This document shows positions 1 through 64,000 of a DNA stretch of 64,000 nt, piece after piece; the first letter of the stretch is position 1; every line of letters starts with the position of its first letter. Made by a program: the position numbers and the translations under genes. Source of the stretch: Bdellovibrionales bacterium (lineage in GTDB: Bacteria; Bdellovibrionota; Bdellovibrionia; Bdellovibrionales; UBA1609). The DNA lies in assembly GCA_965219095.1 (NCBI GenBank), contig CBDCMT010000001.1:2208001-2272000 (forward strand), given 5' to 3'. The notes beneath the pieces were generated by a model. The model had not been told where the DNA came from. It saw only the letters and a program-made list of their open reading frames with translations, and made no database searches.

Positions 1-411
1 GAATACACATCAAGTTCCTTAGAAACAGACATCTCACATCTTGTAAAAGAAAAAAAATGGAAATGCGTCCAATTTGAAATCAGAAGACCTCAAGATGAAG
101 ATGAAGACTGCCCACGTTATGCCGATCGCCTAAAAGATATCAAGTATGAAGAAAACGGCACAGTATATTTTGATAAAGAAGATATGCATTTTTTTCAAGC
201 AGCAAGAGAGCTGTTTGATGAAGAAGGAAAGTATGCTTTTTATTACACAGAAGAACGCAAATGTGCTATTCTTCTTAACCAAGAACATACCGAGGACACT
301 TGTTATAATAACAATGAATTAAATAGGGAAGAACCCCCTAATTACGCTAAAGACTGCGATCCTAAGAAAGAATTTTGTGGTCACAGAATGAGTGTCTGCA
401 TAAGAAACTAA
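1..411 (+). CDS. 3' end of a Cys-containing hypothetical protein (truncated by window start)
   Basis: Frame of the 184..411 ORF is open back to base 1 (EYTSSSLETDISHLVKEKKWKCVQF...); several Cys. Confidence 0.6.
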   Translation, partial: EYTSSSLETDISHLVKEKKWKCVQFEIRRPQDEDEDCPRYADRLKDIKYEENGTVYFDKEDMHFFQAARELFDEEGKYAFYYTEERKCAILLNQEHTEDTCYNNNELNREEPPNYAKDCDPKKEFCGHRMSVCIRN

Positions 412-488
412 ATCACCTTAATCTAAAATCTAAAAAAGCCTGTAAACTTGACTGATTGTAAATATGTTAAGCATAATAGAAACAACAT

Positions 489-1286
489 ATGTTCATTGTC
501 CTTATAGTCAGTCTCATAAAAGCCTCTGCTTTTCAAATTCATGCTCCTATAAGTTTATCCATGGGAGGAGCAGGTCGTGCAGCTCATAATGTTGCTGAAG
601 GAATTCTTCTTAACCCGGCTCTTCTTGCACAAGGAAAAAACTTTCAATACACCCTCTATCACACTGTTATAGACGAAGATAAAGGCCTATACGGAATCAG
701 TTTAGGAAAACACGAACCTCATCTTTTGTTTTCTTTAGGACTTTCTTATATGAAATCAGAAACCAATAAGCTCTTACAACTTGTGATAGCAAAAAGAAAT
801 CATAAAGACTTATCTTGGGGTTTATCTTTTTACCGTATTAAGGATGAAAAATACCTAGATTGGAATATGAGAGCCGGTCTTTCTATGAAAATTTCCCCTC
901 TTTTACAATGGGGATTTGTTTATAGCCATTTTCTATCTTCTCCTGGAGAGGATAGAGATTTCCCTAAAGAATTAGCCTTCGGCGTAGAAAAAGTTTTAAA
1001 CTACCGATTGCTTATGAGGTTGGATGGGGTTTTACTTTTTGACAAAAAGAAAAACCCTAAAAAGCATATTATATGGCAGGGTGGCTTTGAATGGAATGTT
1101 CTAGGGCCTCTTGTAGCCCGCACAGGTATAGAAAAAAATCCTGTTCAAAAAAACACCTACTATTGCACAGGTTTTGGCCTTCGCTTAGGACGCTTAGCAC
1201 TAGATTATGGGCTTAAAAGGGTTAGAAAAAGCCGCAACAAAACCCATTTTATACATAGCATTGACTTTCGCTCTCTAACTTGGTAG
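489..1286 (+). CDS. Putative outer-membrane beta-barrel protein (FadL/PorV-like)
   Basis: Signal-like N-terminus, SLSMGGAGRA...LLNPALL motif, alternating beta-strand pattern, C-terminal Trp. Confidence 0.65.
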   Translation: MFIVLIVSLIKASAFQIHAPISLSMGGAGRAAHNVAEGILLNPALLAQGKNFQYTLYHTVIDEDKGLYGISLGKHEPHLLFSLGLSYMKSETNKLLQLVIAKRNHKDLSWGLSFYRIKDEKYLDWNMRAGLSMKISPLLQWGFVYSHFLSSPGEDRDFPKELAFGVEKVLNYRLLMRLDGVLLFDKKKNPKKHIIWQGGFEWNVLGPLVARTGIEKNPVQKNTYYCTGFGLRLGRLALDYGLKRVRKSRNKTHFIHSIDFRSLTW

Positions 1287-1297
1287 ATATACTTTTT

Positions 1298-1441
1298 ATG
1301 GCATCACCAACGAAAAAAACAAAACGTATTCGTAAAAGAAAAAAAAACAGGCAAGGACAAAAGAGAAAATCTAAAATCCGCTCTCAAGGGACAACCCTAA
1401 GCACAGCTCAACTCTTTGGTGATGAGCCTAAAGATTCTTAA
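1298..1441 (+). CDS. Small basic protein, 47 aa (MASPTKKTKRIRKRKKNRQGQKRKSKIRSQGTTLSTAQLFGDEPKDS), below ORF-track cutoff
   Basis: ATG 1298 to TAA 1441 fills the whole intergenic gap; stop overlaps the convergent tonB stop. Confidence 0.6.
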   Translation: MASPTKKTKRIRKRKKNRQGQKRKSKIRSQGTTLSTAQLFGDEPKDS

Positions 1442-2490
1442 AGACTTTTTTCATCAATTAACCGAAACTCCACTTTATGGATCACCCAACCTAAATCCCC
1501 TGGTTTGTAACGAAAATCTTTGATACTTCCTAAAGCTTCCCTATCTAAAATATCAAAACCTGAACTGCGATGGACTTTGATCTTTTTTACCAAACCCTTT
1601 TTATTTACAAAATAAGTAAGGTACAAAACACCCTCTATCTTTTGTCTACGTGCTTTGTAAGGGTACTGAGGAGCTTTATTTCCTGGAAGCTGCTCAAGCT
1701 CTCGAAAATCTCTATGCCCTTTTAAAGCTAAAGAACTACTTCTGTCTTCGTAATCTCCTAAAGAAGAGAAGTTTAAGTTTTTCTTATACTCCTTTTCTAA
1801 AGCTTTTGACCAATTCTTTCTTTTATGAGAGGGGGAGGCATTTTTTATCGATTCATAAGCTTGAGACAGCTCTTTTTGAGACCCTCCTTGTGACAAAAGC
1901 TCTTCATAAGCTTGTCTTTTACCCTTTCTTAAATCCTTGCCCTTTCTTAAATCTTTGTAAGTTACTTGGTTTTCTAGGTGTTTTAAGTCTGTTGTTTGAA
2001 AATCGTCTTTGAGTTCTTCTTCTAGATCTCCAAGATGATCTTTTTTTGCTCCTAAAGCTTTAAGTTCCTTATCATAGGAAGAGCTTTTTTTCACTGTAAG
2101 TTGTTTTTTAATGTCTTTCAGAGATATAACAGAGGAGTTTTTCAAATCACCTTTTGATACAGTTTGAGAAAAAGAGCTTTTTTGAATCACAGCTTTTTGA
2201 GATTCAAGAGTCTTTTTCACAGATTTTGTAAGCTTTTTGTTTTTCACAACAAGATTGCTCCTTTTTAGTTCATTCTTAGATTTTTTGGTTTTTACTTGAG
2301 GAGAAAAAAAATGAGATTTCATTTGTGATGGGGATAAAAAAGTAACTTCAATAGTACTCTCTTTAAAGCTCTCAGATTGACTGATATAAAATAGGCTTAA
2401 AAAAACCAAGGTATGCAAGAAAACAGAGCCTAAAAAGCAAGAATAAAGACTTTCTTGTTGATGTTGATAAAGGAAAAGGGAATAAGTCAT
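1438..2490 (-). CDS. tonB: TonB-family energy transducer
   Basis: N-terminal TM with SVFLH (SxxxH) motif; C-terminal PQYPYKARRQKIEG...SSGFDILDREA TonB_C domain. Confidence 0.85.
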   Translation of the reverse strand: MTYSLFLYQHQQESLYSCFLGSVFLHTLVFLSLFYISQSESFKESTIEVTFLSPSQMKSHFFSPQVKTKKSKNELKRSNLVVKNKKLTKSVKKTLESQKAVIQKSSFSQTVSKGDLKNSSVISLKDIKKQLTVKKSSSYDKELKALGAKKDHLGDLEEELKDDFQTTDLKHLENQVTYKDLRKGKDLRKGKRQAYEELLSQGGSQKELSQAYESIKNASPSHKRKNWSKALEKEYKKNLNFSSLGDYEDRSSSLALKGHRDFRELEQLPGNKAPQYPYKARRQKIEGVLYLTYFVNKKGLVKKIKVHRSSGFDILDREALGSIKDFRYKPGDLGWVIHKVEFRLIDEKSL

Positions 2491-2733
2491 AATGCATTAT
2501 TTTAACCTATAAAGCTATTTTATGCAACATATAAAAACTACACACCCCACCCACACCTTGCCTTAACTAAGAGCCCCCTTTCTAAAACCCCAGTTCTCCT
2601 CTTCTTAAATTTCAAAGAAAAAAGAGAGTCTTCTGGCATAAAAGACGAAAATACTTCTTAGATTCCTTCCTTTACCCCACACTTCTAGACTTAAGTTTTG
2701 ACATAAAACCCTCTTCCAAGAGACACTAAGAGA

Positions 2734-3387
2734 GTGAAAACAACAACAACTAAGGATTTGAAAACTGAAAAAGAATTTCATTTTCTTAGAAAAGCTTGGC
2801 ACATAACAGGTGTCTTAATTTTATTCTCATACTTATTTTATTTTGACTTAAGTTATAAGCAGAAACTTATATCTCTTCTTTTTATATCTTTATTTACATT
2901 ATTTTTAGAGCTTTTACGCTTAAGAAATAAGAAAATAAATAATTTTATTTTACACCTCTTAAAACCCTTTATGAGAGATTACGAAAAAGATCACTTCTCA
3001 GGTCTTCTTCCTCTTATCTTAGGTACTCTTATTATTCATATTGTATTCCCAGATCTTATCGTAAAACTAGCCCTTTTATTCTTAGCTTTTTCTGATCCTT
3101 TTGCAAGTTACTTAGGACTTCGTTATGGAAAGATAAAAATTTTTAAAGCCAAAACCTTAGAAGGTTTTATGGGTTGTTGGGTTTGTTGTTCTCTTATTGT
3201 GCTCATTTTCTGGCCCTACGAAGACTTCAAAAACCTCACTAGCTTTATTCTTTTTTCTTTGTCTGCAGGTTTTATAGGCTCTGTTTCTGAAATCCTTTCC
3301 TTTGTAGGTGTCAATGACAACTTCACCATCCCTGTTTTTAGTGCCATAGGCTTGTGGAGCCTTTCTTACGGAGTGGTTTTTTCATGA
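2734..3387 (+). CDS. CTP-dependent diacylglycerol/polyprenol kinase or cytidylyltransferase-family membrane protein
   Basis: RKAWH, DPFASYLG, KTLEG, NDNFTIP motifs; multiple TMs; overlaps pssA; GTG start. Confidence 0.8.
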   Translation: MKTTTTKDLKTEKEFHFLRKAWHITGVLILFSYLFYFDLSYKQKLISLLFISLFTLFLELLRLRNKKINNFILHLLKPFMRDYEKDHFSGLLPLILGTLIIHIVFPDLIVKLALLFLAFSDPFASYLGLRYGKIKIFKAKTLEGFMGCWVCCSLIVLIFWPYEDFKNLTSFILFSLSAGFIGSVSEILSFVGVNDNFTIPVFSAIGLWSLSYGVVFS

Positions 3388-4103
3388 GGCTCAAAGACAG
3401 ACAAAACATTTACATCCTTCCTAATATGATCACAACTATGAACATTTTTTTCGGGTTTTTTTCTGTAATCCGAGCCATTAACGAAGACTATACAATGGCG
3501 GCATATGCTATCATTGCGGCAGCTATTTTTGATCTTTTAGACGGAAGAGTGGCTCGTATCACCCGATCCACAAGTTCTTTTGGACGTCAATATGATTCTC
3601 TTTGTGACCTTATTAGTTTTGGTATAGCCCCTAGTCTTCTTCTTTTTCTTTGGGCTCTACAACCTTATGGACGTCTAGGATGGCTTGCAAGTTTTTTTTA
3701 CCTTGCTTGTACAGCTCTAAGATTAGCTCGTTTCAACAGCGATTCTTCTCTCGCAAAAGAAGATCGTTTCTTCATAGGACTGCCCAGTCCCATTTCTGCT
3801 GGTATTGTAGCCAGTGCTGTTCTCACCTTTAATGAAATGAACTGGTTAGGTTATCACTCTGTTTACATTTTATTTCTAACCATGTTTTTAGGTTTCTCTA
3901 TGGTTGATAACTTTCCTTACAGAAGCTTTAAAGACATTGATTTAAGAAAACGACTTCCTTTTAGATATTTCGTTATAGGAGTTCTTATGATAGCTGTTAT
4001 AGCTATCAAACCTGATATCACTTTATTTATTTTATTCTTAAGTTACGCTACACTAGGTTTTATTTTTGGTTTTGTGAAATGGCTAAAAAAAAGAAAGGTA
4101 TAA
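3384..4103 (+). CDS. pssA: CDP-diacylglycerol--serine O-phosphatidyltransferase
   Basis: LPNMITT, DLLDGRVAR...FGRQYDSLCDLISFG CDP-alcohol motif, LRLARFN; ATG at 3384. Confidence 0.93.
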   Translation: MRLKDRQNIYILPNMITTMNIFFGFFSVIRAINEDYTMAAYAIIAAAIFDLLDGRVARITRSTSSFGRQYDSLCDLISFGIAPSLLLFLWALQPYGRLGWLASFFYLACTALRLARFNSDSSLAKEDRFFIGLPSPISAGIVASAVLTFNEMNWLGYHSVYILFLTMFLGFSMVDNFPYRSFKDIDLRKRLPFRYFVIGVLMIAVIAIKPDITLFILFLSYATLGFIFGFVKWLKKRKV

Positions 4104-6046
4104 TGAAACCAATACTCATACTTTTTGTACTTGCTTTTTCTATATGTAGTTCTTCAGAGATCATCATTTCCTCAATACAGGGAGCTTCTTATTATGAAAG
4201 AAGAGACCAAGAGGGCTGGTTCATTTATGGAGGTCTTGCAGGGGATGATTCAACATGTAGTGAAAAAAACGGTGAGGCTTCAGAACTTTGTAATTCTTGT
4301 AAGGTATGTTCAGAAAACACAAATTGCAATTGCAATGAAAAAAGAATCTATCCTCGACTGGCTTTAAAAATTCAATTTTCATCAGACTCTCACTCAGGAG
4401 ATGTTCTTGTAAGAAATGAGACAGATCAGACAAGCATTCCAGGACTCGACAGATACCCTAGGTCTGTAAAGGCCAGATCTTTAACTCAAGCCATTCTTTA
4501 TTGGGAAACCATTTGTTCAAACCTTGGTTCAAGTATATCTTGTAACAACATACTTCCCTCAAACCAAGTAGGCAGTTCTCTGATTCTTGGCATTGACGGA
4601 AATCAAGACGGTGATCTCTCAGATCAAGAAGATGATCATATCAATCTTGAGTTTCGTGTGTACACACCTCAACTCACTGAAGTTCCTGCAAACTGTGATC
4701 AAGAAGCCTCTATGAGAGGAATTTGCAGTATGCAAATTACAAAGGGAGACCAAAAAGCTGTTATAAAGTCCATCACAACCCACCCTCTTTATCCTTCCAT
4801 AGAAGAAGATTTGGAAATTGATAAAATAAGAATTATGTTTTCTACAACAAGCTTTCCTGAAACTCCTCACCAAAACTATGCCGACTTAGACGTTGATAGC
4901 GTTAAGAATATTAAAGAAGCTATTATCAAAGACTTTGAAAATGGACAAAGGTATTATTTTCGTTTTGCTGTTGTGGACAAAGCAGGGAATGTATCTTTCT
5001 TTCAAAGTCGCAAGCTTTTTGAAGCCCAATGCCCTACTTTAGACACAGACTGTGATTACTCCCTTGTCCCAGAGGAAGTTTTAGGCTTTCTTAAAAAAGA
5101 TCAAAATTGTTTTATAGCTCAAGCTGTGCTGGGGTCATCACTTCATCACCATTTAAAAACGTTCCGAGAGTTTAGAAACAAAATTTTACTTAAACACTTT
5201 TTAGGAAAAAAGCTTGTTCTCATCTACTATAAATGGGGACCTCACCTTACACATGTTCTTAAAACCCATCCTTCTGTTAAGCTTCTTTTTCAGGGAATCT
5301 TATGGGTGCTATGGCTTACAGCTTGGCTTATTCTTCATCCTTTCGTGTTATTTTTTATTCTTTTTTTGACTTCAAGTTTTATTTTCTTTAGAAGATTAAG
5401 CTTTCTTTTTCTTTTTCTGGTCTTGTTTTTCCATTTATCAACTGAGGCAAGCCTTCTTAAAAACAAAATTTATTCTTTCCAGGTCGGCTTTTACACTCTA
5501 GATTCCCTTAAAAATGAAGCAAGTGAAGCCTTTAATAGTTTTTATAAGAATAAACCTATTGTATTCATGCTTGACTACGAAATTCCTCTTAAAAAAAGAC
5601 CCATGCAAATAGGTTTTAAATTAGGATCAGGCCTGAGCTATAGTCTAGGAACAGGGAAGTTTGGGGATGGTTCAGAGGCTACAGAAAATTTTTACTTCTT
5701 TCTCATACCTAACAGAATCTCTTTGATCAGCCGGATCCATTTACCTCAAAGTTTGCTTGTGCCTTTTGTAGAAGGAGGTGCTGGTTATTCTGTCATCTTA
5801 GAAAAACGATCCGATGGTCTTAACACATCTTTTTTAGGAAAAAAAGCAGGAGCAAGAACACTACACTGGGCTTTAGGAGTAGCTCTTAATCTAGCTTACG
5901 ACAAACCAACAAAACAAGAACTCTATCAAGATTATGGAATAAAGCTTGTTTATCTTTATTTAGAATACCGACAAATTATAAGTTTAAAAAAAGAACTCAA
6001 TGTGGGTTCTCAACTTTTAAATTTAGGATTATCCTTTCAAATTTAG
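4103..6046 (+). CDS. Secreted Cys-rich/FN3-like protein with CFI-box-CTERM segment fused to a C-terminal outer-membrane beta-barrel
   Basis: Signal peptide; FENGQRYYFRFAVVDKAGN; CFIAQAVLGS...FREFRNKIL...YYKWGP CFI-box; TM segments; beta-strand C-terminal domain ending LGLSFQI. Confidence 0.75.
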   Translation: MKPILILFVLAFSICSSSEIIISSIQGASYYERRDQEGWFIYGGLAGDDSTCSEKNGEASELCNSCKVCSENTNCNCNEKRIYPRLALKIQFSSDSHSGDVLVRNETDQTSIPGLDRYPRSVKARSLTQAILYWETICSNLGSSISCNNILPSNQVGSSLILGIDGNQDGDLSDQEDDHINLEFRVYTPQLTEVPANCDQEASMRGICSMQITKGDQKAVIKSITTHPLYPSIEEDLEIDKIRIMFSTTSFPETPHQNYADLDVDSVKNIKEAIIKDFENGQRYYFRFAVVDKAGNVSFFQSRKLFEAQCPTLDTDCDYSLVPEEVLGFLKKDQNCFIAQAVLGSSLHHHLKTFREFRNKILLKHFLGKKLVLIYYKWGPHLTHVLKTHPSVKLLFQGILWVLWLTAWLILHPFVLFFILFLTSSFIFFRRLSFLFLFLVLFFHLSTEASLLKNKIYSFQVGFYTLDSLKNEASEAFNSFYKNKPIVFMLDYEIPLKKRPMQIGFKLGSGLSYSLGTGKFGDGSEATENFYFFLIPNRISLISRIHLPQSLLVPFVEGGAGYSVILEKRSDGLNTSFLGKKAGARTLHWALGVALNLAYDKPTKQELYQDYGIKLVYLYLEYRQIISLKKELNVGSQLLNLGLSFQI

Positions 6047-6144
6047 CACTACTTTTACAAGTGAATTAATTTCTGTACTATCTCTCAAGTTTGCTACCTA
6101 ATGGAAAACACTCTGGACTGTGCTGAAAAAGTGAAGTCCAAATT

Positions 6145-6210
6145 GAACCTGTAAATTAAATTGTGTAACTGATTTTTTCATTTTAAATTTTACCCTCAAT
6201 TTTTCACATC
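6145..6210. repeat. Solo IS256-like terminal remnant
   Basis: GAACCTGTAAATTAAATTGTGTAACTGATTTTT..., near-identical at 16076 and 59538; related copy reversed at 22347-22373. Confidence 0.6.
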
Positions 6211-6268
6211 AAACCTCCTCTCATATTCAATAGTAAGTAAGTTGTTGACCTATGGCAACTTGAGGTAG

Positions 6269-7918
6269 CTAATCCTCTTTAGCAGCTATTCTGTAAAGAT
6301 AACCCCCTGCAAAGACTAAAACACCTATAATTAATAATGAAACTATCCTTTGCAAGCCATCAAATTTATGAAAGTCAATTATTATAAAACGGCCAAGACT
6401 AATAACAACAAGAGGTATTGCTCCTCTTGCCATATCTTTATCTTTATTTCTGCTTGCCCAATATAAAATGCCAAAAGTATAGGCTATCCAAATCGGAGCA
6501 ATTGCCAAAGCACCAGTAAATTTTTTTAATCTAAAAATAGTTACAAAAAATTGAGCGTGAGCTAAGTTCAATATTAGCCCGCCATGGGAGCTTTTAATTT
6601 TTTTAGAAAAAAAGGAGAAAATAGCTCCAAAGATTGCTCCAAAAATGATCAACGAATTAAGGGAGACTTTACTAGCTCCAAATATAACCGACAGATAACT
6701 ATGGAGTAGAATACAACCAGCAACTATTATCGTTCCTTTAAGGGCTTTATTTTCTAATAGCTTTTTATTTAATAATCCAAATACCAGCACTAGCCAAAAT
6801 GTGAAAATAATCCGAACAAAATCATTCATTTCTACTATAAAGATAGAGTGAGCAAAAATTACACTACAAGCAGTGTAGACAAGATTTCCACTATCGAGCT
6901 CTATGTTTTGTAATTTCTTCTTAGCTAAACCATACGTAGCAAGCAAAAACCCGGCAAAAGCCATAGAAAAAATAGTCGCCCAATCTTCTGAAATACGATC
7001 TAAAAAGAAATATTCTTGACCATAGAAAAATATAATAATGGGGAAAACCCCCCAAGCCTCATCAGCAGTAAGTTTCAATTTGTTTCTTATAGAAAATAAA
7101 ACTGTACCTAGTGAAAATATTAAAAATTGGACACCTTGTATTATCATAATTTTAGAGTTGAAGTCATTATTACCATATCCTTTTATTAATCCGAAAAATG
7201 CAACTAATCCTAGAGCTAAGTAGCAAGATATCATTATGATGAATCGTTTTTTCAATTTAATTGAAAATATAGAAAACGCCATATCCCATGCAAAAAGATA
7301 TAAGGCCATTGTTGATAGTTCCGAAAAGGAGTTGTGAAAGAAAAAAGCTCCTAGATAGGTCCCAAATATTGCGAAAACAGCATAATTTTCCTTTTCTAAT
7401 TTGACTAGTAACCATATTGACAGTACGCCAATAAGTGATATGGAGACTAATCCTAAAGTTGGATCAAGAAGTTTGTGATAAAAAACAGCACCGTAGGTTG
7501 TTAAATGTAAAATAGCGACACCTAAAGCAGGTAAGATACTAATATAGTTTTTATCTTTAAGATGAATGTAAAATGGGAAGAAAATTAAGCTTCCAGCAAA
7601 AATTGAAGCAAAGAGACATTGTCTAATTGGTGTCAGCCAGCCACTATCAATTGAGAGTTTAATAAGCAAGATAGAAGCGAGAAGAATACATGTAGCTCCA
7701 ACGTATCCTAAAAAACGACTTTCTTTCTGTATTGAACTTTTCTCTATTGTGGCATGAGTCTTAGAATAAGGTTCCGTCTTCTGAACATATTCAGTTTTTT
7801 GAGGAGGGGAATACAATTGAGTTTTATGAATAGAGGTGTTTTCATTTTCAATATTAGTGATCCTTTCTTCAATTTTATCAATTCGTTTAAGAACCTCATC
7901 AAGAGTATTTGAACCCAC
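6269..7918 (-). CDS. DUF2339-type polytopic membrane protein
   Basis: N-terminal coil (RIDKIEERI), GWLTPIRQ, many TMs, C-terminal RIVSLLIIGVLVFAGGYLY. Confidence 0.8.
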   Translation of the reverse strand: MGSNTLDEVLKRIDKIEERITNIENENTSIHKTQLYSPPQKTEYVQKTEPYSKTHATIEKSSIQKESRFLGYVGATCILLASILLIKLSIDSGWLTPIRQCLFASIFAGSLIFFPFYIHLKDKNYISILPALGVAILHLTTYGAVFYHKLLDPTLGLVSISLIGVLSIWLLVKLEKENYAVFAIFGTYLGAFFFHNSFSELSTMALYLFAWDMAFSIFSIKLKKRFIIMISCYLALGLVAFFGLIKGYGNNDFNSKIMIIQGVQFLIFSLGTVLFSIRNKLKLTADEAWGVFPIIIFFYGQEYFFLDRISEDWATIFSMAFAGFLLATYGLAKKKLQNIELDSGNLVYTACSVIFAHSIFIVEMNDFVRIIFTFWLVLVFGLLNKKLLENKALKGTIIVAGCILLHSYLSVIFGASKVSLNSLIIFGAIFGAIFSFFSKKIKSSHGGLILNLAHAQFFVTIFRLKKFTGALAIAPIWIAYTFGILYWASRNKDKDMARGAIPLVVISLGRFIIIDFHKFDGLQRIVSLLIIGVLVFAGGYLYRIAAKED

Positions 7919-8188
7919 ATTATCTCCTCATTAGTAGATTTTAGTTAGACCCTAGTATCTCCATTGTGACCAATTAGAGTGAGATACTCAAGAAAGTTTT
8001 TCTGAGTTTATAAAGACAAGCATTTTTTTGCTACACTACAGCATAACATTAAATTTTTTCTTCATTATTAGAAATAACATAGCTTGTAAGTAAAGATAAA
8101 CAACAGTAAAAGACATGAAACATGAGCTTCCCCCAAAAAAGTGAACAGTCAATTTTCTCTTAATGTGTAATAGTTGCAACTATCACAT

Positions 8189-9505
8189 CTAAGGAGATGA
8201 ATCCTCTTCTAACCTTCGTTTTCTTAAGTAAGTAGGCATTTCAAGGTTTTCTTCTTGATCTGTCTGTTTACCTTCATAAGTGCTGTCTTTGGTTTTAGCT
8301 AAAAGAATTTCTTTAAGAGCAGGTTTACCCATAATTCTTTTTGCAATATCTTCACTTTCTTTACTGAAAGCATTTGGTCCTTTTTTTATTCCTCCCTCTA
8401 AAGAAATTTGAAGATCCTCTTTTTCGCCATCTACAACCTGAGAATAAAACTTTTTTTCTACCTCTTTATCTTCCTCTGTCTTTAAAACTTCATCATGTTT
8501 TTCTAAAGCCTTTAGGTTTTCTGAAACAGAATTCATAGAAGCTCTTTTGTCCATTCCAAAACCTGTTGCAATTACTGTTACAAAGATCTCATCTTTCATT
8601 TTTTGATCAATGACAGCACCAAAAATAATTTCAGCATTCTCATCAGCAGCTTCTGTAATAAGACTTGAAGCCTCATTCACTTCCCAAAGAGTCAACTCCT
8701 CTCCTCCTGTTACATTAATAATGATTCCCGTGGCTCCTTCAATAGCAATGTTCTCTAATAAAGGAGAAGAGATAGCTTTAGTCGCCGCTTCCACTGCACG
8801 ATTCTCACCTTGAGCTTTGCCTACTCCCATGATAGCCATACCTTGTGCTGACATGACTGTTTTAATGTCAGCAAAATCCAAATTAATAAGCCCTCTTACA
8901 CTGATAAGATCGGAAATACCTTTTACAGCATGAAGTAAAACTTCATCAGCTTTTTTAAAAGTGTCTACAAGTGAGGTTTTCTCTCCCGCCACAGATATAA
9001 GCTTTTGATTAGGAATCACAATTAAAGTATCAACATTATCTTTAAAATGACGAATGCCCTCTTCAGCATAACGAGTTCTTTTTTTACCTTCAAAAACAAA
9101 AGGCTTGGTCACAACACCTATACACAAGATACCCATTTCACGAGCGATTTGGGCTACAATAGGAGCACCTCCTGTTCCTGTGCCACCTCCCATACCTGCT
9201 GTAATAAACACCATATCAGAACTTTCAATAGATTTTGCAATCTCTTCATAAGACTCTAACGCAGCCCTTTGTCCGATTTCAGGGTTAGCTCCTGCACCTA
9301 AGCCTCTAGTAAGTTCCACTCCTAGTTGAATTTTCTTTTCCGCAGGGTTAGCCTTAAGGGCTTGAATGTCTGTATTGGCCACAATAAACTCTACACCTTT
9401 TAAGCTTTCCAAAATCATAGTGTAAATAGCATTCCCCCCGCCACCACCAATCCCAATGACTTTTATATTTGCACCTAAATCTGCTTTTTTCTCTATTTCA
9501 AACAT
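8189..9505 (-). CDS. ftsZ: Cell division protein FtsZ
   Basis: GIGGGGGNA, GMGGGTGTG tubulin signature, NLDFAD, C-terminal LEMPTYLRK; AAGGAGG upstream of ATG 9505. Confidence 0.98.
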   Translation of the reverse strand: MFEIEKKADLGANIKVIGIGGGGGNAIYTMILESLKGVEFIVANTDIQALKANPAEKKIQLGVELTRGLGAGANPEIGQRAALESYEEIAKSIESSDMVFITAGMGGGTGTGGAPIVAQIAREMGILCIGVVTKPFVFEGKKRTRYAEEGIRHFKDNVDTLIVIPNQKLISVAGEKTSLVDTFKKADEVLLHAVKGISDLISVRGLINLDFADIKTVMSAQGMAIMGVGKAQGENRAVEAATKAISSPLLENIAIEGATGIIINVTGGEELTLWEVNEASSLITEAADENAEIIFGAVIDQKMKDEIFVTVIATGFGMDKRASMNSVSENLKALEKHDEVLKTEEDKEVEKKFYSQVVDGEKEDLQISLEGGIKKGPNAFSKESEDIAKRIMGKPALKEILLAKTKDSTYEGKQTDQEENLEMPTYLRKRRLEEDSSP

Positions 9506-9515
9506 TTTGCCCTCC

Positions 9516-10763
9516 TTATTTAGAATCTTCAAACATTTCTTTAAACTGATAAAACAAGTTTTGAAATGATTTTTTCAAATGACTTTCCGACTGTGTTTTT
9601 GTTTTGTATTTTTCTTCTTCTTTGATTGCATACACCAACAAACCAACAACTGTAGAAAACTGTGGTGATTTCACAACATCTTTTAATCCTCCTGCGTGAT
9701 AAGCTCTTCCCATCCTTAAAGGAACATCAAAAATAAACTCTGCCATTCCCATAAAACCTTTTAACAAACAACAACCTCCTGTAAAAACAATACCAGATCC
9801 TAAATTTGTAATCAGATCGGATTCTACTAGTTTGGTTTTAATAATATCAAAAGTTTCTTGAACACGGGCCTCTATGATTTCACATAAGTTTTTACGGCTG
9901 ACATTTCTGTTCTGAACTCCTCCCACACTTCTAACCTCTACAATTTCTTCAAAATCCACACTATCTTTAAGAACGGAACCATAGTTTTTTTTCAACTCCT
10001 CGGCTGAATCTCTTGTGGTTTTCAAACCCACAGCGACATCATAAGTGATGTTCTGTCCTCCTACACCAATACTGCCTGTGTAAATCACACGCCCATTTTT
10101 ATAAACAATCATATCACACACTCCACCGCCTACATCCACTACCGCAACTCCCATTTGCTTCTCATCTTCTGACAAAAAAGCCATAGAAGAAGCTAAAGAT
10201 TGTAAAACCAAGTGCTGGACTTTTAAACCTGCAATCTCTACACATTGCGTTATATTAGAAATACAAGAAGTATAGCCTGTTACAATACGAACACTACATT
10301 CTAAACGAACCCCTGACATACTTATAGGATTTTGAATGCCTTTCTGATAATCAATTTGATAGCCGTTAGGTAAAATATGAATCACTTGCCTATCAGAAGG
10401 AAGAGCCACAGCTTGGGCCATTTCAATAACACGCTCTACATCCTCTTGAGACACCTTTTTATTGCGAATAGCTACCATCCCTGAAGAATCAAAAGACTGA
10501 ACATAATCACCACTCAAGCCAACTGAAACAGCAGTGATACTGACCCCTGCCATAAGCTCTGCTTCCTGCTTAGCCTGTTGAATCACTTTTGCTGTCTCTT
10601 CAATATGAACAATAGCTCCACCTAAAATACCCGAATGTTCTACTTGTCCTAAACCAATAATGTTCAAACCCTCAGAGGTTTTTTCACCAATGACACAACA
10701 AACTTTTGTTGTCCCAATATCTAAGGCAGCAATAAGACTTTTATTTTTCACTGTTGAAGACAT
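9516..10763 (-). CDS. ftsA: Cell division protein FtsA
   Basis: LDIGTTKV, VDVGGG, IVFTGG, PQFSTVVGL; adjacent to ftsZ. Confidence 0.97.
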   Translation of the reverse strand: MSSTVKNKSLIAALDIGTTKVCCVIGEKTSEGLNIIGLGQVEHSGILGGAIVHIEETAKVIQQAKQEAELMAGVSITAVSVGLSGDYVQSFDSSGMVAIRNKKVSQEDVERVIEMAQAVALPSDRQVIHILPNGYQIDYQKGIQNPISMSGVRLECSVRIVTGYTSCISNITQCVEIAGLKVQHLVLQSLASSMAFLSEDEKQMGVAVVDVGGGVCDMIVYKNGRVIYTGSIGVGGQNITYDVAVGLKTTRDSAEELKKNYGSVLKDSVDFEEIVEVRSVGGVQNRNVSRKNLCEIIEARVQETFDIIKTKLVESDLITNLGSGIVFTGGCCLLKGFMGMAEFIFDVPLRMGRAYHAGGLKDVVKSPQFSTVVGLLVYAIKEEEKYKTKTQSESHLKKSFQNLFYQFKEMFEDSK

Positions 10764-10812
10764 AGATCATCCTTTGCTCCTAGTTAGACATGCTTTACTG
10801 CATGTTACTTTA

Positions 10813-11523
10813 TTATTTTAAATAAGGCTTGTCTAATTTGACAACTATTTTCTCAGAAAATCTTGCATCTACGGAGTGAGTTTTTAACTCTCTTTTCTTT
10901 AAATATTGCAATACATCCTCAACTTGTTTGATTTCATATTGTAAAAGAGGTTTAAATAGCAACAAAAGTCTAGTTCTTGATTCCACTAAAACAAAAACAA
11001 GATCTTTGGACTTAAGTTGGTAAATTTCTGAAATTTCCGGTAAAGAAAACAAGCCTTTTTCAGGTATATTAGATAAAACCTTCATCAATTTTTTTCGCTT
11101 GTTTCGATCTTTTAAGAAAGACTCTCCTCTTACTATGGGTAAAATATTTTGCACCTCTTTAACATAGGTTAACTTACCCTCTGAAGAAGTGCGGTAAAAT
11201 TTAAACTCTTTTTTATCTAAAATGTAAAAAAGAAAGTTTTGAGGGAGAATCTTAATCTCTAAACGATCAGGCCATTTTCGAAAAACAAGGGCTTTTTCCA
11301 CAAACTCGTAGGAATTAATCTTTTTTACAAGATCTCCTAAGGAGACTTGAAAGATGAGTTGTCCTTTCAAACCCTCTAAGTCCTTTTGAATAAAATCCAA
11401 AGACAAAGGCCTTTGTGAAGATATTTTAATGTGCTTGATTTTAAAAAAATCACTTTGGAAACTAAGAAGAACAACACTTGCTACAATAGACGTGTAAAAT
11501 AAAGCTTTTAAAATTCCAATCAA
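10813..11523 (-). CDS. ftsQ: Cell division protein FtsQ/DivIB
   Basis: N-terminal TM, POTRA (FKIKHIKI...RKWPDRLEI), C-terminal VDARF; between ddl and ftsA. Confidence 0.85.
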   Translation of the reverse strand: MIGILKALFYTSIVASVVLLSFQSDFFKIKHIKISSQRPLSLDFIQKDLEGLKGQLIFQVSLGDLVKKINSYEFVEKALVFRKWPDRLEIKILPQNFLFYILDKKEFKFYRTSSEGKLTYVKEVQNILPIVRGESFLKDRNKRKKLMKVLSNIPEKGLFSLPEISEIYQLKSKDLVFVLVESRTRLLLLFKPLLQYEIKQVEDVLQYLKKRELKTHSVDARFSEKIVVKLDKPYLK

Positions 11524-12416
11524 TAGTCTCTCCTTGCTGAACTGACAATTTCTTCTACTAATTGATTAAAACTCAAACCATCATAAGATACAGCTTTAGG
11601 TAAAAGAGACGTTTCTGTGAGACCTGGTAAAGTGTTCACCTCTAAAAAATAAGGTCTGCTATCTTTATTTGATACAATAAAATCTACTCTACAAAAGCCT
11701 CTTATGTCAAAAAGCTCCCACACTTTTAAAGAAAATTCTTCAGCTTCCTTAAGAACTGTCTCTGAAATGTCTGCTGGCAAAACGTAATCTGTAAGCCCTT
11801 TCGTATATTTTGTTCTAAAATCATAAAATTCACTTTGAGGTTGAATTTCTATACATGTATGAATTTTCTTTTTCACCATCGCTATGGTAATTTCTTTTCC
11901 TTCTATATATTTTTCAACAAAAATTTTTGAATCCATTAGAAAAACTTTCCCAAAATACTTCTCTAATTCCTTTTGGTTTTTACAAATAAAAACTCCAAAA
12001 CTTGAACCTTCCCTAGAAGGCTTTAAAACAACAGGAAAAGAAAGTCTTGTTTGAGGCTTTTGCAGAACTTCAAAATCTGAGGTTAAAATATCATGTGTTT
12101 GACAAAGCCTTTTAGAAAAAATCTTATCCATCGAGAGAGCTGAAGACATCACACCTGAGCCTGTATAAGGAAGATTCGTATATTCACAAAGAGCCTGAAC
12201 TATACCATCCTCTCCATAACGACCATGCAAAGCGATAACAACTCTCTCAAACCTTCCTTCTAAAAGTTTTTGAGGTAACCTCTCATCAGCCCTTAAGACT
12301 TCATAATCATAACACAACTCTTGAAAAGCTCTTTGAAAAGCTTGACTGGTTTTAAGGCTAATCTCTCTTTCTAAGCTCTTTCCTCCTTCAATCAAGGCAA
12401 TTTTTCCTATCTTCAT
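11520..12416 (-). CDS. ddl: D-alanine--D-alanine ligase
   Basis: GGKSLEREISL, LHGRYGEDG, EGSSFG, LEVNTLPGLT. Confidence 0.97.
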   Translation of the reverse strand: MKIGKIALIEGGKSLEREISLKTSQAFQRAFQELCYDYEVLRADERLPQKLLEGRFERVVIALHGRYGEDGIVQALCEYTNLPYTGSGVMSSALSMDKIFSKRLCQTHDILTSDFEVLQKPQTRLSFPVVLKPSREGSSFGVFICKNQKELEKYFGKVFLMDSKIFVEKYIEGKEITIAMVKKKIHTCIEIQPQSEFYDFRTKYTKGLTDYVLPADISETVLKEAEEFSLKVWELFDIRGFCRVDFIVSNKDSRPYFLEVNTLPGLTETSLLPKAVSYDGLSFNQLVEEIVSSARRDY

Positions 12417-13068
12417 ACTTTTTAGTTCCCTCTATTTTATTTTAGTTTGTAGACAAAAAAAATATAGTAGCTAAAAGTCTAGGAAACTTCTCAATGTTGT
12501 TTCTTAATTTCACCGCTTTAAACTATCTAGCTACTTTTCTTTTAAGCCATGAGGTTTTTCTTTAAAGCTATTACAAAAAAGAGCCTGACTTCCATAAAAA
12601 AATAGAATAGCTTTCTTACTTTTGAAAAATTTTGTGTTTATTTTTTTAAGACGCAGGGTTTTGTTAAGAAGGCTTATGGAAAACTAAATACAATCACTAT
12701 AAATGAAGTTTTAGTTCATGACTTTGGAAATTCTTTATCAAAAACTCATATCTTCGTATCTTTGATATTTTCCCTCATCTGAGGGGAAGAAATTTAATTT
12801 TTGAAGTTATTAATTTCATGAACTTTAAACTCTTCTTTAAAGGGTTTCTGTTAGAACTTGAAAGAAGGTCATAGGGCTGGATTTTATTTTTATTTTCCCA
12901 TGACTGATAACAAAAAAATTTATAACTTTATCTTATCTAAAGGGCTATCATAACAAGGACTTTAGTCAAAAAGGCTAGCTTTGTTTCAAAACAAAACAAC
13001 CATATGATAAAGAATTAATTTTCATTTTCAAAAAAATTTTCATAAGGTATAATTAAAAGGGAGGTTCT

Positions 13069-13806
13069 ATGCATACTTTTGAGAAAAGGGGTTTTACTTT
13101 GATAGAAACTCTTATCGTTTCTTTAATTTTGGTAATTGTATTTTTTAGCTCAGTGGACACCATTGTTTATCAAGAAAAAAATATAGCACAAATGAAGAAT
13201 CAAGCCTCTGTTCAAAATTATAGTTGGCTTGCTCTTCCTAGCCTTATATATGAAGTGATTAGTGCTCAAACTTTAAATAAAAAAAAATACCTTTCCCTTA
13301 GGGAGCCTACTAATATTCTTCAATTCTTAGCCTTAGATCCTGATTCTAATGACAGAGCAGGCCTCACTGAAATTTTAGAAAGTAAAAAAAAGTATGAATA
13401 TAGTACCTATGAAGTTAAAATCGAAAGAATGTTTGTAAAAGATATTCCTGATTTCATAGAGAGTGGTGATCTAGAAAATATTGGTAGATCTTTACCTTTA
13501 AATGAAAGAAAAAGAAGAGCACATACAATTGAACGTCCCTTTAAGGCCATTGTTTTTACAATATCTATGGAAAAAAAAGGAAATTTGTCCTCTTTGAATA
13601 GCTCCTCTATAAAAACATCCTGCACTTTTTATGTTTCTACACAATTTCCCGAAGACAGTACAGAAGCCATTGAAAAATGTGCAAGAATTAAAGACGAACA
13701 TGCTATGGACACAGAATTCAACGAGTGTGATTCATTTGTTATGTTTTTTGATGAATTAGGGCGATCTATTTACAAAGAAAAATGCAGTAATATTAATGAG
13801 AGTTAA
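13069..13806 (+). CDS. Prepilin-type (type IV pilin/pseudopilin) protein
   Basis: KRG|FTLIE class III signal plus hydrophobic helix; GGAGG RBS. Confidence 0.8.
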   Translation: MHTFEKRGFTLIETLIVSLILVIVFFSSVDTIVYQEKNIAQMKNQASVQNYSWLALPSLIYEVISAQTLNKKKYLSLREPTNILQFLALDPDSNDRAGLTEILESKKKYEYSTYEVKIERMFVKDIPDFIESGDLENIGRSLPLNERKRRAHTIERPFKAIVFTISMEKKGNLSSLNSSSIKTSCTFYVSTQFPEDSTEAIEKCARIKDEHAMDTEFNECDSFVMFFDELGRSIYKEKCSNINES

Positions 13807-13845
13807 AGTGTTTTATCTTGGTTTAGCATGGAAGGAGGTTAAGGA

Positions 13846-14577
13846 ATGTTAATGAAGTTTCGCCACACAAGAGGGCAAAGAGGGAGTTCTTTGATCGTAG
13901 TTATAGGGCTTTTAGCTTTTAATATAGTTTTGTTCTCAATGGTTGTTTCAAAAATGGATGTACTTATGGCTCTTTCCCGCTCAGCTTATGAGCACAATAG
14001 AGTGAGTTATTTTTTGTTAAATATTAGCAATGAACTTTCTCATCCTAGTGCTTGTTTGAATACCATAACATCTATTGGAAATCCAGAAATGATAGATGCT
14101 GAAAAAAAACGAGTAACCACTATTTTTTCTCTTACGGGAGAAATCACAGCTATAAATAAAACAGCTTCTCCCTCTGAAGATCCTCTTCAAGATATTCATA
14201 TACAAAATTCAGGAAAGGATTGGACCAAGAATTTCTTCCCTATCGATGAGATGTATTTAGAGCCTATGGAGAGAAATACTGCTGATCCTGATAAATATGC
14301 CAATGAAGTTTTTCCTATGACCCCAGGAGAAGAGGGCTTTCTTAAAAGAAAGTTCGTAATAAAGTACTTTTTACACGGTGTAAGAGAGTATACTTTTGAG
14401 CCGATTCGACTAAGAATTAAAAGGATTTATGATGATAATAATGGCAAAAGTGTGGCAATTATCTTATCTTGCCTTTTAGCTTCTAATGAAAAAAATGTAT
14501 TTTTAACAGGTTGTCCTCAAGACAAGAAAGGAATTTCTTATTATGAGGAAAGGGGAAAAGTGAAATGCCGTCCGTAA
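13846..14577 (+). CDS. Minor pilin-like protein lacking Glu+5 (PilX/GspK-like N-terminus)
   Basis: QRG|SSLIVVIGLLAF hydrophobic helix; C-terminal Cys; between two pilin genes. Confidence 0.65.
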   Translation: MLMKFRHTRGQRGSSLIVVIGLLAFNIVLFSMVVSKMDVLMALSRSAYEHNRVSYFLLNISNELSHPSACLNTITSIGNPEMIDAEKKRVTTIFSLTGEITAINKTASPSEDPLQDIHIQNSGKDWTKNFFPIDEMYLEPMERNTADPDKYANEVFPMTPGEEGFLKRKFVIKYFLHGVREYTFEPIRLRIKRIYDDNNGKSVAIILSCLLASNEKNVFLTGCPQDKKGISYYEERGKVKCRP

Positions 14578-14619
14578 AAGGTAAATATAGAGATATATGG
14601 ATGAGAAAAAAGGTGTGAT

Positions 14620-15699
14620 ATGAAAAAAAATGTCAAAAGAAAATCAAATAATTTATATTTACATTGTTGCAAAGGGATAAGCCTTATTGAGCTTTTTGTG
14701 GCTCTTATAATTAGCGGTTTGAGCATCAGTGCTGTTTGGGGGCTTCTTACTTACCAGAACAAAAAACACAAAGAATTTAATATAGAACTCAGTGCTTTTC
14801 AAATTATAAATGACATAAGAGGTGTTTTTATTTTGAAAAATAGTTGCGATCATACTTTAAAAACCCTTAACCCTCCTAATTTAAGAACTGATCAACTTGA
14901 AGGTCAGTTCACTTCTATTTCTCAAATAAAAGATAAAAATGGCACACTTATTTACGAAAAAGGTAACTCCTATACAGGATTTCATTTAGAGGGAAAAGTT
15001 AAACTCCAAGATGTGGGAATCCAATTAAAAAACAAAATAGGAGAAAATAGCAATTTAGAATTTTATTCAGTTCTTGTTAAAGTAGAATTAAAAGATGCAC
15101 ATTCAACAAAAACTTTTCTCGAAAAATTTTACACCATGGTTACAGTCGAGGCTACAACAGATGATGAAGTAAAAAAAATTCAGCATTGCTATGGAATCGA
15201 TCGTTATGCTTACATCAAACAATCATTGCAGGATAATCCCAATCCAATAGAAAAATGCCTTGATGGAGAAAGCCTCAAAGGCTTTAAGACTGACGGAGAA
15301 GCCAAGTGTTTGGGTTTACAAGTTGATACCACTACCACCTTTAATTGTCCTTGCTCACCCTCCCCTGACCCTCAATGCCCCCCTCCTAACCCTCCATGTT
15401 TATCTAAAGAGTCTCAATGCATTAGATGGGAAACAGTATCCTTTCGATTAAATTCTGGCTTCAAAGGAGGAGGTTCAAAAAGACGTAAATGTGCAGAAAG
15501 AAAATGGGTGTGCATAGAGAGCTGTCCTAGAGACCATCTCTCAGAGATCACAAAACCTTGCGGTAGAAAATACTCTTACCCCTCTCGGGAAGCACCTGAC
15601 ACTCTAACTTGCCAACAATATGAATATGTTCGAGATGGTGATAACAATCTAACATGTAGAATTAATCCACCTACTTCAAAGCCATGTCAGAAAATCTAA
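14620..15699 (+). CDS. Prepilin-type protein with Cys/Pro-rich C-terminal domain
   Basis: KG|ISLIE signal; CDHTL; C-terminal CPCSPSPDPQCPPPNPPC and many Cys. Confidence 0.75.
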   Translation: MKKNVKRKSNNLYLHCCKGISLIELFVALIISGLSISAVWGLLTYQNKKHKEFNIELSAFQIINDIRGVFILKNSCDHTLKTLNPPNLRTDQLEGQFTSISQIKDKNGTLIYEKGNSYTGFHLEGKVKLQDVGIQLKNKIGENSNLEFYSVLVKVELKDAHSTKTFLEKFYTMVTVEATTDDEVKKIQHCYGIDRYAYIKQSLQDNPNPIEKCLDGESLKGFKTDGEAKCLGLQVDTTTTFNCPCSPSPDPQCPPPNPPCLSKESQCIRWETVSFRLNSGFKGGGSKRRKCAERKWVCIESCPRDHLSEITKPCGRKYSYPSREAPDTLTCQQYEYVRDGDNNLTCRINPPTSKPCQKI

Positions 15700-15780
15700 T
15701 AAAAAAGGAAAAAAGACCTCTTAATGAAGAAGGGATATAAATAAATTTTAATTATTCAAAAAAGCTAGGAGAAAACTAAT

Positions 15781-16075
15781 CCCGAGTTTGACAGAAGCAA
15801 CTACGTTAAACCAGTAAAAACAAGCACTTAGAGCACATGTTTTTTTGTACCACTACATTTTTTCTAATTTCTGAGAAAGTTTTTAAATCTTTGGTGGGAT
15901 AGGTACCTTAGCGGCCCTAAATAATTTGGCAGTATTTCCGTTGATATCTGTACGTGTCCATACTAAGTTTGTATTGCGAATCTTTACAGGTACAACTCTG
16001 ACTTCTTTTAATTCTTTCATAGCTTCTACAACAGTTAAGGGTCTTGGTTGAGACTTTGGTAGTTCCTGAGAATTT
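15781..16075 (-). mobile_element. IS1634-family right-end remnant with transposase C-terminus
   Basis: Minus strand reads LTVVEAMKELKEVRVVPVKIRNTNLVWTRTDINGNTAKLFRAAKVPIPPKI, followed by AAATGTAGTGG and ending CTCGGG. Confidence 0.65.
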
Positions 16076-16150
16076 GATCCTGTAAATTAAATTGTGTAAC
16101 TGATTTTTTCATTTTAATTTTTACCCTCAGTGTTTCACACTTATTTTAAC
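16076..16150. repeat. Solo IS256-like terminal remnant
   Basis: Near-identical to 6145-6210 and 59538-59612. Confidence 0.6.
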
Positions 16151-17287
16151 CTCCTAAATTCCCGACAAAAAATATACACTAGGATTTAAGTTCTGCTCAG
16201 AATCTGGAAAATTTCTTATTCCCCCTCGTAAAAAGTAGGATTTTATAGAATTTTTAGAGATAAATAGTCGAACGTGAAAAATTGACAAAAGCCTAGGATT
16301 TTTATGCTGTATGATCTTTATTCCTGTTACTTTCTACTATAGAGGGTTAAATATTTTTTCATAACTTAAACAAAACAGTAGTTTTCAAGAAGGCGTACAG
16401 GCCTTTTAAGCCATTTCAGTGAAAAAAACGAAAAAAGACGCACCTCTAGCATTAACTTTCTAAAATTTTGAGAAACTCCTGATAAAAGACTATTAATAGC
16501 ATCCCCTTGTGATCCTAATAAAAAGTTCCTTCCCATACGAGAATCTATTTTCATATGACCAATGATTGCCTCAACTGAACTTCTTCTTCTGTGAAGTTTT
16601 CTTTTGTAGGGACTTATGTTTTACTCATTCCCCCAATATGAACATTAACTCCCGAAGGATGATGCTCTTTGCCACGATAACCTTTATCTACATACAAATT
16701 TTTTGCCTTAACCTTTGTTAAGGATTCAACTTGAGATAAGGCTGGCTTTAAACTGTGAACATCTGATACATTTTTTTCAAATGACTTTACCCCTAAAACC
16801 CAGCAATTTTTTGATGAAGTTGCCACACTCACCTTATTGCCAAATTCATATTTTTTATGGGCTTTGCCCTTCCCTATGCAATAAACCTCAGGAGCATGAA
16901 CACTATACACCTTGTTCTTATCCCCTCTTTTTTGGTTATAAATTCTTACACATAAAGATAAACATCTTTTTAAAGATGTATTCTCTTCCAAGAACTTAGG
17001 ACCTCCTTTTCTTGTAACATCTCTTATCACACGACCTAGATAAGTATGAAGCTTTCTTTGCTGTTTTCTTGCTAAACGTATTTTTCTTGTATGAGCATAA
17101 CGAGCATTCTTAAACAAACACTCCTTGGCCTTTCTTTTATAGCTTTGACGTAAAACTAAACCCTCTTTTTTAGCCCTGTGAACTAAAGTCTTTAAAGCTT
17201 TGTAATAAAGACGGCTGTCTGTAGGAAAAGCTATTGCTTTCTCTTGAACAGTTGTATCAACAACTACATTCTCAAACTCTTTTTTTT

Positions 17288-18806
17288 GGCTCCTCCCGGG
17301 AATCTGTGGGTGAAAAGTAGTAGAAATCCCCCAAAAGAGCTCATATTAATCAAAGTAAGAGTAAGACATTCTATCTTGTATTTTTGAGTTCTTTGAGGCC
17401 CTTACTGGCCTCTATCACCTCCGGTGATTGAACTCAAAAACATTCATTTTATTTGCTTTTATTTGCTGTGTTACATTAAAATTTTAAAAAAGAAGCACCT
17501 ACTTCCCAGATGCCTTAAAATGTTATTCAAAAAAAAAAAAAGGAGGGAAGAGATGCTTTTGAAGACTATACTAAATGATTGTTTAAGATGGAAGTCTTTT
17601 GTATACGGAGACATTTATTTTTCAAAAGATAGAAAGTCAATTAATGTTCCTATTAAGGCTCGTAAAAATGGCCAAGCTTTTTGTAGTGTTTGTAAGAAGC
17701 CCTGTTCAGTGTATGACAGCAGTAAATCATCACGGGACTTTGAATCCCTTCCTATTTTAAGTTACAGGGTGTTTTTTGTTTATTTTGTAAGAAGAGTTAA
17801 TTGTTCTTGCTGTGGAGTAAAAGTTGAGTATTTACCTTGGGCAGATGGGAAGAAAAACCTAACAATTTTTTACATGAAGTACTTAGCTGACTGGTGTCGT
17901 CACCTGTCTTGGAAAGAGGTTTCTTGTAAGTTTCATGTCAGTTGGAATCAGGTCTATGCTTCGGTAGAATGGGTCGTAGAATATGGTTTAAAACAAAGGG
18001 TTTTAAAGGGAATACAAGCTATAGGTGTAGATGAAATACAATGGAAAAAGAACCATCAGTATCTCACCTTAGTCTATGAAATAAGCAAAGAAAGTGTTCG
18101 TTTGCTATGGATAGGAGAAAAAAGAACAGAAAAGAGTTTTAGAAAATTCTTTGATTTACTAGGAGAGAAGTCAAAAGATATACAGTTTGTGTGTTCTGAT
18201 ATGTGGAAGCCCTATTTAAAAGTAATAAAGGAAAGGGCAAGTCAAGCTTTGAATATATTAGATCGGTTTCATATCGTAGCAAGACTCAATAAGGCTTTAG
18301 ACGAAGTGAGAGCTTCAGAACACAAAAAAATGAAAGAAGACGGGTATGAACCCCTTTTAACAAAAGCTAGATGGCCCTTGTTAAAAAATGCAGAAAATTT
18401 AAAATCTTATGAAAAAGTAAAATTAAGGCATTTAATACAGTACAATTTAAAAAGTATCCGCTGTTATTTTTTAAAAGAAGACTTCCGACAGTTATGGACC
18501 TATGTTTCACCAACTTGGGCTGGTAAATTTATAGACAGTTGGACGAAACGAGTCATGCTTTCAAAAATTGAACCTATGAAAAGAGAAGCAAAAACCATAC
18601 GAAGACATAAGCTACTTATTCTTAATTACTTCAAGGCTAAAAAAACCTTCTCCTCAGGGATTGTAGAGGGTTTAAACAACAAAGTAAAACTCACTATGAG
18701 AAAATCTTACGGCTTTAGAACCTCTAAAGCTATAAAAATCGCCTTATATCATAACCTTGGAAAACTGCCAGAACCTCCGGGAACCCACAGATTCTTTTGA
18801 GGAGGC
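17288..18806 (+). mobile_element. ISL3-family element, complete
   Basis: 23-bp imperfect IRs GGCTCCTCCCGGGAATCTGTGGG / GCCTCCTCAAAAGAATCTGTGGG; 8-bp T8 target duplication (10 T in the restored IS5 frame, 8+10 observed). Confidence 0.93.
17553..18800 (+). CDS. ISL3-family transposase (intact)
   Basis: CxxC Zn finger, IGVDE, CSDMWKPY, DRFHIV, VEGLNNKVK...YGFR; AGGAGG RBS before ATG 17553. Confidence 0.93.
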   Translation: MLLKTILNDCLRWKSFVYGDIYFSKDRKSINVPIKARKNGQAFCSVCKKPCSVYDSSKSSRDFESLPILSYRVFFVYFVRRVNCSCCGVKVEYLPWADGKKNLTIFYMKYLADWCRHLSWKEVSCKFHVSWNQVYASVEWVVEYGLKQRVLKGIQAIGVDEIQWKKNHQYLTLVYEISKESVRLLWIGEKRTEKSFRKFFDLLGEKSKDIQFVCSDMWKPYLKVIKERASQALNILDRFHIVARLNKALDEVRASEHKKMKEDGYEPLLTKARWPLLKNAENLKSYEKVKLRHLIQYNLKSIRCYFLKEDFRQLWTYVSPTWAGKFIDSWTKRVMLSKIEPMKREAKTIRRHKLLILNYFKAKKTFSSGIVEGLNNKVKLTMRKSYGFRTSKAIKIALYHNLGKLPEPPGTHRFF

Positions 18807-19570
18807 TTTTTTTTTTACAAAATCCTCTCTCAAAGCTAAATCAATGGTTTCCTCTAAGAGAACTTCTATCTTCTCAGCCCCCATCCTCTTTCTCCAGTTA
18901 GTCAATGAACTTCTATCACAGGGATCTTCATAAGAATAAAAAGGCTGACCACAAAAATACTGCCATTGAGGACTCTCTTTGAACATTTCTATTGTCTTCT
19001 CGTCACTTAAATTATAAATGTATTTCAAGCACTGAAGTCCCACCATTAAACGAGTTGAAAGACCTGGACGACCTTTTTTTTCATCATACTTCGAACCAAA
19101 ATCTTTATCAAAACGATCCCAGTCTATTTTATTAGCTAAAATGACAAGCGGATGCTTCTTATGAACAATGTCGTTTACTCTAAAATTAAGAGGGCTTCTC
19201 TTTTGTGTGCTGAACATGTCTTTTGGCCTCATCTTTTTTCCTTTCTGTTTTGCAAGGTTTTTTATCTGTTTTTCCACTTCCTTGCAATTATTTTTATGCA
19301 AAAATTACAAAAAAACAAGTGTTTTTAGCTGTTTGTGCATTTTTCACGTTCGACTAAATACTCTTGCCTATGCTTAATCCTGATGTATAATATATACAGC
19401 AGGATTGCTAGGAGGATATACGATGAGTTTCATTAGAAGAATAAAAAAGAAGGATGGACAAGTTTATTTGGCTGAAGTTGAGAGCAAATGGATCAATGGG
19501 AAATCGGTCCAAAAGCACATCCGTTATATGGGGAAGAGAAGTCAATAATAGAAAAGTGATTTCCCTCAAC

Positions 19571-19828
19571 TCAAAATTACCTCGCTTGGTGTCTTGTTTT
19601 TCAAGACGACTTCAGATTCAAGAAAGCCTTACAGAACAAATTGCTCAGGCTATTGAAACTTACTTAGAACCAGAAGGAGTAGGGGTATGGATGAAAGCTC
19701 AGCATCTATGTGTTTTGTCAAGAGGAGTAAGGGATCATTCCTCTAAAATGATTACAACTTCCCTTAAGGGAAGCTTCTTAGAAGATCATAAAGTTCGTCA
19801 AGAGTTTCTAAGTTCTCTCAAATTATGA
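19571..19828 (+). pseudogene. folE: GTP cyclohydrolase I, 3' half only
   Basis: SKLPRLV...RRLQIQESLTEQIA...GVGVWMKAQHLCVLSRGV...RQEFL; N-terminal part with CEHH replaced by IS1634 sequence. Confidence 0.9.
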
Positions 19829-20502
19829 AACACTCAAAAGCATTAGTTGTTTTTTCAGGGGGTCAAGATTCTACAACTTGTCTTTTTTGGGCTCAAAATC
19901 GCTACTCTTACGTAGAAGCGGTTACTTTTTTTTATGAGCAAAATCATCAAGTAGAATTAAAGCAAGCTCAGCTTATATGTAAAAAATTAAATATTCCTCA
20001 AAAAGTGATAAACTTTTCTGTAAAGAATCTTACTACATCATCTCTTTTGGATTCAAAAATAAAGATGAGCTTTTCTGAAAAAAAAATTCCTAACACTTTA
20101 GTGGAAGGACGCAATATTTTGATGTTTACCTATGCAACTATTTACGCAAAAAACAAAAACATTGATCATCTTGTTACAGGTGTTTGTGAGACAGACAATT
20201 CAGGCTACCCTGATTGTAGAGAACAGTTTGTTGTTTCTTTAGAGAAAACCTTAAAGTTAGGCTTAGACTTTGACATTGAAATCAAAACACCTTTGATAAA
20301 AATGAATAAGGCCCAGATCTTTGAATTAGCTAAGAAGGAAGGGTGTTTGGAATTGATTTTAGAAGATTCTCATACTTGTTACAGGGGTGAGCGTACAAAA
20401 AAACATGAATGGGGTTATGGCTGCGGTGAATGTTTTGCTTGTGTGTTAAGGCTCCGGGGCTGGGAAAGATTTAAAAGTTATAAAAATCATAAGCCCAATT
20501 AA
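19825..20502 (+). CDS. queC: 7-cyano-7-deazaguanine synthase
   Basis: FSGGQDSTTC, VEGRN, SGYPDCR, TCY...GCGECFACVLR. Confidence 0.96.
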   Translation: MKHSKALVVFSGGQDSTTCLFWAQNRYSYVEAVTFFYEQNHQVELKQAQLICKKLNIPQKVINFSVKNLTTSSLLDSKIKMSFSEKKIPNTLVEGRNILMFTYATIYAKNKNIDHLVTGVCETDNSGYPDCREQFVVSLEKTLKLGLDFDIEIKTPLIKMNKAQIFELAKKEGCLELILEDSHTCYRGERTKKHEWGYGCGECFACVLRLRGWERFKSYKNHKPN

Positions 20503-20710
20503 AATTGCAGGCCCTTCATTTTTTCTTCTAGCGAAGTATTTTAGGGTCACTATGAATAATAATGGCTTAAACCAGTGACTTGTCTTGTTTGATTTGACCG
20601 AGAAAGTATGTGACAATTTTTCTCACTATGTTTAAATTTTTGTCACTTTTGAATTTTTTTCAGAGTCTTAAGATCTTAACACTCTAAATTTTTAATGATT
20701 AAGTTTAGGA

Positions 20711-20739
20711 TTGACATGTTTTTTCTTTTATGCTACCTT
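20711..20739 (+). promoter_or_regulatory. Putative sigma70 promoter of the RCC1-repeat gene
   Basis: TTGACA-17 nt-TACCTT with TG extension; AAGGAG RBS before 20803. Confidence 0.55.
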
Positions 20740-20802
20740 AAAACATTAGAAAAGAAAAAGTTTAAAAAATAAACATTTTCAAATTCAAAAAAGGAGAGTA
20801 AA

Positions 20803-22281
20803 ATGAAAATAATAGCTTACTTTATATTGGTGAAAGTCTTGTTTATACTTTCATTTTGTCTCGCTGAGGCAGAAAATATCGTCTCTATTTCCGTAGGAAC
20901 TACTTATGGTATTGGTACTTATGGTATTGCTGTGAAAAGCCATGCCTGTGCACTTTCTGAAATTGGACAGGTATGGTGTTGGGGATATGGACGTTATGGT
21001 CAGTTAGGATATGGAAAAAATAAGAATCGATCTTATCCTGTACTTGTGAGAACAAAGTCTGGAATGCCTTTAGAAAATGTCATCTTTATTTCTGCAGGAA
21101 GCAGACATACCTGTGCTGTTTTAAGAAATGGTGAGGCCTGGTGTTGGGGATATGGATATTATGGTCAGTTAGGAGATGGAAAAAATAAGAATCGATCTTA
21201 TCCTGTACTTGTGAAAACAAAGCCTGGAGTGCCTTTAGAAAAGGTCGTCTTTATTTCTGCAGGAGATGATCATACTTGTGCTGTTTTAAGAAATGGACAG
21301 GCACAGTGTTGGGGATATGGATATTATGGTCAGTTAGGAGATGGAAAAAATAAGAATCGATCTTTTCGATCTTATCCTGTGCTTGTGAAAACAAAGTCTG
21401 GAGTGCCTTTAGAAAATGTCATCTTTATTTCTGCAGGATACAATCATACTTGTGCTGTTTTAAGAAATGGTGAGGCCTGGTGTTGGGGATATGGATATTA
21501 TGGTCAGTTAGGAGATGGAAAAAATAAGAATCGATCTTATCCTGTACTTGTGAAAACACAGTCTGAAGTGCCTTTAGAAAAGGTCGTCTTTATTTCTGCA
21601 GGAGATGATCATACTTGTGCTGTTTTAAGAAATGGACAGGCACAGTGTTGGGGATATAATTTATTTGGTCAGTTAGGAGATGGAAAAAATAAGAATCGAT
21701 CTCATCCTGTGCTTGTGAAAACACAGTCTGGAGTGCCTTTAGAAAATGTCATCTTTATTTCTGCAGAAGAAGATGATCATACTTGTGCTGTTTTAAGAAA
21801 TAGAAAGGCAGAATGGGTACAGTGTTGGGGAAAAAACCAGTCTGTAAACAGCAATAATTATTTACGAAGGTTCAAACACCTAGATCCTGAACCTTTACAA
21901 GTAGATCAAAGCAATTATTTACGGAGGTTCAAACACCTAGATCCTGAGCCTTTACAAGTAGATCAAAGCAATTATTTACGGAGGTTCAAACACCTAGATC
22001 CTGAACCTTTACAAGTAGATCAAAGCAATTATTTACGGAGGTTCAAACACCTAGATCCTGAGCCTTTACAAGTAGATCAAAGCAATTATTTACGGAGGTT
22101 CAAACACCTAGATCCTGAGCCTTTACAAGTAGATCAAATATATCCTCCGTATCCTTTTATTATGATTTCTACAGGTACTAATTATACATGTGTGCTTTTA
22201 AATGGACAGGTACAGTGTTGGAAACATCAAAGTAAAGAAACTCCTATTCCTATGATTATGAAATTTAAGAAAAAGAATTAG
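20803..22281 (+). CDS. Secreted RCC1/BLIP-II repeat protein with internal 19-aa tandem repeats
   Basis: Signal peptide; repeated ISAGxxHTCAVLRNG...CWGYGYYGQLGDG units of about 55 aa. Confidence 0.9.
   Translation: MKIIAYFILVKVLFILSFCLAEAENIVSISVGTTYGIGTYGIAVKSHACALSEIGQVWCWGYGRYGQLGYGKNKNRSYPVLVRTKSGMPLENVIFISAGSRHTCAVLRNGEAWCWGYGYYGQLGDGKNKNRSYPVLVKTKPGVPLEKVVFISAGDDHTCAVLRNGQAQCWGYGYYGQLGDGKNKNRSFRSYPVLVKTKSGVPLENVIFISAGYNHTCAVLRNGEAWCWGYGYYGQLGDGKNKNRSYPVLVKTQSEVPLEKVVFISAGDDHTCAVLRNGQAQCWGYNLFGQLGDGKNKNRSHPVLVKTQSGVPLENVIFISAEEDDHTCAVLRNRKAEWVQCWGKNQSVNSNNYLRRFKHLDPEPLQVDQSNYLRRFKHLDPEPLQVDQSNYLRRFKHLDPEPLQVDQSNYLRRFKHLDPEPLQVDQSNYLRRFKHLDPEPLQVDQIYPPYPFIMISTGTNYTCVLLNGQVQCWKHQSKETPIPMIMKFKKKN
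21856..22138 (+). repeat. Five tandem 57-bp in-frame repeats (NYLRRFKHLDPEPLQVDQS)
   Basis: Units start at 21856, 21913, 21970, 22027, 22084; almost identical, no spacers. Confidence 0.95.
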
Positions 22282-22346
22282 TATGAGTTGTAAAATAAGG
22301 GAGTAATTTTTAGGGCCTGAATTTACAGGCTCATAAAGTGCAAAAA

Positions 22347-22585
22347 CTAGTTACACAATTTATTTACAGGCTCTTACAGATCAAAATTGAGCTAATGAAG
22401 CCTTCAGAAAAAATTTGTAGTGTATAAATTTAAGCACGAATTCAGGTAAATTAAGAAGCCTTGAACATTCCTTTAGGAGAGTGCCAACTCAGTCGTTTTT
22501 CTGATGAAGAGAGCAAATAGAATCAATGAGAGAAAAGGTAATGTGTTTTAACACCAATTACAAAAATTAATTCGACATTTTTTTT
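22347..22585. mobile_element. Cluster of isolated IS termini (IS256-like 22347-22373, IS1634 IR 22416-22446, IS630-like IR 22551-22585)
   Basis: Each matches an end of a longer element or repeat elsewhere in the window (6145, 60803, 57806/59790). Confidence 0.6.
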
Positions 22586-22679
22586 CTAAATCATTGAATG
22601 TGTAATGGTCTAAGAATATTTTGCTATGAAAGTTTTAAAATCTTCCTTGAGAGAGGTGTTTGAGTTTTCATAAAATATG

Positions 22680-23681
22680 GTAACTGCTCACTCTCGTAAG
22701 TTTTTATTTAAAGCCATAGAGATGGCTTCTAAAGAAGAATACCCTTTATTTCTCATTGTTTTAACATAGCTGGTAATGCGACAAAAATATTTCGCCATTT
22801 CTTCTGTTCTGAAACACCCTGACACTTTCTTTTTCACTTTAGTCATTCTTAGATCTCTTTCAACTCTGTTATTAGTGGGATCTACGTTCTTTCTTTTAGC
22901 AAAACACAATATTTCTGCTTCATACTTTTTAAATCGCAGCCAAAGGTTTTGAGCTTGTGTGTGCTTTAGTCGTCCTTTCTTGCCATTTTTTTTAGGAAAT
23001 TCTGGAAGCTCTTTTAAGCCTTTTGTAAGAATACTCCTATACCTTCTCTGAAGAGTTTCGTACTCTTTTTGAGTCAGAACTCTTGACTCTTTTTTATGAA
23101 CTAACTCCACAGTCTCTTTAAGAAGTTTTTTGAGATTTGTAGCCCATTTGAATCCATTGCTTTCTTCTATAAATTTAAGCTCTCTCAAAAGGTGAGCCAC
23201 ACACAAAGCATGAGTTATCTTATCATAACAAAAGTAAGGACTCCAACAATCATGCACAAGCACTCCTCCATATCTATCCAAGAGACCAATATCTTTTATG
23301 GCTTCCCTTCCACCTGAAAGGTGGAGAAACTGCAAGACTAATTCTCCTGAACTATAAGTATGAATCCAGTAGTTTTTACCCTTAACCCTCATAGAGGTCT
23401 CATCAACATGAATGACCTCTGATTCAAGTATCTTTTCTTTCATCTGCTCTTCCCAACTTTTAAGAAACTCTCCTAATTCAGCAATGTATCTCAACATAAC
23501 TGCAGGAGAAATCATTCGACCTATAAGCCCCATGTAATGTTCCCCAACACGTTGAAAAGACAGCATCTGAACTATAATGAAATTGATGATGGAAGCTCTA
23601 ATGCCTATACCATACTGAAGAGGACCACTCATACCTTTAGGGAATTGACCTTTATTTCTAGCTCCACATGAGGGACAATCT
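22680..23681 (-). mobile_element. IS66-family element, 5'-truncated (transposase remnant 22688-23681)
   Basis: IR GTAACTGCTCAC at 22680; HVDET, HDCW, CVAHLLREL, PTNNRVERDLR; similarity to full copies stops near 23681. Confidence 0.9.
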
Positions 23682-23744
23682 CCGTTTCTTTACATTAATT
23701 TTTTAGGAAGAATCATACAAATGGAAGTTGTAGGTCAAAAGGTC

Positions 23745-23946
23745 GCTTAAGTCTTTGTTATATTTTCTTGAGGATCGAAAAAAAAGAGGTGCAAGCAGTT
23801 TGAAATTCATCAAATGTTTCATAGTATCTGTTGTAAAGAACTTTTTTCTTGAAAAACTTCCAATATCGCTCTAGTGGATTAAGATTAGGGCTGTAAGCTA
23901 GCAAAAAAAAAGTAACGTTATTTAGCTTTTTAGATGTCTTCTTCAT
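23745..23946 (-). pseudogene. IS630-family transposase C-terminal remnant
   Basis: YSPNLNPLERYWKFFKK...NRYYETFDEF. Confidence 0.8.
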
Positions 23947-24797
23947 TAAATCTGACTAATGAGTTCATGCTTGATCTAATACAACTACCACAAAACAAAG
24001 CAAAACAAAAAAAACAACGAAGTAAAACAGATATAAAAAACTCAAAATAAGGCATTAGAATCTAACGATGGAAAAAAATTTCACTAGACTTTTGTCTAGA
24101 TTTTTATTCTGCTTTAAATCGTTTATAAAAGAGTTTCACCATAGAAACCCTGAATCACATACTCGATCCACTTTCTTTAATTCATTTAAAAGATTAATAA
24201 GGTAGAGGCGTCTATCTAATTGTTGCACAAAAACAACACTTTTATATAGCATGTCAAGTTTATGACAGAAGGCCCCTTCTTGTTCTTTTAAAACCTCTTA
24301 AAAACTGTACAAAAGGAGTTTCTTAAGTGAATTTTAAGTATGATTTTATTTCACACATAGAAGGAATATTTTTTAAATTCTGCTTTCCTTAACTTTTTAA
24401 TGATGTTTTAGCTAAAAAATAGAGAAATAAGAGATAATATGTAGCCTAAAATTATAAATAAAAAAAAAAAAGAGATGTAACAAGCTAAAAAGATAAAAAA
24501 AGCTACTTGAGAAAAGCCAATTTTTGTCAATTGATCTGAATAAAGTAAGTTTTTTTTAAAGTTTTTTGAAAAGAATCCATAAAAAATCCAAAAATAGGAT
24601 AATAAAAGACAAATTTAAGACAATCTTTTGACTTAAAAGCATAAAAAAAATTATATGCAAAAAACAATCTAAAAGAATTCAAAAAAAACTTAAAGAAAAG
24701 TTTATTATTGACGAAACGTATAAAAAGAGGTAAACATATTAATAGGATATAATAAAAGTAAATAGATAAAAAAATATAAAAATCCAAGGAGGTTAAA

Positions 24798-25046
24798 ATG
24801 GCAAGAAAAAGAAAAACAACTGCTAAGAAAAAGACAACTCGTCGCCGCAGAAAAAGAAAAACAACTGCTAAGAAAAAGACAACTCGTCGTCGCAGAAAAA
24901 GAAAAACAACTGCTAAGAAAAAGACAACTCGTCGTCGTAGAAAAAGAAAAACAACTGCTAAGAAAAAGACAACTCGTCGCCGCAGAAAAAGAAAAACAAC
25001 TGCTAAGAAAAAGACAACTCGTCGCCGCAAAAGAAGAAAGAAGTAA
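24798..25046 (+). CDS. Protamine-like/histone H1-like basic repeat protein, 82 aa
   Basis: MA + 5x RKRKTTAKKKTTRRR (45-bp units) + KRRKK; AAGGAGGT RBS; terminator downstream; unit differences are synonymous Arg codons. Confidence 0.85.
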   Translation: MARKRKTTAKKKTTRRRRKRKTTAKKKTTRRRRKRKTTAKKKTTRRRRKRKTTAKKKTTRRRRKRKTTAKKKTTRRRKRRKK

Positions 25047-25060
25047 CTTTTTTCCTTTTC

Positions 25061-25095
25061 AAAGCCTCTGCTTTATGGAAAGTAGAGGCTTTTTT
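25061..25095 (+). terminator. Rho-independent terminator after the protamine-like gene
   Basis: AAGCCTCTGCTTT-ATGG-AAAGTAGAGGCTT stem followed by T run. Confidence 0.8.
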
Positions 25096-25192
25096 ACACC
25101 TTAAAAATCTTGATTTGCTCTGTCATACTGGCCACACTTTAAAAATCCCTTTTTCTAGCGAGATAAAAAGGAGTTTTGAAACACGATTAGTA

Positions 25193-25268
25193 TATAGTGC
25201 TTCCGTTTAGGTTTTCAGTTTTTTTTCTCTAGAGAGATCGACAGGAAAATCTAAGCGTATTCACTATA
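25193..25268. mobile_element. 76-bp IS630-derived MITE
   Basis: Imperfect 24-bp IRs TATAGTGCTTCCGTTTAGGTTTTC / TATAGTGAATACGCTTAGATTTTC; left arm matches the IS630 end at 60732. Confidence 0.75.
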
Positions 25269-25370
25269 TGTATGAAAAATTTTCCATTTTATGGTTTTAT
25301 TCTCTCCTTGTACTCGTCAAAGTACAGCCCTTTATGTCTCTAGATTAGCTCTTTTTGATAAAAGTTTTTA

Positions 25371-26903
25371 GTAACTGCTCACCTACATTGTTCAGTTATC
25401 CCTAACTTTAGACCTATTTTAAGATAAAAGTCTTGCTCTTACAGATTTTCTTTTAAATACTTTTTTCAAATGACAATAAATAAGACCTCCATCAGAAATG
25501 AGATTGAAAATATAAGAAGTGACTTTGATAAGTTTGCAAAGAAAGGTTCTGTGCCTACTGAGATTTCTGTGGTTTTTGAATCTCTCTTTAAGGTTGTGAA
25601 CATTCTGATTGTTGTGTTTTTAGAAAAACAGGTTCGAAAAAATTCCAGCAACAGCGGTCTTCCTCCTTCGCAAGATTTTAGTCGTCAAGGGAATCGTAAT
25701 AAGAAAGCTAGTGGGAGTCAGAAAAAGGGCTCTAGACTTGATAACAGTAAAGATACAAACAGTGAGGAGACTGTCTCTCCCTCAGAGTGTTCTCAGTGTG
25801 GGATGTGTTTAAAGACAGCAGAGGTAAAAAGCCTTGAGAAGCGTAAAAAGATTGATATTTTTTATGAAATTCAGACCCATACTGTAACTTCTGAAGTTAA
25901 GGATTGTCCCTCATGTGGAGCTAGAAATAAAGGTCAATTCCCTAAAGGTATGAGTGGTCCTCTTCAGTATGGTATAGGCATTAGAGCTTCCATCATCAAT
26001 TTCATTATAGTTCAGATGCTGTCTTTTAGAGCGTGTTGGGGAACATTACATGGGGCTTATAGGTCGAATGATTTCTCCTGCAGTTATGTTGAGATACATT
26101 GCTGAATTAGGAGAGTTTCTTAAAAGTTGGGAAGAGTAGATGAAAGAAAAGATACTTGAATCAGAGGTCATTCATGTTGATGAGACCTCTATGAGGGTTA
26201 AGGGTAAAAACTACTGGATTCATACTTATAGTTCAGGAGAATTAGTCTTGCAGTTTCTCCACCTTTCAGGTGGAAGGGAAGCCATAAAAGATATTGGTCT
26301 CTTGGATAGATATGGAGGAGTGCTTGTGCATGATTGTTGGAGTCCTTACTTTTGTTATGATAAGATAACTCATGCTTTGTGTGTGGCTCACCTTTTGAGA
26401 GAGCTTAAATTTATAGAAGAAAGCAATGGATTCAAATGGGCTACAAATCTCAAAAAACTTCTTAAAGAGACTGTGGAGCTAGTTCATAAAAAAGAGTCAA
26501 GAGTTCTGACTCAAAAAGAGTACGAAACTCTTCAGAGAAGGTATAGGAGTATTCTTACAAAAGGCTTAAAAGAGCTTCCAGAATTTCCTAAGAAAAATGG
26601 CAAGAAAGGACGAATAAAGCATACACAAGCTCAAAACCTTTGGCTGCGATTTAAAAAGTATGAAGCAGAAATACTGTGCTTTGCTAAAAGAAAGAACGTA
26701 GATCCTACTAATAACAGAGCTGAAAGAGATCTAAGAATGACTAAGGTGAAAAAGAAAGTGTCAGGGTGTTTCAGAACAGAAGAAATGGCGAAATATTTTT
26801 GTCGTATTACCAGCTATGTTAAAACAATGAGAAATAGAGGGTATTCTTCTTTAGAAGCCATCTCTATGGCTTTAAATAAAAACTTACGAGAGTGAGCAGT
26901 TAC
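25371..26903 (+). mobile_element. IS66-family element, full length (1533 bp), transposase disrupted (25470-26895)
   Basis: IRs GTAACTGCTCAC; 8-bp TSD AGTTTTTA; NSSNSGLPPSQD; frameshift near 26028 and TAG near 26138. Confidence 0.95.
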
Positions 26904-27043
26904 AGTTTTTATAGCTTGCCAAAAAAAGAGAATTTTATTACAAGTTGTCATTTACTATGAAAGATACAAAATGGAGCTTCTAATTGTGTTGCGTAAAAAG
27001 AATGGAACATTTTACTAAAGGGGTAGCCTAAGGAGAGTCATTT

Positions 27044-27856
27044 ATGGAAACTTTAGTTAAAAAGTGGCTGGACCAAACGCTTATGAGTTTTTTTTCTTCA
27101 AGACATAAAAAGAAAAAACTTTTATATAGCATCCTTCCCCATCTTTCTATGGAAGCTATGACTAAGTATTTAAGGCTTGAAGTGGAGGGGGTTGAGAACT
27201 TACCTCAAAAAGGGGCCTTGATCATTCCTAACCATGCAGGTTTTTTTGGCCTAGATGCTATGATATTAGCTCATGAACTTCCTAAACACACCCTTATGAA
27301 CACAAAAATTTTGACTCATAGGTTATGGTTTGCTTTGGATTTTTTAGGAAAAAATGCTAAAAAATTAGGTTTTATTGAAGCGACAAAAACTAAGGGAACT
27401 TACGAGCTTAAAAAAAATCATTTTGTGGTTTTGTTTCCAGAAGGTGAAGAGGGTAATTTTAAACCTTCCCATAAAGCTTACAAACTTCAAGAGTTTAAAA
27501 GAGGCTTTGTTCGTATGGCTTTTGAAACAGGAGTCCCCATTGTTCCCACAGTGATGATGGGTGCAGAGGAGACTCACATCAACTTACATCAAATTAAAGT
27601 GAAGAACATGAAACTTCCTCTGCCCTTAAACTTTTTTCCCCTTCCTGTTTTTTGGAAAATTTGCTTTTTAAAACCTATCCACTTTCCCTATAATCCTAAG
27701 TTAGCCAGCCATAAAGAAGAAGTATATAAAGCTACACGTCATGTGAAACACTTAATTCAAAATGCTATTGATAAAGAGCTTGAAAATCGTCCAGGTATTT
27801 TCATAAAAAGACCTCCGTTTCTTAAAAAACTTATGAAAAAATACACACGGTTTTAG
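27044..27856 (+). CDS. Lysophospholipid/glycerol acyltransferase (PlsC family)
   Basis: NHAGFFGLD (NHxxxxD-like), LFPEG, FKRGFVRMA, PIVP. Confidence 0.9.
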   Translation: METLVKKWLDQTLMSFFSSRHKKKKLLYSILPHLSMEAMTKYLRLEVEGVENLPQKGALIIPNHAGFFGLDAMILAHELPKHTLMNTKILTHRLWFALDFLGKNAKKLGFIEATKTKGTYELKKNHFVVLFPEGEEGNFKPSHKAYKLQEFKRGFVRMAFETGVPIVPTVMMGAEETHINLHQIKVKNMKLPLPLNFFPLPVFWKICFLKPIHFPYNPKLASHKEEVYKATRHVKHLIQNAIDKELENRPGIFIKRPPFLKKLMKKYTRF

Positions 27857-27904
27857 GTCCATTTCTCTTGTTGAGTAAAAAGTACAATAGAGGTTTGTCT
27901 TACT

Positions 27905-28078
27905 ACTTGAGATTGTCTGTAAAGTCGTTAGGATTTGAAGAAGGGGCTCCCCTGAGGTAAATTTGGGTTTGTATGTTTTCTTTGCAACTCGCAAGTTGTT
28001 TTTCCTTGTAAGTCGGTTTCTTAACAGCCCTTGACATCCTCCTCGTAGGAGTCAAGGGCTGTTAAGAAACCGACTTAC
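27905..28078. repeat. Intergenic repeat ending in a perfect 28-bp inverted repeat (28008-28035 / 28051-28078)
   Basis: GTAAGTCGGTTTCTTAACAGCCCTTGAC, 15-nt loop, exact complement; 27905-28022 recurs inverted at 29787-29903. Confidence 0.85.
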
Positions 28079-28142
28079 TAAGTATGAGCATTAAAAAATC
28101 TTTATTTTTAGCCCTCTTTACATGTTAAAATAGAACTTAAGT

Positions 28143-28844
28143 ATGAGGTTTTTGATTCTTTTTTTTCTTATCTTTCTTCCCATCCTCTTAGAGGCTTGTG
28201 ATGAAGAAAACCCCTTTTCAAAACTTAATCCCATAGCAACCCTTTTCTGTCCTCAACCGCCCTGTCTTTTTTTCAACACCCCTGTTGATGAAACCATCAG
28301 AAATGCAACTGTAAGAGTAGAAACAGCAGGCACTTGTTCAGGGCTTGTGATAAGGCTTAAAAGAGGAGAAAAAAAGTGTAAAGACCCTCTTCTTCTCACA
28401 GCAGGTCATTGTGTGGCACATGAGAAGGATTTTAAACTCATTATGCTTAGTAATTATAAAGGCGTTTTTTATATTCCAAGAAAGAAGGTCTCCTCTCTTC
28501 AAGAAAAGTGTCTTAAGCCTCACAACTGTCTTGTGAGTCCTGATTATGTTCTGGAGGATAAATTTCATCATTCAGGAGTGGATCAAGCCCTGATTCCTAT
28601 GCCGATACGATACCGCAAAAAAGGCAATATCCCTGCTTTTGAGATCGATATAGAAAGGGTAGCAAATAAAGAAGACTTAGATTCCTGCTTTAAAGACCCC
28701 TATCTTCAAGCAAGAGTTACTTCAGTTTTAACAAAACCTCATTTAAAAAAGATGAAAAAAAATGAACCCAAAGCTATAAAAATCGCCTTATATCATAACC
28801 TTGGAAAACTGCCAGAACCTCCGGGAACCCACAGATTCTTTTGA
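28143..28844 (+). pseudogene. Secreted trypsin-like serine protease, C-terminally truncated and fused to an ISL3 end
   Basis: Signal peptide, CSG, LLTAGHC, DQALI; no GDSGG; last 24 aa identical to the ISL3 transposase C-terminus. Confidence 0.75.
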
Positions 28845-28850
28845 GGAGGC
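28770..28850 (+). mobile_element. ISL3 right-end remnant
   Basis: Identical to 18726-18806 including the right IR. Confidence 0.9.
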
Positions 28851-28853
28851 TAC

Positions 28854-29693
28854 TTAATTAAACGCACCCATTGCTTCAAATTTTTTTCTATTTTCTTTGC
28901 GAAGTTTACTTGGTATACCAACAGCTTTATTTACAGATAGTACAATTTTATGAAAATTCCTATCCTCAGAAATGACTTTTATAACATTTAAAACCTTTTC
29001 ATCAGAGGTAATAACTTTAATTTGGTTGATTCCTATTTTATCAATATGGTCTTTCATGCTATAATCAATAAAGATTCGATCTTCTGTAAGAAAGCTTCCA
29101 AGTGCAGTTTCTTTTCCTATTTTTACAATAACAAGGGATTCAATTTTTAAAGTTTTTCTAAAGGGCTTGGGAAGTTGGGATATGAACTGTTTAAGCTCTT
29201 TTGTACTTCCTGGTGGTTGATTTTTTTCTTCCATAACAAAGGCAGAGTACACAGAGCCGCATATGGTAAAAGCAATAGATAAATAAAAAAGCCCTCTTGA
29301 AACTTCAAAATCATCAGTCTCTCCAAATTCATTAGATCCTTTATCTCCTTGTTTAAATGCCATATAGATCCAAAAAAAGCCACCTAAAATGGGAATGAAA
29401 AAAAGTAGAGAAAACCAACCACTCATATTAATATCATGCAATCTTTTTATAGTAAGCATTAGGCTAAAAATAGTAAAAACAGCTAAAATAATAAGAAATT
29501 TTACAGATAATAAGGCAGGTGTCGTGAAAGGAATTGTTTTTAAAATAATTAAAAAAACGAGAACAAGAGCAGCTATACCCACAAAATACATTTGAGAAGA
29601 GATTCTTCCTTTAAAAGATAAGTAAAGGTTCTTTATATCCTCTATGGTAATACCCATGTTATTCTTATACTCTGATTGCACTTCAAACTCCAC
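28854..29693 (-). CDS. DUF805 (YhaH-like) membrane protein with C-terminal extension; start may be 29657
   Basis: SFKGRI, IKRLHDINMSGW, GSNEFG. Confidence 0.85.
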   Translation of the reverse strand: MEFEVQSEYKNNMGITIEDIKNLYLSFKGRISSQMYFVGIAALVLVFLIILKTIPFTTPALLSVKFLIILAVFTIFSLMLTIKRLHDINMSGWFSLLFFIPILGGFFWIYMAFKQGDKGSNEFGETDDFEVSRGLFYLSIAFTICGSVYSAFVMEEKNQPPGSTKELKQFISQLPKPFRKTLKIESLVIVKIGKETALGSFLTEDRIFIDYSMKDHIDKIGINQIKVITSDEKVLNVIKVISEDRNFHKIVLSVNKAVGIPSKLRKENRKKFEAMGAFN

Positions 29694-29707
29694 ACGTTAT
29701 TTTTTTA

Positions 29708-29760
29708 ACTCGAGTTTCGACTTGTTTTCAGGGCTAAAGGTTAGTTGATATAAACAAACA
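29708..29760 (+). mobile_element. IS982-family terminal remnant
   Basis: ACTCGAGTTTCGAC...CAGGGCTAAAGGTTAG, matches 57697 and the complement of the IS982 IR at 39613. Confidence 0.65.
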
Positions 29761-29786
29761 CCTCAGGCCTTTATAAGATTTTCTTA

Positions 29787-29903
29787 AAGAAACAACTTAC
29801 AAGGAAAAACAACTTGCGAGTTGCAAAGAAAACATACAAACCCAAGTTTAGCTCAGGGGAGCCCTTTCTGAAAGTCTAACGGGATTACGGACATCCTCAG
29901 AAG
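29787..29903. repeat. Diverged inverted copy of 27905-28022
   Basis: ACTTACAAGGAAAAACAACTTGCGAGTTGCAAAGAAAACATACAAACCCAA shared exactly. Confidence 0.85.
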
Positions 29904-30131
29904 TCTTCTTAGAATTTTTAGCAATTTTTTTGAATTTTTTAGAAAAAATACTTGCACTGGATAATTGTAGTTGGGATTTATGACACTTATTGACATATTC
30001 TCCTTAAACGCTTTTCAAAGCAAAAAAACCTTTTTGGTTAATGATGTGTTTGGTTTTTTTGTATTGTCTTAAGCTGTTTTTTGATTTAAAAGTACTTATG
30101 TAATAAAACATGAAAGGACTTTAAGATAGTT

Positions 30132-31076
30132 ATGAAGTACAGAAGAAAAAAAATATCAGTTATAGGTGCAGGATTTGTAGGTTCTACTTGTGCCCATTGG
30201 GCTAGTCAACAAGAACTTGGTGATGTAGTACTTTTGGATATCAATGAAGGGGTGGCAAAAGGTAAGGCTTTAGATCTTTTCCAAGCTTCTCCTATAGCAT
30301 ATTTTGATGCTAAAGTTTCTGGAACCTCAGACTACTCTGAAACGAAAGGCTCTGATTTGGTGATCATTACAGCCGGTCAACCTAGAAAACCAGGCATGAG
30401 TCGTGATGATTTGCTTTTAGCAAATGCCCGTATTGTGAAGTCAGTTTGTAAGGGAGTCGAGTCTTATTGTAAGGATGCTATTTTTATTATTGTGAGTAAC
30501 CCTTTAGATATTATGGCCTTAGTAGCTAAAGAAGCTTTAAATCTTCCGAGAGAAAGGATTATAGGCATGGCTGGGGTTTTAGATAGTGCACGTTTTAGAA
30601 GTTTTATTGCAGAAGAAACGGGTATAAGTGTAAAAGACATACAAGCATTTGTTTTAGGTAGTCATGGGGACGGGATGGTTCCTGTAGTTCGTTACTGTTC
30701 TGTTGGAGGAGTTCCTTTGAAAAATTTCCTGACAGAGGAAAAGATAGAAGAAATTGTGGAAAAGACACGTAAAGGAGGAGAGGAAATTGTGAGACACTTA
30801 AAAACAGGATCAGCTTACTATGCTCCATCGGCAAGTGTAGTGCAAATGGCTGAAGCAATTTTAAAAGATCAACATAGAGTGCTTCCTTGTGCAGCCTTTT
30901 TAGATGGTGAATACGGTGTGAACAATATGTTTATGGGTGTGTTATGTCAGATAGGAGGAAAGGGCTTAGAAAGAATCATTCCTTTAGACTTTAATCAAAA
31001 AGAACAATATTATTGGGAAAACTCTGTAGCTGGTATCAAATCTTTAGTAAAGAGTTTAAAAAAATTAAAGTATTAA
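30132..31076 (+). CDS. mdh: Malate dehydrogenase (LDH-like)
   Basis: IGAGFVG, PRKPGMSRDDL, NPLD, GVLDSARF, GSAYYAP. Confidence 0.97.
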   Translation: MKYRRKKISVIGAGFVGSTCAHWASQQELGDVVLLDINEGVAKGKALDLFQASPIAYFDAKVSGTSDYSETKGSDLVIITAGQPRKPGMSRDDLLLANARIVKSVCKGVESYCKDAIFIIVSNPLDIMALVAKEALNLPRERIIGMAGVLDSARFRSFIAEETGISVKDIQAFVLGSHGDGMVPVVRYCSVGGVPLKNFLTEEKIEEIVEKTRKGGEEIVRHLKTGSAYYAPSASVVQMAEAILKDQHRVLPCAAFLDGEYGVNNMFMGVLCQIGGKGLERIIPLDFNQKEQYYWENSVAGIKSLVKSLKKLKY

Positions 31077-31095
31077 AGAAAGTTAGAATGTTAAA

Positions 31096-32262
31096 ATGAA
31101 TTTGCATGAGTACCAAGCCAAAGCCCTTTTAGCTTCTTACAAAATTGAAGTTTTACCTCATATTGTAGTGTCTTCTGTAGAAGAAGCTTTAGAGAAACGA
31201 TCCCAACTTAGAGAAGGACTTTTAGCGGTGAAAGCACAAGTACATGCAGGAGGTCGCAAAAAAGCTGGAGGGGTTAGACTTGTACACAGTTCAGAGGAAC
31301 TTGTCAGGGAGGTTAAAAACATGCTTCATAAAAGGCTTGTCACTCATCAAACTGATTCGAGAGGACAAAGGGTTAATCAAATCCTTATTGAAGAGGGTTG
31401 CGATATTGAAAAAGAGTATTATTTAGCCTTTCTTCTGGATCGTCGTTTAGGAAGGATATCTTTTCTTGTATCAAGTCAAGGAGGTGTGGACATTGAAGAG
31501 GTCGCAGAAAAACATTCTGAAAAAATTTATAAAACCTATCTTGACCAAAAGTCAGGCTTAACTTTAAAAAAAGCTAAACAACTTTCACAAACTTTAGGTT
31601 TTCCCCAAGAGGTCCAAGATCAAGTAGCGGAAACCTTTGTGAAATTATCAAGAGTTTTTCTTGAAAAAGATTGTTTGCTTTTAGAAGTTAACCCTCTTGT
31701 AATGACAAAGGATAAAAAGATTGTTAGCTTAGACTGTAAGATGTCTATTGATGACAATGCTCTTTTTCGTCATCTTGATTTAGAAAAACAAAGAGATCTG
31801 AGTCAAGAAGATGAAATAGAGGCTTTAGCTCTTCAAAATGCTCTTTCTTTTGTAAAATTGAAAGGAAATATTGGTTGTTTGGTCAATGGTGCAGGCCTTG
31901 CTATGGCCGTTATGGATATGATTCAACTTCATGGAGGAAGTCCTGCTAACTTTTTGGATGTAGGAGGAGGAGCTGAAGAAGAAAAGATTGTAAAGGCTTT
32001 AGGACTTATTTTAAAAGACCGGTCAGTAAAAGGCATTTTGGTTTGTATTTTTGGAGGGATTATGAAATGTGATGTGGTGGCAAAAGCTACAGTTAGTTTT
32101 TCACAAACTCAAAATCTCTCTGTTCCTTTAGTTGTAAGGTTTAATGGAACCCATTGGAGGGAAGGAAAAGAGATTTTAGAAAAAAGTCATTTAAATTATC
32201 AGTTTGCAGAGAGTTTAAAAGAAGCCAGTGAAAAAATCATTGAGCTTATACAGGAAAAATAA
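31096..32262 (+). CDS. sucC: Succinyl-CoA synthetase beta subunit
   Basis: [37 protein letters not shown]. Confidence 0.97.
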
Positions 32263-32263
32263 A

Positions 32264-33136
32264 ATGTCTATATTAGTTGATAAGAATACAAAAGTTATAT
32301 GCCAAGGTATGACAGGAAAACATGGAAGTTTTCATACTCAGAAGGCTTTAGAGTATGGAACACAAATGCTTGCAGGAGTCACTCCTTCAAAAGGAGGAAC
32401 AACTCATTTAGGACTTCCTGTTTTTAACACTGTAAAAGAAGCAAAAGAGAGTACAAAAGCTACTGTGTCTGTCATTTATGTTCCACCTCTTTTTGCTACA
32501 AAAGCTATTCTAGAAGCTGTGGAGGCAGAGCTTGAACTTCTGATCTGTATTACAGAGGGAATTCCTATTTTAGATATGGTCAAAGTAAAAGATGTTTTAA
32601 GACAAAATCCTCAAACAAGATTGATAGGCCCTAATTGTCCAGGAGTGATCACTCCTGAGGCATGTAAAATTGGTATTATGCCAGGTTCTATTCATAAAAA
32701 AGGTGAAATAGGAGTTCTTTCTCGTTCAGGGACTTTAACTTATGAAGCTGTAGGTCAACTCACAGCCTTGGGATTAGGGCAAAGCACTTGCGTAGGGATT
32801 GGAGGAGATCCTGTCAATGGGACTAATTTCATAGATATTTTAGATATGTTTGAAAAAGATGAGGAGACTAAGGCTATGGTTATGATAGGTGAAATTGGTG
32901 GCACAGCAGAAGAAGAAGCAGCAGAATTTATCACAAATTGTGTTACAAAGCCTATAACATGTTTTGTGGCAGGTGTTACAGCTCCTCCGGGAAAAAGAAT
33001 GGGACATGCAGGAGCTATTGTTAGTGGGCATTCTGGAGGAGCTCTTTCTAAGTTAAAAGCTTTAGAAAAGGCAGGTTGTTTTATTTCTAAAAGTCCTGCA
33101 ACTATTGGTGAAACTTTAAAACAACAAATCACATAG
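32264..33136 (+). CDS. sucD: Succinyl-CoA synthetase alpha subunit
   Basis: [31 protein letters not shown]. Confidence 0.97.
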
Positions 33137-33148
33137 AAAGGAGCGAAG

Positions 33149-33571
33149 ATGAACCAAGAAATAACATGTTCTATTATAAAACCAAATGCTATTAAAAAAA
33201 ATAAAATAGGCGAGATCATTTCAGATTTTGAAAAAAAGGGTCTTACTGTAGTAGCAGCTAAGCTTGTGAGACTCACGAAAACTCAATGCGAAGAGTTTTA
33301 TAAAGAACATTTTGATAAGCCCTTTTTCTCAGAACTTGTCTCTTTTATGAGTTCAGGACCAGTTTTACTTATAGCACTGTCAGGAGAGAACGCTGTTATG
33401 AAAAATCGGGAAATTATGGGAGCTACTGATCCTGCAGAAGCCTCTCCAGAAAGTTTAAGGGCACGTTTTGGAGATAGTGTCGGAGAAAATGCTGTTCATG
33501 GAAGTGACAGTTTAGAGAGTGCACAAAGAGAACTTTCCTTCTTTTTTAAAACTCAAGAGTACGTGAATTGA
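33149..33571 (+). CDS. ndk: Nucleoside diphosphate kinase
   Basis: IIKPNA, FYKEH, MGATDP, NAVHGSDS. Confidence 0.97.
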   Translation: MNQEITCSIIKPNAIKKNKIGEIISDFEKKGLTVVAAKLVRLTKTQCEEFYKEHFDKPFFSELVSFMSSGPVLLIALSGENAVMKNREIMGATDPAEASPESLRARFGDSVGENAVHGSDSLESAQRELSFFFKTQEYVN

Positions 33572-33824
33572 AAAAATCGAAAATCCTGTTGCTTTAAGCT
33601 GTGATAGTTGCGACTTATCTCTACCAATCTTTCCAGCAAGACTTTTTTCAAGGCGAAAAAAGTCTTTTTTTTCAGTAACTTAACTCTTCCTGATAGATTT
33701 CTTTAGAGACTTTTTTACGATGTGTTCGTGATTTTTTGAGAGACAAAATCAGTAAAAGTTTTCTTTTTTTCTCAGAACAAAATAAACAAAGGTTGTTCGT
33801 GATTTATTCTTGATTGCACAGCCT

Positions 33825-34043
33825 TTATTTGATTTTGAGAAAATCTGCTACCTTTTCACCAGTATTACTTTCTAGCAAAGCCACAGTTTTTGCATATTTT
33901 TGAGTTACTTGTTGATCTGTATGGCCAAGACTGGCTTGTACAGCTGATAAGTCTCTTGTCACAATGAGGGCTTGAGTTGCAAAGCTATGTCTTAAAATAT
34001 GCGTTGAACGCCAAGGAAGTTTTAGTGACTGAAAAGCCCTATT
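33825..34043 (-). pseudogene. Tyrosine recombinase/integrase C-terminal remnant
   Basis: HILRHSFAT...VQASLGHTDQQVTQKYA; 5' part cut off by an ISL3 end at 34044. Confidence 0.85.
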
Positions 34044-34111
34044 GGCTCCTCCCGGGAATCTGTGGGTGAAAAGTAGTAGAAATCCCCCAAAAGAGCTCAT
34101 ATTAATCAAAA
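34044..34111 (+). mobile_element. ISL3 left-end remnant
   Basis: Identical to the start of the 17288 element. Confidence 0.9.
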
Positions 34112-34426
34112 GCAATACATGAGATGAGGCCCTTGAAACTTTTGCCTCCTCAAAAGAATCTGTGGGTTCCCGGAGGTTCTGGCAGTTTTCCAAGGTTATG
34201 ATATAAGGCGATTTTTATAGCTTTAGAGGTTCTAAAGCCGTAAGATTTTCTCATAGTGAGTTTTACTTTGTTGTTTAAACCCTCTACAATCCCTGAGGAG
34301 AAGGCTTTTTTAGCCTTGAAGTAATTAAGAATAAGTAGCTTATGTCTTCGTATGGTTTTTGCTTCTCTTTTCATAGGTTCAATTTTTGAAAGCATGACTC
34401 GTCTCGTCCAACTGTCTATAAATTTA

Positions 34427-37400
34427 CCTGAGTTCGTGCTCAAAAATGTACACTACAGACGGACGTTTTTTTGACAAGACTTTTTCCAATAGATCTTAGT
34501 ATTTTTTCTTGAACTTTATTCAAAGCTACTGTTTTGATAAGTCTAGTTTTATTTTTCGGTCATAAAGATAGACATTATACATGCTACCGAGTTCTTCAAG
34601 AGCTTCCTCTGGAGACATCTGCATCTTTTCAAGCTTCATTTTTAGAATTGAAAGTATCAGACAAGATAAATAGCATATAAAGACATGTGATTGAACTCTG
34701 TTGTAAAGCCAATGACGAATTGGTCTCAAATTTGTTATTCCCTTTAAGGTCCTAAAAGATTTTTCAATTATCTCTTTCTTATAGTACAAATTAACAATAT
34801 CTTTTGTAGAAAATATACAAGAGTAACCATCAAACTCAGATTCTAAATTCAACCGATCTCTCCTTAATCTTCCTGTTGGAGTAAGGTATTTTTCCAAACC
34901 TGGTTTTATATTTTTAGACAAAAGAATTTGTGCGTTTGCAATTTCGTCCAAACGAGATTCTCTTATATCTAAAGCTCTCCTTTGATTGTAACAAACAACT
35001 AAACGTCCTTTGATTTTTCCAACATTGTGATTAATGCTCTGAGCATACAAGGTACCACTTGATAACCTGATGCGATGGGATACATCAACAATAGAGTCTA
35101 GCCTTATCATTTTTCTAATCACATCCTTCTCTTTTTTTCTGAGAGCAATCCCACAAAGCGTATTCCAGCCCAAATCGTAACTGCTCACCTACATTGTTCA
35201 GTTATCCCTAACTTTAGACCTGTTTTAAGATAAAAGTCTTGCTCTTACAGATTTTCTTTTAAATACTTTTTTCAAATGACAATAAATAAGACCTCCATCA
35301 GAAATGAGATTAAAAATATAAGAAGTGACTTTGATAAGTTTGCAAAGAAAGGTTCTGTGCCTACTGAGATTTCTGTGATTGTTGAATCTCTCTTTAAGGT
35401 TGTGAACATTCTGATTGTTGTGCTTTTAGAAAAACAGGTTCGAAAAAATTCCAGCAACAGCGGTCTTCCTCCTTCGCAAGATTTTAGTCGTCAAGGGAAT
35501 CGTAATAAGAAAGCTAGTGGGAGTCAAAAAAAGGGCTCTAGACTTGATAACAGTAAAGATACAAACAGTGAGGAGACTGTCTTTCCCTCAGAGTGTTCTC
35601 AGTGTGGGATGTGTTTAAAGACAGCAGAGGTAAAAAGCCTTGAAAAGCGTAAAAAGATTGATATTTTTTATGAAATTCAAACCCATACTGTAACTTCTGA
35701 AGTTAAGGATTGTCCCTCATGTGGAGCTAGAAATAAAGGTCAATTCCCTAAAGGTATGAGTGGTCCTCTTCAGTATGGTATAGGCATTAGAGCTTCCATC
35801 ATCAATTTCATTATAGTTCAGATGCTGTCTTTTAGAGCGTGTTGGGGAACATTACATGGGGCTTATAGGTCGAATGATTTCTCCTGCAGTTATGTTGAGA
35901 TACATTGCTGAATTAGGAGAGTTTCTTAAAAGTTGGGAAGAGCAGATGAAAGAAAAGATACTTGAATCAGAGGTCATTCATGTTGATGAGACCTCTATGA
36001 GGGTTAAGGGTAAAAACTACTGGATTCATACTTATAGTTCAGGAGAATTAGTCTTGCAGTTTCTCCACCTTTCACGTGGAAAGGAAGCCATAAAAGATAT
36101 TGGTCTCTTGGATAGATATGCAGGAGTGCTTGTGCATGATTGTTGGAGTCCTTACTTTTGTTATGATAAGATAACTCATGCTTTGTGTGTGGCTCACCTT
36201 TTGAGAGAGCTTAAATTTATAGAAGAAAGCAATGGATTCAAATGGGCTACAAATCTCAAAAAACTTCTTAAAGAGACTGTGGAGTTAGTTCATAAAAAAG
36301 AGTCAAGAGTTCTGACTCAAAAAGAGTACGAAACTCTTCAGAGAAGGTATAGGAGTATTCTTACAAAAGGCTTAAAAGAGCTTCCAGAATTTCCTAAGAA
36401 AAATGGCAAGAAAGGACGAATAAAGCATACACAAGCTCAAAACCTTTGGCTGCGATTTAAAAAGTATGAAGCAGAAATACTGTACTTTGCTAAAAGAAAG
36501 AACGTAGATCCTACTAATAACAGAGCTGAAAGAGATCTAAGAATGACTAAAGTGAAAAAGAAAGTGTCAGGGTGTTTCAGAACAGAAGAAATGGCGAAAT
36601 ATTTTTGTCGCATTACCAGCTATGTTAAAACAATGAGAAATAAAGGGTATTCTTCTTTAGAAGCCATCTCTATGGCTTTAAATAAAAACTTACGAGAGTG
36701 AGCAGTTACCCCAAATCATTGATTTCATTGAGGTTTCTCTCTGAAAAAATGCCTCTGTCGTAAACAAACATTCCTCCACTTAGTCCATAGTTTGCAAATC
36801 CATCGGATAAACTTAGTAGAGTCCTGCTATCGTGTATGTTTCCACTAAAAGTTTTATGAAACACTGGTATTCCTTCTTTTTGAGTTGTCACCAAACCAAT
36901 TTGAATCAAAGGATTTCCACGTTTCCCATCCTTACTCTTTCCTAATTTTCCAAGCTGACATTTGCTACCATAAAGGTATGTATTGGTAACATCGTACACC
37001 AACCCTTTTAGCTCAAGATTGTACCTTTTCTGAACACCTTGAAATATTTTCTTCTGTAAATTTTCTGGATCACTCTCTAAAGAATCTAGAGCAGAAAGCA
37101 AACGACTTTCGGTTAGATCCTCTAAATTTAGCAAAGTGTTTAAATCTGTTCTCTCATACCATTTTGGCATTTTTCTAAGGCTTTTGTAATCTAAACAGTG
37201 AGCATAGACCATGCTTAATATTTCATTGGAGTATTGGCCAAGAGATTTTTGCAAATCTATTTCCCTAGCTATTTTATCTAAAACAAGCAAAGGACCATAA
37301 ACCTTGACCTTTTCTATTTCAAGATCAGATGAACTCATTGAAATTACAGTTTCACCATTCTCTTCCTTCCCGATGTACCGAATATGCTTTTGGATAACTT

Positions 37401-37644
37401 TTCCATCGACCCTTTTGTTCTCTACTTCTGCAAGATATGTTACCTTTCCTCTTTTTATTCTTCTGATAAAGCTCATATTTCTCCCTCTTGTAGTGTAATA
37501 TATTACACTACAAAGGAAAATGCAAGGCAAGTTATTTTTTGTGATTTTATCTAAAAATCGAAAATTCCCCTATGAAAACTGAGATTTTTATGGAAAATGG
37601 GAAATTATAGCTTTGTAGTGTACATTTTTGGTCACGAATTTAGG
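34427..37644 (-). mobile_element. IS1634-family element interrupted by IS66; transposase pseudogene
   Basis: IRs CCTGAGTTCGTG.../...CACGAATTTAGG; 7-bp DR AAATTTA; near-identical to 60803-62495 with extra small deletions. Confidence 0.92.
35177..36709 (+). mobile_element. IS66-family element, full length (1533 bp), frameshifted transposase (35276-36701)
   Basis: IRs GTAACTGCTCAC; 8-bp TSD CCCAAATC. Confidence 0.95.
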
Positions 37645-38888
37645 AAATTTACCAGCCCAAGTTGGTGAAACATAGGTCCATAACTGTCGGAAGTCTTCTT
37701 TTAAAAAATAACAGCGGATACTTTTTAAATTGTACTGTATTAAATGCCTTAATTTTACTTTTTCATAAGATTTTAAATTTTCTGCATTTTTTAACAAGGG
37801 CCATCTAGCTTTTGTTAAAAGGGGTTCATACCCGTCTTCTTTCATTTTTTTGTGTTCTGAAGCTCTCACTTCGTCTAAAGCCTTATTGAGTCTTGCTACG
37901 ATATGAAACCGATCTAATATGTGTAAAGCTCCACTTGCCCTCTCCTTTATGACTTTTAAATAAGGCTTCCACATATCAGAGCACACAAACCATATCTCTT
38001 TTGACTTCTCTCCTAGTAAATCAAAGAATTTTCTAAAACTCTTTTCTGTTCTTTTTTCTCCTATCCACAACAAGCGTACACGGGTTTTGCTTATTTCATA
38101 GACTAAGGTGAGATACTGATGGTTCTTTTTCCATTGTATTTCATCTACACCTATAGCTTGTATTCCCTTTAAAACCCTTTGTTTTAAACCATATTCTACG
38201 ACCCATTCTACCGAAGCATAGACCTGATTCCAACTGACATGAAACTTACAAGAAACCTCTTTCCAAGACAGGTGACGACACCAGTCAGCTAAGTACTTCA
38301 TGTAAAAAATTGTTAGGTTTTTCTTCCCATCTGCCCAAGGTAAATACTCAACTTTTACTCCACAGCAAGAACAATTAACTCTTCTTACAAAATAAACAAA
38401 AAACACCCTGTAACTTAAAATAGGAAGGGATTCAAAGTCCCGTGATGATTTACTGCTGTCATACACTGAACAGGGCTTCTTACAAACACTACAAAAAGCT
38501 TGGCCATTTTTACGAGCCTTAATAGGAACATTAATTGACTTTCTATCTTTTGAAAAATAAATGTCTCCGTATACAAAAGACTTCCATCTTAAACAATCAT
38601 TTAGTATAGTCTTCAAAAGCATCTCTTCCCTCCTTTTTTTTTTTTTGAATAACATTTTAAGGCATCTGGGAAGTAGGTGCTTCTTTTTTAAAATTTTAAT
38701 GTAACACAGCAAATAAAAGCAAATAAAATGAATGTTTTTGAGTTCAATCACCGGAGGTGATAGAGGCCAGTAAGGGCCTCAAAGAACTCAAAAATACAAG
38801 ATAGGATGTCTTACTCTTGCTTTGATTAATATGAGCCTTTTTGGGGGATTTCTAGCTACTTTTCACCCACAGATTCCCGGGAGGAGCC

Positions 38889-39613
38889 GGAATTTTAAAG
38901 CCTTTTATCAGTTTGCAGAAGTCTATCTTAAACCTTATTTTCCTAAAATGTTGTCTTACTCCCGATTTGTGAACATCAAAAAAGACATGGCTTTTTTGAT
39001 GTTTCTTTTCTCGACAAGCCTTATGAGTAAAACCACCGGCATATCATTTATTGATTCCACATCGATTTTTCTTCAAAAATAAAAGAATAGGACGAAATAA
39101 AGTGTTCTAAAAGTTAGCTAAAAAGAGGCAAAAGTAGTATGGGCTGGTTCTTCGGATTTAAACTCCATATTGTTATCAATCACCTCGGAGAACTTTTAAG
39201 TTTTACCTTAACTCAGGGAAATGTAGATGATCGAAAGCCTGTTATAGGTTTGTGTAAAGGGCTGGTGGGGAAACTCTTTGGAGACAAAGGTTATATTTCA
39301 TCAGACCTTTTCAAAAAGCTTTTAAAAAAGGGAGTTAAGCTTATTACAAACGTCAAATTAAATATGAAGAATAAATTGATTCCCTTATTTGACAAGTTGA
39401 TGTTGAAAAAACGTTCTGTTGTGGAAACAGTGATTGGAGTGTTAAAAGGAGAGTTTCATCTTGAGCATTCTCGCCATCGTAGCCCACAAAACTTTGTCAT
39501 CAATCTTTTAGGTACTCTCATCTCTTACTTGCTTAAAACCTAAAAAACCCTCCATTCAACTTAAAACTCAAAACAGGAGCTTCTGAACAATATATAAAAG
39601 TTGAAACTCGGGT
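38889..39613 (+). mobile_element. IS982-family element, 5'-truncated by ISL3, frameshifted transposase
   Basis: FPKMLSYSRFV, FIDST, GWFFGFKLH, GDKGYIS, EHSRHRS; right IR GAAACTCGGGT. Confidence 0.9.
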
Positions 39614-39616
39614 TAT

Positions 39617-40178
39617 TAATGAACTCAAATTGTTCATTTCTATCTGCATGAGCTTTTTTTTCCTTCCAAAACCTTTCTATTGGCCTGCAAGCTGTAATCC
39701 AGTTCGTGTAAAATGCTTGCAACAGTGGGAGGGCTTATATTATAACCTTGTGAATTTAAGGCCTCACTAAGATTTCTTACACTTTTACTGGTCCACTTTA
39801 GCGGACTCTCAGGATCCCCTCTTGTGCTAGACTCCATTAAACTTTCAAGAACGGAAACTAACTCTGGATACTCTGCAGTCTTCTTCTTCCTTCCCCTGCC
39901 TTTTGAACGAATCTTTGAATCTTTAACTCCTTTAGAAAGCTCTTCTAAATCCTCTGTAAATAGTCTGACGACATAAACCTGTAAACTTTGATACCTTGCT
40001 TATGCCACCACGACCATAGGCTTTCGATTCTGCCGCAGCTAAAATCCTCCTTGCTTTTCGTTTAATAAATGAAAAGTCGTTGTGAGCTTTAATCTTAATT
40101 GACGATCTTTCTCTGATAGCACATGTAAATCTTACGACATAAAATCTGAAATGTCTAAGTTATTTTTTAACAATGCCT
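39617..40178 (-). mobile_element. ISAzo13-family remnant (degraded transposase N-terminus)
   Basis: TRGDPESPLKWTSKSVRNL...LDYSLQANRK; IR-like AGGCATTGTTAAAAAATAACTT at 40178. Confidence 0.8.
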
Positions 40179-40192
40179 TACGCTGATAAAAT

Positions 40193-41002
40193 TCATTCTA
40201 AAGAGTTTAAAGATATTTCCTTTTCTCTTAAAAGAGCTTTTTCAAATGAAATCCTCAAAGCTATCTCTAAATCGGCTTCTCTCATAGACTTTAAACCTGC
40301 TTCTGTAATCCCCTTTTTAGATGTGACTTGTTTTTGGAGTTCTAAAAAAGTTTTCTTATCACCTTGGCATAGCTCAGAAGCTCCTAAGAAAGTGTGCTTT
40401 ACCATAGCTTCAGCTTTTTTTGCTTCAAAACCATTTTCTTCCAACCATTCCTTCCAATACTGCATAATTTCATAAATAAAACCTATTCCGCTACTACAAG
40501 CTACAGTAAAAGAAGGAGCTTCGTCTTCAGTGATAAAAATTACAGAACCTAAAGGACTGAATAGGTCTTTTGATATTTTTTCCAAAACAAAATTTTCTTG
40601 AGGAAGTTGAATACCTACAATTCCTTTTAAAACAGATGTTGCTGTATTAGGTATAACTTTTATAATGTTTTTTGCTCCCGGTATAACTGTTTTGATTTTT
40701 TTAATTTTAAGTCCTGCCATTAAACTAAATACAATATGTTCTGAATGAAAACTGGAGGAAAGGGGTTCTATGTTTTTGAAAAAATCATAAGGCTTAATAG
40801 CTATGATAATGATTTCACAAACATCTAAGAGTTCTTCATTATGTTTTAAGGCTGTAACTTTGTACTTTTCAGAAAGCCTTTGAGATTTTTCAAAAATTTG
40901 ATCCGAAGTGAATATATTGTAAGATTTCAGAAAGGTTACAAAGCCTTTGATCAAATTCTCGGCCATATAGCCTGAGCCTATAAGGCCTATTTTCTTATTC
41001 AT
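40193..41002 (-). CDS. proC: Pyrroline-5-carboxylate reductase
   Basis: IGSGYMA, AIKP, IPNT, VTSKKGIT; downstream of yggS. Confidence 0.92.
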   Translation of the reverse strand: MNKKIGLIGSGYMAENLIKGFVTFLKSYNIFTSDQIFEKSQRLSEKYKVTALKHNEELLDVCEIIIIAIKPYDFFKNIEPLSSSFHSEHIVFSLMAGLKIKKIKTVIPGAKNIIKVIPNTATSVLKGIVGIQLPQENFVLEKISKDLFSPLGSVIFITEDEAPSFTVACSSGIGFIYEIMQYWKEWLEENGFEAKKAEAMVKHTFLGASELCQGDKKTFLELQKQVTSKKGITEAGLKSMREADLEIALRISFEKALLREKEISLNSLE

Positions 41003-41005
41003 ATC

Positions 41006-41683
41006 TTAATTCCTTTCTCCTAAAAGAGATGTCCCTAGACGTATTATAGTCGCTCCTTCTTCAATAGCAACTTTATAGTCTTGGCTTGTTCCCATAGAAA
41101 GGGTTGAGAGAGTATGAGGAGAACTCAGAGAGGAACTGTATCGCTCTGCCGTTTCTCTGAGTTTCGCAAAATAGGGTCTTGAATCTCCCTTTAAAGGAGG
41201 CATGGTCATTAATCCTTTTAAAACAAGATTTTTCTTTTTTTGAATCAAATCTAAAAAACTTTCCAGTTCTGATAAGAAAATCCCTCCCTTTGTAGACTCT
41301 TTACTTAAGTTAAGTTGGAGCAAAAAGGGGCAAGGTGTATGAGATTCTTGAGCTATGAGTTTAACAATCTTTTTTGTGTCAACGGAATGAATGAGGCATA
41401 CTTTTTTTAAAATTTTTTTTAATTTATTAGTCTGAATCTTACCTATAAAATGCCATACTATAGAGGAATGGTGGAAGTTTTTTTGTTTTTCCTCAAGTTC
41501 TTTAAGATAATTTTCTCCAAAAATTCTTAAGCCTAATTTGTAAGCTTCTTGTAGTTTTTCTATGGATTGACCTTTTGAAGCTACAAGAAGTTTTACGGAA
41601 TGAGAAGACTTTTGGCTTTTTTTTAGAGCCTCTTTGATGTTAAGCTTTATAAGATCAAGTTTTTTTTCTAATATGCCATCCAT
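41006..41683 (-). CDS. yggS: PLP homeostasis protein
   Basis: VASKGQ, FGENY, WHFIGKIQTNK, GLMTMPP, LSMGTSQD, RLGT. Confidence 0.96.
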   Translation of the reverse strand: MDGILEKKLDLIKLNIKEALKKSQKSSHSVKLLVASKGQSIEKLQEAYKLGLRIFGENYLKELEEKQKNFHHSSIVWHFIGKIQTNKLKKILKKVCLIHSVDTKKIVKLIAQESHTPCPFLLQLNLSKESTKGGIFLSELESFLDLIQKKKNLVLKGLMTMPPLKGDSRPYFAKLRETAERYSSSLSSPHTLSTLSMGTSQDYKVAIEEGATIIRLGTSLLGERN

Positions 41684-42254
41684 TGTCCTTTACCATTTTT
41701 TGAAAGAGTTCTAAAGGAAGGCCTCTTACGTTGCTCAAAGAGCCTTCTTTTTTTGTTATAAAATGGCGGGCAGGCCCTAGAATGCTATAGCCACCAGCCT
41801 TTTTTTCATAATCTTTAGTCTTTATAAAATTGTCTATTTCTTTTTGAGTTAAAGTTTTAAATGTAATAAAAGTTGTATCAATACTACTGATAAAACTGTT
41901 TTTAGCTCCATCATAAAAACAGAGAGCCGTTTTTACAGAATGAACAGAGCCTGAGAGTGTTTTCATATGGGAAAAGGCTTCTTTTTGATCCTGAGGCTTG
42001 CCTAAAGTCTTGTTCTTTATACAAACTAAGGTATCGGCTGAAAGAAGAAGGAGCTTTTTTGGTTCTTTTAGGACTTTTGTTTTTAAAAAAGCCTCAGACT
42101 TTTGTCTTGCTATCCTTTGAATTGCTTCATCTAAATTTATGTTTTTATTTAATTTTTCCGATATAGAAACTGAAGATGTACGAAAAATAAAACCGTTTTC
42201 AGAGAGGATTTTACGTCTTTCTGGAGATTGGGAGACGAGGATAAAATTAAGCAT
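41655..42254 (-). CDS. maf: Maf-family nucleoside triphosphate pyrophosphatase
   Basis: ILVSQSPERR, SADT, GKP, KAGGY, NVRGLP. Confidence 0.93.
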   Translation of the reverse strand: MLNFILVSQSPERRKILSENGFIFRTSSVSISEKLNKNINLDEAIQRIARQKSEAFLKTKVLKEPKKLLLLSADTLVCIKNKTLGKPQDQKEAFSHMKTLSGSVHSVKTALCFYDGAKNSFISSIDTTFITFKTLTQKEIDNFIKTKDYEKKAGGYSILGPARHFITKKEGSLSNVRGLPLELFQKMVKDNGWHIRKKT

Positions 42255-42284
42255 ATGGAAGTATTAGAACAAAAAGGGTGAAAA

Positions 42285-43196
42285 ATGTTAAGTTATGAAT
42301 TATTTCTTCTTGTTTCAGGCTTGTTTTTAGCAGGCCTAAGCGTTTATTTAATAGCAAATTTGTTTTTAAGCACTGTTAACGCATCACAAAATCAAGTTCT
42401 ATGGTCCGATTCAGAAGAATCCCAAAGGTTTAACTCCCCTCTTATGAGGTTTTTACTCACTTTAGCACGTCAGCTAACTATAAAATATGCTCCTCGGTTG
42501 TTAAATGAAAAAAGAAGAAAGGTTATAGAAAAAAAAATTTTAACAGCAGGCTTTTCAAAAATTTTAAATGTCAATGAATTTGTAGCCTTACAGATTTTAA
42601 TAGGTGTTCTTTTCCCCATAGTTTTTTTTCTTATGAATTTTGCTTTACGGATGGGATGGCCTTGGTTTTTATTTTTAGTGATCGGTTTTTTAGGTTATAA
42701 GCTTCCCTACATTTATTGTCGTATGGAAAAACAAAAACGAGATAATTCTGTTCTTATAGAATTTCCTTTTTTTGTTGATCTTCTTGCCCTATCTATTGAG
42801 GCAGGGCTTGAGTTTATAAATGCTCTTCAAAAAATTGTTATGAAAGTGAAAAAAGAATCCATTTTATCAAAGGAAATTAATATCGTTTTACAAGACATTA
42901 AAATAGGAAGTTCTAGGCAAGAAGCTTTAAGAGGTTTAGAAGCTCGTCTGGATTTACCTGAGGTTTCAAGTTTTGTGAATCTTGTTATTGATTCATCTCA
43001 AACAGGCGTAGGTATAGGAGAGGTTTTAAAACAACAATCCCATCAAATAAGAGCAGAAAGATTTATTAAAGCAGAAAAAAAAGGAGCGAAAGCCTCAGTT
43101 CATATTTTAATCCCTATGGCTTTATTTATCATTCCTGCGATTTTCATTGCTGTCATGGCCCCTGCTGTTTTAACTATGTTTTACGGAGGAGGTTAA
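42285..43196 (+). CDS. tadC: Tad pilus inner-membrane platform protein TadC (T2SS F family)
   Basis: FPFFVDLLALSIEAGL, GSSRQEAL, AEKKGAK...IPMALFIIPA. Confidence 0.9.
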   Translation: MLSYELFLLVSGLFLAGLSVYLIANLFLSTVNASQNQVLWSDSEESQRFNSPLMRFLLTLARQLTIKYAPRLLNEKRRKVIEKKILTAGFSKILNVNEFVALQILIGVLFPIVFFLMNFALRMGWPWFLFLVIGFLGYKLPYIYCRMEKQKRDNSVLIEFPFFVDLLALSIEAGLEFINALQKIVMKVKKESILSKEINIVLQDIKIGSSRQEALRGLEARLDLPEVSSFVNLVIDSSQTGVGIGEVLKQQSHQIRAERFIKAEKKGAKASVHILIPMALFIIPAIFIAVMAPAVLTMFYGGG

Positions 43197-43200
43197 TCTA

Positions 43201-43542
43201 TTGAAATTATTGATCAATAAGTCGAAAGAATCTGTTTTAGCAAAAGAAGTTTTAAAACCTAAAAGCTTTTTTAAAAGGGTTAAAGGGCTTTTAGGTTGCT
43301 CTTGTTTTGATTCTTATAAAACTCTTTGGATTACAGACTGCTCTAGCATTCATACATTTTTTATGAAGTTTTCCATTGATGTTGTTTTTGTAGATAAGTT
43401 TTTAAAAGTGAAAAAAGTTTACCAGAGTGTTCCTCCTGGAAAAATTCTTTTTGGAGGGTTTCAAGCTCGATCTGTTTTTGAATTTTCAGAAGGAGGTGCA
43501 AAAAATGTTAATATAGGAGATCAATTGCATGTGGATTCTTAA
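43201..43542 (+). CDS. DUF192-family protein
   Basis: FFKRVKGLLG, CSSIHTFFMKFSIDVVFVD; TTG start. Confidence 0.88.
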   Translation: MKLLINKSKESVLAKEVLKPKSFFKRVKGLLGCSCFDSYKTLWITDCSSIHTFFMKFSIDVVFVDKFLKVKKVYQSVPPGKILFGGFQARSVFEFSEGGAKNVNIGDQLHVDS

Positions 43543-45118
43543 AGTTTTGTCAGGTCAGCAAAAAGATCAAACTTTTGAGTTCAAACCAGGAAGTTATACT
43601 ATAGGGCGAAGTAATTCCTGTGATGTTATTTTAACAAGTGATGGAATTTCCAAACAACATGCTCAGCTTGTTGTATCCCCTGTAGGTAGTTTTATTAAAG
43701 ATCTAGGTTCTCGTAATGGAGTTTTTGTCAACGGAGTTAAAGTTCTGGAAAAACAATTGCAACCGGGAGAACAAATCACACTCCATGATGTGTTTTTAAA
43801 GTTAGAAGTTCAGGATCGTATTTTATCCATGACTTCTTTCCCCAGCCAAGGAAATTTAGCCTACGCTCAAAATTTAGAAGAAAATTTCCCCAACTCTTTT
43901 GAAAACAAAGAAGTTCATAGAGATCACAGAAAACAGTTTGCAGGTTTTGTCCAGAGATGTCAGGAGTATATAGAAAGCGTTGTTCTTCCTGGCGTTTATA
44001 AATTGCCAGAGTTGTTTAATTTCAAATGGGTTATTGGATTTTTACTTTTTTGTTTTGTTATTTTTGTAACAAGTCTTTCCTCTATACCTTTAGTTCGTAT
44101 TTTAAAAACAAGTATTGAGCAGGAAAGCCAAAGAAGAGCTATGACCATTGCTAAAACTTTAACTTTTGCTAACTTGGATGTTGTAGCTCAAGGGGTTTTC
44201 TCTTCTTTGTCTGTAGATTTTGCATTAAAAGAACCAGGAGTCAGACAAGCTTATATCATTAACTCTCTTGACGGCAGCGTTTTAGCACCAGTGAAATCTT
44301 TAGGAACCTTTCCTGATCTCCCCTTTGTCCATGAAGCACGTCAAGAGGGAAAAGAAGCTTTAAAGCAAGTTGATAACAATACCATTGTAGCTGTTTCTCC
44401 TATTACTGTTTTTGATTCGGACAAAGGATTTCCTACAGCTAAAGCTCTCTCTGTTGTGGTTTATAATATGGGGATTTTAGCTGTGGGAGATAAAAGAAAG
44501 GTAAGTCTTTTTATCCAAACCTTTTTCATTGCTTTATTAGTAGGCTCTTTACTTTTCTTTTTTATATGGAAGCTTGTGGAAAAACCTTTTTCTTCTTTAA
44601 ATTCACAAATGGATGAGGCTCTGAAGTCAGATACAGCTTTGCTAATAAGTTCTTACAGATTTCCCATATTTCAAAGTTTTATAGAGAACGTGAATAATGC
44701 TCTTAACCGTATGAGGCATGGACAAGAATCTTACGAAAAAGAAAGGTTTGTCGAGCAAGATCGCAGTCAGGAGATGAAAAACATTGTAGAGCTTATAGGC
44801 TTTCCTTCTATGACCCTAAGAGCAGGGGATTTGACTGTCTTATCCTTAAACTCAAACTTTGAAGAGCTTTTAGGTATGACTTCAGCAGATCTTCTTTACA
44901 AGTCTCTTGATCAGTTTCCCGATCAATCCTTAAAGCTAGCCTTAAAGGATTTAACCACTCAGGCTGATATCAATCCAGGAGATCTTTGTTCCCAGCCGAT
45001 GGAGTTTTCCGGCTCTGAATATGAAGTGATCTTGCAGGCTGTATATGGATCTCAAGAAATAGCCTATTATCTTACTGTGATCGCTCCCAAAGAAGAGGAG
45101 GAAGAGAGTTATGAGTAA
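43529..45118 (+). CDS. FHA-domain membrane protein with periplasmic and PAS-like regions
   Basis: IGRSNSCD...ISKQHA...DLGSRNG FHA; two TMs; C-terminal PAS-like segment. Confidence 0.88.
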   Translation: MWILKVLSGQQKDQTFEFKPGSYTIGRSNSCDVILTSDGISKQHAQLVVSPVGSFIKDLGSRNGVFVNGVKVLEKQLQPGEQITLHDVFLKLEVQDRILSMTSFPSQGNLAYAQNLEENFPNSFENKEVHRDHRKQFAGFVQRCQEYIESVVLPGVYKLPELFNFKWVIGFLLFCFVIFVTSLSSIPLVRILKTSIEQESQRRAMTIAKTLTFANLDVVAQGVFSSLSVDFALKEPGVRQAYIINSLDGSVLAPVKSLGTFPDLPFVHEARQEGKEALKQVDNNTIVAVSPITVFDSDKGFPTAKALSVVVYNMGILAVGDKRKVSLFIQTFFIALLVGSLLFFFIWKLVEKPFSSLNSQMDEALKSDTALLISSYRFPIFQSFIENVNNALNRMRHGQESYEKERFVEQDRSQEMKNIVELIGFPSMTLRAGDLTVLSLNSNFEELLGMTSADLLYKSLDQFPDQSLKLALKDLTTQADINPGDLCSQPMEFSGSEYEVILQAVYGSQEIAYYLTVIAPKEEEEESYE

Positions 45119-46025
45119 TTTAACTCTTAAAACTCAACCTCTTTGTAGCTTAGAAATTTTATCAGGGATTGAAAAGGGAAAGTGTTTTAAGTTAATAGGG
45201 CGAGAGGTTTCCATAGGTCGAAGTCGAAAAAATGACATTAGTCTTTTGCATGATGAATCTTGTAGTCGAAAGCATGCTATTTTAAAAATTGATTTTAACA
45301 ACCATGCTTTTATTTCTGTAAATGATGATCATAAAACTCTTAAGCTTAATGGGCAGATCGTAAAAGGGGGAAGAGTTCGACATGGAGATAAAATTGAAAT
45401 TGGAAAGACAAAACTTCTCTTTCAATCATCCATGGCTTTAGAAGAAAAGAAAACTTCTGCAAGTAAAATTCAAAGAAAAGGGATTCTTAAAAAGAAGCAT
45501 GGAATGTTTTATGCTGTCATAGGAATTGTCGTTTTCCTTTTTTTATTTTTGTTTTCTGGAGGAGAGGAAAAAAAGAAAAATCTTAAAATTCGCACAGACA
45601 GTGAAATTAAAAAAATTGTTTTAGAGAACAAAAAAATATTTGAGAAATTAAAAGAGATAAAAAAAGAAAAAGGACAGCTTTCTAAAGAGTATCAAAGATC
45701 TCAAGCTTTGTTCTTATCAGGTTTGCGAGACTATAAAAATCAACTTTTTGAAAAGGCTGTTGATTATTTTTATGCATGCCTGTCTATTTTTCCTGATCAC
45801 CCTCTATGTAAGAGATACCTTTCTACAACCAGAAAAAGGTTAAGCGAAAAAATTCAGGGCTTTATGAAAAAAGGGCAATGGCATAAAGAAAATCAACAGT
45901 ATAAGAAGTGTTATCAATCTTATTTTCAAGCTATGAACTTAATTAAAGACAATAAAAAACAACTCTATAGAGAAGCTGAATCAGGAGCTCATTATTGTAA
46001 ATTTTTAACAAAGAACATTTATTGA
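45111..46025 (+). CDS. FHA-domain protein with TM and TPR-like C-terminus
   Basis: IGRSRKND...CSRKHA; one TM; helical repeats. Confidence 0.85.
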   Translation: MSNLTLKTQPLCSLEILSGIEKGKCFKLIGREVSIGRSRKNDISLLHDESCSRKHAILKIDFNNHAFISVNDDHKTLKLNGQIVKGGRVRHGDKIEIGKTKLLFQSSMALEEKKTSASKIQRKGILKKKHGMFYAVIGIVVFLFLFLFSGGEEKKKNLKIRTDSEIKKIVLENKKIFEKLKEIKKEKGQLSKEYQRSQALFLSGLRDYKNQLFEKAVDYFYACLSIFPDHPLCKRYLSTTRKRLSEKIQGFMKKGQWHKENQQYKKCYQSYFQAMNLIKDNKKQLYREAESGAHYCKFLTKNIY

Positions 46026-46034
46026 GGATTAACA

Positions 46035-47852
46035 ATGGCATTTACAAAGTTAAGAATTTTTTTAAAGGGAAGAGAGATTGAAACTTTCAGCCTCAATGAC
46101 CTTTCTGAGTTTACCATAGGAAGAAGTTCTCAATGTAATTATGTTCTAAAGCAGGGTAAAAAAATCTCCCGTAAGCATATACGACTTTATAAAGAAGAGG
46201 ATACAAATGTATGGGTGGCTGAAAATCTTTCTCGCTTTAAACACTTTTTTGTGAAATCTAAAACTGTAGATAAGTTGGTTTTAAAAAATGGTTCAAAATT
46301 CTCCTGCCCTCCCTATGAGTTTTTGTACGAAGAGACTCAACAAGAAAAAAATAAAGAAGATTCTAAGTTCTTAGAAAGCTCTTCTGATGATGACACTATA
46401 ACTTCTTTTTCTCAGATCCAAGGCTTTCTGGAAGCCTATCATCAAGAAAAAGGCTTTAAGAGCTTCTCATTGAGTCAGACAAATGTGACTTTCGGCAAAG
46501 GGAAAAACTGTGATGAGATCTTAGAAGAAAGCTCTCAAGAACAAGCTTTTTTTGAAATTTTTAAATCTACAGACGGCTTTTTTATTGAACCTCTTCAAGC
46601 TTCAGTCAAGATTAAAAAAAATACACTAACAAGTCGACAGAGGCTCAATAGTGGTGATCTTTTTGAATGTGAGGGTTGGAGTTTTACTTTCTTAGAAAAA
46701 AATAAAGCTATTGAAGAAAAAATCAATAAGTTCCCTTCTCTGTCTTCTGCCTCTCATTCTTATGCCTCCTCACAACCTCTTTCTGTTATTGTTGAAACGA
46801 AAAAAAGTTTTTTTAAATCTCCGAGGTTAAAAAAACTTATGGGAGCTAGTCTCGTTTTAATTGTTATGCTTGCTTTCTTTTCAGGTCATAAAAATCCTAA
46901 AAAAATAGAGAAAAAACCTGTCAGTCCTTATGATCAATTGACTGAAACAGAAAAAATTCAAATTGAACACTCTTTTGAATTAGCCAGAAAACAAAGTGAT
47001 AAGATGAAGTATACCTTATGCCTTGAAGAACTCAAAGTCATTCATAGCTTTTTATCCTCGTATAAGGACTCTCAAGAACTAAAGGCTAAATGTAAAATTG
47101 GTTTAGAACAGGAAAGACGCTATAAAAGGCTAGCACAATTAGAAGAACAGGAAAGAAGAACAAAACAAAAAGTTAAAGAAAAGGTTTTAGTATGCAAGAA
47201 GAAATCTTTAACTTTTAGAAGTGTTGAAGAACTCAAAGAATGTCTAGGGGAGAGCATAAATCTCTATCCTGGATTTGAAGATATGCAACAACTAGAAATG
47301 AACGTGAAAGTAAGATTGAGAAATGAAGAAGAAAGAAAAGAACAGAATGCTATCTATAGAGAAAAAGTAGAAAAAGGTGTTCAACACTACCAAAAAGCCA
47401 TAAGCTTTAAAGAAAAAACACCTTTAAAAACAAGAATGTCTTATCTTAAAGCCTATATAAATACTCCTTATCCTGATCCTAACCACTTAAAGGCTAAAGC
47501 TAGGAGAAACTTAGCTTCTCTTGAAAAAGATTTTCATAGAAAAATAAACGCACATCTTAATCAATGTAAAACAGCATTTGAAAAGAAATATTATAAACAA
47601 GCTTACTCTTCTTGTAACCTTGCCCTTAAAGAGGATTTAAGTCATCAAGAAGCCAAAAATTTAAAAAGAAAAATTATTAATGAAAAGGATCAAAAAATGC
47701 GCCATTACTATAACCAAGCTACACTTGAGGAGGGCTTTCGAAATATATATACTGCTAGAAAGTATTGGCAAAGAATTCTTAAGGAAGATGTTGAGGATGG
47801 AACCTATTACCAAAAAGCCAAGCGCAAATTAGATCAATATGGAGATCTTTAA
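46035..47852 (+). CDS. Tandem FHA-domain protein with TM and TPR-like periplasmic region
   Basis: IGRSSQC...ISRKHI, second degenerate FHA (FGKGKNCD), TM, helical C-terminus. Confidence 0.83.
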   Translation: MAFTKLRIFLKGREIETFSLNDLSEFTIGRSSQCNYVLKQGKKISRKHIRLYKEEDTNVWVAENLSRFKHFFVKSKTVDKLVLKNGSKFSCPPYEFLYEETQQEKNKEDSKFLESSSDDDTITSFSQIQGFLEAYHQEKGFKSFSLSQTNVTFGKGKNCDEILEESSQEQAFFEIFKSTDGFFIEPLQASVKIKKNTLTSRQRLNSGDLFECEGWSFTFLEKNKAIEEKINKFPSLSSASHSYASSQPLSVIVETKKSFFKSPRLKKLMGASLVLIVMLAFFSGHKNPKKIEKKPVSPYDQLTETEKIQIEHSFELARKQSDKMKYTLCLEELKVIHSFLSSYKDSQELKAKCKIGLEQERRYKRLAQLEEQERRTKQKVKEKVLVCKKKSLTFRSVEELKECLGESINLYPGFEDMQQLEMNVKVRLRNEEERKEQNAIYREKVEKGVQHYQKAISFKEKTPLKTRMSYLKAYINTPYPDPNHLKAKARRNLASLEKDFHRKINAHLNQCKTAFEKKYYKQAYSSCNLALKEDLSHQEAKNLKRKIINEKDQKMRHYYNQATLEEGFRNIYTARKYWQRILKEDVEDGTYYQKAKRKLDQYGDL

Positions 47853-48556
47853 TGAAGTCATTCGAACACTCTTCTTACGGTGGAGAGCTTTTCCGTCCTC
47901 AACCCGAAATATGGATTGATGAAGGAGGTTCTTTCATAGCTATTTTGACAGCCTGGGGTAAAACTAAAGGAGTCCACAAATCCATAGATCGACTCAAAGA
48001 GTTTTTAGAAAACCTCTCTGAAGATTTTGATGAAGATGTCACTTCAGCTTTTGAAAATTTAGAAGAACTTTCTTTCTTAGGAAATCGTTTGAGGAATTCT
48101 GTTCTTATGTTAAATGAGGCTTTGTTAGAAGAGGAAAATAAACATGAGTATAAGCTGGGGTTTGAGATTTTTTTAGGGGGCTTTCGTCAAAATGAACTCA
48201 CTTGGATTCAGTATGGCCAACCCTCAGTATACTTTATAAGAGAAAAGAGGCCTGTCATCAACCTAGGTCTTCAAACAGATTTTTCTTTAGATCACAGTAT
48301 TTCCGAAAACACCCTTCCCCCTCTTCCTAAACATCTTCTAGGTTTATTTCCTTTGAATACAGTTTACGTTAATACAACAAGAATTTATAAAGGAGACAGA
48401 CTTTTGTTTTTGAGCAGAAGTCTTGCACCTCAGTGCATAGAAAAAATAGAAGATAACAAAAGGGATATGAAGTCTTTGAGGCGGTTTTTATCCCAAGATG
48501 ATAAAACCATGCCTTTTTGGATGGGTTTACTGGAAGTAGATGAATTCTTAAGATAA
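47852..48556 (+). CDS. Hypothetical protein, possible degenerate PP2C/SpoIIE-like fold
   Basis: WIQYGQPSVYFIR, LLG...GDRLLFLS pattern resembles the PP2C scaffold without the catalytic DG motifs. Confidence 0.45.
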   Translation: MKSFEHSSYGGELFRPQPEIWIDEGGSFIAILTAWGKTKGVHKSIDRLKEFLENLSEDFDEDVTSAFENLEELSFLGNRLRNSVLMLNEALLEEENKHEYKLGFEIFLGGFRQNELTWIQYGQPSVYFIREKRPVINLGLQTDFSLDHSISENTLPPLPKHLLGLFPLNTVYVNTTRIYKGDRLLFLSRSLAPQCIEKIEDNKRDMKSLRRFLSQDDKTMPFWMGLLEVDEFLR

Positions 48557-48561
48557 GAAAA

Positions 48562-50448
48562 TCACTTTTTTTCGTTTTCTAAAGAAAAGGAAAAATAGAC
48601 TTTATTGTTTTCAGTACAAATGGAAGGTTTTTTAATGTACTTTAAGTGAGAACTGTTTTCTAAATTCTTTATTTTATTTTCTATAACTAACTGTGTAATA
48701 TAGTTTATGCTAAAATCCAAGATCATAAAGTCAGCAACAGAGACTACAGGAACGGCAAGTGTGAAAATAAGTGTCTCAAGATTAAATATATCATTTAAAC
48801 CTAAAATTTTTTTCACTTTAACATCCTTATACTTAAACATTGAGATTCTTTGTTTTTCTTTATTGTAGAAGGGTTTAATGGGTATTTTGAGCTTATACCT
48901 TTGTTTTTTTACAAGAAATATAAAGATAGGATTTTTTTTATAAACTTTCAATGAAAGATCAATGAACAGCTTTTGGTTTTCACTTAGAAATTTAAAATCT
49001 CTGATTTTGAATTTAACAAAAGGCTGAGTTTTATGACAGGAGATTTTATTTTGTTTTCTATCAAAGCAAAGGGTGAACTTTTTAGGAAATTTTTTCTTAA
49101 AATAATACATTATATAGTTTATCGTTTCTATTTTTGTCTCTAAAGTGACATGTGAAGCGACTTTGTTATCCTGACATAACTTTGTTTTAGGATTTGTAAA
49201 GGTTTTATCTACCTCTTCTTTTGTAAAATGGCTTTTTGCCCCTTTGAAAAGAAGATGCATATCGAAGTCTATGTTTTGCTCTAAGGACTTTCTTATTTTT
49301 CTAATGTAAAGTGTGGGCTTTTCAAGTTCGAGTTCCTCTTGAGAATCAGACAATTTTGAAGAAGATAACTTAAAGCCTGAACGTACATGAGTGTTCAATT
49401 TTTTCACAACCTTAGGGAAAACTTTCTTTTTGAGCAGTTTGCTTAAAAGAGTTTTTGTATAAACTCTTACCATGTGATCAAGGAGAGTTTTAGAACAAAT
49501 AGAGTTCTTACGGTTAAAATCATCAGAAAGGCAGTCTTCGTAGTTTGAAGCCAAAGAACTGACATAAGAGAGGTCGATGAAAGTAAGAGGGTTTGTGTGA
49601 ACAAAAGCTTTTTTTGCTCTTTTGTCCTCCACATCTTGGTTCAGGTCTCCTAAATTTAATGAAAAAACAAAGGGAGTTTCTTCTAAAGAGAATTTTACAG
49701 ACTCTTGTTTTATGTAAAAAAGGTCTTCTATGGAGGTAAAACTGTAGAAAATTTTCCCAGAGACACAAAAAGGTTTCTCAGGATAAAGAGGCTTTACGGA
49801 AAAAAACGATGGACTCTCAACTTTTACGTAAGTTCTGTTGTCTAAAAGAGAGCGAGTTGATATTTTATCAATTACAAGATCTAACTCAGAAACACAAACG
49901 TTTAGCATAAAACTTTGCTCTAACTCATCTATATTTTCTATAGAAAGATCTGAAATTTTTTGATTTTTTATTATGAGGTTTGTAAAAGTTATCTCTGTGG
50001 GATCAGGGTAGAGAAGATGATAATTTTTAAGAGGTATGCGAGTGAAAGAATAAGGTACCCCCCAACAAGTCTCCCAGATTTCTTTCAAACTCTTTTGACC
50101 TCTAGCATATTTCTCTAAGTGATAACAATCGCTCTTGTTAGGACTTATTGTTAAATGGTCATACAGTTTAAGATCCTTTACTTCACGGTAACCTAATCTT
50201 TGCAAGACTCTTAAACCTAAATGAGAGATAATATTCTCTTTTACAGAGAAAGTAAAGCTAAAATGCTTTATGTTTTTTAAATTTTCAAGCTCTTTCTTAG
50301 TTTGCTTTTTGATATTTTTCTGTCTATTACTGAAATTATTATAGAAATGAAAATGAGGTTGATTTAAAGGTTGAGAGTGTAAAGTAAGAGTAAAGAGAAA
50401 ATCTAAAAGAAAGATAAAGCCTAAGAGTGGAATTTTTACGAACTTCAT
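48562..50448 (-). CDS. Secreted hypothetical protein
   Basis: 628-aa ORF with signal peptide; overlaps upstream gene by 4 nt. Confidence 0.75.
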   Translation of the reverse strand: MKFVKIPLLGFIFLLDFLFTLTLHSQPLNQPHFHFYNNFSNRQKNIKKQTKKELENLKNIKHFSFTFSVKENIISHLGLRVLQRLGYREVKDLKLYDHLTISPNKSDCYHLEKYARGQKSLKEIWETCWGVPYSFTRIPLKNYHLLYPDPTEITFTNLIIKNQKISDLSIENIDELEQSFMLNVCVSELDLVIDKISTRSLLDNRTYVKVESPSFFSVKPLYPEKPFCVSGKIFYSFTSIEDLFYIKQESVKFSLEETPFVFSLNLGDLNQDVEDKRAKKAFVHTNPLTFIDLSYVSSLASNYEDCLSDDFNRKNSICSKTLLDHMVRVYTKTLLSKLLKKKVFPKVVKKLNTHVRSGFKLSSSKLSDSQEELELEKPTLYIRKIRKSLEQNIDFDMHLLFKGAKSHFTKEEVDKTFTNPKTKLCQDNKVASHVTLETKIETINYIMYYFKKKFPKKFTLCFDRKQNKISCHKTQPFVKFKIRDFKFLSENQKLFIDLSLKVYKKNPIFIFLVKKQRYKLKIPIKPFYNKEKQRISMFKYKDVKVKKILGLNDIFNLETLIFTLAVPVVSVADFMILDFSINYITQLVIENKIKNLENSSHLKYIKKPSICTENNKVYFSFSLENEKK

Positions 50449-51437
50449 TTTCTAGACTCCTCTATAGGCTTTTCTCTAGACTCCTCTATGTTTACAGGGT
50501 AAAGATCGTCACAAACATCTACGTTCAAGATGACAGTTTCATTTGATAAAGTTTTATCTAGAGATAAAGAGAGAGAACGTAATGTTCCTTCTTTTACAGG
50601 ACTTTGATTGTTGATTCTAAAAAGTTTAACTTTTTCAAAATTTATTTTTTGAACATAATCAATAACAAGCCTGTTTCTAACTTTTTTTGATAAATTAACT
50701 AAAGAGGTTTCTAAACTTTTCGTAAGTTTTTCAAAGCTTTGTTTCCATAGAGGAGCTTCGAGAGAGATGGAGAGCTTATTGAGTTGAAAGTTTGAGATCT
50801 TTTCATAAGACAGAAGGTTTGGAGAGAGAAGGCTTGGGGGGGTGAATTCAACATGCAAATAACCTTGAGAAGGCACTGTGAGCTTTAACTCAGGAGGGGT
50901 TTTGAAAAACACGTCAAGATTTTGTGAATAATTGAAATGAAGGTCATAAGCTTCTAAGCAAAAAGAGTCTGCACTCTCCACACTGGCTTTAAAGCTGTCA
51001 TCTACATAGATTAAATTAAGCTCTTGACTTGAGATCTTAAGGTCTCCTTCTATAGAAATGTCTTTCAGACATAATTTGAAATTTTTTATTGTTTTTGAAT
51101 CTGAACTCCTGAACTCTTCAAATTCAAAATTTGATAGGGAAAAATGGTCAAGTATTTTTAAATTTTTTACTTTCGTATTTAATGTTAAAAATTCATTGTT
51201 ATGGCTATGAAAAATAGAAAGGTTAGTAAAGTACGTATTCATTTTCTGTAAAAGAAGCTTTTTTGTAACTCTTTCTAAAGTAGGCTTCCAGCCTTCTAAA
51301 AACTCAAAAAGTACTTCATGATTAATAGAAAGCTCCACAACCTTTCTTTTTTCTTCATGACAAAGAACTGCATAAGAAGAAGGTGAAAGAAGGGAAATAT
51401 AGATATAAAATAAAGAAAACTGTAAGAGACGAATCAT
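50445..51437 (-). CDS. Secreted hypothetical protein
   Basis: 330-aa ORF, signal peptide ending SYA; ATGA overlaps. Confidence 0.75.
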   Translation of the reverse strand: MIRLLQFSLFYIYISLLSPSSYAVLCHEEKRKVVELSINHEVLFEFLEGWKPTLERVTKKLLLQKMNTYFTNLSIFHSHNNEFLTLNTKVKNLKILDHFSLSNFEFEEFRSSDSKTIKNFKLCLKDISIEGDLKISSQELNLIYVDDSFKASVESADSFCLEAYDLHFNYSQNLDVFFKTPPELKLTVPSQGYLHVEFTPPSLLSPNLLSYEKISNFQLNKLSISLEAPLWKQSFEKLTKSLETSLVNLSKKVRNRLVIDYVQKINFEKVKLFRINNQSPVKEGTLRSLSLSLDKTLSNETVILNVDVCDDLYPVNIEESREKPIEESRK

Positions 51438-52549
51438 CTCACATCCTCTCTCTTAGAAGCTCCACATTGATTCACTTTTATATGCACTTCCTCTTCTGTT
51501 TCCTTTAAAGAAAATATAAAGCTTGTGTTAGTAGAATTTCTTAAGTTATCATGAAAGGCTTTTATGGTACTTTGAAATTGATAATTTATATGGGTTAATT
51601 CATCGGAAAAAGCATGTTCTATTCGATAGCTTTCTTCAGATTTAAAATATGTATATAAATCTATAAAGAGGAGTTTTACTCTTGTAAAAAGGCTAGGGTT
51701 TTTACAAACTTTATCCTCACATAAACTCATTCCTGTTTTCTCTTTAAAAAGAAAGCTTATGAGATTTAAAAAGCTATCATCAGGAAGAATTTTAGGATGG
51801 TTTTGAAATTCAATGACAGAAGAAGAATTGTTTTCTTGGTACTCTTGAAGAACGTCTTCTAAATTATAAAAGAGTTCAAAATCTATGCCATTCTTATCTA
51901 AAGTACTGTAAATAAAATTTTCATTTTCTTCACTTTCTTTGAATTTTATAATGATTTTTGATCGTAGAGGCATGTTTATCTTTACAAATGAAGCCTTTGT
52001 CGTCTCTGTTTGGTAAAAGATTTCTTTTTCACTAAGATCAGAAACGGACAGTTCAAAGTTAAAAGAAAAAAAGTTTATAGAAAAATCAATAACAAAGTGT
52101 TTTTCCTTAGGGTTTAAAGTGCTTGAGTTGATAAGGGAAAGGTTGATAATGTTTAACTTCATTTCATCTATATCTTTGGGTTTAACTTTTATTTTTACAA
52201 GTAGCTTCTGAGAGTTAAAGTTTTCTAAACTGAAACTGAATTTTTTAAGAAAGAAGAGAGGAATTTCAATACAAGAAGATTTGTTTGAGGATTTTTCAGA
52301 TTTGTGGCATTCTGTCATCATATGAAAAAAAATATCTTGATGAATGTACGGAGTTAAAGCTTTATGAAACACATGTCCTAAGGTTTCATAAAGCCACTTA
52401 TGAGAGTCTTTGGAAAATCCTCCAGAAAGAGGGTCCTTTTTAATGGTTTGCTCTATTTTCACGTCACTACGATCACAAGTTTTAGCTTTTGTTGATAGAG
52501 GCAGAGCTGTGACCCCTATTGATGCAATAAGAATAAAAAAAAGCTTCAT
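51434..52549 (-). CDS. Secreted hypothetical protein
   Basis: 371-aa ORF, signal peptide ending TKA; first gene of a three-gene operon. Confidence 0.75.
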   Translation of the reverse strand: MKLFFILIASIGVTALPLSTKAKTCDRSDVKIEQTIKKDPLSGGFSKDSHKWLYETLGHVFHKALTPYIHQDIFFHMMTECHKSEKSSNKSSCIEIPLFFLKKFSFSLENFNSQKLLVKIKVKPKDIDEMKLNIINLSLINSSTLNPKEKHFVIDFSINFFSFNFELSVSDLSEKEIFYQTETTKASFVKINMPLRSKIIIKFKESEENENFIYSTLDKNGIDFELFYNLEDVLQEYQENNSSSVIEFQNHPKILPDDSFLNLISFLFKEKTGMSLCEDKVCKNPSLFTRVKLLFIDLYTYFKSEESYRIEHAFSDELTHINYQFQSTIKAFHDNLRNSTNTSFIFSLKETEEEVHIKVNQCGASKREDVR

Positions 52550-52680
52550 GCCAAAACACCTTTCATGTTATTTTTCATCAATTGATATTTATAATATTCA
52601 CATTATTATAAACCCTTCTTTAAGAGCTAACAACTGTTAATTTCAACCATGTTTTGTAATTTTTACAAAAATAGGTTTTA

Positions 52681-52709
52681 TTGACATTCTTTGAGTATGG
52701 TTTTAGCTT
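52681..52709 (+). promoter_or_regulatory. Putative sigma70 promoter of valS (possibly leaderless)
   Basis: TTGACA-17 nt-TAGCTT, ATG 7 nt after the -10, no SD. Confidence 0.55.
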
Positions 52710-52715
52710 TAAACA

Positions 52716-55391
52716 ATGAAGTCTATCCATGAAAGCTATTCTCCTCATAAATTAGAAAAAAATGTTCTTCAATTCTGGTCTAAAAACAGCTTTTTTCAAG
52801 CTGATGAGGGTTCTCAAAAACCTTCTTTCTGTATCATACTTCCTCCTCCTAACATCACAGGAAGAGTTCATATAGGTCATGCTTTAAATTCTAGCCTACA
52901 AGACGTTTTAATACGTTGGAAAAGGATGTTAGGGTTTAATACTCTTTGGCTTCCTGGGACTGATCACGCAGGTATTGCCACTCAAGTGCAAGTGGAAAAG
53001 GAGTTAGCTAAAAAAAATCTTAATAAAAAACAACTAGGACGCAATAAGTTTTTAGAAGAAGTTTGGAAATGGAAGGCTAAGTATGGAACTTATATCATTG
53101 AGCAAATGAAAACTTTAGGGTTTTCTTGTGATTGGAGTCGGCATACATTTACTTTAGATAAAAGTGTATCTCAAGCTGTAAGAAAAGTTTTTGTAGAGCT
53201 TTATAAGAAAAAAAGGATTTATAAAGGGCTCAAATTAATCAATTGGAGTACAGTTTTAGAATCGGCTATTTCAGATTTAGAGGTTGAGTTTAAAGAAGTT
53301 AAAGGAAGTTTGTGGTTCATTTCTTATCCCCTTGTGGTAGAAAAAGGTGCATTGGTAGTAGCAACAACAAGACCTGAAACTCTTCTCGGCGATGTGGCTT
53401 TAGCTGTAAATCCTAAAGACCTACGTTATGAAAAATTCATTGGTAAAAAAGTGAAGCTTCCTTTGGTGGATAGAGAGATTCCCATTATTTCTGATGAGTC
53501 TGTGAATCGTGAATTTGGCACAGGAGTCGTTAAAATCACTCCTGCTCATGATTTTAATGACTATGAAATGGGAAAACGTCATCATTTAGAACCTATTAAC
53601 TTGCTTTGTAAGGACGGACGTCTTAATGAAAATGGTCTTCAGTATCAAGGTCTTAAAGTCATTGAGGCAAGAAGAAGAGTTGTTGAGGACCTCAATAAAG
53701 GTTCGTTTCTTGTAAAAGAAGTTTCTCATAAGCATTCTGTAGGACACTGCATACGTTCAGGTTGTGTTGTGGAGCCTTTTTTATCAGAACAATGGTTTTT
53801 AAAAATGGAGGACATGGCCATACCTGCTAAGCAGGTCGTAGAAAGTGAAACGATCCTCTTTCAGCCCTCGCTATGGCTTAAAACTTACTTACACTGGATG
53901 AATCACATTCAAGACTGGTGTATTTCTCGTCAGCTTTGGTGGGGGCATCAGATTCCTGCTTGGTCTTGTCAGTCTTGTGAACATTTGAATGTTTCAGAAA
54001 ATAAGGTTTTGAAATGCGAAAGTTGTGAGAGTGAGGATTTACAGCAAGATCCTGATGTTTTAGACACATGGTTTTCTTCAGCTCTTTGGCCTTTTAGCAC
54101 TCTTGGCTGGCCTGAAAAAGAGTCCTCTTTACAAGAAAAATTTTTTCCAACAGATGTTCTTGTAACAGGTCATGATATCATCTTTTTTTGGGTAGCCCGC
54201 ATGATTATGATGAGTTTAGAGTTTAAAAAAGAAGTTCCCTTTAGGAAGGTTTTTTTTCATGGTGTGGTACGAGATCATCAAGGAAAAAAAATGTCAAAGT
54301 CACTAGGTAATTCTATTGATCCTTTAGATGTGGCAAAAGAGTTTGGCAGTGATGCCCTTCGCTTCACTCTTCTTTCTCAATCGGTCGCAAAAGACACTAG
54401 GTTTTCTTTAAAAAATGTCGAAAAAAGTCGTAATTTTATGAATAAAGTTTGGAACGCATCCCGATTTACATTCAATCTCTTAGAATCGTTTTCTGTAAAG
54501 AAGCTTTCAGAGCCTATCGATATAAAAGGATTAGAACTTTTCGATCACTGGATCTTAAAAAAAATCTCTGAAGCTCAAGAAAAGATCAATCAATATTTGA
54601 AGGAAAATAATTTTCATGAAGCTCATCATGAGATCTATCATTTTGTATGGAGCTGTTTTTGTGATTGGTACTTAGAGATGAGTAAGCCCTTCTTTTATAC
54701 AAAATCATCAGGAAAGCTAACAGAAAGTCATAAAGTTTTATTTCAAACTTTTGAGAAAACTTTAAAACTTCTTCACCCTTTTGCTCCCTTTTTGACGGAA
54801 GAACTTTTTCAGGGAATTTATAACGAGGAAAAAACCACAAGCATCACTATTAGTGAGTTCCCTCATAGTAAAATAGACTATGAAAGTTCAAGTTTTAATC
54901 AAGTTGAACTTATGATAAAAGTAATTTCTGGGTTTAGAAACTTTAAAGCCGAAAATAGTATTCCTCCTCATCAAAAAATGACAGGTTACATAAACGTGAA
55001 GGAAAGGGAATCTGATTTTAGAACTCCCTTGACAAAAATGATTATAGAAAAACTCTCTGGTTTGAGAGAGCTTATTTTTGTAAAACCCACACACAAGGAT
55101 AAAGATGGAACTTCCTATTTTGTCATTAATGATTCTATAACTCTTATTTTTGATTTGAACGAAGGCGTAGATAAGGAGAAAGAAATAGAGCGTTTAAACA
55201 AATCCCTTTCTAAGCTTGAAAAAGAGTTGGGATCTCTTTCAAGAAGGCTTCAGAATCCTGATTTTATCAAAAAAGCACCTCAAAGTGTAGTTAAAAGAAC
55301 GGAAACTGAGTTTCAGTCTTTAAATTCTCGACAAAAAGAGCTTAAAGAAAGCCTTAGCAAGCTGTGTGATAAGGGGCAAAAAGACTTGTAA
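52716..55391 (+). CDS. valS: Valine--tRNA ligase
   Basis: PPPNITGRVHIGHA, TTRPET, DWCISRQLWWGH, KMSKS, C-terminal coiled coil. Confidence 0.98.
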   Translation: MKSIHESYSPHKLEKNVLQFWSKNSFFQADEGSQKPSFCIILPPPNITGRVHIGHALNSSLQDVLIRWKRMLGFNTLWLPGTDHAGIATQVQVEKELAKKNLNKKQLGRNKFLEEVWKWKAKYGTYIIEQMKTLGFSCDWSRHTFTLDKSVSQAVRKVFVELYKKKRIYKGLKLINWSTVLESAISDLEVEFKEVKGSLWFISYPLVVEKGALVVATTRPETLLGDVALAVNPKDLRYEKFIGKKVKLPLVDREIPIISDESVNREFGTGVVKITPAHDFNDYEMGKRHHLEPINLLCKDGRLNENGLQYQGLKVIEARRRVVEDLNKGSFLVKEVSHKHSVGHCIRSGCVVEPFLSEQWFLKMEDMAIPAKQVVESETILFQPSLWLKTYLHWMNHIQDWCISRQLWWGHQIPAWSCQSCEHLNVSENKVLKCESCESEDLQQDPDVLDTWFSSALWPFSTLGWPEKESSLQEKFFPTDVLVTGHDIIFFWVARMIMMSLEFKKEVPFRKVFFHGVVRDHQGKKMSKSLGNSIDPLDVAKEFGSDALRFTLLSQSVAKDTRFSLKNVEKSRNFMNKVWNASRFTFNLLESFSVKKLSEPIDIKGLELFDHWILKKISEAQEKINQYLKENNFHEAHHEIYHFVWSCFCDWYLEMSKPFFYTKSSGKLTESHKVLFQTFEKTLKLLHPFAPFLTEELFQGIYNEEKTTSITISEFPHSKIDYESSSFNQVELMIKVISGFRNFKAENSIPPHQKMTGYINVKERESDFRTPLTKMIIEKLSGLRELIFVKPTHKDKDGTSYFVINDSITLIFDLNEGVDKEKEIERLNKSLSKLEKELGSLSRRLQNPDFIKKAPQSVVKRTETEFQSLNSRQKELKESLSKLCDKGQKDL

Positions 55392-55573
55392 ATTAAACTT
55401 CTAGGCTTTATAAAAAGTTAAGTTATTGATATCCACATACATGAAATAGCTTAGAGTGATTTTATGATGAGAGCTTTTCTTTGGTGAGAGATAAGGAGAA
55501 AGACAACAACATGGATTCATTAAGACATTAATTATGTTACATCCAAATAGTTCTTTCAAAGGAGAGTGACTTA

Positions 55574-56608
55574 ATGTTTGACTATGTTTTAAGACGGATT
55601 TTTCTTATGGGTTTTACCTTTATCGGTATTACTTTAGCTTGTTTTTTAATCATTAATACAGCACCAGGAGGACCTATTGAACAAAAAATCAATGAGATAA
55701 GGTTTTCAGGAGCTATGGGAGGAGCTAGTAGCAATTTTGGTAGCAACGCAAAAAGCAGTGATATGGGAATTCCTCAGGAGTACCTAGAGGCTCTTAAAAA
55801 ACAGTATGGTTTAGATAAACCTTTAGGAACACGTTATATGATTTGGATAAAAAATATTTTTCGATTGGATTTTGGAGAGAGTTTTAAGCATGAAGAGCCT
55901 GCTTGGGATGTAGTCATTAGCCGTTTTCCCGTTTCTCTTCAGTTTGGGGTGATCTCTTTTATTTTGACTTACTTGATTTGCATTCCTTTAGGAGTGTTAA
56001 AAGCTGTACGTCATACATCTGTATTTGATAGAGCTTCTAGTGTAGTCCTCATCATTCTTTACTCTATACCCGTTTTATCTCTTGGAATTTTGTTAATTGT
56101 GTTTTTAGGAGTGAAATTGGATCTTTTTCCTATTTACGGTATGTACTCTGATCATTATGAATTTCTTCCTTGGTACGGTAAAATTAAAGATAGAATTCAC
56201 CACTTTGTCCTCCCTGTGATTTGTTATATGGTTGGTAATTTCACTGTTTTGACTTTTCTTATGAAGAACTCCCTTCTGACTGAAATTCATCTTGACTATG
56301 TAAGAACAGCGAAAGCTAAAGGGTTAAGTGAAAAAATCGTTGTATACAAACATGCTTTAAGAAATGCCCTCATCCCTATAGCTACAGGGTTTGGTAGTTT
56401 TCTAAGTCTCATTTTAGCTGGCTCTATTATCATTGAACAAGTTTTTACTATTGATGGTATAGGGCTTTTAGGTTTTACATCCATTGAAGATAGAGATTAT
56501 AACGTCATAATGTGCCTTATTTTCTTTCAAGGAGTCCTTATGCTTTTCGGACGTCTCATTAGTGATTTGTTGTATGTTCTTATTGATCCTCGCATTGATT
56601 TTAATTAA
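55574..56608 (+). CDS. Peptide ABC transporter permease (YejB/OppB-like)
   Basis: APGGPIEQ, YGLDKP, DYVRTAKAKGL, HALRNA, IDPRIDF. Confidence 0.92.
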   Translation: MFDYVLRRIFLMGFTFIGITLACFLIINTAPGGPIEQKINEIRFSGAMGGASSNFGSNAKSSDMGIPQEYLEALKKQYGLDKPLGTRYMIWIKNIFRLDFGESFKHEEPAWDVVISRFPVSLQFGVISFILTYLICIPLGVLKAVRHTSVFDRASSVVLIILYSIPVLSLGILLIVFLGVKLDLFPIYGMYSDHYEFLPWYGKIKDRIHHFVLPVICYMVGNFTVLTFLMKNSLLTEIHLDYVRTAKAKGLSEKIVVYKHALRNALIPIATGFGSFLSLILAGSIIIEQVFTIDGIGLLGFTSIEDRDYNVIMCLIFFQGVLMLFGRLISDLLYVLIDPRIDFN

Positions 56609-56617
56609 AGGGTATGT

Positions 56618-57658
56618 ATGATAGAAAGATTTATACAAAACAGTTTAACTTTAAAAAGATGGCGTAGGTTTAAAAGCCATAAACTTTCTATGGTCTCTCT
56701 TATTATTTTTTTATTGCTTATAGTTTTTTGTTTAACAAGTGAGATCTGGGCCAACAACAAGCCTCTTGTTTTAAGTTATAAAGGAGAACTTTACTTTCCT
56801 GTGTTCCAATATTACCACCCTTCTCAATTTGGTTTAGAAGGTTTGCAACTAGACTACAAAGAACTTGAAAAGGAAAGATTTTTTGATTGGTCTTTGTGGC
56901 CTTTTATAAAATGGTCTCCTAATGAATCCAACTTATCTGTAAGCTCTTACCCTTCTCCACCTTCTCAAGAAAACTTTTTCGGCACTGATGATAGGGGAAG
57001 AGATATATTTTCACGATTGATTTATGGGTTTCGTTATAGTTTAGGCTTTTCTTTTGCTGCTTGGTTTTTTTCTTACCTTATGGGTATTTTTTTAGGAGCT
57101 TTTATGGGATTTGTAGGGGGTAAGATCGATCTCCTAGGACAAAGGCTGGTTGAGGTATTAGAATCCTTACCTGTTCTTATGATTTTAATCACTTTAGTAG
57201 CTATTTTTGGAGCTAGTTTTAGCCTTATAGTCTTTATTTCTGTTCTTTTTGGCTGGCTTGGTATTTCGTTTTACATAAGAGCTGAATTTTTAAGGTTGCG
57301 AAAAAGAGAGTTCGTAGAAGCAGCAAGAGCTTTAGGAGCAGGGCCTTTTAGTATTGCTTTTCGACAAATTTTACCAAATGCTATAAGTCCTATTGTGACT
57401 TTTTCTCCTTTTGCCTTAGCTGGTGGCATTTCAGCTTTAACGGTCTTAGATTATTTAGGTTATGGCCTCCCCCCTCCCACACCAAGCTGGGGAGAACTCC
57501 TCCGTCAAGCTCAAAGCAATGTGACAACAGCTTGGTGGCTTGCTTTTTTTCCATCGGCTTTTCTAATTTTTTCTGTTTTGATTTTGAATCTCATTGGAGA
57601 AGGTGTAAGGGACAGTTTTGATTCTCGCACTGTTTCTACGAATTCTATGAAAGAGTAG
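56618..57658 (+). CDS. Peptide ABC transporter permease (YejE/OppC-like)
   Basis: ANNKPL, GTDDRGRD, EFVEAARALG, PSWGELL, GEGVRDSFD. Confidence 0.92.
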   Translation: MIERFIQNSLTLKRWRRFKSHKLSMVSLIIFLLLIVFCLTSEIWANNKPLVLSYKGELYFPVFQYYHPSQFGLEGLQLDYKELEKERFFDWSLWPFIKWSPNESNLSVSSYPSPPSQENFFGTDDRGRDIFSRLIYGFRYSLGFSFAAWFFSYLMGIFLGAFMGFVGGKIDLLGQRLVEVLESLPVLMILITLVAIFGASFSLIVFISVLFGWLGISFYIRAEFLRLRKREFVEAARALGAGPFSIAFRQILPNAISPIVTFSPFALAGGISALTVLDYLGYGLPPPTPSWGELLRQAQSNVTTAWWLAFFPSAFLIFSVLILNLIGEGVRDSFDSRTVSTNSMKE

Positions 57659-57696
57659 TTTATCTATAAAAATTCAAAAGCTTAAGGGCTTTTATA

Positions 57697-57805
57697 ACCC
57701 GAATTTCGACTTTTTTCAGGGCTAAAGGTTAGCTAATATAAACGCCTCCTCAAAAGAATCTGTGGGTTTCCGGAGGTTTTGGCAGTTTTCCAATGTTATG
57801 ATATA
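57697..57805. mobile_element. IS982 terminal remnant (57697-57743) abutting a degraded ISL3 right end (57744-57805, continuing at 59791-59824)
   Basis: ACCCGAATTTCGAC...; GCCTCCTCAAAAGAATCTGTGGG; ISL3 similarity resumes after 59790. Confidence 0.75.
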
Positions 57806-57864
57806 ATACCATTTCCAAAAATTAATTCGACATTCTTTTAACGCATTGCGTCCTGTCTTTTTGA

Positions 57865-58614
57865 TCAAACTCTGTTAAATTTTTAGAGTCATGTCGAAAA
57901 AAGATTTAGTTACACAGATTCAAGGGTATAATTTTCTAGCTACTTACAAAGTAGAAAGAAGTGCCAACATCAAGACAAAATTATTGGCTTTGCACCATAT
58001 GCAAGAAGGAAAATCGATTCAAGAAACAGCAGGTATGGTTTTCCCGACTTCAGCGTTTTCTTTTCAAGAATCTAATGATTTCAAGTAGTTACGTAAAACC
58101 GTGATCACTACATTTTAAACGGTGCCTTATAGGATTTTTATATGATTTTAGGGGTTAAAACTGTATATTGCCCCAAATGTTGAATGGTTTTTTGGATGAC
58201 TTTATTCTGCACTCTCTTGTTCTCTACAATCTGAACTGAAATAGAACTATTCTTTCTTGGAATCTTTTTTACAAACATATTTAAATGTTAAAAGAAATTT
58301 CCAGCCTTGAAAAGACCTCAAAAAAAGATTTCTGACACTACAAATGCACTGTCTGGAAAAATACCCCCCAACTCTGTTCTAAACATAGCTCGCACACTTT
58401 TATGAAGTTTTAGTAGTGGAAAACGCTGAAGTCGGGTCAAACTCTGTTAAATTTTTAGAGTCATGTCGAAAAAAGATTTAGTTACACAGATTCAAGGGTA
58501 TGATTTTCTGGCTACTTACAAAGTGGAAAGAAATCCCAATATCAAGATAAAACTCCAAGCTTTGCAGCATATGCAAGAAGGAAAATCGATTCAAGAAACA
58601 GCAGGTATGGTTTT
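57865..58614 (+). repeat. 178-bp direct repeat (57865-58042 and 58437-58614) flanking the MITE
   Basis: Both copies start TCAAACTCTGTT and end GGTATGGTTTT and abut the MITE IRs exactly. Confidence 0.92.
58043..58436 (-). mobile_element. 394-bp IS1634-derived MITE
   Basis: Perfect 18-bp IR CCCGACTTCAGCGTTTTC; minus strand encodes MFVKKIPRKNSSISVQIVENKRVQNKVIQKTIQHLG; AAATGTAGTG subterminal motif. Confidence 0.85.
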
Positions 58615-59537
58615 CTATCATCGTCACAGTATCAAATCCTGGTTACAGTCTTTTGTAGACTTTGATTACGAGGGATTGATAGATCGAGAAGGCAGAGGAC
58701 GCAAGCCTCGTTTGCCAGTGACAGAAGAAGAGAACTTCAAAATCAAGTTAGATGAAATTCAAGACAAAAGAGAAGGAGGAAGCATAGGAGCAAAGGGAAT
58801 ACAGAAACTTTTAGCAGATGAATTTGACTGTTGCTATTCTCTTTCTGGGGTTTATGTTTCTTTAGACCGCCTTAATATTGTATGGATCAGTGGTCGTTCT
58901 CTTCATCCTAAAAGTTCATTAAGAAGCTATGGAACAGTTTAAGGAACATTTTCCAGAAGAGGTGGAGAAAATAAAGGAAAAGATTCAGACTCATAAAATA
59001 GAGATTTGGTGGCAGGATGAATGCAGAATAAGCTCAGCAAGGTTCTTTAAGCAGGATTTGGGCAAGAAAAGGCACACGGCCTAGAGTGGTGAGACAAAGA
59101 CAATTTTTATCCACTTATATTTTTGGAGCAGTTTGTCCGGATAGAAATAAAGGCTGTGCTTGGATTTTACCGGAATGTAATTCAGGGATGATGCAAATTC
59201 ACTTAGATGAGATATCTAAAAATATTCAAGAAAACTATCATGGAATTGTTTTAATGGACAGAGCCAGTTGGCATACCACAGAGACTTTGATAGTTCCTAA
59301 GAATTTATCCCTGATGCCTTTACCTCCTTATAGTCCAGAATTAAATCCCATGGAACAAGTCTGGCAACAATTACGAAGGATCAAATTATCGAATGCATGT
59401 TTTAAAAACTATGACCATATAGTGAATACTTGTTGTGAGGCCTGGAATACTTTTTGCGATCAAGAGGGCAGGATTAAAAAATTATGCACTCGATCTTGGG
59501 GAAAACAACAAGATGAATCAAGCTTGTAAATTAATTT

Positions 59538-59612
59538 GAACCTATAAATTAAATTGTTTAACTGATTTTTGTCATTTTAAATTTTACCCTCACTTTTTTA
59601 CACTTATTTTAA
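59538..59612. repeat. Solo IS256-like terminal remnant
   Basis: Similar to 6145 and 16076. Confidence 0.55.
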
Positions 59613-59850
59613 CCCATCAATCGATTTACACAACAAATAGATATACCTGAAATAAACTTATCTTATGAAAACTTAAACTCACCTTAAAAGAAGTTTTTTT
59701 AAAATCTCCTAACTGAAACTTTTCCTTAAGTCAATTTTAAAATTTTAAATTTGAACATGAAAATGTCGAATTAATTTCTGTAATTGGTATAAGGTTCTTT
59801 TTTAGAGCTTTAGAGGTTCTAAACAACAGACTCCTGCCACAGCCATTCTA

Positions 59851-60483
59851 TCAGTTCCCAACTGATAGCTGCTTCCAACGATTATAAACTTTCAAAACAT
59901 GAAACTGAGCTTTCAAAAGATCTTCATCATATTTTTTAAGCTCACGATCTAACTTTAAATTTTGTTGAGCATAAAGTCTCTTGGTTTTGATTATTTCTCT
60001 TGAAAGATAAGAGAGTTGATTTTTAAAATGTGCTAATTTAGCTGTTACTTCCTGACGTCTCTTTTCAATTTGCCCTAATTTGTTTTTATATGAAAAAAAA
60101 TCTGTTCTTTTTTCATGAATTCTATCATTTACCAAAGATAACTCATGTTGAATTTTTTCTAAATAACTCCTACGAACTCCTATGTTTTCTTCTAGCTTCT
60201 CAAGGCTTTCCTTGCTAGAAGAAAGCTCTTCTTCTAAGGACTCAACTTTATTTTCTATCTTTCTTATTTCTTCACTGATCTTTTTTTCTGTTTGCAAGAG
60301 TTCTGTTTCTATCTTTTGAGTTAAAAGTTTTCCTGTTTCATAACTATTAGTCCTTGCCTTTAAGGCCATAATCTTATCTTCTAAAATTTGAATCCTCTTT
60401 TTCACATCAAGAGTGTTAGAAGAAACACTCGGAAAAACTAGAAGACTTGTTATTATAAAAGAAGTAAATAAAATTTTTCTCAT
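59851..60483 (-). CDS. Secreted coiled-coil hypothetical protein
   Basis: Signal peptide, long heptad-rich helix; GAGGAG RBS. Confidence 0.75.
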   Translation of the reverse strand: MRKILFTSFIITSLLVFPSVSSNTLDVKKRIQILEDKIMALKARTNSYETGKLLTQKIETELLQTEKKISEEIRKIENKVESLEEELSSSKESLEKLEENIGVRRSYLEKIQHELSLVNDRIHEKRTDFFSYKNKLGQIEKRRQEVTAKLAHFKNQLSYLSREIIKTKRLYAQQNLKLDRELKKYDEDLLKAQFHVLKVYNRWKQLSVGN

Positions 60484-60802
60484 AATCTTAAACTCCTCTT
60501 AAGCTTTTCATAAAATAACAAAGGACTCAATCAAAAGTCTCTGAGTCTTGACTATAGTCGTGAAAGTAAGTTTTGTTCCTTCTCCTCAACATCCTATTTT
60601 TTAGAAGGGAGAGAAAAGCTTTTTTATTCTCTTTTAAAATTAAACTATAGATAAAGCCATAATATCTAGCTACATTCCAAAAACCTCCTTTTATCTTGCT
60701 ATAAAAAGGGTTTTTTGGAATATGGTTAGTATATAGTGCTTCCGTTTAGTTTTTCAGTTTCCTAAGATAGAGAAGTTATCAGTTATCAAAGTTTCTAATT
60801 TA

Positions 60803-62495
60803 CCTGAGTTCGTGCTCAAAAATGTACACTACAGACGGACGTTTTTTTGACAAGACTTTTTCCAATAGATCTTAGTATTTTTTCTTGAACTTTATTCAAA
60901 GCTACTGTTTTGATAAGTCTAGTTTTATTTTTTCGGTCATAAAGATAGACATTATACATGCTACCGAGTTCTTCAAGAGCTTCCTCTGGAGACATCTGCA
61001 TCTTTTCAAGCTTCATTTTTAGAATTGAAAGTATCAGACAAGATAAATAGCATATAAAGACATGTGATTGAACTCTGTTGTAAAGCCAATGACGAATTGG
61101 TCTCAAATTTGTTATTCCCTTTAAGGTCCTAAAAGATTTTTCGATTACCTCTTTCTTATAGTACAAATTAACAATATCTTTTGCAGAGATCTTTTTTGTA
61201 GAAAATATACAAGAGTAACCATCAAACTCAGATTCTAAATTCAACCGATCTCTCCTTAATCTTCCTGTTGGAGTAAGGTATTTTTCCAAACCTGGTTTTA
61301 TATTTTTAGACAAAAGAATTTGTGCGTTTGCAATTTCGTCCAAACGAGATTCTCTTATATCTAAAGCTCTCCTTTGATTGTAACAAACAACTAAACGTCC
61401 TTTGATTTTTCCAACATTGTGATTAATGCTCTGAGCATACAAGGTACCACTTGATAACCTGATGCGATGGGATACATCAACAATAGAGTCTAGCCTTATC
61501 ATTTTTCTAATCAAATCCTTCTCTTTTTTTCTGAGAGCAATCCCACAAAGCGTATTCCAGCCCAATTCATTGATTTCATTGAGGTTTCTCTCTGAGAAAA
61601 TGCCCCTGTCGTAAACAAACATTCCTCCACTTAGTCCATAGTTTGCAAATCCATCGGATAAACTTAGTAGAGTCCTGCTATCGTGTATGTTTCCACTAAA
61701 AGTTTTATGAAACACTGGTATTCCTTCTTTTTGAGTTGTCACCAAACCAATTTGAATCAAAGGATTTCCACGTTTCCCATCCTTACTCTTTCCTAATTTT
61801 CCAAGCTGACATTTGCTACCATAAAGGTATGTATTGGTAACATCGTACACCAACCCTTTTAGCTCAAGATTGTACCTTTTCTGAACACCTTGAAATATTT
61901 TCTTCTGTAAATTTTCTGGATCACTCTCTAAAGAATCTAGAGCAGAAAGCAAACGACTTTCGGTTAGATCCTCTAAATTTAGCAAAGTGTTTAAATCTGT
62001 TCTCTCATACCATTTTGGCATTTTTCTAAGGCTTTTGTAATCTAAACAGTGAGCATAGACCATGCTTAATATTTCATTGGAGTATTGGCCAAGAGATTTT
62101 TGCAAATCTATTTCCCTAGCTATTTTATCTAAAACAAGCAAAGGACCATAAACCTTGACCTTTTCTATTTCAAGATCAGATGAACTCATTGAAATTACAG
62201 TTTCACCATTCTCTTCCTTCCCGATGTACCGAATATGCTTTTGGATAACTTTTCCATCAACCCTTTTGTTCTCTACTTCTGCAAGATATGTTACCTTTCC
62301 TCTTTTTATTCTTCTGATAAAGCTCATATTTCTCCCTCCTGTAGTGTAATATATTACACTACAAAGGAAAATGCAAGGCAAGTTATTTTTTGTGATTTTA
62401 TCTAAAAATCGAAAATTCCCCTATGAAAACTGAGATTTTTATGGAAAATGGGAAATTATAGCTTTGTAGTGTACATTTTTAGTCACGAGTTTAGG
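60803..62495 (-). mobile_element. IS1634-family element, complete
   Basis: Imperfect IRs CCTGAGTTCGTGCTCAAAAATGTACACTACA / CCTAAACTCGTGACTAAAAATGTACACTACA; 7-bp DR TAATTTA. Confidence 0.93.
60816..62327 (-). CDS. IS1634-family transposase (intact)
   Basis: YDVTNTY, GKSKDGK, GNIHD, YDRG, IEKSFRTLK, LRPIRHW...HVFICYL; GGAGG RBS. Confidence 0.92.
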   Translation of the reverse strand: MSFIRRIKRGKVTYLAEVENKRVDGKVIQKHIRYIGKEENGETVISMSSSDLEIEKVKVYGPLLVLDKIAREIDLQKSLGQYSNEILSMVYAHCLDYKSLRKMPKWYERTDLNTLLNLEDLTESRLLSALDSLESDPENLQKKIFQGVQKRYNLELKGLVYDVTNTYLYGSKCQLGKLGKSKDGKRGNPLIQIGLVTTQKEGIPVFHKTFSGNIHDSRTLLSLSDGFANYGLSGGMFVYDRGIFSERNLNEINELGWNTLCGIALRKKEKDLIRKMIRLDSIVDVSHRIRLSSGTLYAQSINHNVGKIKGRLVVCYNQRRALDIRESRLDEIANAQILLSKNIKPGLEKYLTPTGRLRRDRLNLESEFDGYSCIFSTKKISAKDIVNLYYKKEVIEKSFRTLKGITNLRPIRHWLYNRVQSHVFICYLSCLILSILKMKLEKMQMSPEEALEELGSMYNVYLYDRKNKTRLIKTVALNKVQEKILRSIGKSLVKKTSVCSVHF

Positions 62496-63491
62496 TAATT
62501 TAGGCCTGTGTTTTCGTATTCCTCTAAAAAATTGACTTAAACTTCCCTTGAAATCGTCATAGTTTTCATAATATCGATTCGCTGTGACCTCTTTTTTCAT
62601 AAACTTCCAAAGCCTTTCTATAGGATTTAAATTCAGTGAGTACGGAGGAAGATAAATAAGTTTTATATTCAACTCTTTCGCTAACTTCTTGACAGACTTC
62701 GATCTATTGTATCCGGCCCCATCTAAGATAAGATAAATCTCTTTTTCATCGGAATACTTCTTAATGAATATGATAGAGCATATCACATAGAAAAACTTCG
62801 TTAACTGTCTTATAACTCCTGACTACCGTCTTCAAACTATTGATCTCAATAGCTCCACAAACATTCATTCTTTTTCTCCAGCCTGAATTGGTCTTCACTT
62901 CAAACTTCTTACCCTCTCTTATCCAACCATATGAAATCATAGGGCCCCACTCAGGATGTGTGGAATCAGCAAAGTAAACAGGACCGTCTTTCTTCTTAAT
63001 TCTCTTGTATTTACGCACAAACTTTTCCTGCTCTTCTTTCTTTGCCTTACCCGGTATCGCTGTGGCTTTTTTATAAGAAAAACCAAGGCGATGGAGAAGA
63101 TCAATCACACCACTTGTTGAGTACGTAACACTAAAATTCTCCTCAATGAATTGGATGACAGACTGTGATGATGGAAAAATTCTTTTCTCTAATTCCTTTA
63201 AAAGCATTTTCTCCTCTTTCTTAGTTAAAAAGGACCTTTTAGGGTTGTAATTGTCGTTGATTAAGCACTCTATCCCACCTTTGTTATAACGATTTCTACA
63301 GGCTCTTATCGTGCCCTCATCAATGAAAAGAAAACGGGAAATATCTTTACACAACTCACCTTTATCTAAATGGAGGATTGTCATAATCCTTTTTGCGTAT
63401 TTAAGATTTTTCTCTAGAGATAGTTCATAGAGTAAATCTTTTCGCTCTTTTTTTGATAGAAACCCTGACATATGAAACTATTTTTAAAAAA

Positions 63492-64000
63492 GGCTCCTCC
63501 CGGGAATCTGTGGGTGAAAAGTAGTAGAAATCCTCCAAAAAGGCTCATATTAATCAAAGTAAGAGTAAGACATCCTATCTTGTATTTTTGAGTTCTTTGA
63601 GGCCTTTACTGGCCTCTATCACCTCCGGTGATTGAACTCAAAAACATTCTTTTATTTGCTGTATTACATTAAAATTTTAAAAAAGAAGCACCTACTTCCC
63701 AGATGCCTTAAAATGTTATTCAAAAAAAAAAAAAAGGAGGGAAGAGATGCTTTTGAAGACTATACTAAATGATTGTTTAAGATGGAAGTCTTTTGTATAC
63801 GGAGACATTTATTTTTCAAAAGATAGAAAGTCAATTAATGTTCCTATTAAGGCTCGTAAAAATGGCCAAGCTTTTTGTAGTGTTTGTAAGAAGCCCTGTT
63901 CAGTGTATGACAGCAGTAAATCATCACGGGACTTTGAATCCCTTCCTATTTTAAGTTACAGGGTGTTTTTTGTTTATTTTGTAAGAAGAGTTAATTGTCC
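63492..64000 (+). mobile_element. ISL3-family element, truncated by window end (transposase from 63747)
   Basis: Left IR GGCTCCTCCCGGGAATCTGTGGG; near-identical to the 17288 element. Confidence 0.92.

Follow-up and report, generated by a model that had tools for sequence, protein, structure and literature searches.

A candidate nucleoid-condensing micro-gene family in the Bdellovibrionales

The order Bdellovibrionales possesses a family of micro-genes whose products are extremely basic. One of them, an ORF of 82 codons, lies in the window, the 64,000-nucleotide stretch of a Bdellovibrionales genome analysed here. Judged by the rank of its promoter and leader and by the remnant of its partner gene, this ORF belongs to the family and occupies the ancestral locus; the counterpart in Bdellovibrio bacteriovorus appears to be Bd3800. 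We consider it likely, with a probability of roughly 0.6, that the product is an abundant, unfolded polycation that binds DNA and helps to condense the nucleoid alongside a histone of the Bd0055 type.

The predicted window protein consists of Met-Ala, five identical 15-residue units and the ending KRRKK. It contains 28 Lys, 27 Arg, 20 Thr, 6 Ala and 1 Met, with no acidic or aromatic residues; Arg (33%) and Lys (34%) make up 67% of the chain, Arg in runs of four with Thr between them. Without its Met the protein has a mass of 10.3 kDa and a net charge of about +55, and by the fraction (K+R)-(D+E) its ORF tops the 12,846 ATG-initiated ORFs of the genome (3.1 Mb, 34% GC, 94% complete). The ribosome-binding site, AAGGAGGT at 24786-24793, places GGAGG five bases from the ATG. 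Downstream, the hairpin has a folding energy of -19.6 kcal/mol (z -3.5; 1 of 200 shuffles was equally good). The ORF, its composition, its strong ribosome-binding site and its own terminator hairpin had all been reported in a sequence-only reading, and the window bears them out, although a simple terminator and promoter scan flagged neither this hairpin nor the promoter. Pfam/HMM and homology searches with the window protein gave no match.

Table 1. Features of the window ORF and its surroundings
Feature	Position	Strand	Evidence or remark
82-aa window ORF, Bd3800-family H1-tail-like protein	24798..25046	+	ORF call, composition, orthology signals
45-bp tandem array, five full 15-codon units	24804..25039	+	5.2 copies, 96% matches
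Predicted sigma70-type promoter, TTGACG-17 nt-TAAACA	24708..24736	+	Family-conserved; rank 1 of 93,007 ATGs by promoter score; inferred
Leader motif ATCC-A-AGGAGG with Shine-Dalgarno	24782..24793	+	Rank 2 of 93,007
Predicted intrinsic terminator, 14-bp stem, U tail	25061..25095	+	Hairpin 25061-25092, then U's
Decayed TadB-like partner gene (stops, one apparent frameshift)	24163..24611	-	Head-to-head with window ORF; profile A2
Frameshifted IS66-family element	25365..26910	+	One of 46 near-full-length genome copies; context only
IS66 fragment and DDE_3 (IS630-like) remnant	22670..23946	-	Context only
Malate dehydrogenase, then sucC, sucD	30132..31076	+	5 kb downstream; adjoins family gene 3' in several relatives

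Searches for relatives with the window protein fail because of its low complexity: they recovered none of 103 candidates and one of 61 genomes, its own; another search gave two long matches of unrelated length, and two loci in other phyla matched by composition only. The family was reached by relaxing the threshold over the 109 genomes of the taxonomic family, which yielded a pair of free-standing basic ORFs; in each case the head-to-head neighbour was one and the same membrane gene. This partner gene has weak T2SSF/TadB similarity. A profile of it matched 74 of the 109 genomes; refined, it matched 242 of 251 genomes of the order, the window's own being unmatched. We inspected the DNA upstream of 70 of the 74 family matches, of 40 order matches spread over families and of eight more. 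A basic ORF lies head-to-head with the TadB-like gene at 116 of these 118 anchor loci (107 of the first 110, one more across an assembly gap, and 8 of 8), and two loci lack it. The ORF-bearing loci represent 55 genera and 11 of 13 families, the other two (f3 and f11) lying outside the sample. A start-and-RBS pattern applied to five further genomes located the gene in two that have no anchor match and in none of the other three. At 12 loci with weak anchor matches outside the order, which are other TadB-like genes, the ORF was never present, a result that carries no information on the family's range. Synteny with the downstream acyltransferase was discarded, as no basic ORF adjoins it in the loci of 29 relatives, and the partner is not Bd0470/Bd0471, which sit in an operon, but Bd3799.

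The family ORFs range from 22 to 148 amino acids, contain 48-72% Lys plus Arg and consist of repeat only. Eight residues (K/R/A/T/V/G/S/P) account for more than 99% of the sequence in the 103 complete relatives, with Pro rare (0.6%), and no member has a signal peptide or a hydrophobic face. Upstream, 106 of 107 relatives have a -35 box, TTGACG, about 85 nucleotides from the start (range 50-150); the relatives also share a -10 box resembling TAAACT and the leader motif ATCC-N-AGGAGG. Matrices built from the relatives' non-coding stretches only, with the window left out, give the window ATG the top score among the 93,007 of its genome (41.2 bits; next 30.9). A downstream hairpin has z below -2 in 99 of 103 family genes, by mononucleotide shuffles. 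The window ORF shares the MA-K/R start, the basic end, the family residues, the own terminator, the promoter, the leader and the partner, here decayed.

Is the frame itself under selection? The array units in the window vary solely at the third positions of two Arg codons, and the sequence-only reading took this silent CGC/CGT variation as a sign of selection. Selection is upheld by the family, but the unit pattern alone is weak evidence, being two sites that would both be silent by chance with p of about 0.06. Across eight equal-length pairs of family genes, 39 changes are silent and 7 replace a residue (pN/pS 0.047, a ratio biased downward by the choice of pairs with at least 85% protein identity). 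Frame-breaking repeat changes in relatives had been named as evidence that would overturn the gene; none of the 103 complete relatives has a frameshifted tail, despite A-rich ORFs with long A runs. The family gene is thus a real coding gene under selection. In two DNA runs, possibly from the source sample, the depth of the repeat's unitig exceeds that of the unique 3' unitig by a factor of 2.2-2.9, which fits a unit variant occurring three times.

The proposed comparison of repeats across relatives produced order-wide counterpart ORFs, but not a common repeat unit or length. Arg makes up 0.49 of the basic residues in the window protein, the highest share of 104 complete copies; in the 103 complete relatives the median is 0.08 and the maximum 0.46. 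Neither the length nor the balance of Lys and Arg is fixed in this family, and the lineage of the window has expanded a 15-residue unit and shifted to Arg. Nine genera with genomes below 2.35 Mb have a median length of 107 amino acids and an Arg share of 0.20, and 43 larger ones 29 and 0.06; these are genus medians of kin that are not independent, and the window's genome reaches 3.1 Mb only with many IS copies.

Several loci bear on how such genes are called. In L091 an upstream in-frame ATG overlaps the family ORF (a 140-residue reading), and L109 is listed alongside; L073, L099, L113 and L177 have similar upstream ATGs without a ribosome-binding site, which might lead gene-calling programs astray. 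In some genera of family f10 (L147, L148, L151, L156, L188-L192) the 5' leader is longer and contains a hairpin ahead of the ribosome-binding site; five family loci, the L147 leader included, gave no Rfam match at gathering score. A 33-residue basic ORF with an CCAAGGAGG ribosome-binding site (L005:614-715, minus strand) lies directly downstream of an IS630-type transposase and does not score as a family member. In another order of the phylum, L211 and L214 contain free-standing K/A/T ORFs of 20 and 129 residues with strong ribosome-binding sites, both close to a MiaB-like gene; they may belong to a second family that does not share this synteny.

The exact window protein is absent from a collection of 15 billion sequences, as are eight family proteins; a control histone, looked up with a start chosen here, is also missing and the Atlas has the 43-residue form, so these absences are no proof that annotation misses the family. 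Atlas feature matches for the window gene (0.92; recognition 992) are weak leads.

The window gene had been described as standing alone, with IS debris on both sides. IS pieces do flank it, but the nearest 450 bp upstream, which are AT-rich, are the decayed partner gene and not IS, so that the ORF sits at the ancestral locus. Of 35,238 six-frame tiles of the genome, profile A2 scores highest on positions 24282-24611 (20.3 bits, E 7.5e-4), and the next-best matches are intact T2SSF genes; an apparent extension of the gene to about 24163, in a different frame, was seen by eye only and has a negative score. The usual MlaD-like, barrel-like and TadC-like neighbours have no tblastn match in this genome. 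With 46 near-full-length IS66 copies genome-wide, the IS neighbours say nothing special about the ORF, and cargo of a composite transposon is ruled out for a gene at its ancestral site. Between terminator and IS66, positions 25190-25270 hold a MITE-like short repeat with up to about 190 BLAST matches in the genome. Elsewhere in the window an RCC1-repeat protein (20803-22281, plus strand) has a second tandem array near its end, of five 57-bp copies. At another locus, L004:176-1477 (plus strand), the alpha subunit of RNA polymerase is extended at its C terminus by a long repetitive stretch; read on the opposite strand, this stretch gives an Arg/Ser repeat.

Which gene of B. bacteriovorus belongs to the family? 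At loci L138, L139 and L141 the ORF encodes 43 residues (132 bp, GC 0.303), and its neighbour clusters with a 216-residue HD100 protein. Assignment of the order to Bdellovibrionales draws on named B. bacteriovorus proteins with which a neighbour protein from a genome of the same order clusters, and on a histone in the window's genome close to PDB 8fvx. Table S1 for HD100 gives the same length and GC for Bd3800 (NP_970506.1), a 'hypothetical protein' listed with Bd3798 (438 bp), Bd3799 (780 bp), Bd3801, Bd3802 (651 bp) and an Mla-type operon (PMC3627812). Because position, length, GC and clustering neighbour agree, we infer that Bd3800 is this ORF, an identification by gene order, length and GC and not by sequence. 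On that identification it is, like the window ORF, divergent from Bd3799/Bd3798-type genes and has the same promoter, leader and K-rich repeat build; unlike the 82-residue window protein with its 27 Arg, it is made of Lys/Ala/Thr/Val with no Arg.

Bd3800 is highly transcribed. Its RPKM is 6,803 in growth phase (a single time point, 3 h) against 270 in attack phase, about 24-fold lower, and it is scored as expressed in both (PMC3627812). In growth phase Bd0055 stands at the 98th percentile. Growth and attack values are 5,041 and 11 for Bd0055, 768 and 14 for HU, and 16,593 and 22 for L7/L12, with EF-Tu at 41 in attack phase; Bd3798-Bd3799, at about 10 and 1-3, are scored silent (PMC3627812). 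Histone genes also peak late in growth, when attack-phase proteins are thought to be made. In the accessible parts of the sources, Bd3800 is missing from the attack-phase promoter table (Table S2, PMC3627812), from the at least 2,195 proteins of one TMT proteome, and from the lists of nucleoid-associated proteins in a 2023 review and in bioRxiv 2025.09.24.678257. Absence from the proteome is expected with tryptic pieces of 3-4 residues (the longest is 4 in the window protein, family median 3); the Bd0055 study likewise used LysC/trypsin. Two other sources failed their controls, as far as they were accessible: neither Bd3800 nor the Bd0055 accession was found in the supplements of Hocher 2023, and four Bd tags, the control included, were unmatched in the Tn-seq supplements. 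A literature search on Bd3797-Bd3802 and on Bdellovibrio nucleoid, protamine or H1-like proteins, to whose scope most subscription papers were external, found no function for Bd3800; it drew on PMC3627812, PMC10627809, PMC11318664, PMC2848022, PMC11607694, PMC12034629, PMC12546842, PMC9239181, PMC6561027 and bioRxiv 2025.09.24.678257.

By analogy, the family most likely works like the basic domains of Hc2, of BpH1-type proteins and of H1 tails. Hc2 (HctB; PF07382, NF038052) and the H1-like proteins of Bordetella and Burkholderia (NF038053) have basic K/R/A/T/V repeats that vary in length in frame, as the family does, and Hc2 and the family may both be seen as candidate nucleoid condensers in a two-phase life cycle. 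Hc2 has 165-237 residues, pentamers with two basic residues and a distinct C-terminal part (PMC2848022), whereas the window protein has 82 residues, a 15-residue unit with 10 basic residues, and repeat only. As to timing, Hc2 expression comes late, as cells convert to the compact form; Bd3800 is high at the one growth time point, 3 h, and low in attack phase. The Hc2 HMM (PF07382) does not match the window protein and matches 2 of 78 members weakly (best E 0.0018, 18.8 bits against a cut-off of 40); NF038052 finds no member at E 0.01. With no member over the cut-off and a different repeat architecture, the family does not belong to Hc2 by HMM or by build. Linker histone H1 is defined by a globular winged-helix domain, and membership there is excluded too, since no hydrophobic core is possible and Pfam gives no match.

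The likeness to H1 and Hc2 had been drawn from the window sequence and holds, as does a composition between H1 tail and protamine; 'protamine-like' fits the Arg-shifted window member and not the rest of the family. Protamine likeness is a matter of composition only, half of the basic residues being Lys. P-type protamines (3-10 kDa) are highly Arg-rich, and at 10.3 kDa the window protein is closer to the protamine-like (PL) proteins, 'rich in arginine and lysine, 6-40 kDa' (PMC11607694). Histones are not replaced as in sperm: this bacterial genome retains a histone gene whose product is identical at 47 of 64 positions (counted by eye; E 3e-26) to PDB 8fvx, which we take to be histone Bd0055. 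Bd0055 and Bd3800 are both small, basic and high in growth phase, but Bd0055 is a folded histone dimer of unrelated sequence, a possible partner and not a relative. AlgP of Pseudomonas aeruginosa also carries H1-tail-like basic repeats in a DNA-binding bacterial protein; its KPAA repeats form the 154-residue C-terminal domain of a larger protein, whereas the family is nearly free of Pro.

Basic tails occur on other proteins as well. L003:1357-1830 (minus strand; G000 C2 811856-812329) encodes a SWIB/MDM2-domain protein with a 75-residue basic K/R/A/T tail, a fusion also present in relatives L040, L180, L185, L213, L221, L227 and L228. In another order of the phylum, L212:1511-1774 (plus strand) encodes 87 residues, an H1-like basic tail followed, by eye, by a histone fold. 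L046, L048, L055, L059 and L062, in family genomes, have K/A/T/V tails on what appear by eye to be GroES-like and peroxiredoxin-like domains, and this group includes proteins with basic repeats and acidic tails.

What else might such a polycation do? It could bind RNA or ribosomes, silencing translation or protecting RNA as growth ends, as Hc2 does in repressing translation with a higher affinity for RNA (PMC2848022). Expression of Bd3800 does follow that of ribosomal genes, being high in growth, and its attack-phase mRNA stands at 270 RPKM against 22 for L7/L12 and 41 for EF-Tu (PMC3627812). A ligand of a ribosomal site would, however, require a conserved motif or a fixed length, and the family has neither; in addition, proteins of chromatin type carry this K/A/T tail as a fusion, namely proteins with SWIB domains (in the window's genome too) and a histone-like protein in the phylum. 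We regard this role as unlikely. We find it distinctly improbable that the protein is a general polyanion buffer or scaffold, for polyphosphate granules or condensates: charge is the sole conserved property of the family, and the KPAA domain of AlgP localises to polyP granules and spaces them, yet no Ppk1 domain (PF02503) was found in the 94% complete genome of the window, where the ORF is intact while its neighbour has decayed. The head-to-head layout at 116 of 118 loci, with neighbours weakly similar to T2SSF, would suit an envelope, pilus or prey-directed role tied to the TadB/TadC-like genes. This is very unlikely: Bd3799 and Bd3798 are scored silent against the high Bd3800 (PMC3627812), the window's genome lost the TadB-like partner and kept the ORF, and the lack of signal peptides and hydrophobic faces argues against the envelope.

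The sequence-only reading itself proposed an attack-phase-specific packer released by Thr phosphorylation. In its favour, the protein has 20 Thr with basic surroundings, the genome encodes a single Ser/Thr kinase domain, and proteins of the attack phase may already be produced during the growth phase before it. Thr pairs, however, are missing in 47 of 103 relatives, and Ser plus Thr is at most 5% in 13 and zero in 4, which does not support a conserved switch. Attack-phase specificity fares no better: the counterpart's mRNA is far higher in growth, and control by FliA, whose motif in attack-phase genes is TTAAG-N16-CCGATA (PMC3627812), does not fit the sigma70-like family consensus TTGACG/TAAACT or the presence of mRNA in both phases. 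A flagellar export cluster and a FliA-like sigma factor persist in the window's genome, with no detectable flagellin at 94% completeness. We hold this model to be highly improbable. (At L207:10583-18353, minus strand, in a genome without a flagellin match, lie fliL-O-P-Q-R, flhB, flhA, flhF and a sigma factor; its FlhA and FlhB are shorter than their models.) Least credible of all is a non-coding tandem repeat or chance ORF. The missing exact match and homologues would allow it, as would the two other reading frames open across the array, but promoter, ribosome-binding site, frame, composition and terminator are conserved order-wide, pN/pS is 0.047, and the counterpart Bd3800 is annotated and transcribed.

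How would a DNA-condensing polycation of this kind act? The sigma70-type promoter would yield a short monocistronic mRNA, and the protein would be made during intracellular growth and carried into the progeny. The unfolded chain, with its charge of +55, would bind DNA phosphates without sequence preference and might bridge neighbouring duplexes and promote condensation, by analogy with Hc1 and Hc2, which bind and condense DNA (PMC2848022). With Arg at 49% of basic residues, binding by the window protein may be tighter and more protamine-like. Neutralising 90% of the charge would take about 100,000 copies of the 82-residue form for a genome of 3.1 Mb, or about 330,000 of the 43-residue form for one of 3.8 Mb, near the whole protein count of a small cell; it is therefore easier to credit the protein with a contribution to packing, or with bridging, than with packing the DNA alone in the manner of protamines. 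High mRNA in growth phase, at the one time point of 3 h, coincides with a relaxed nucleoid and counts against condensation. To our knowledge any polycation binds DNA in vitro, and since Hc2 is stronger on RNA and AlgP is found at polyP granules, composition does not name the binding partner.

A bolder proposal, possible but doubtful in our estimate, is that the Bd3800 family is the missing condenser of the ultra-compact Bdellovibrionales nucleoid, a free linker-histone tail working with Bd0055 and overlooked because trypsin destroys it. Lengthening and the change from Lys to Arg in small-genome and IS-ridden lineages would then mirror, in bacteria, the transition from H1 to protamine, and the window gene would mark its far end.

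The cause of attack-phase nucleoid compaction in Bdellovibrio is described as open in the accessible parts of the 2023 review and of bioRxiv 2025.09.24.678257. What is new here is the order-wide locus, its link to Bd3800 and the Lys-to-Arg series. The family offers a specific, highly transcribed, order-wide candidate for compaction in a model organism that is genetically tractable and not a pathogen, and tryptic pieces of at most four residues explain why LysC/trypsin proteomics would miss its product. The natural series from 22-residue Lys/Ala peptides to the Arg-rich 82-mer provides a test of how length and Arg affect DNA condensation, and the polycation may help to explain the tight packing of the chromosome in Bdellovibrionales cells.
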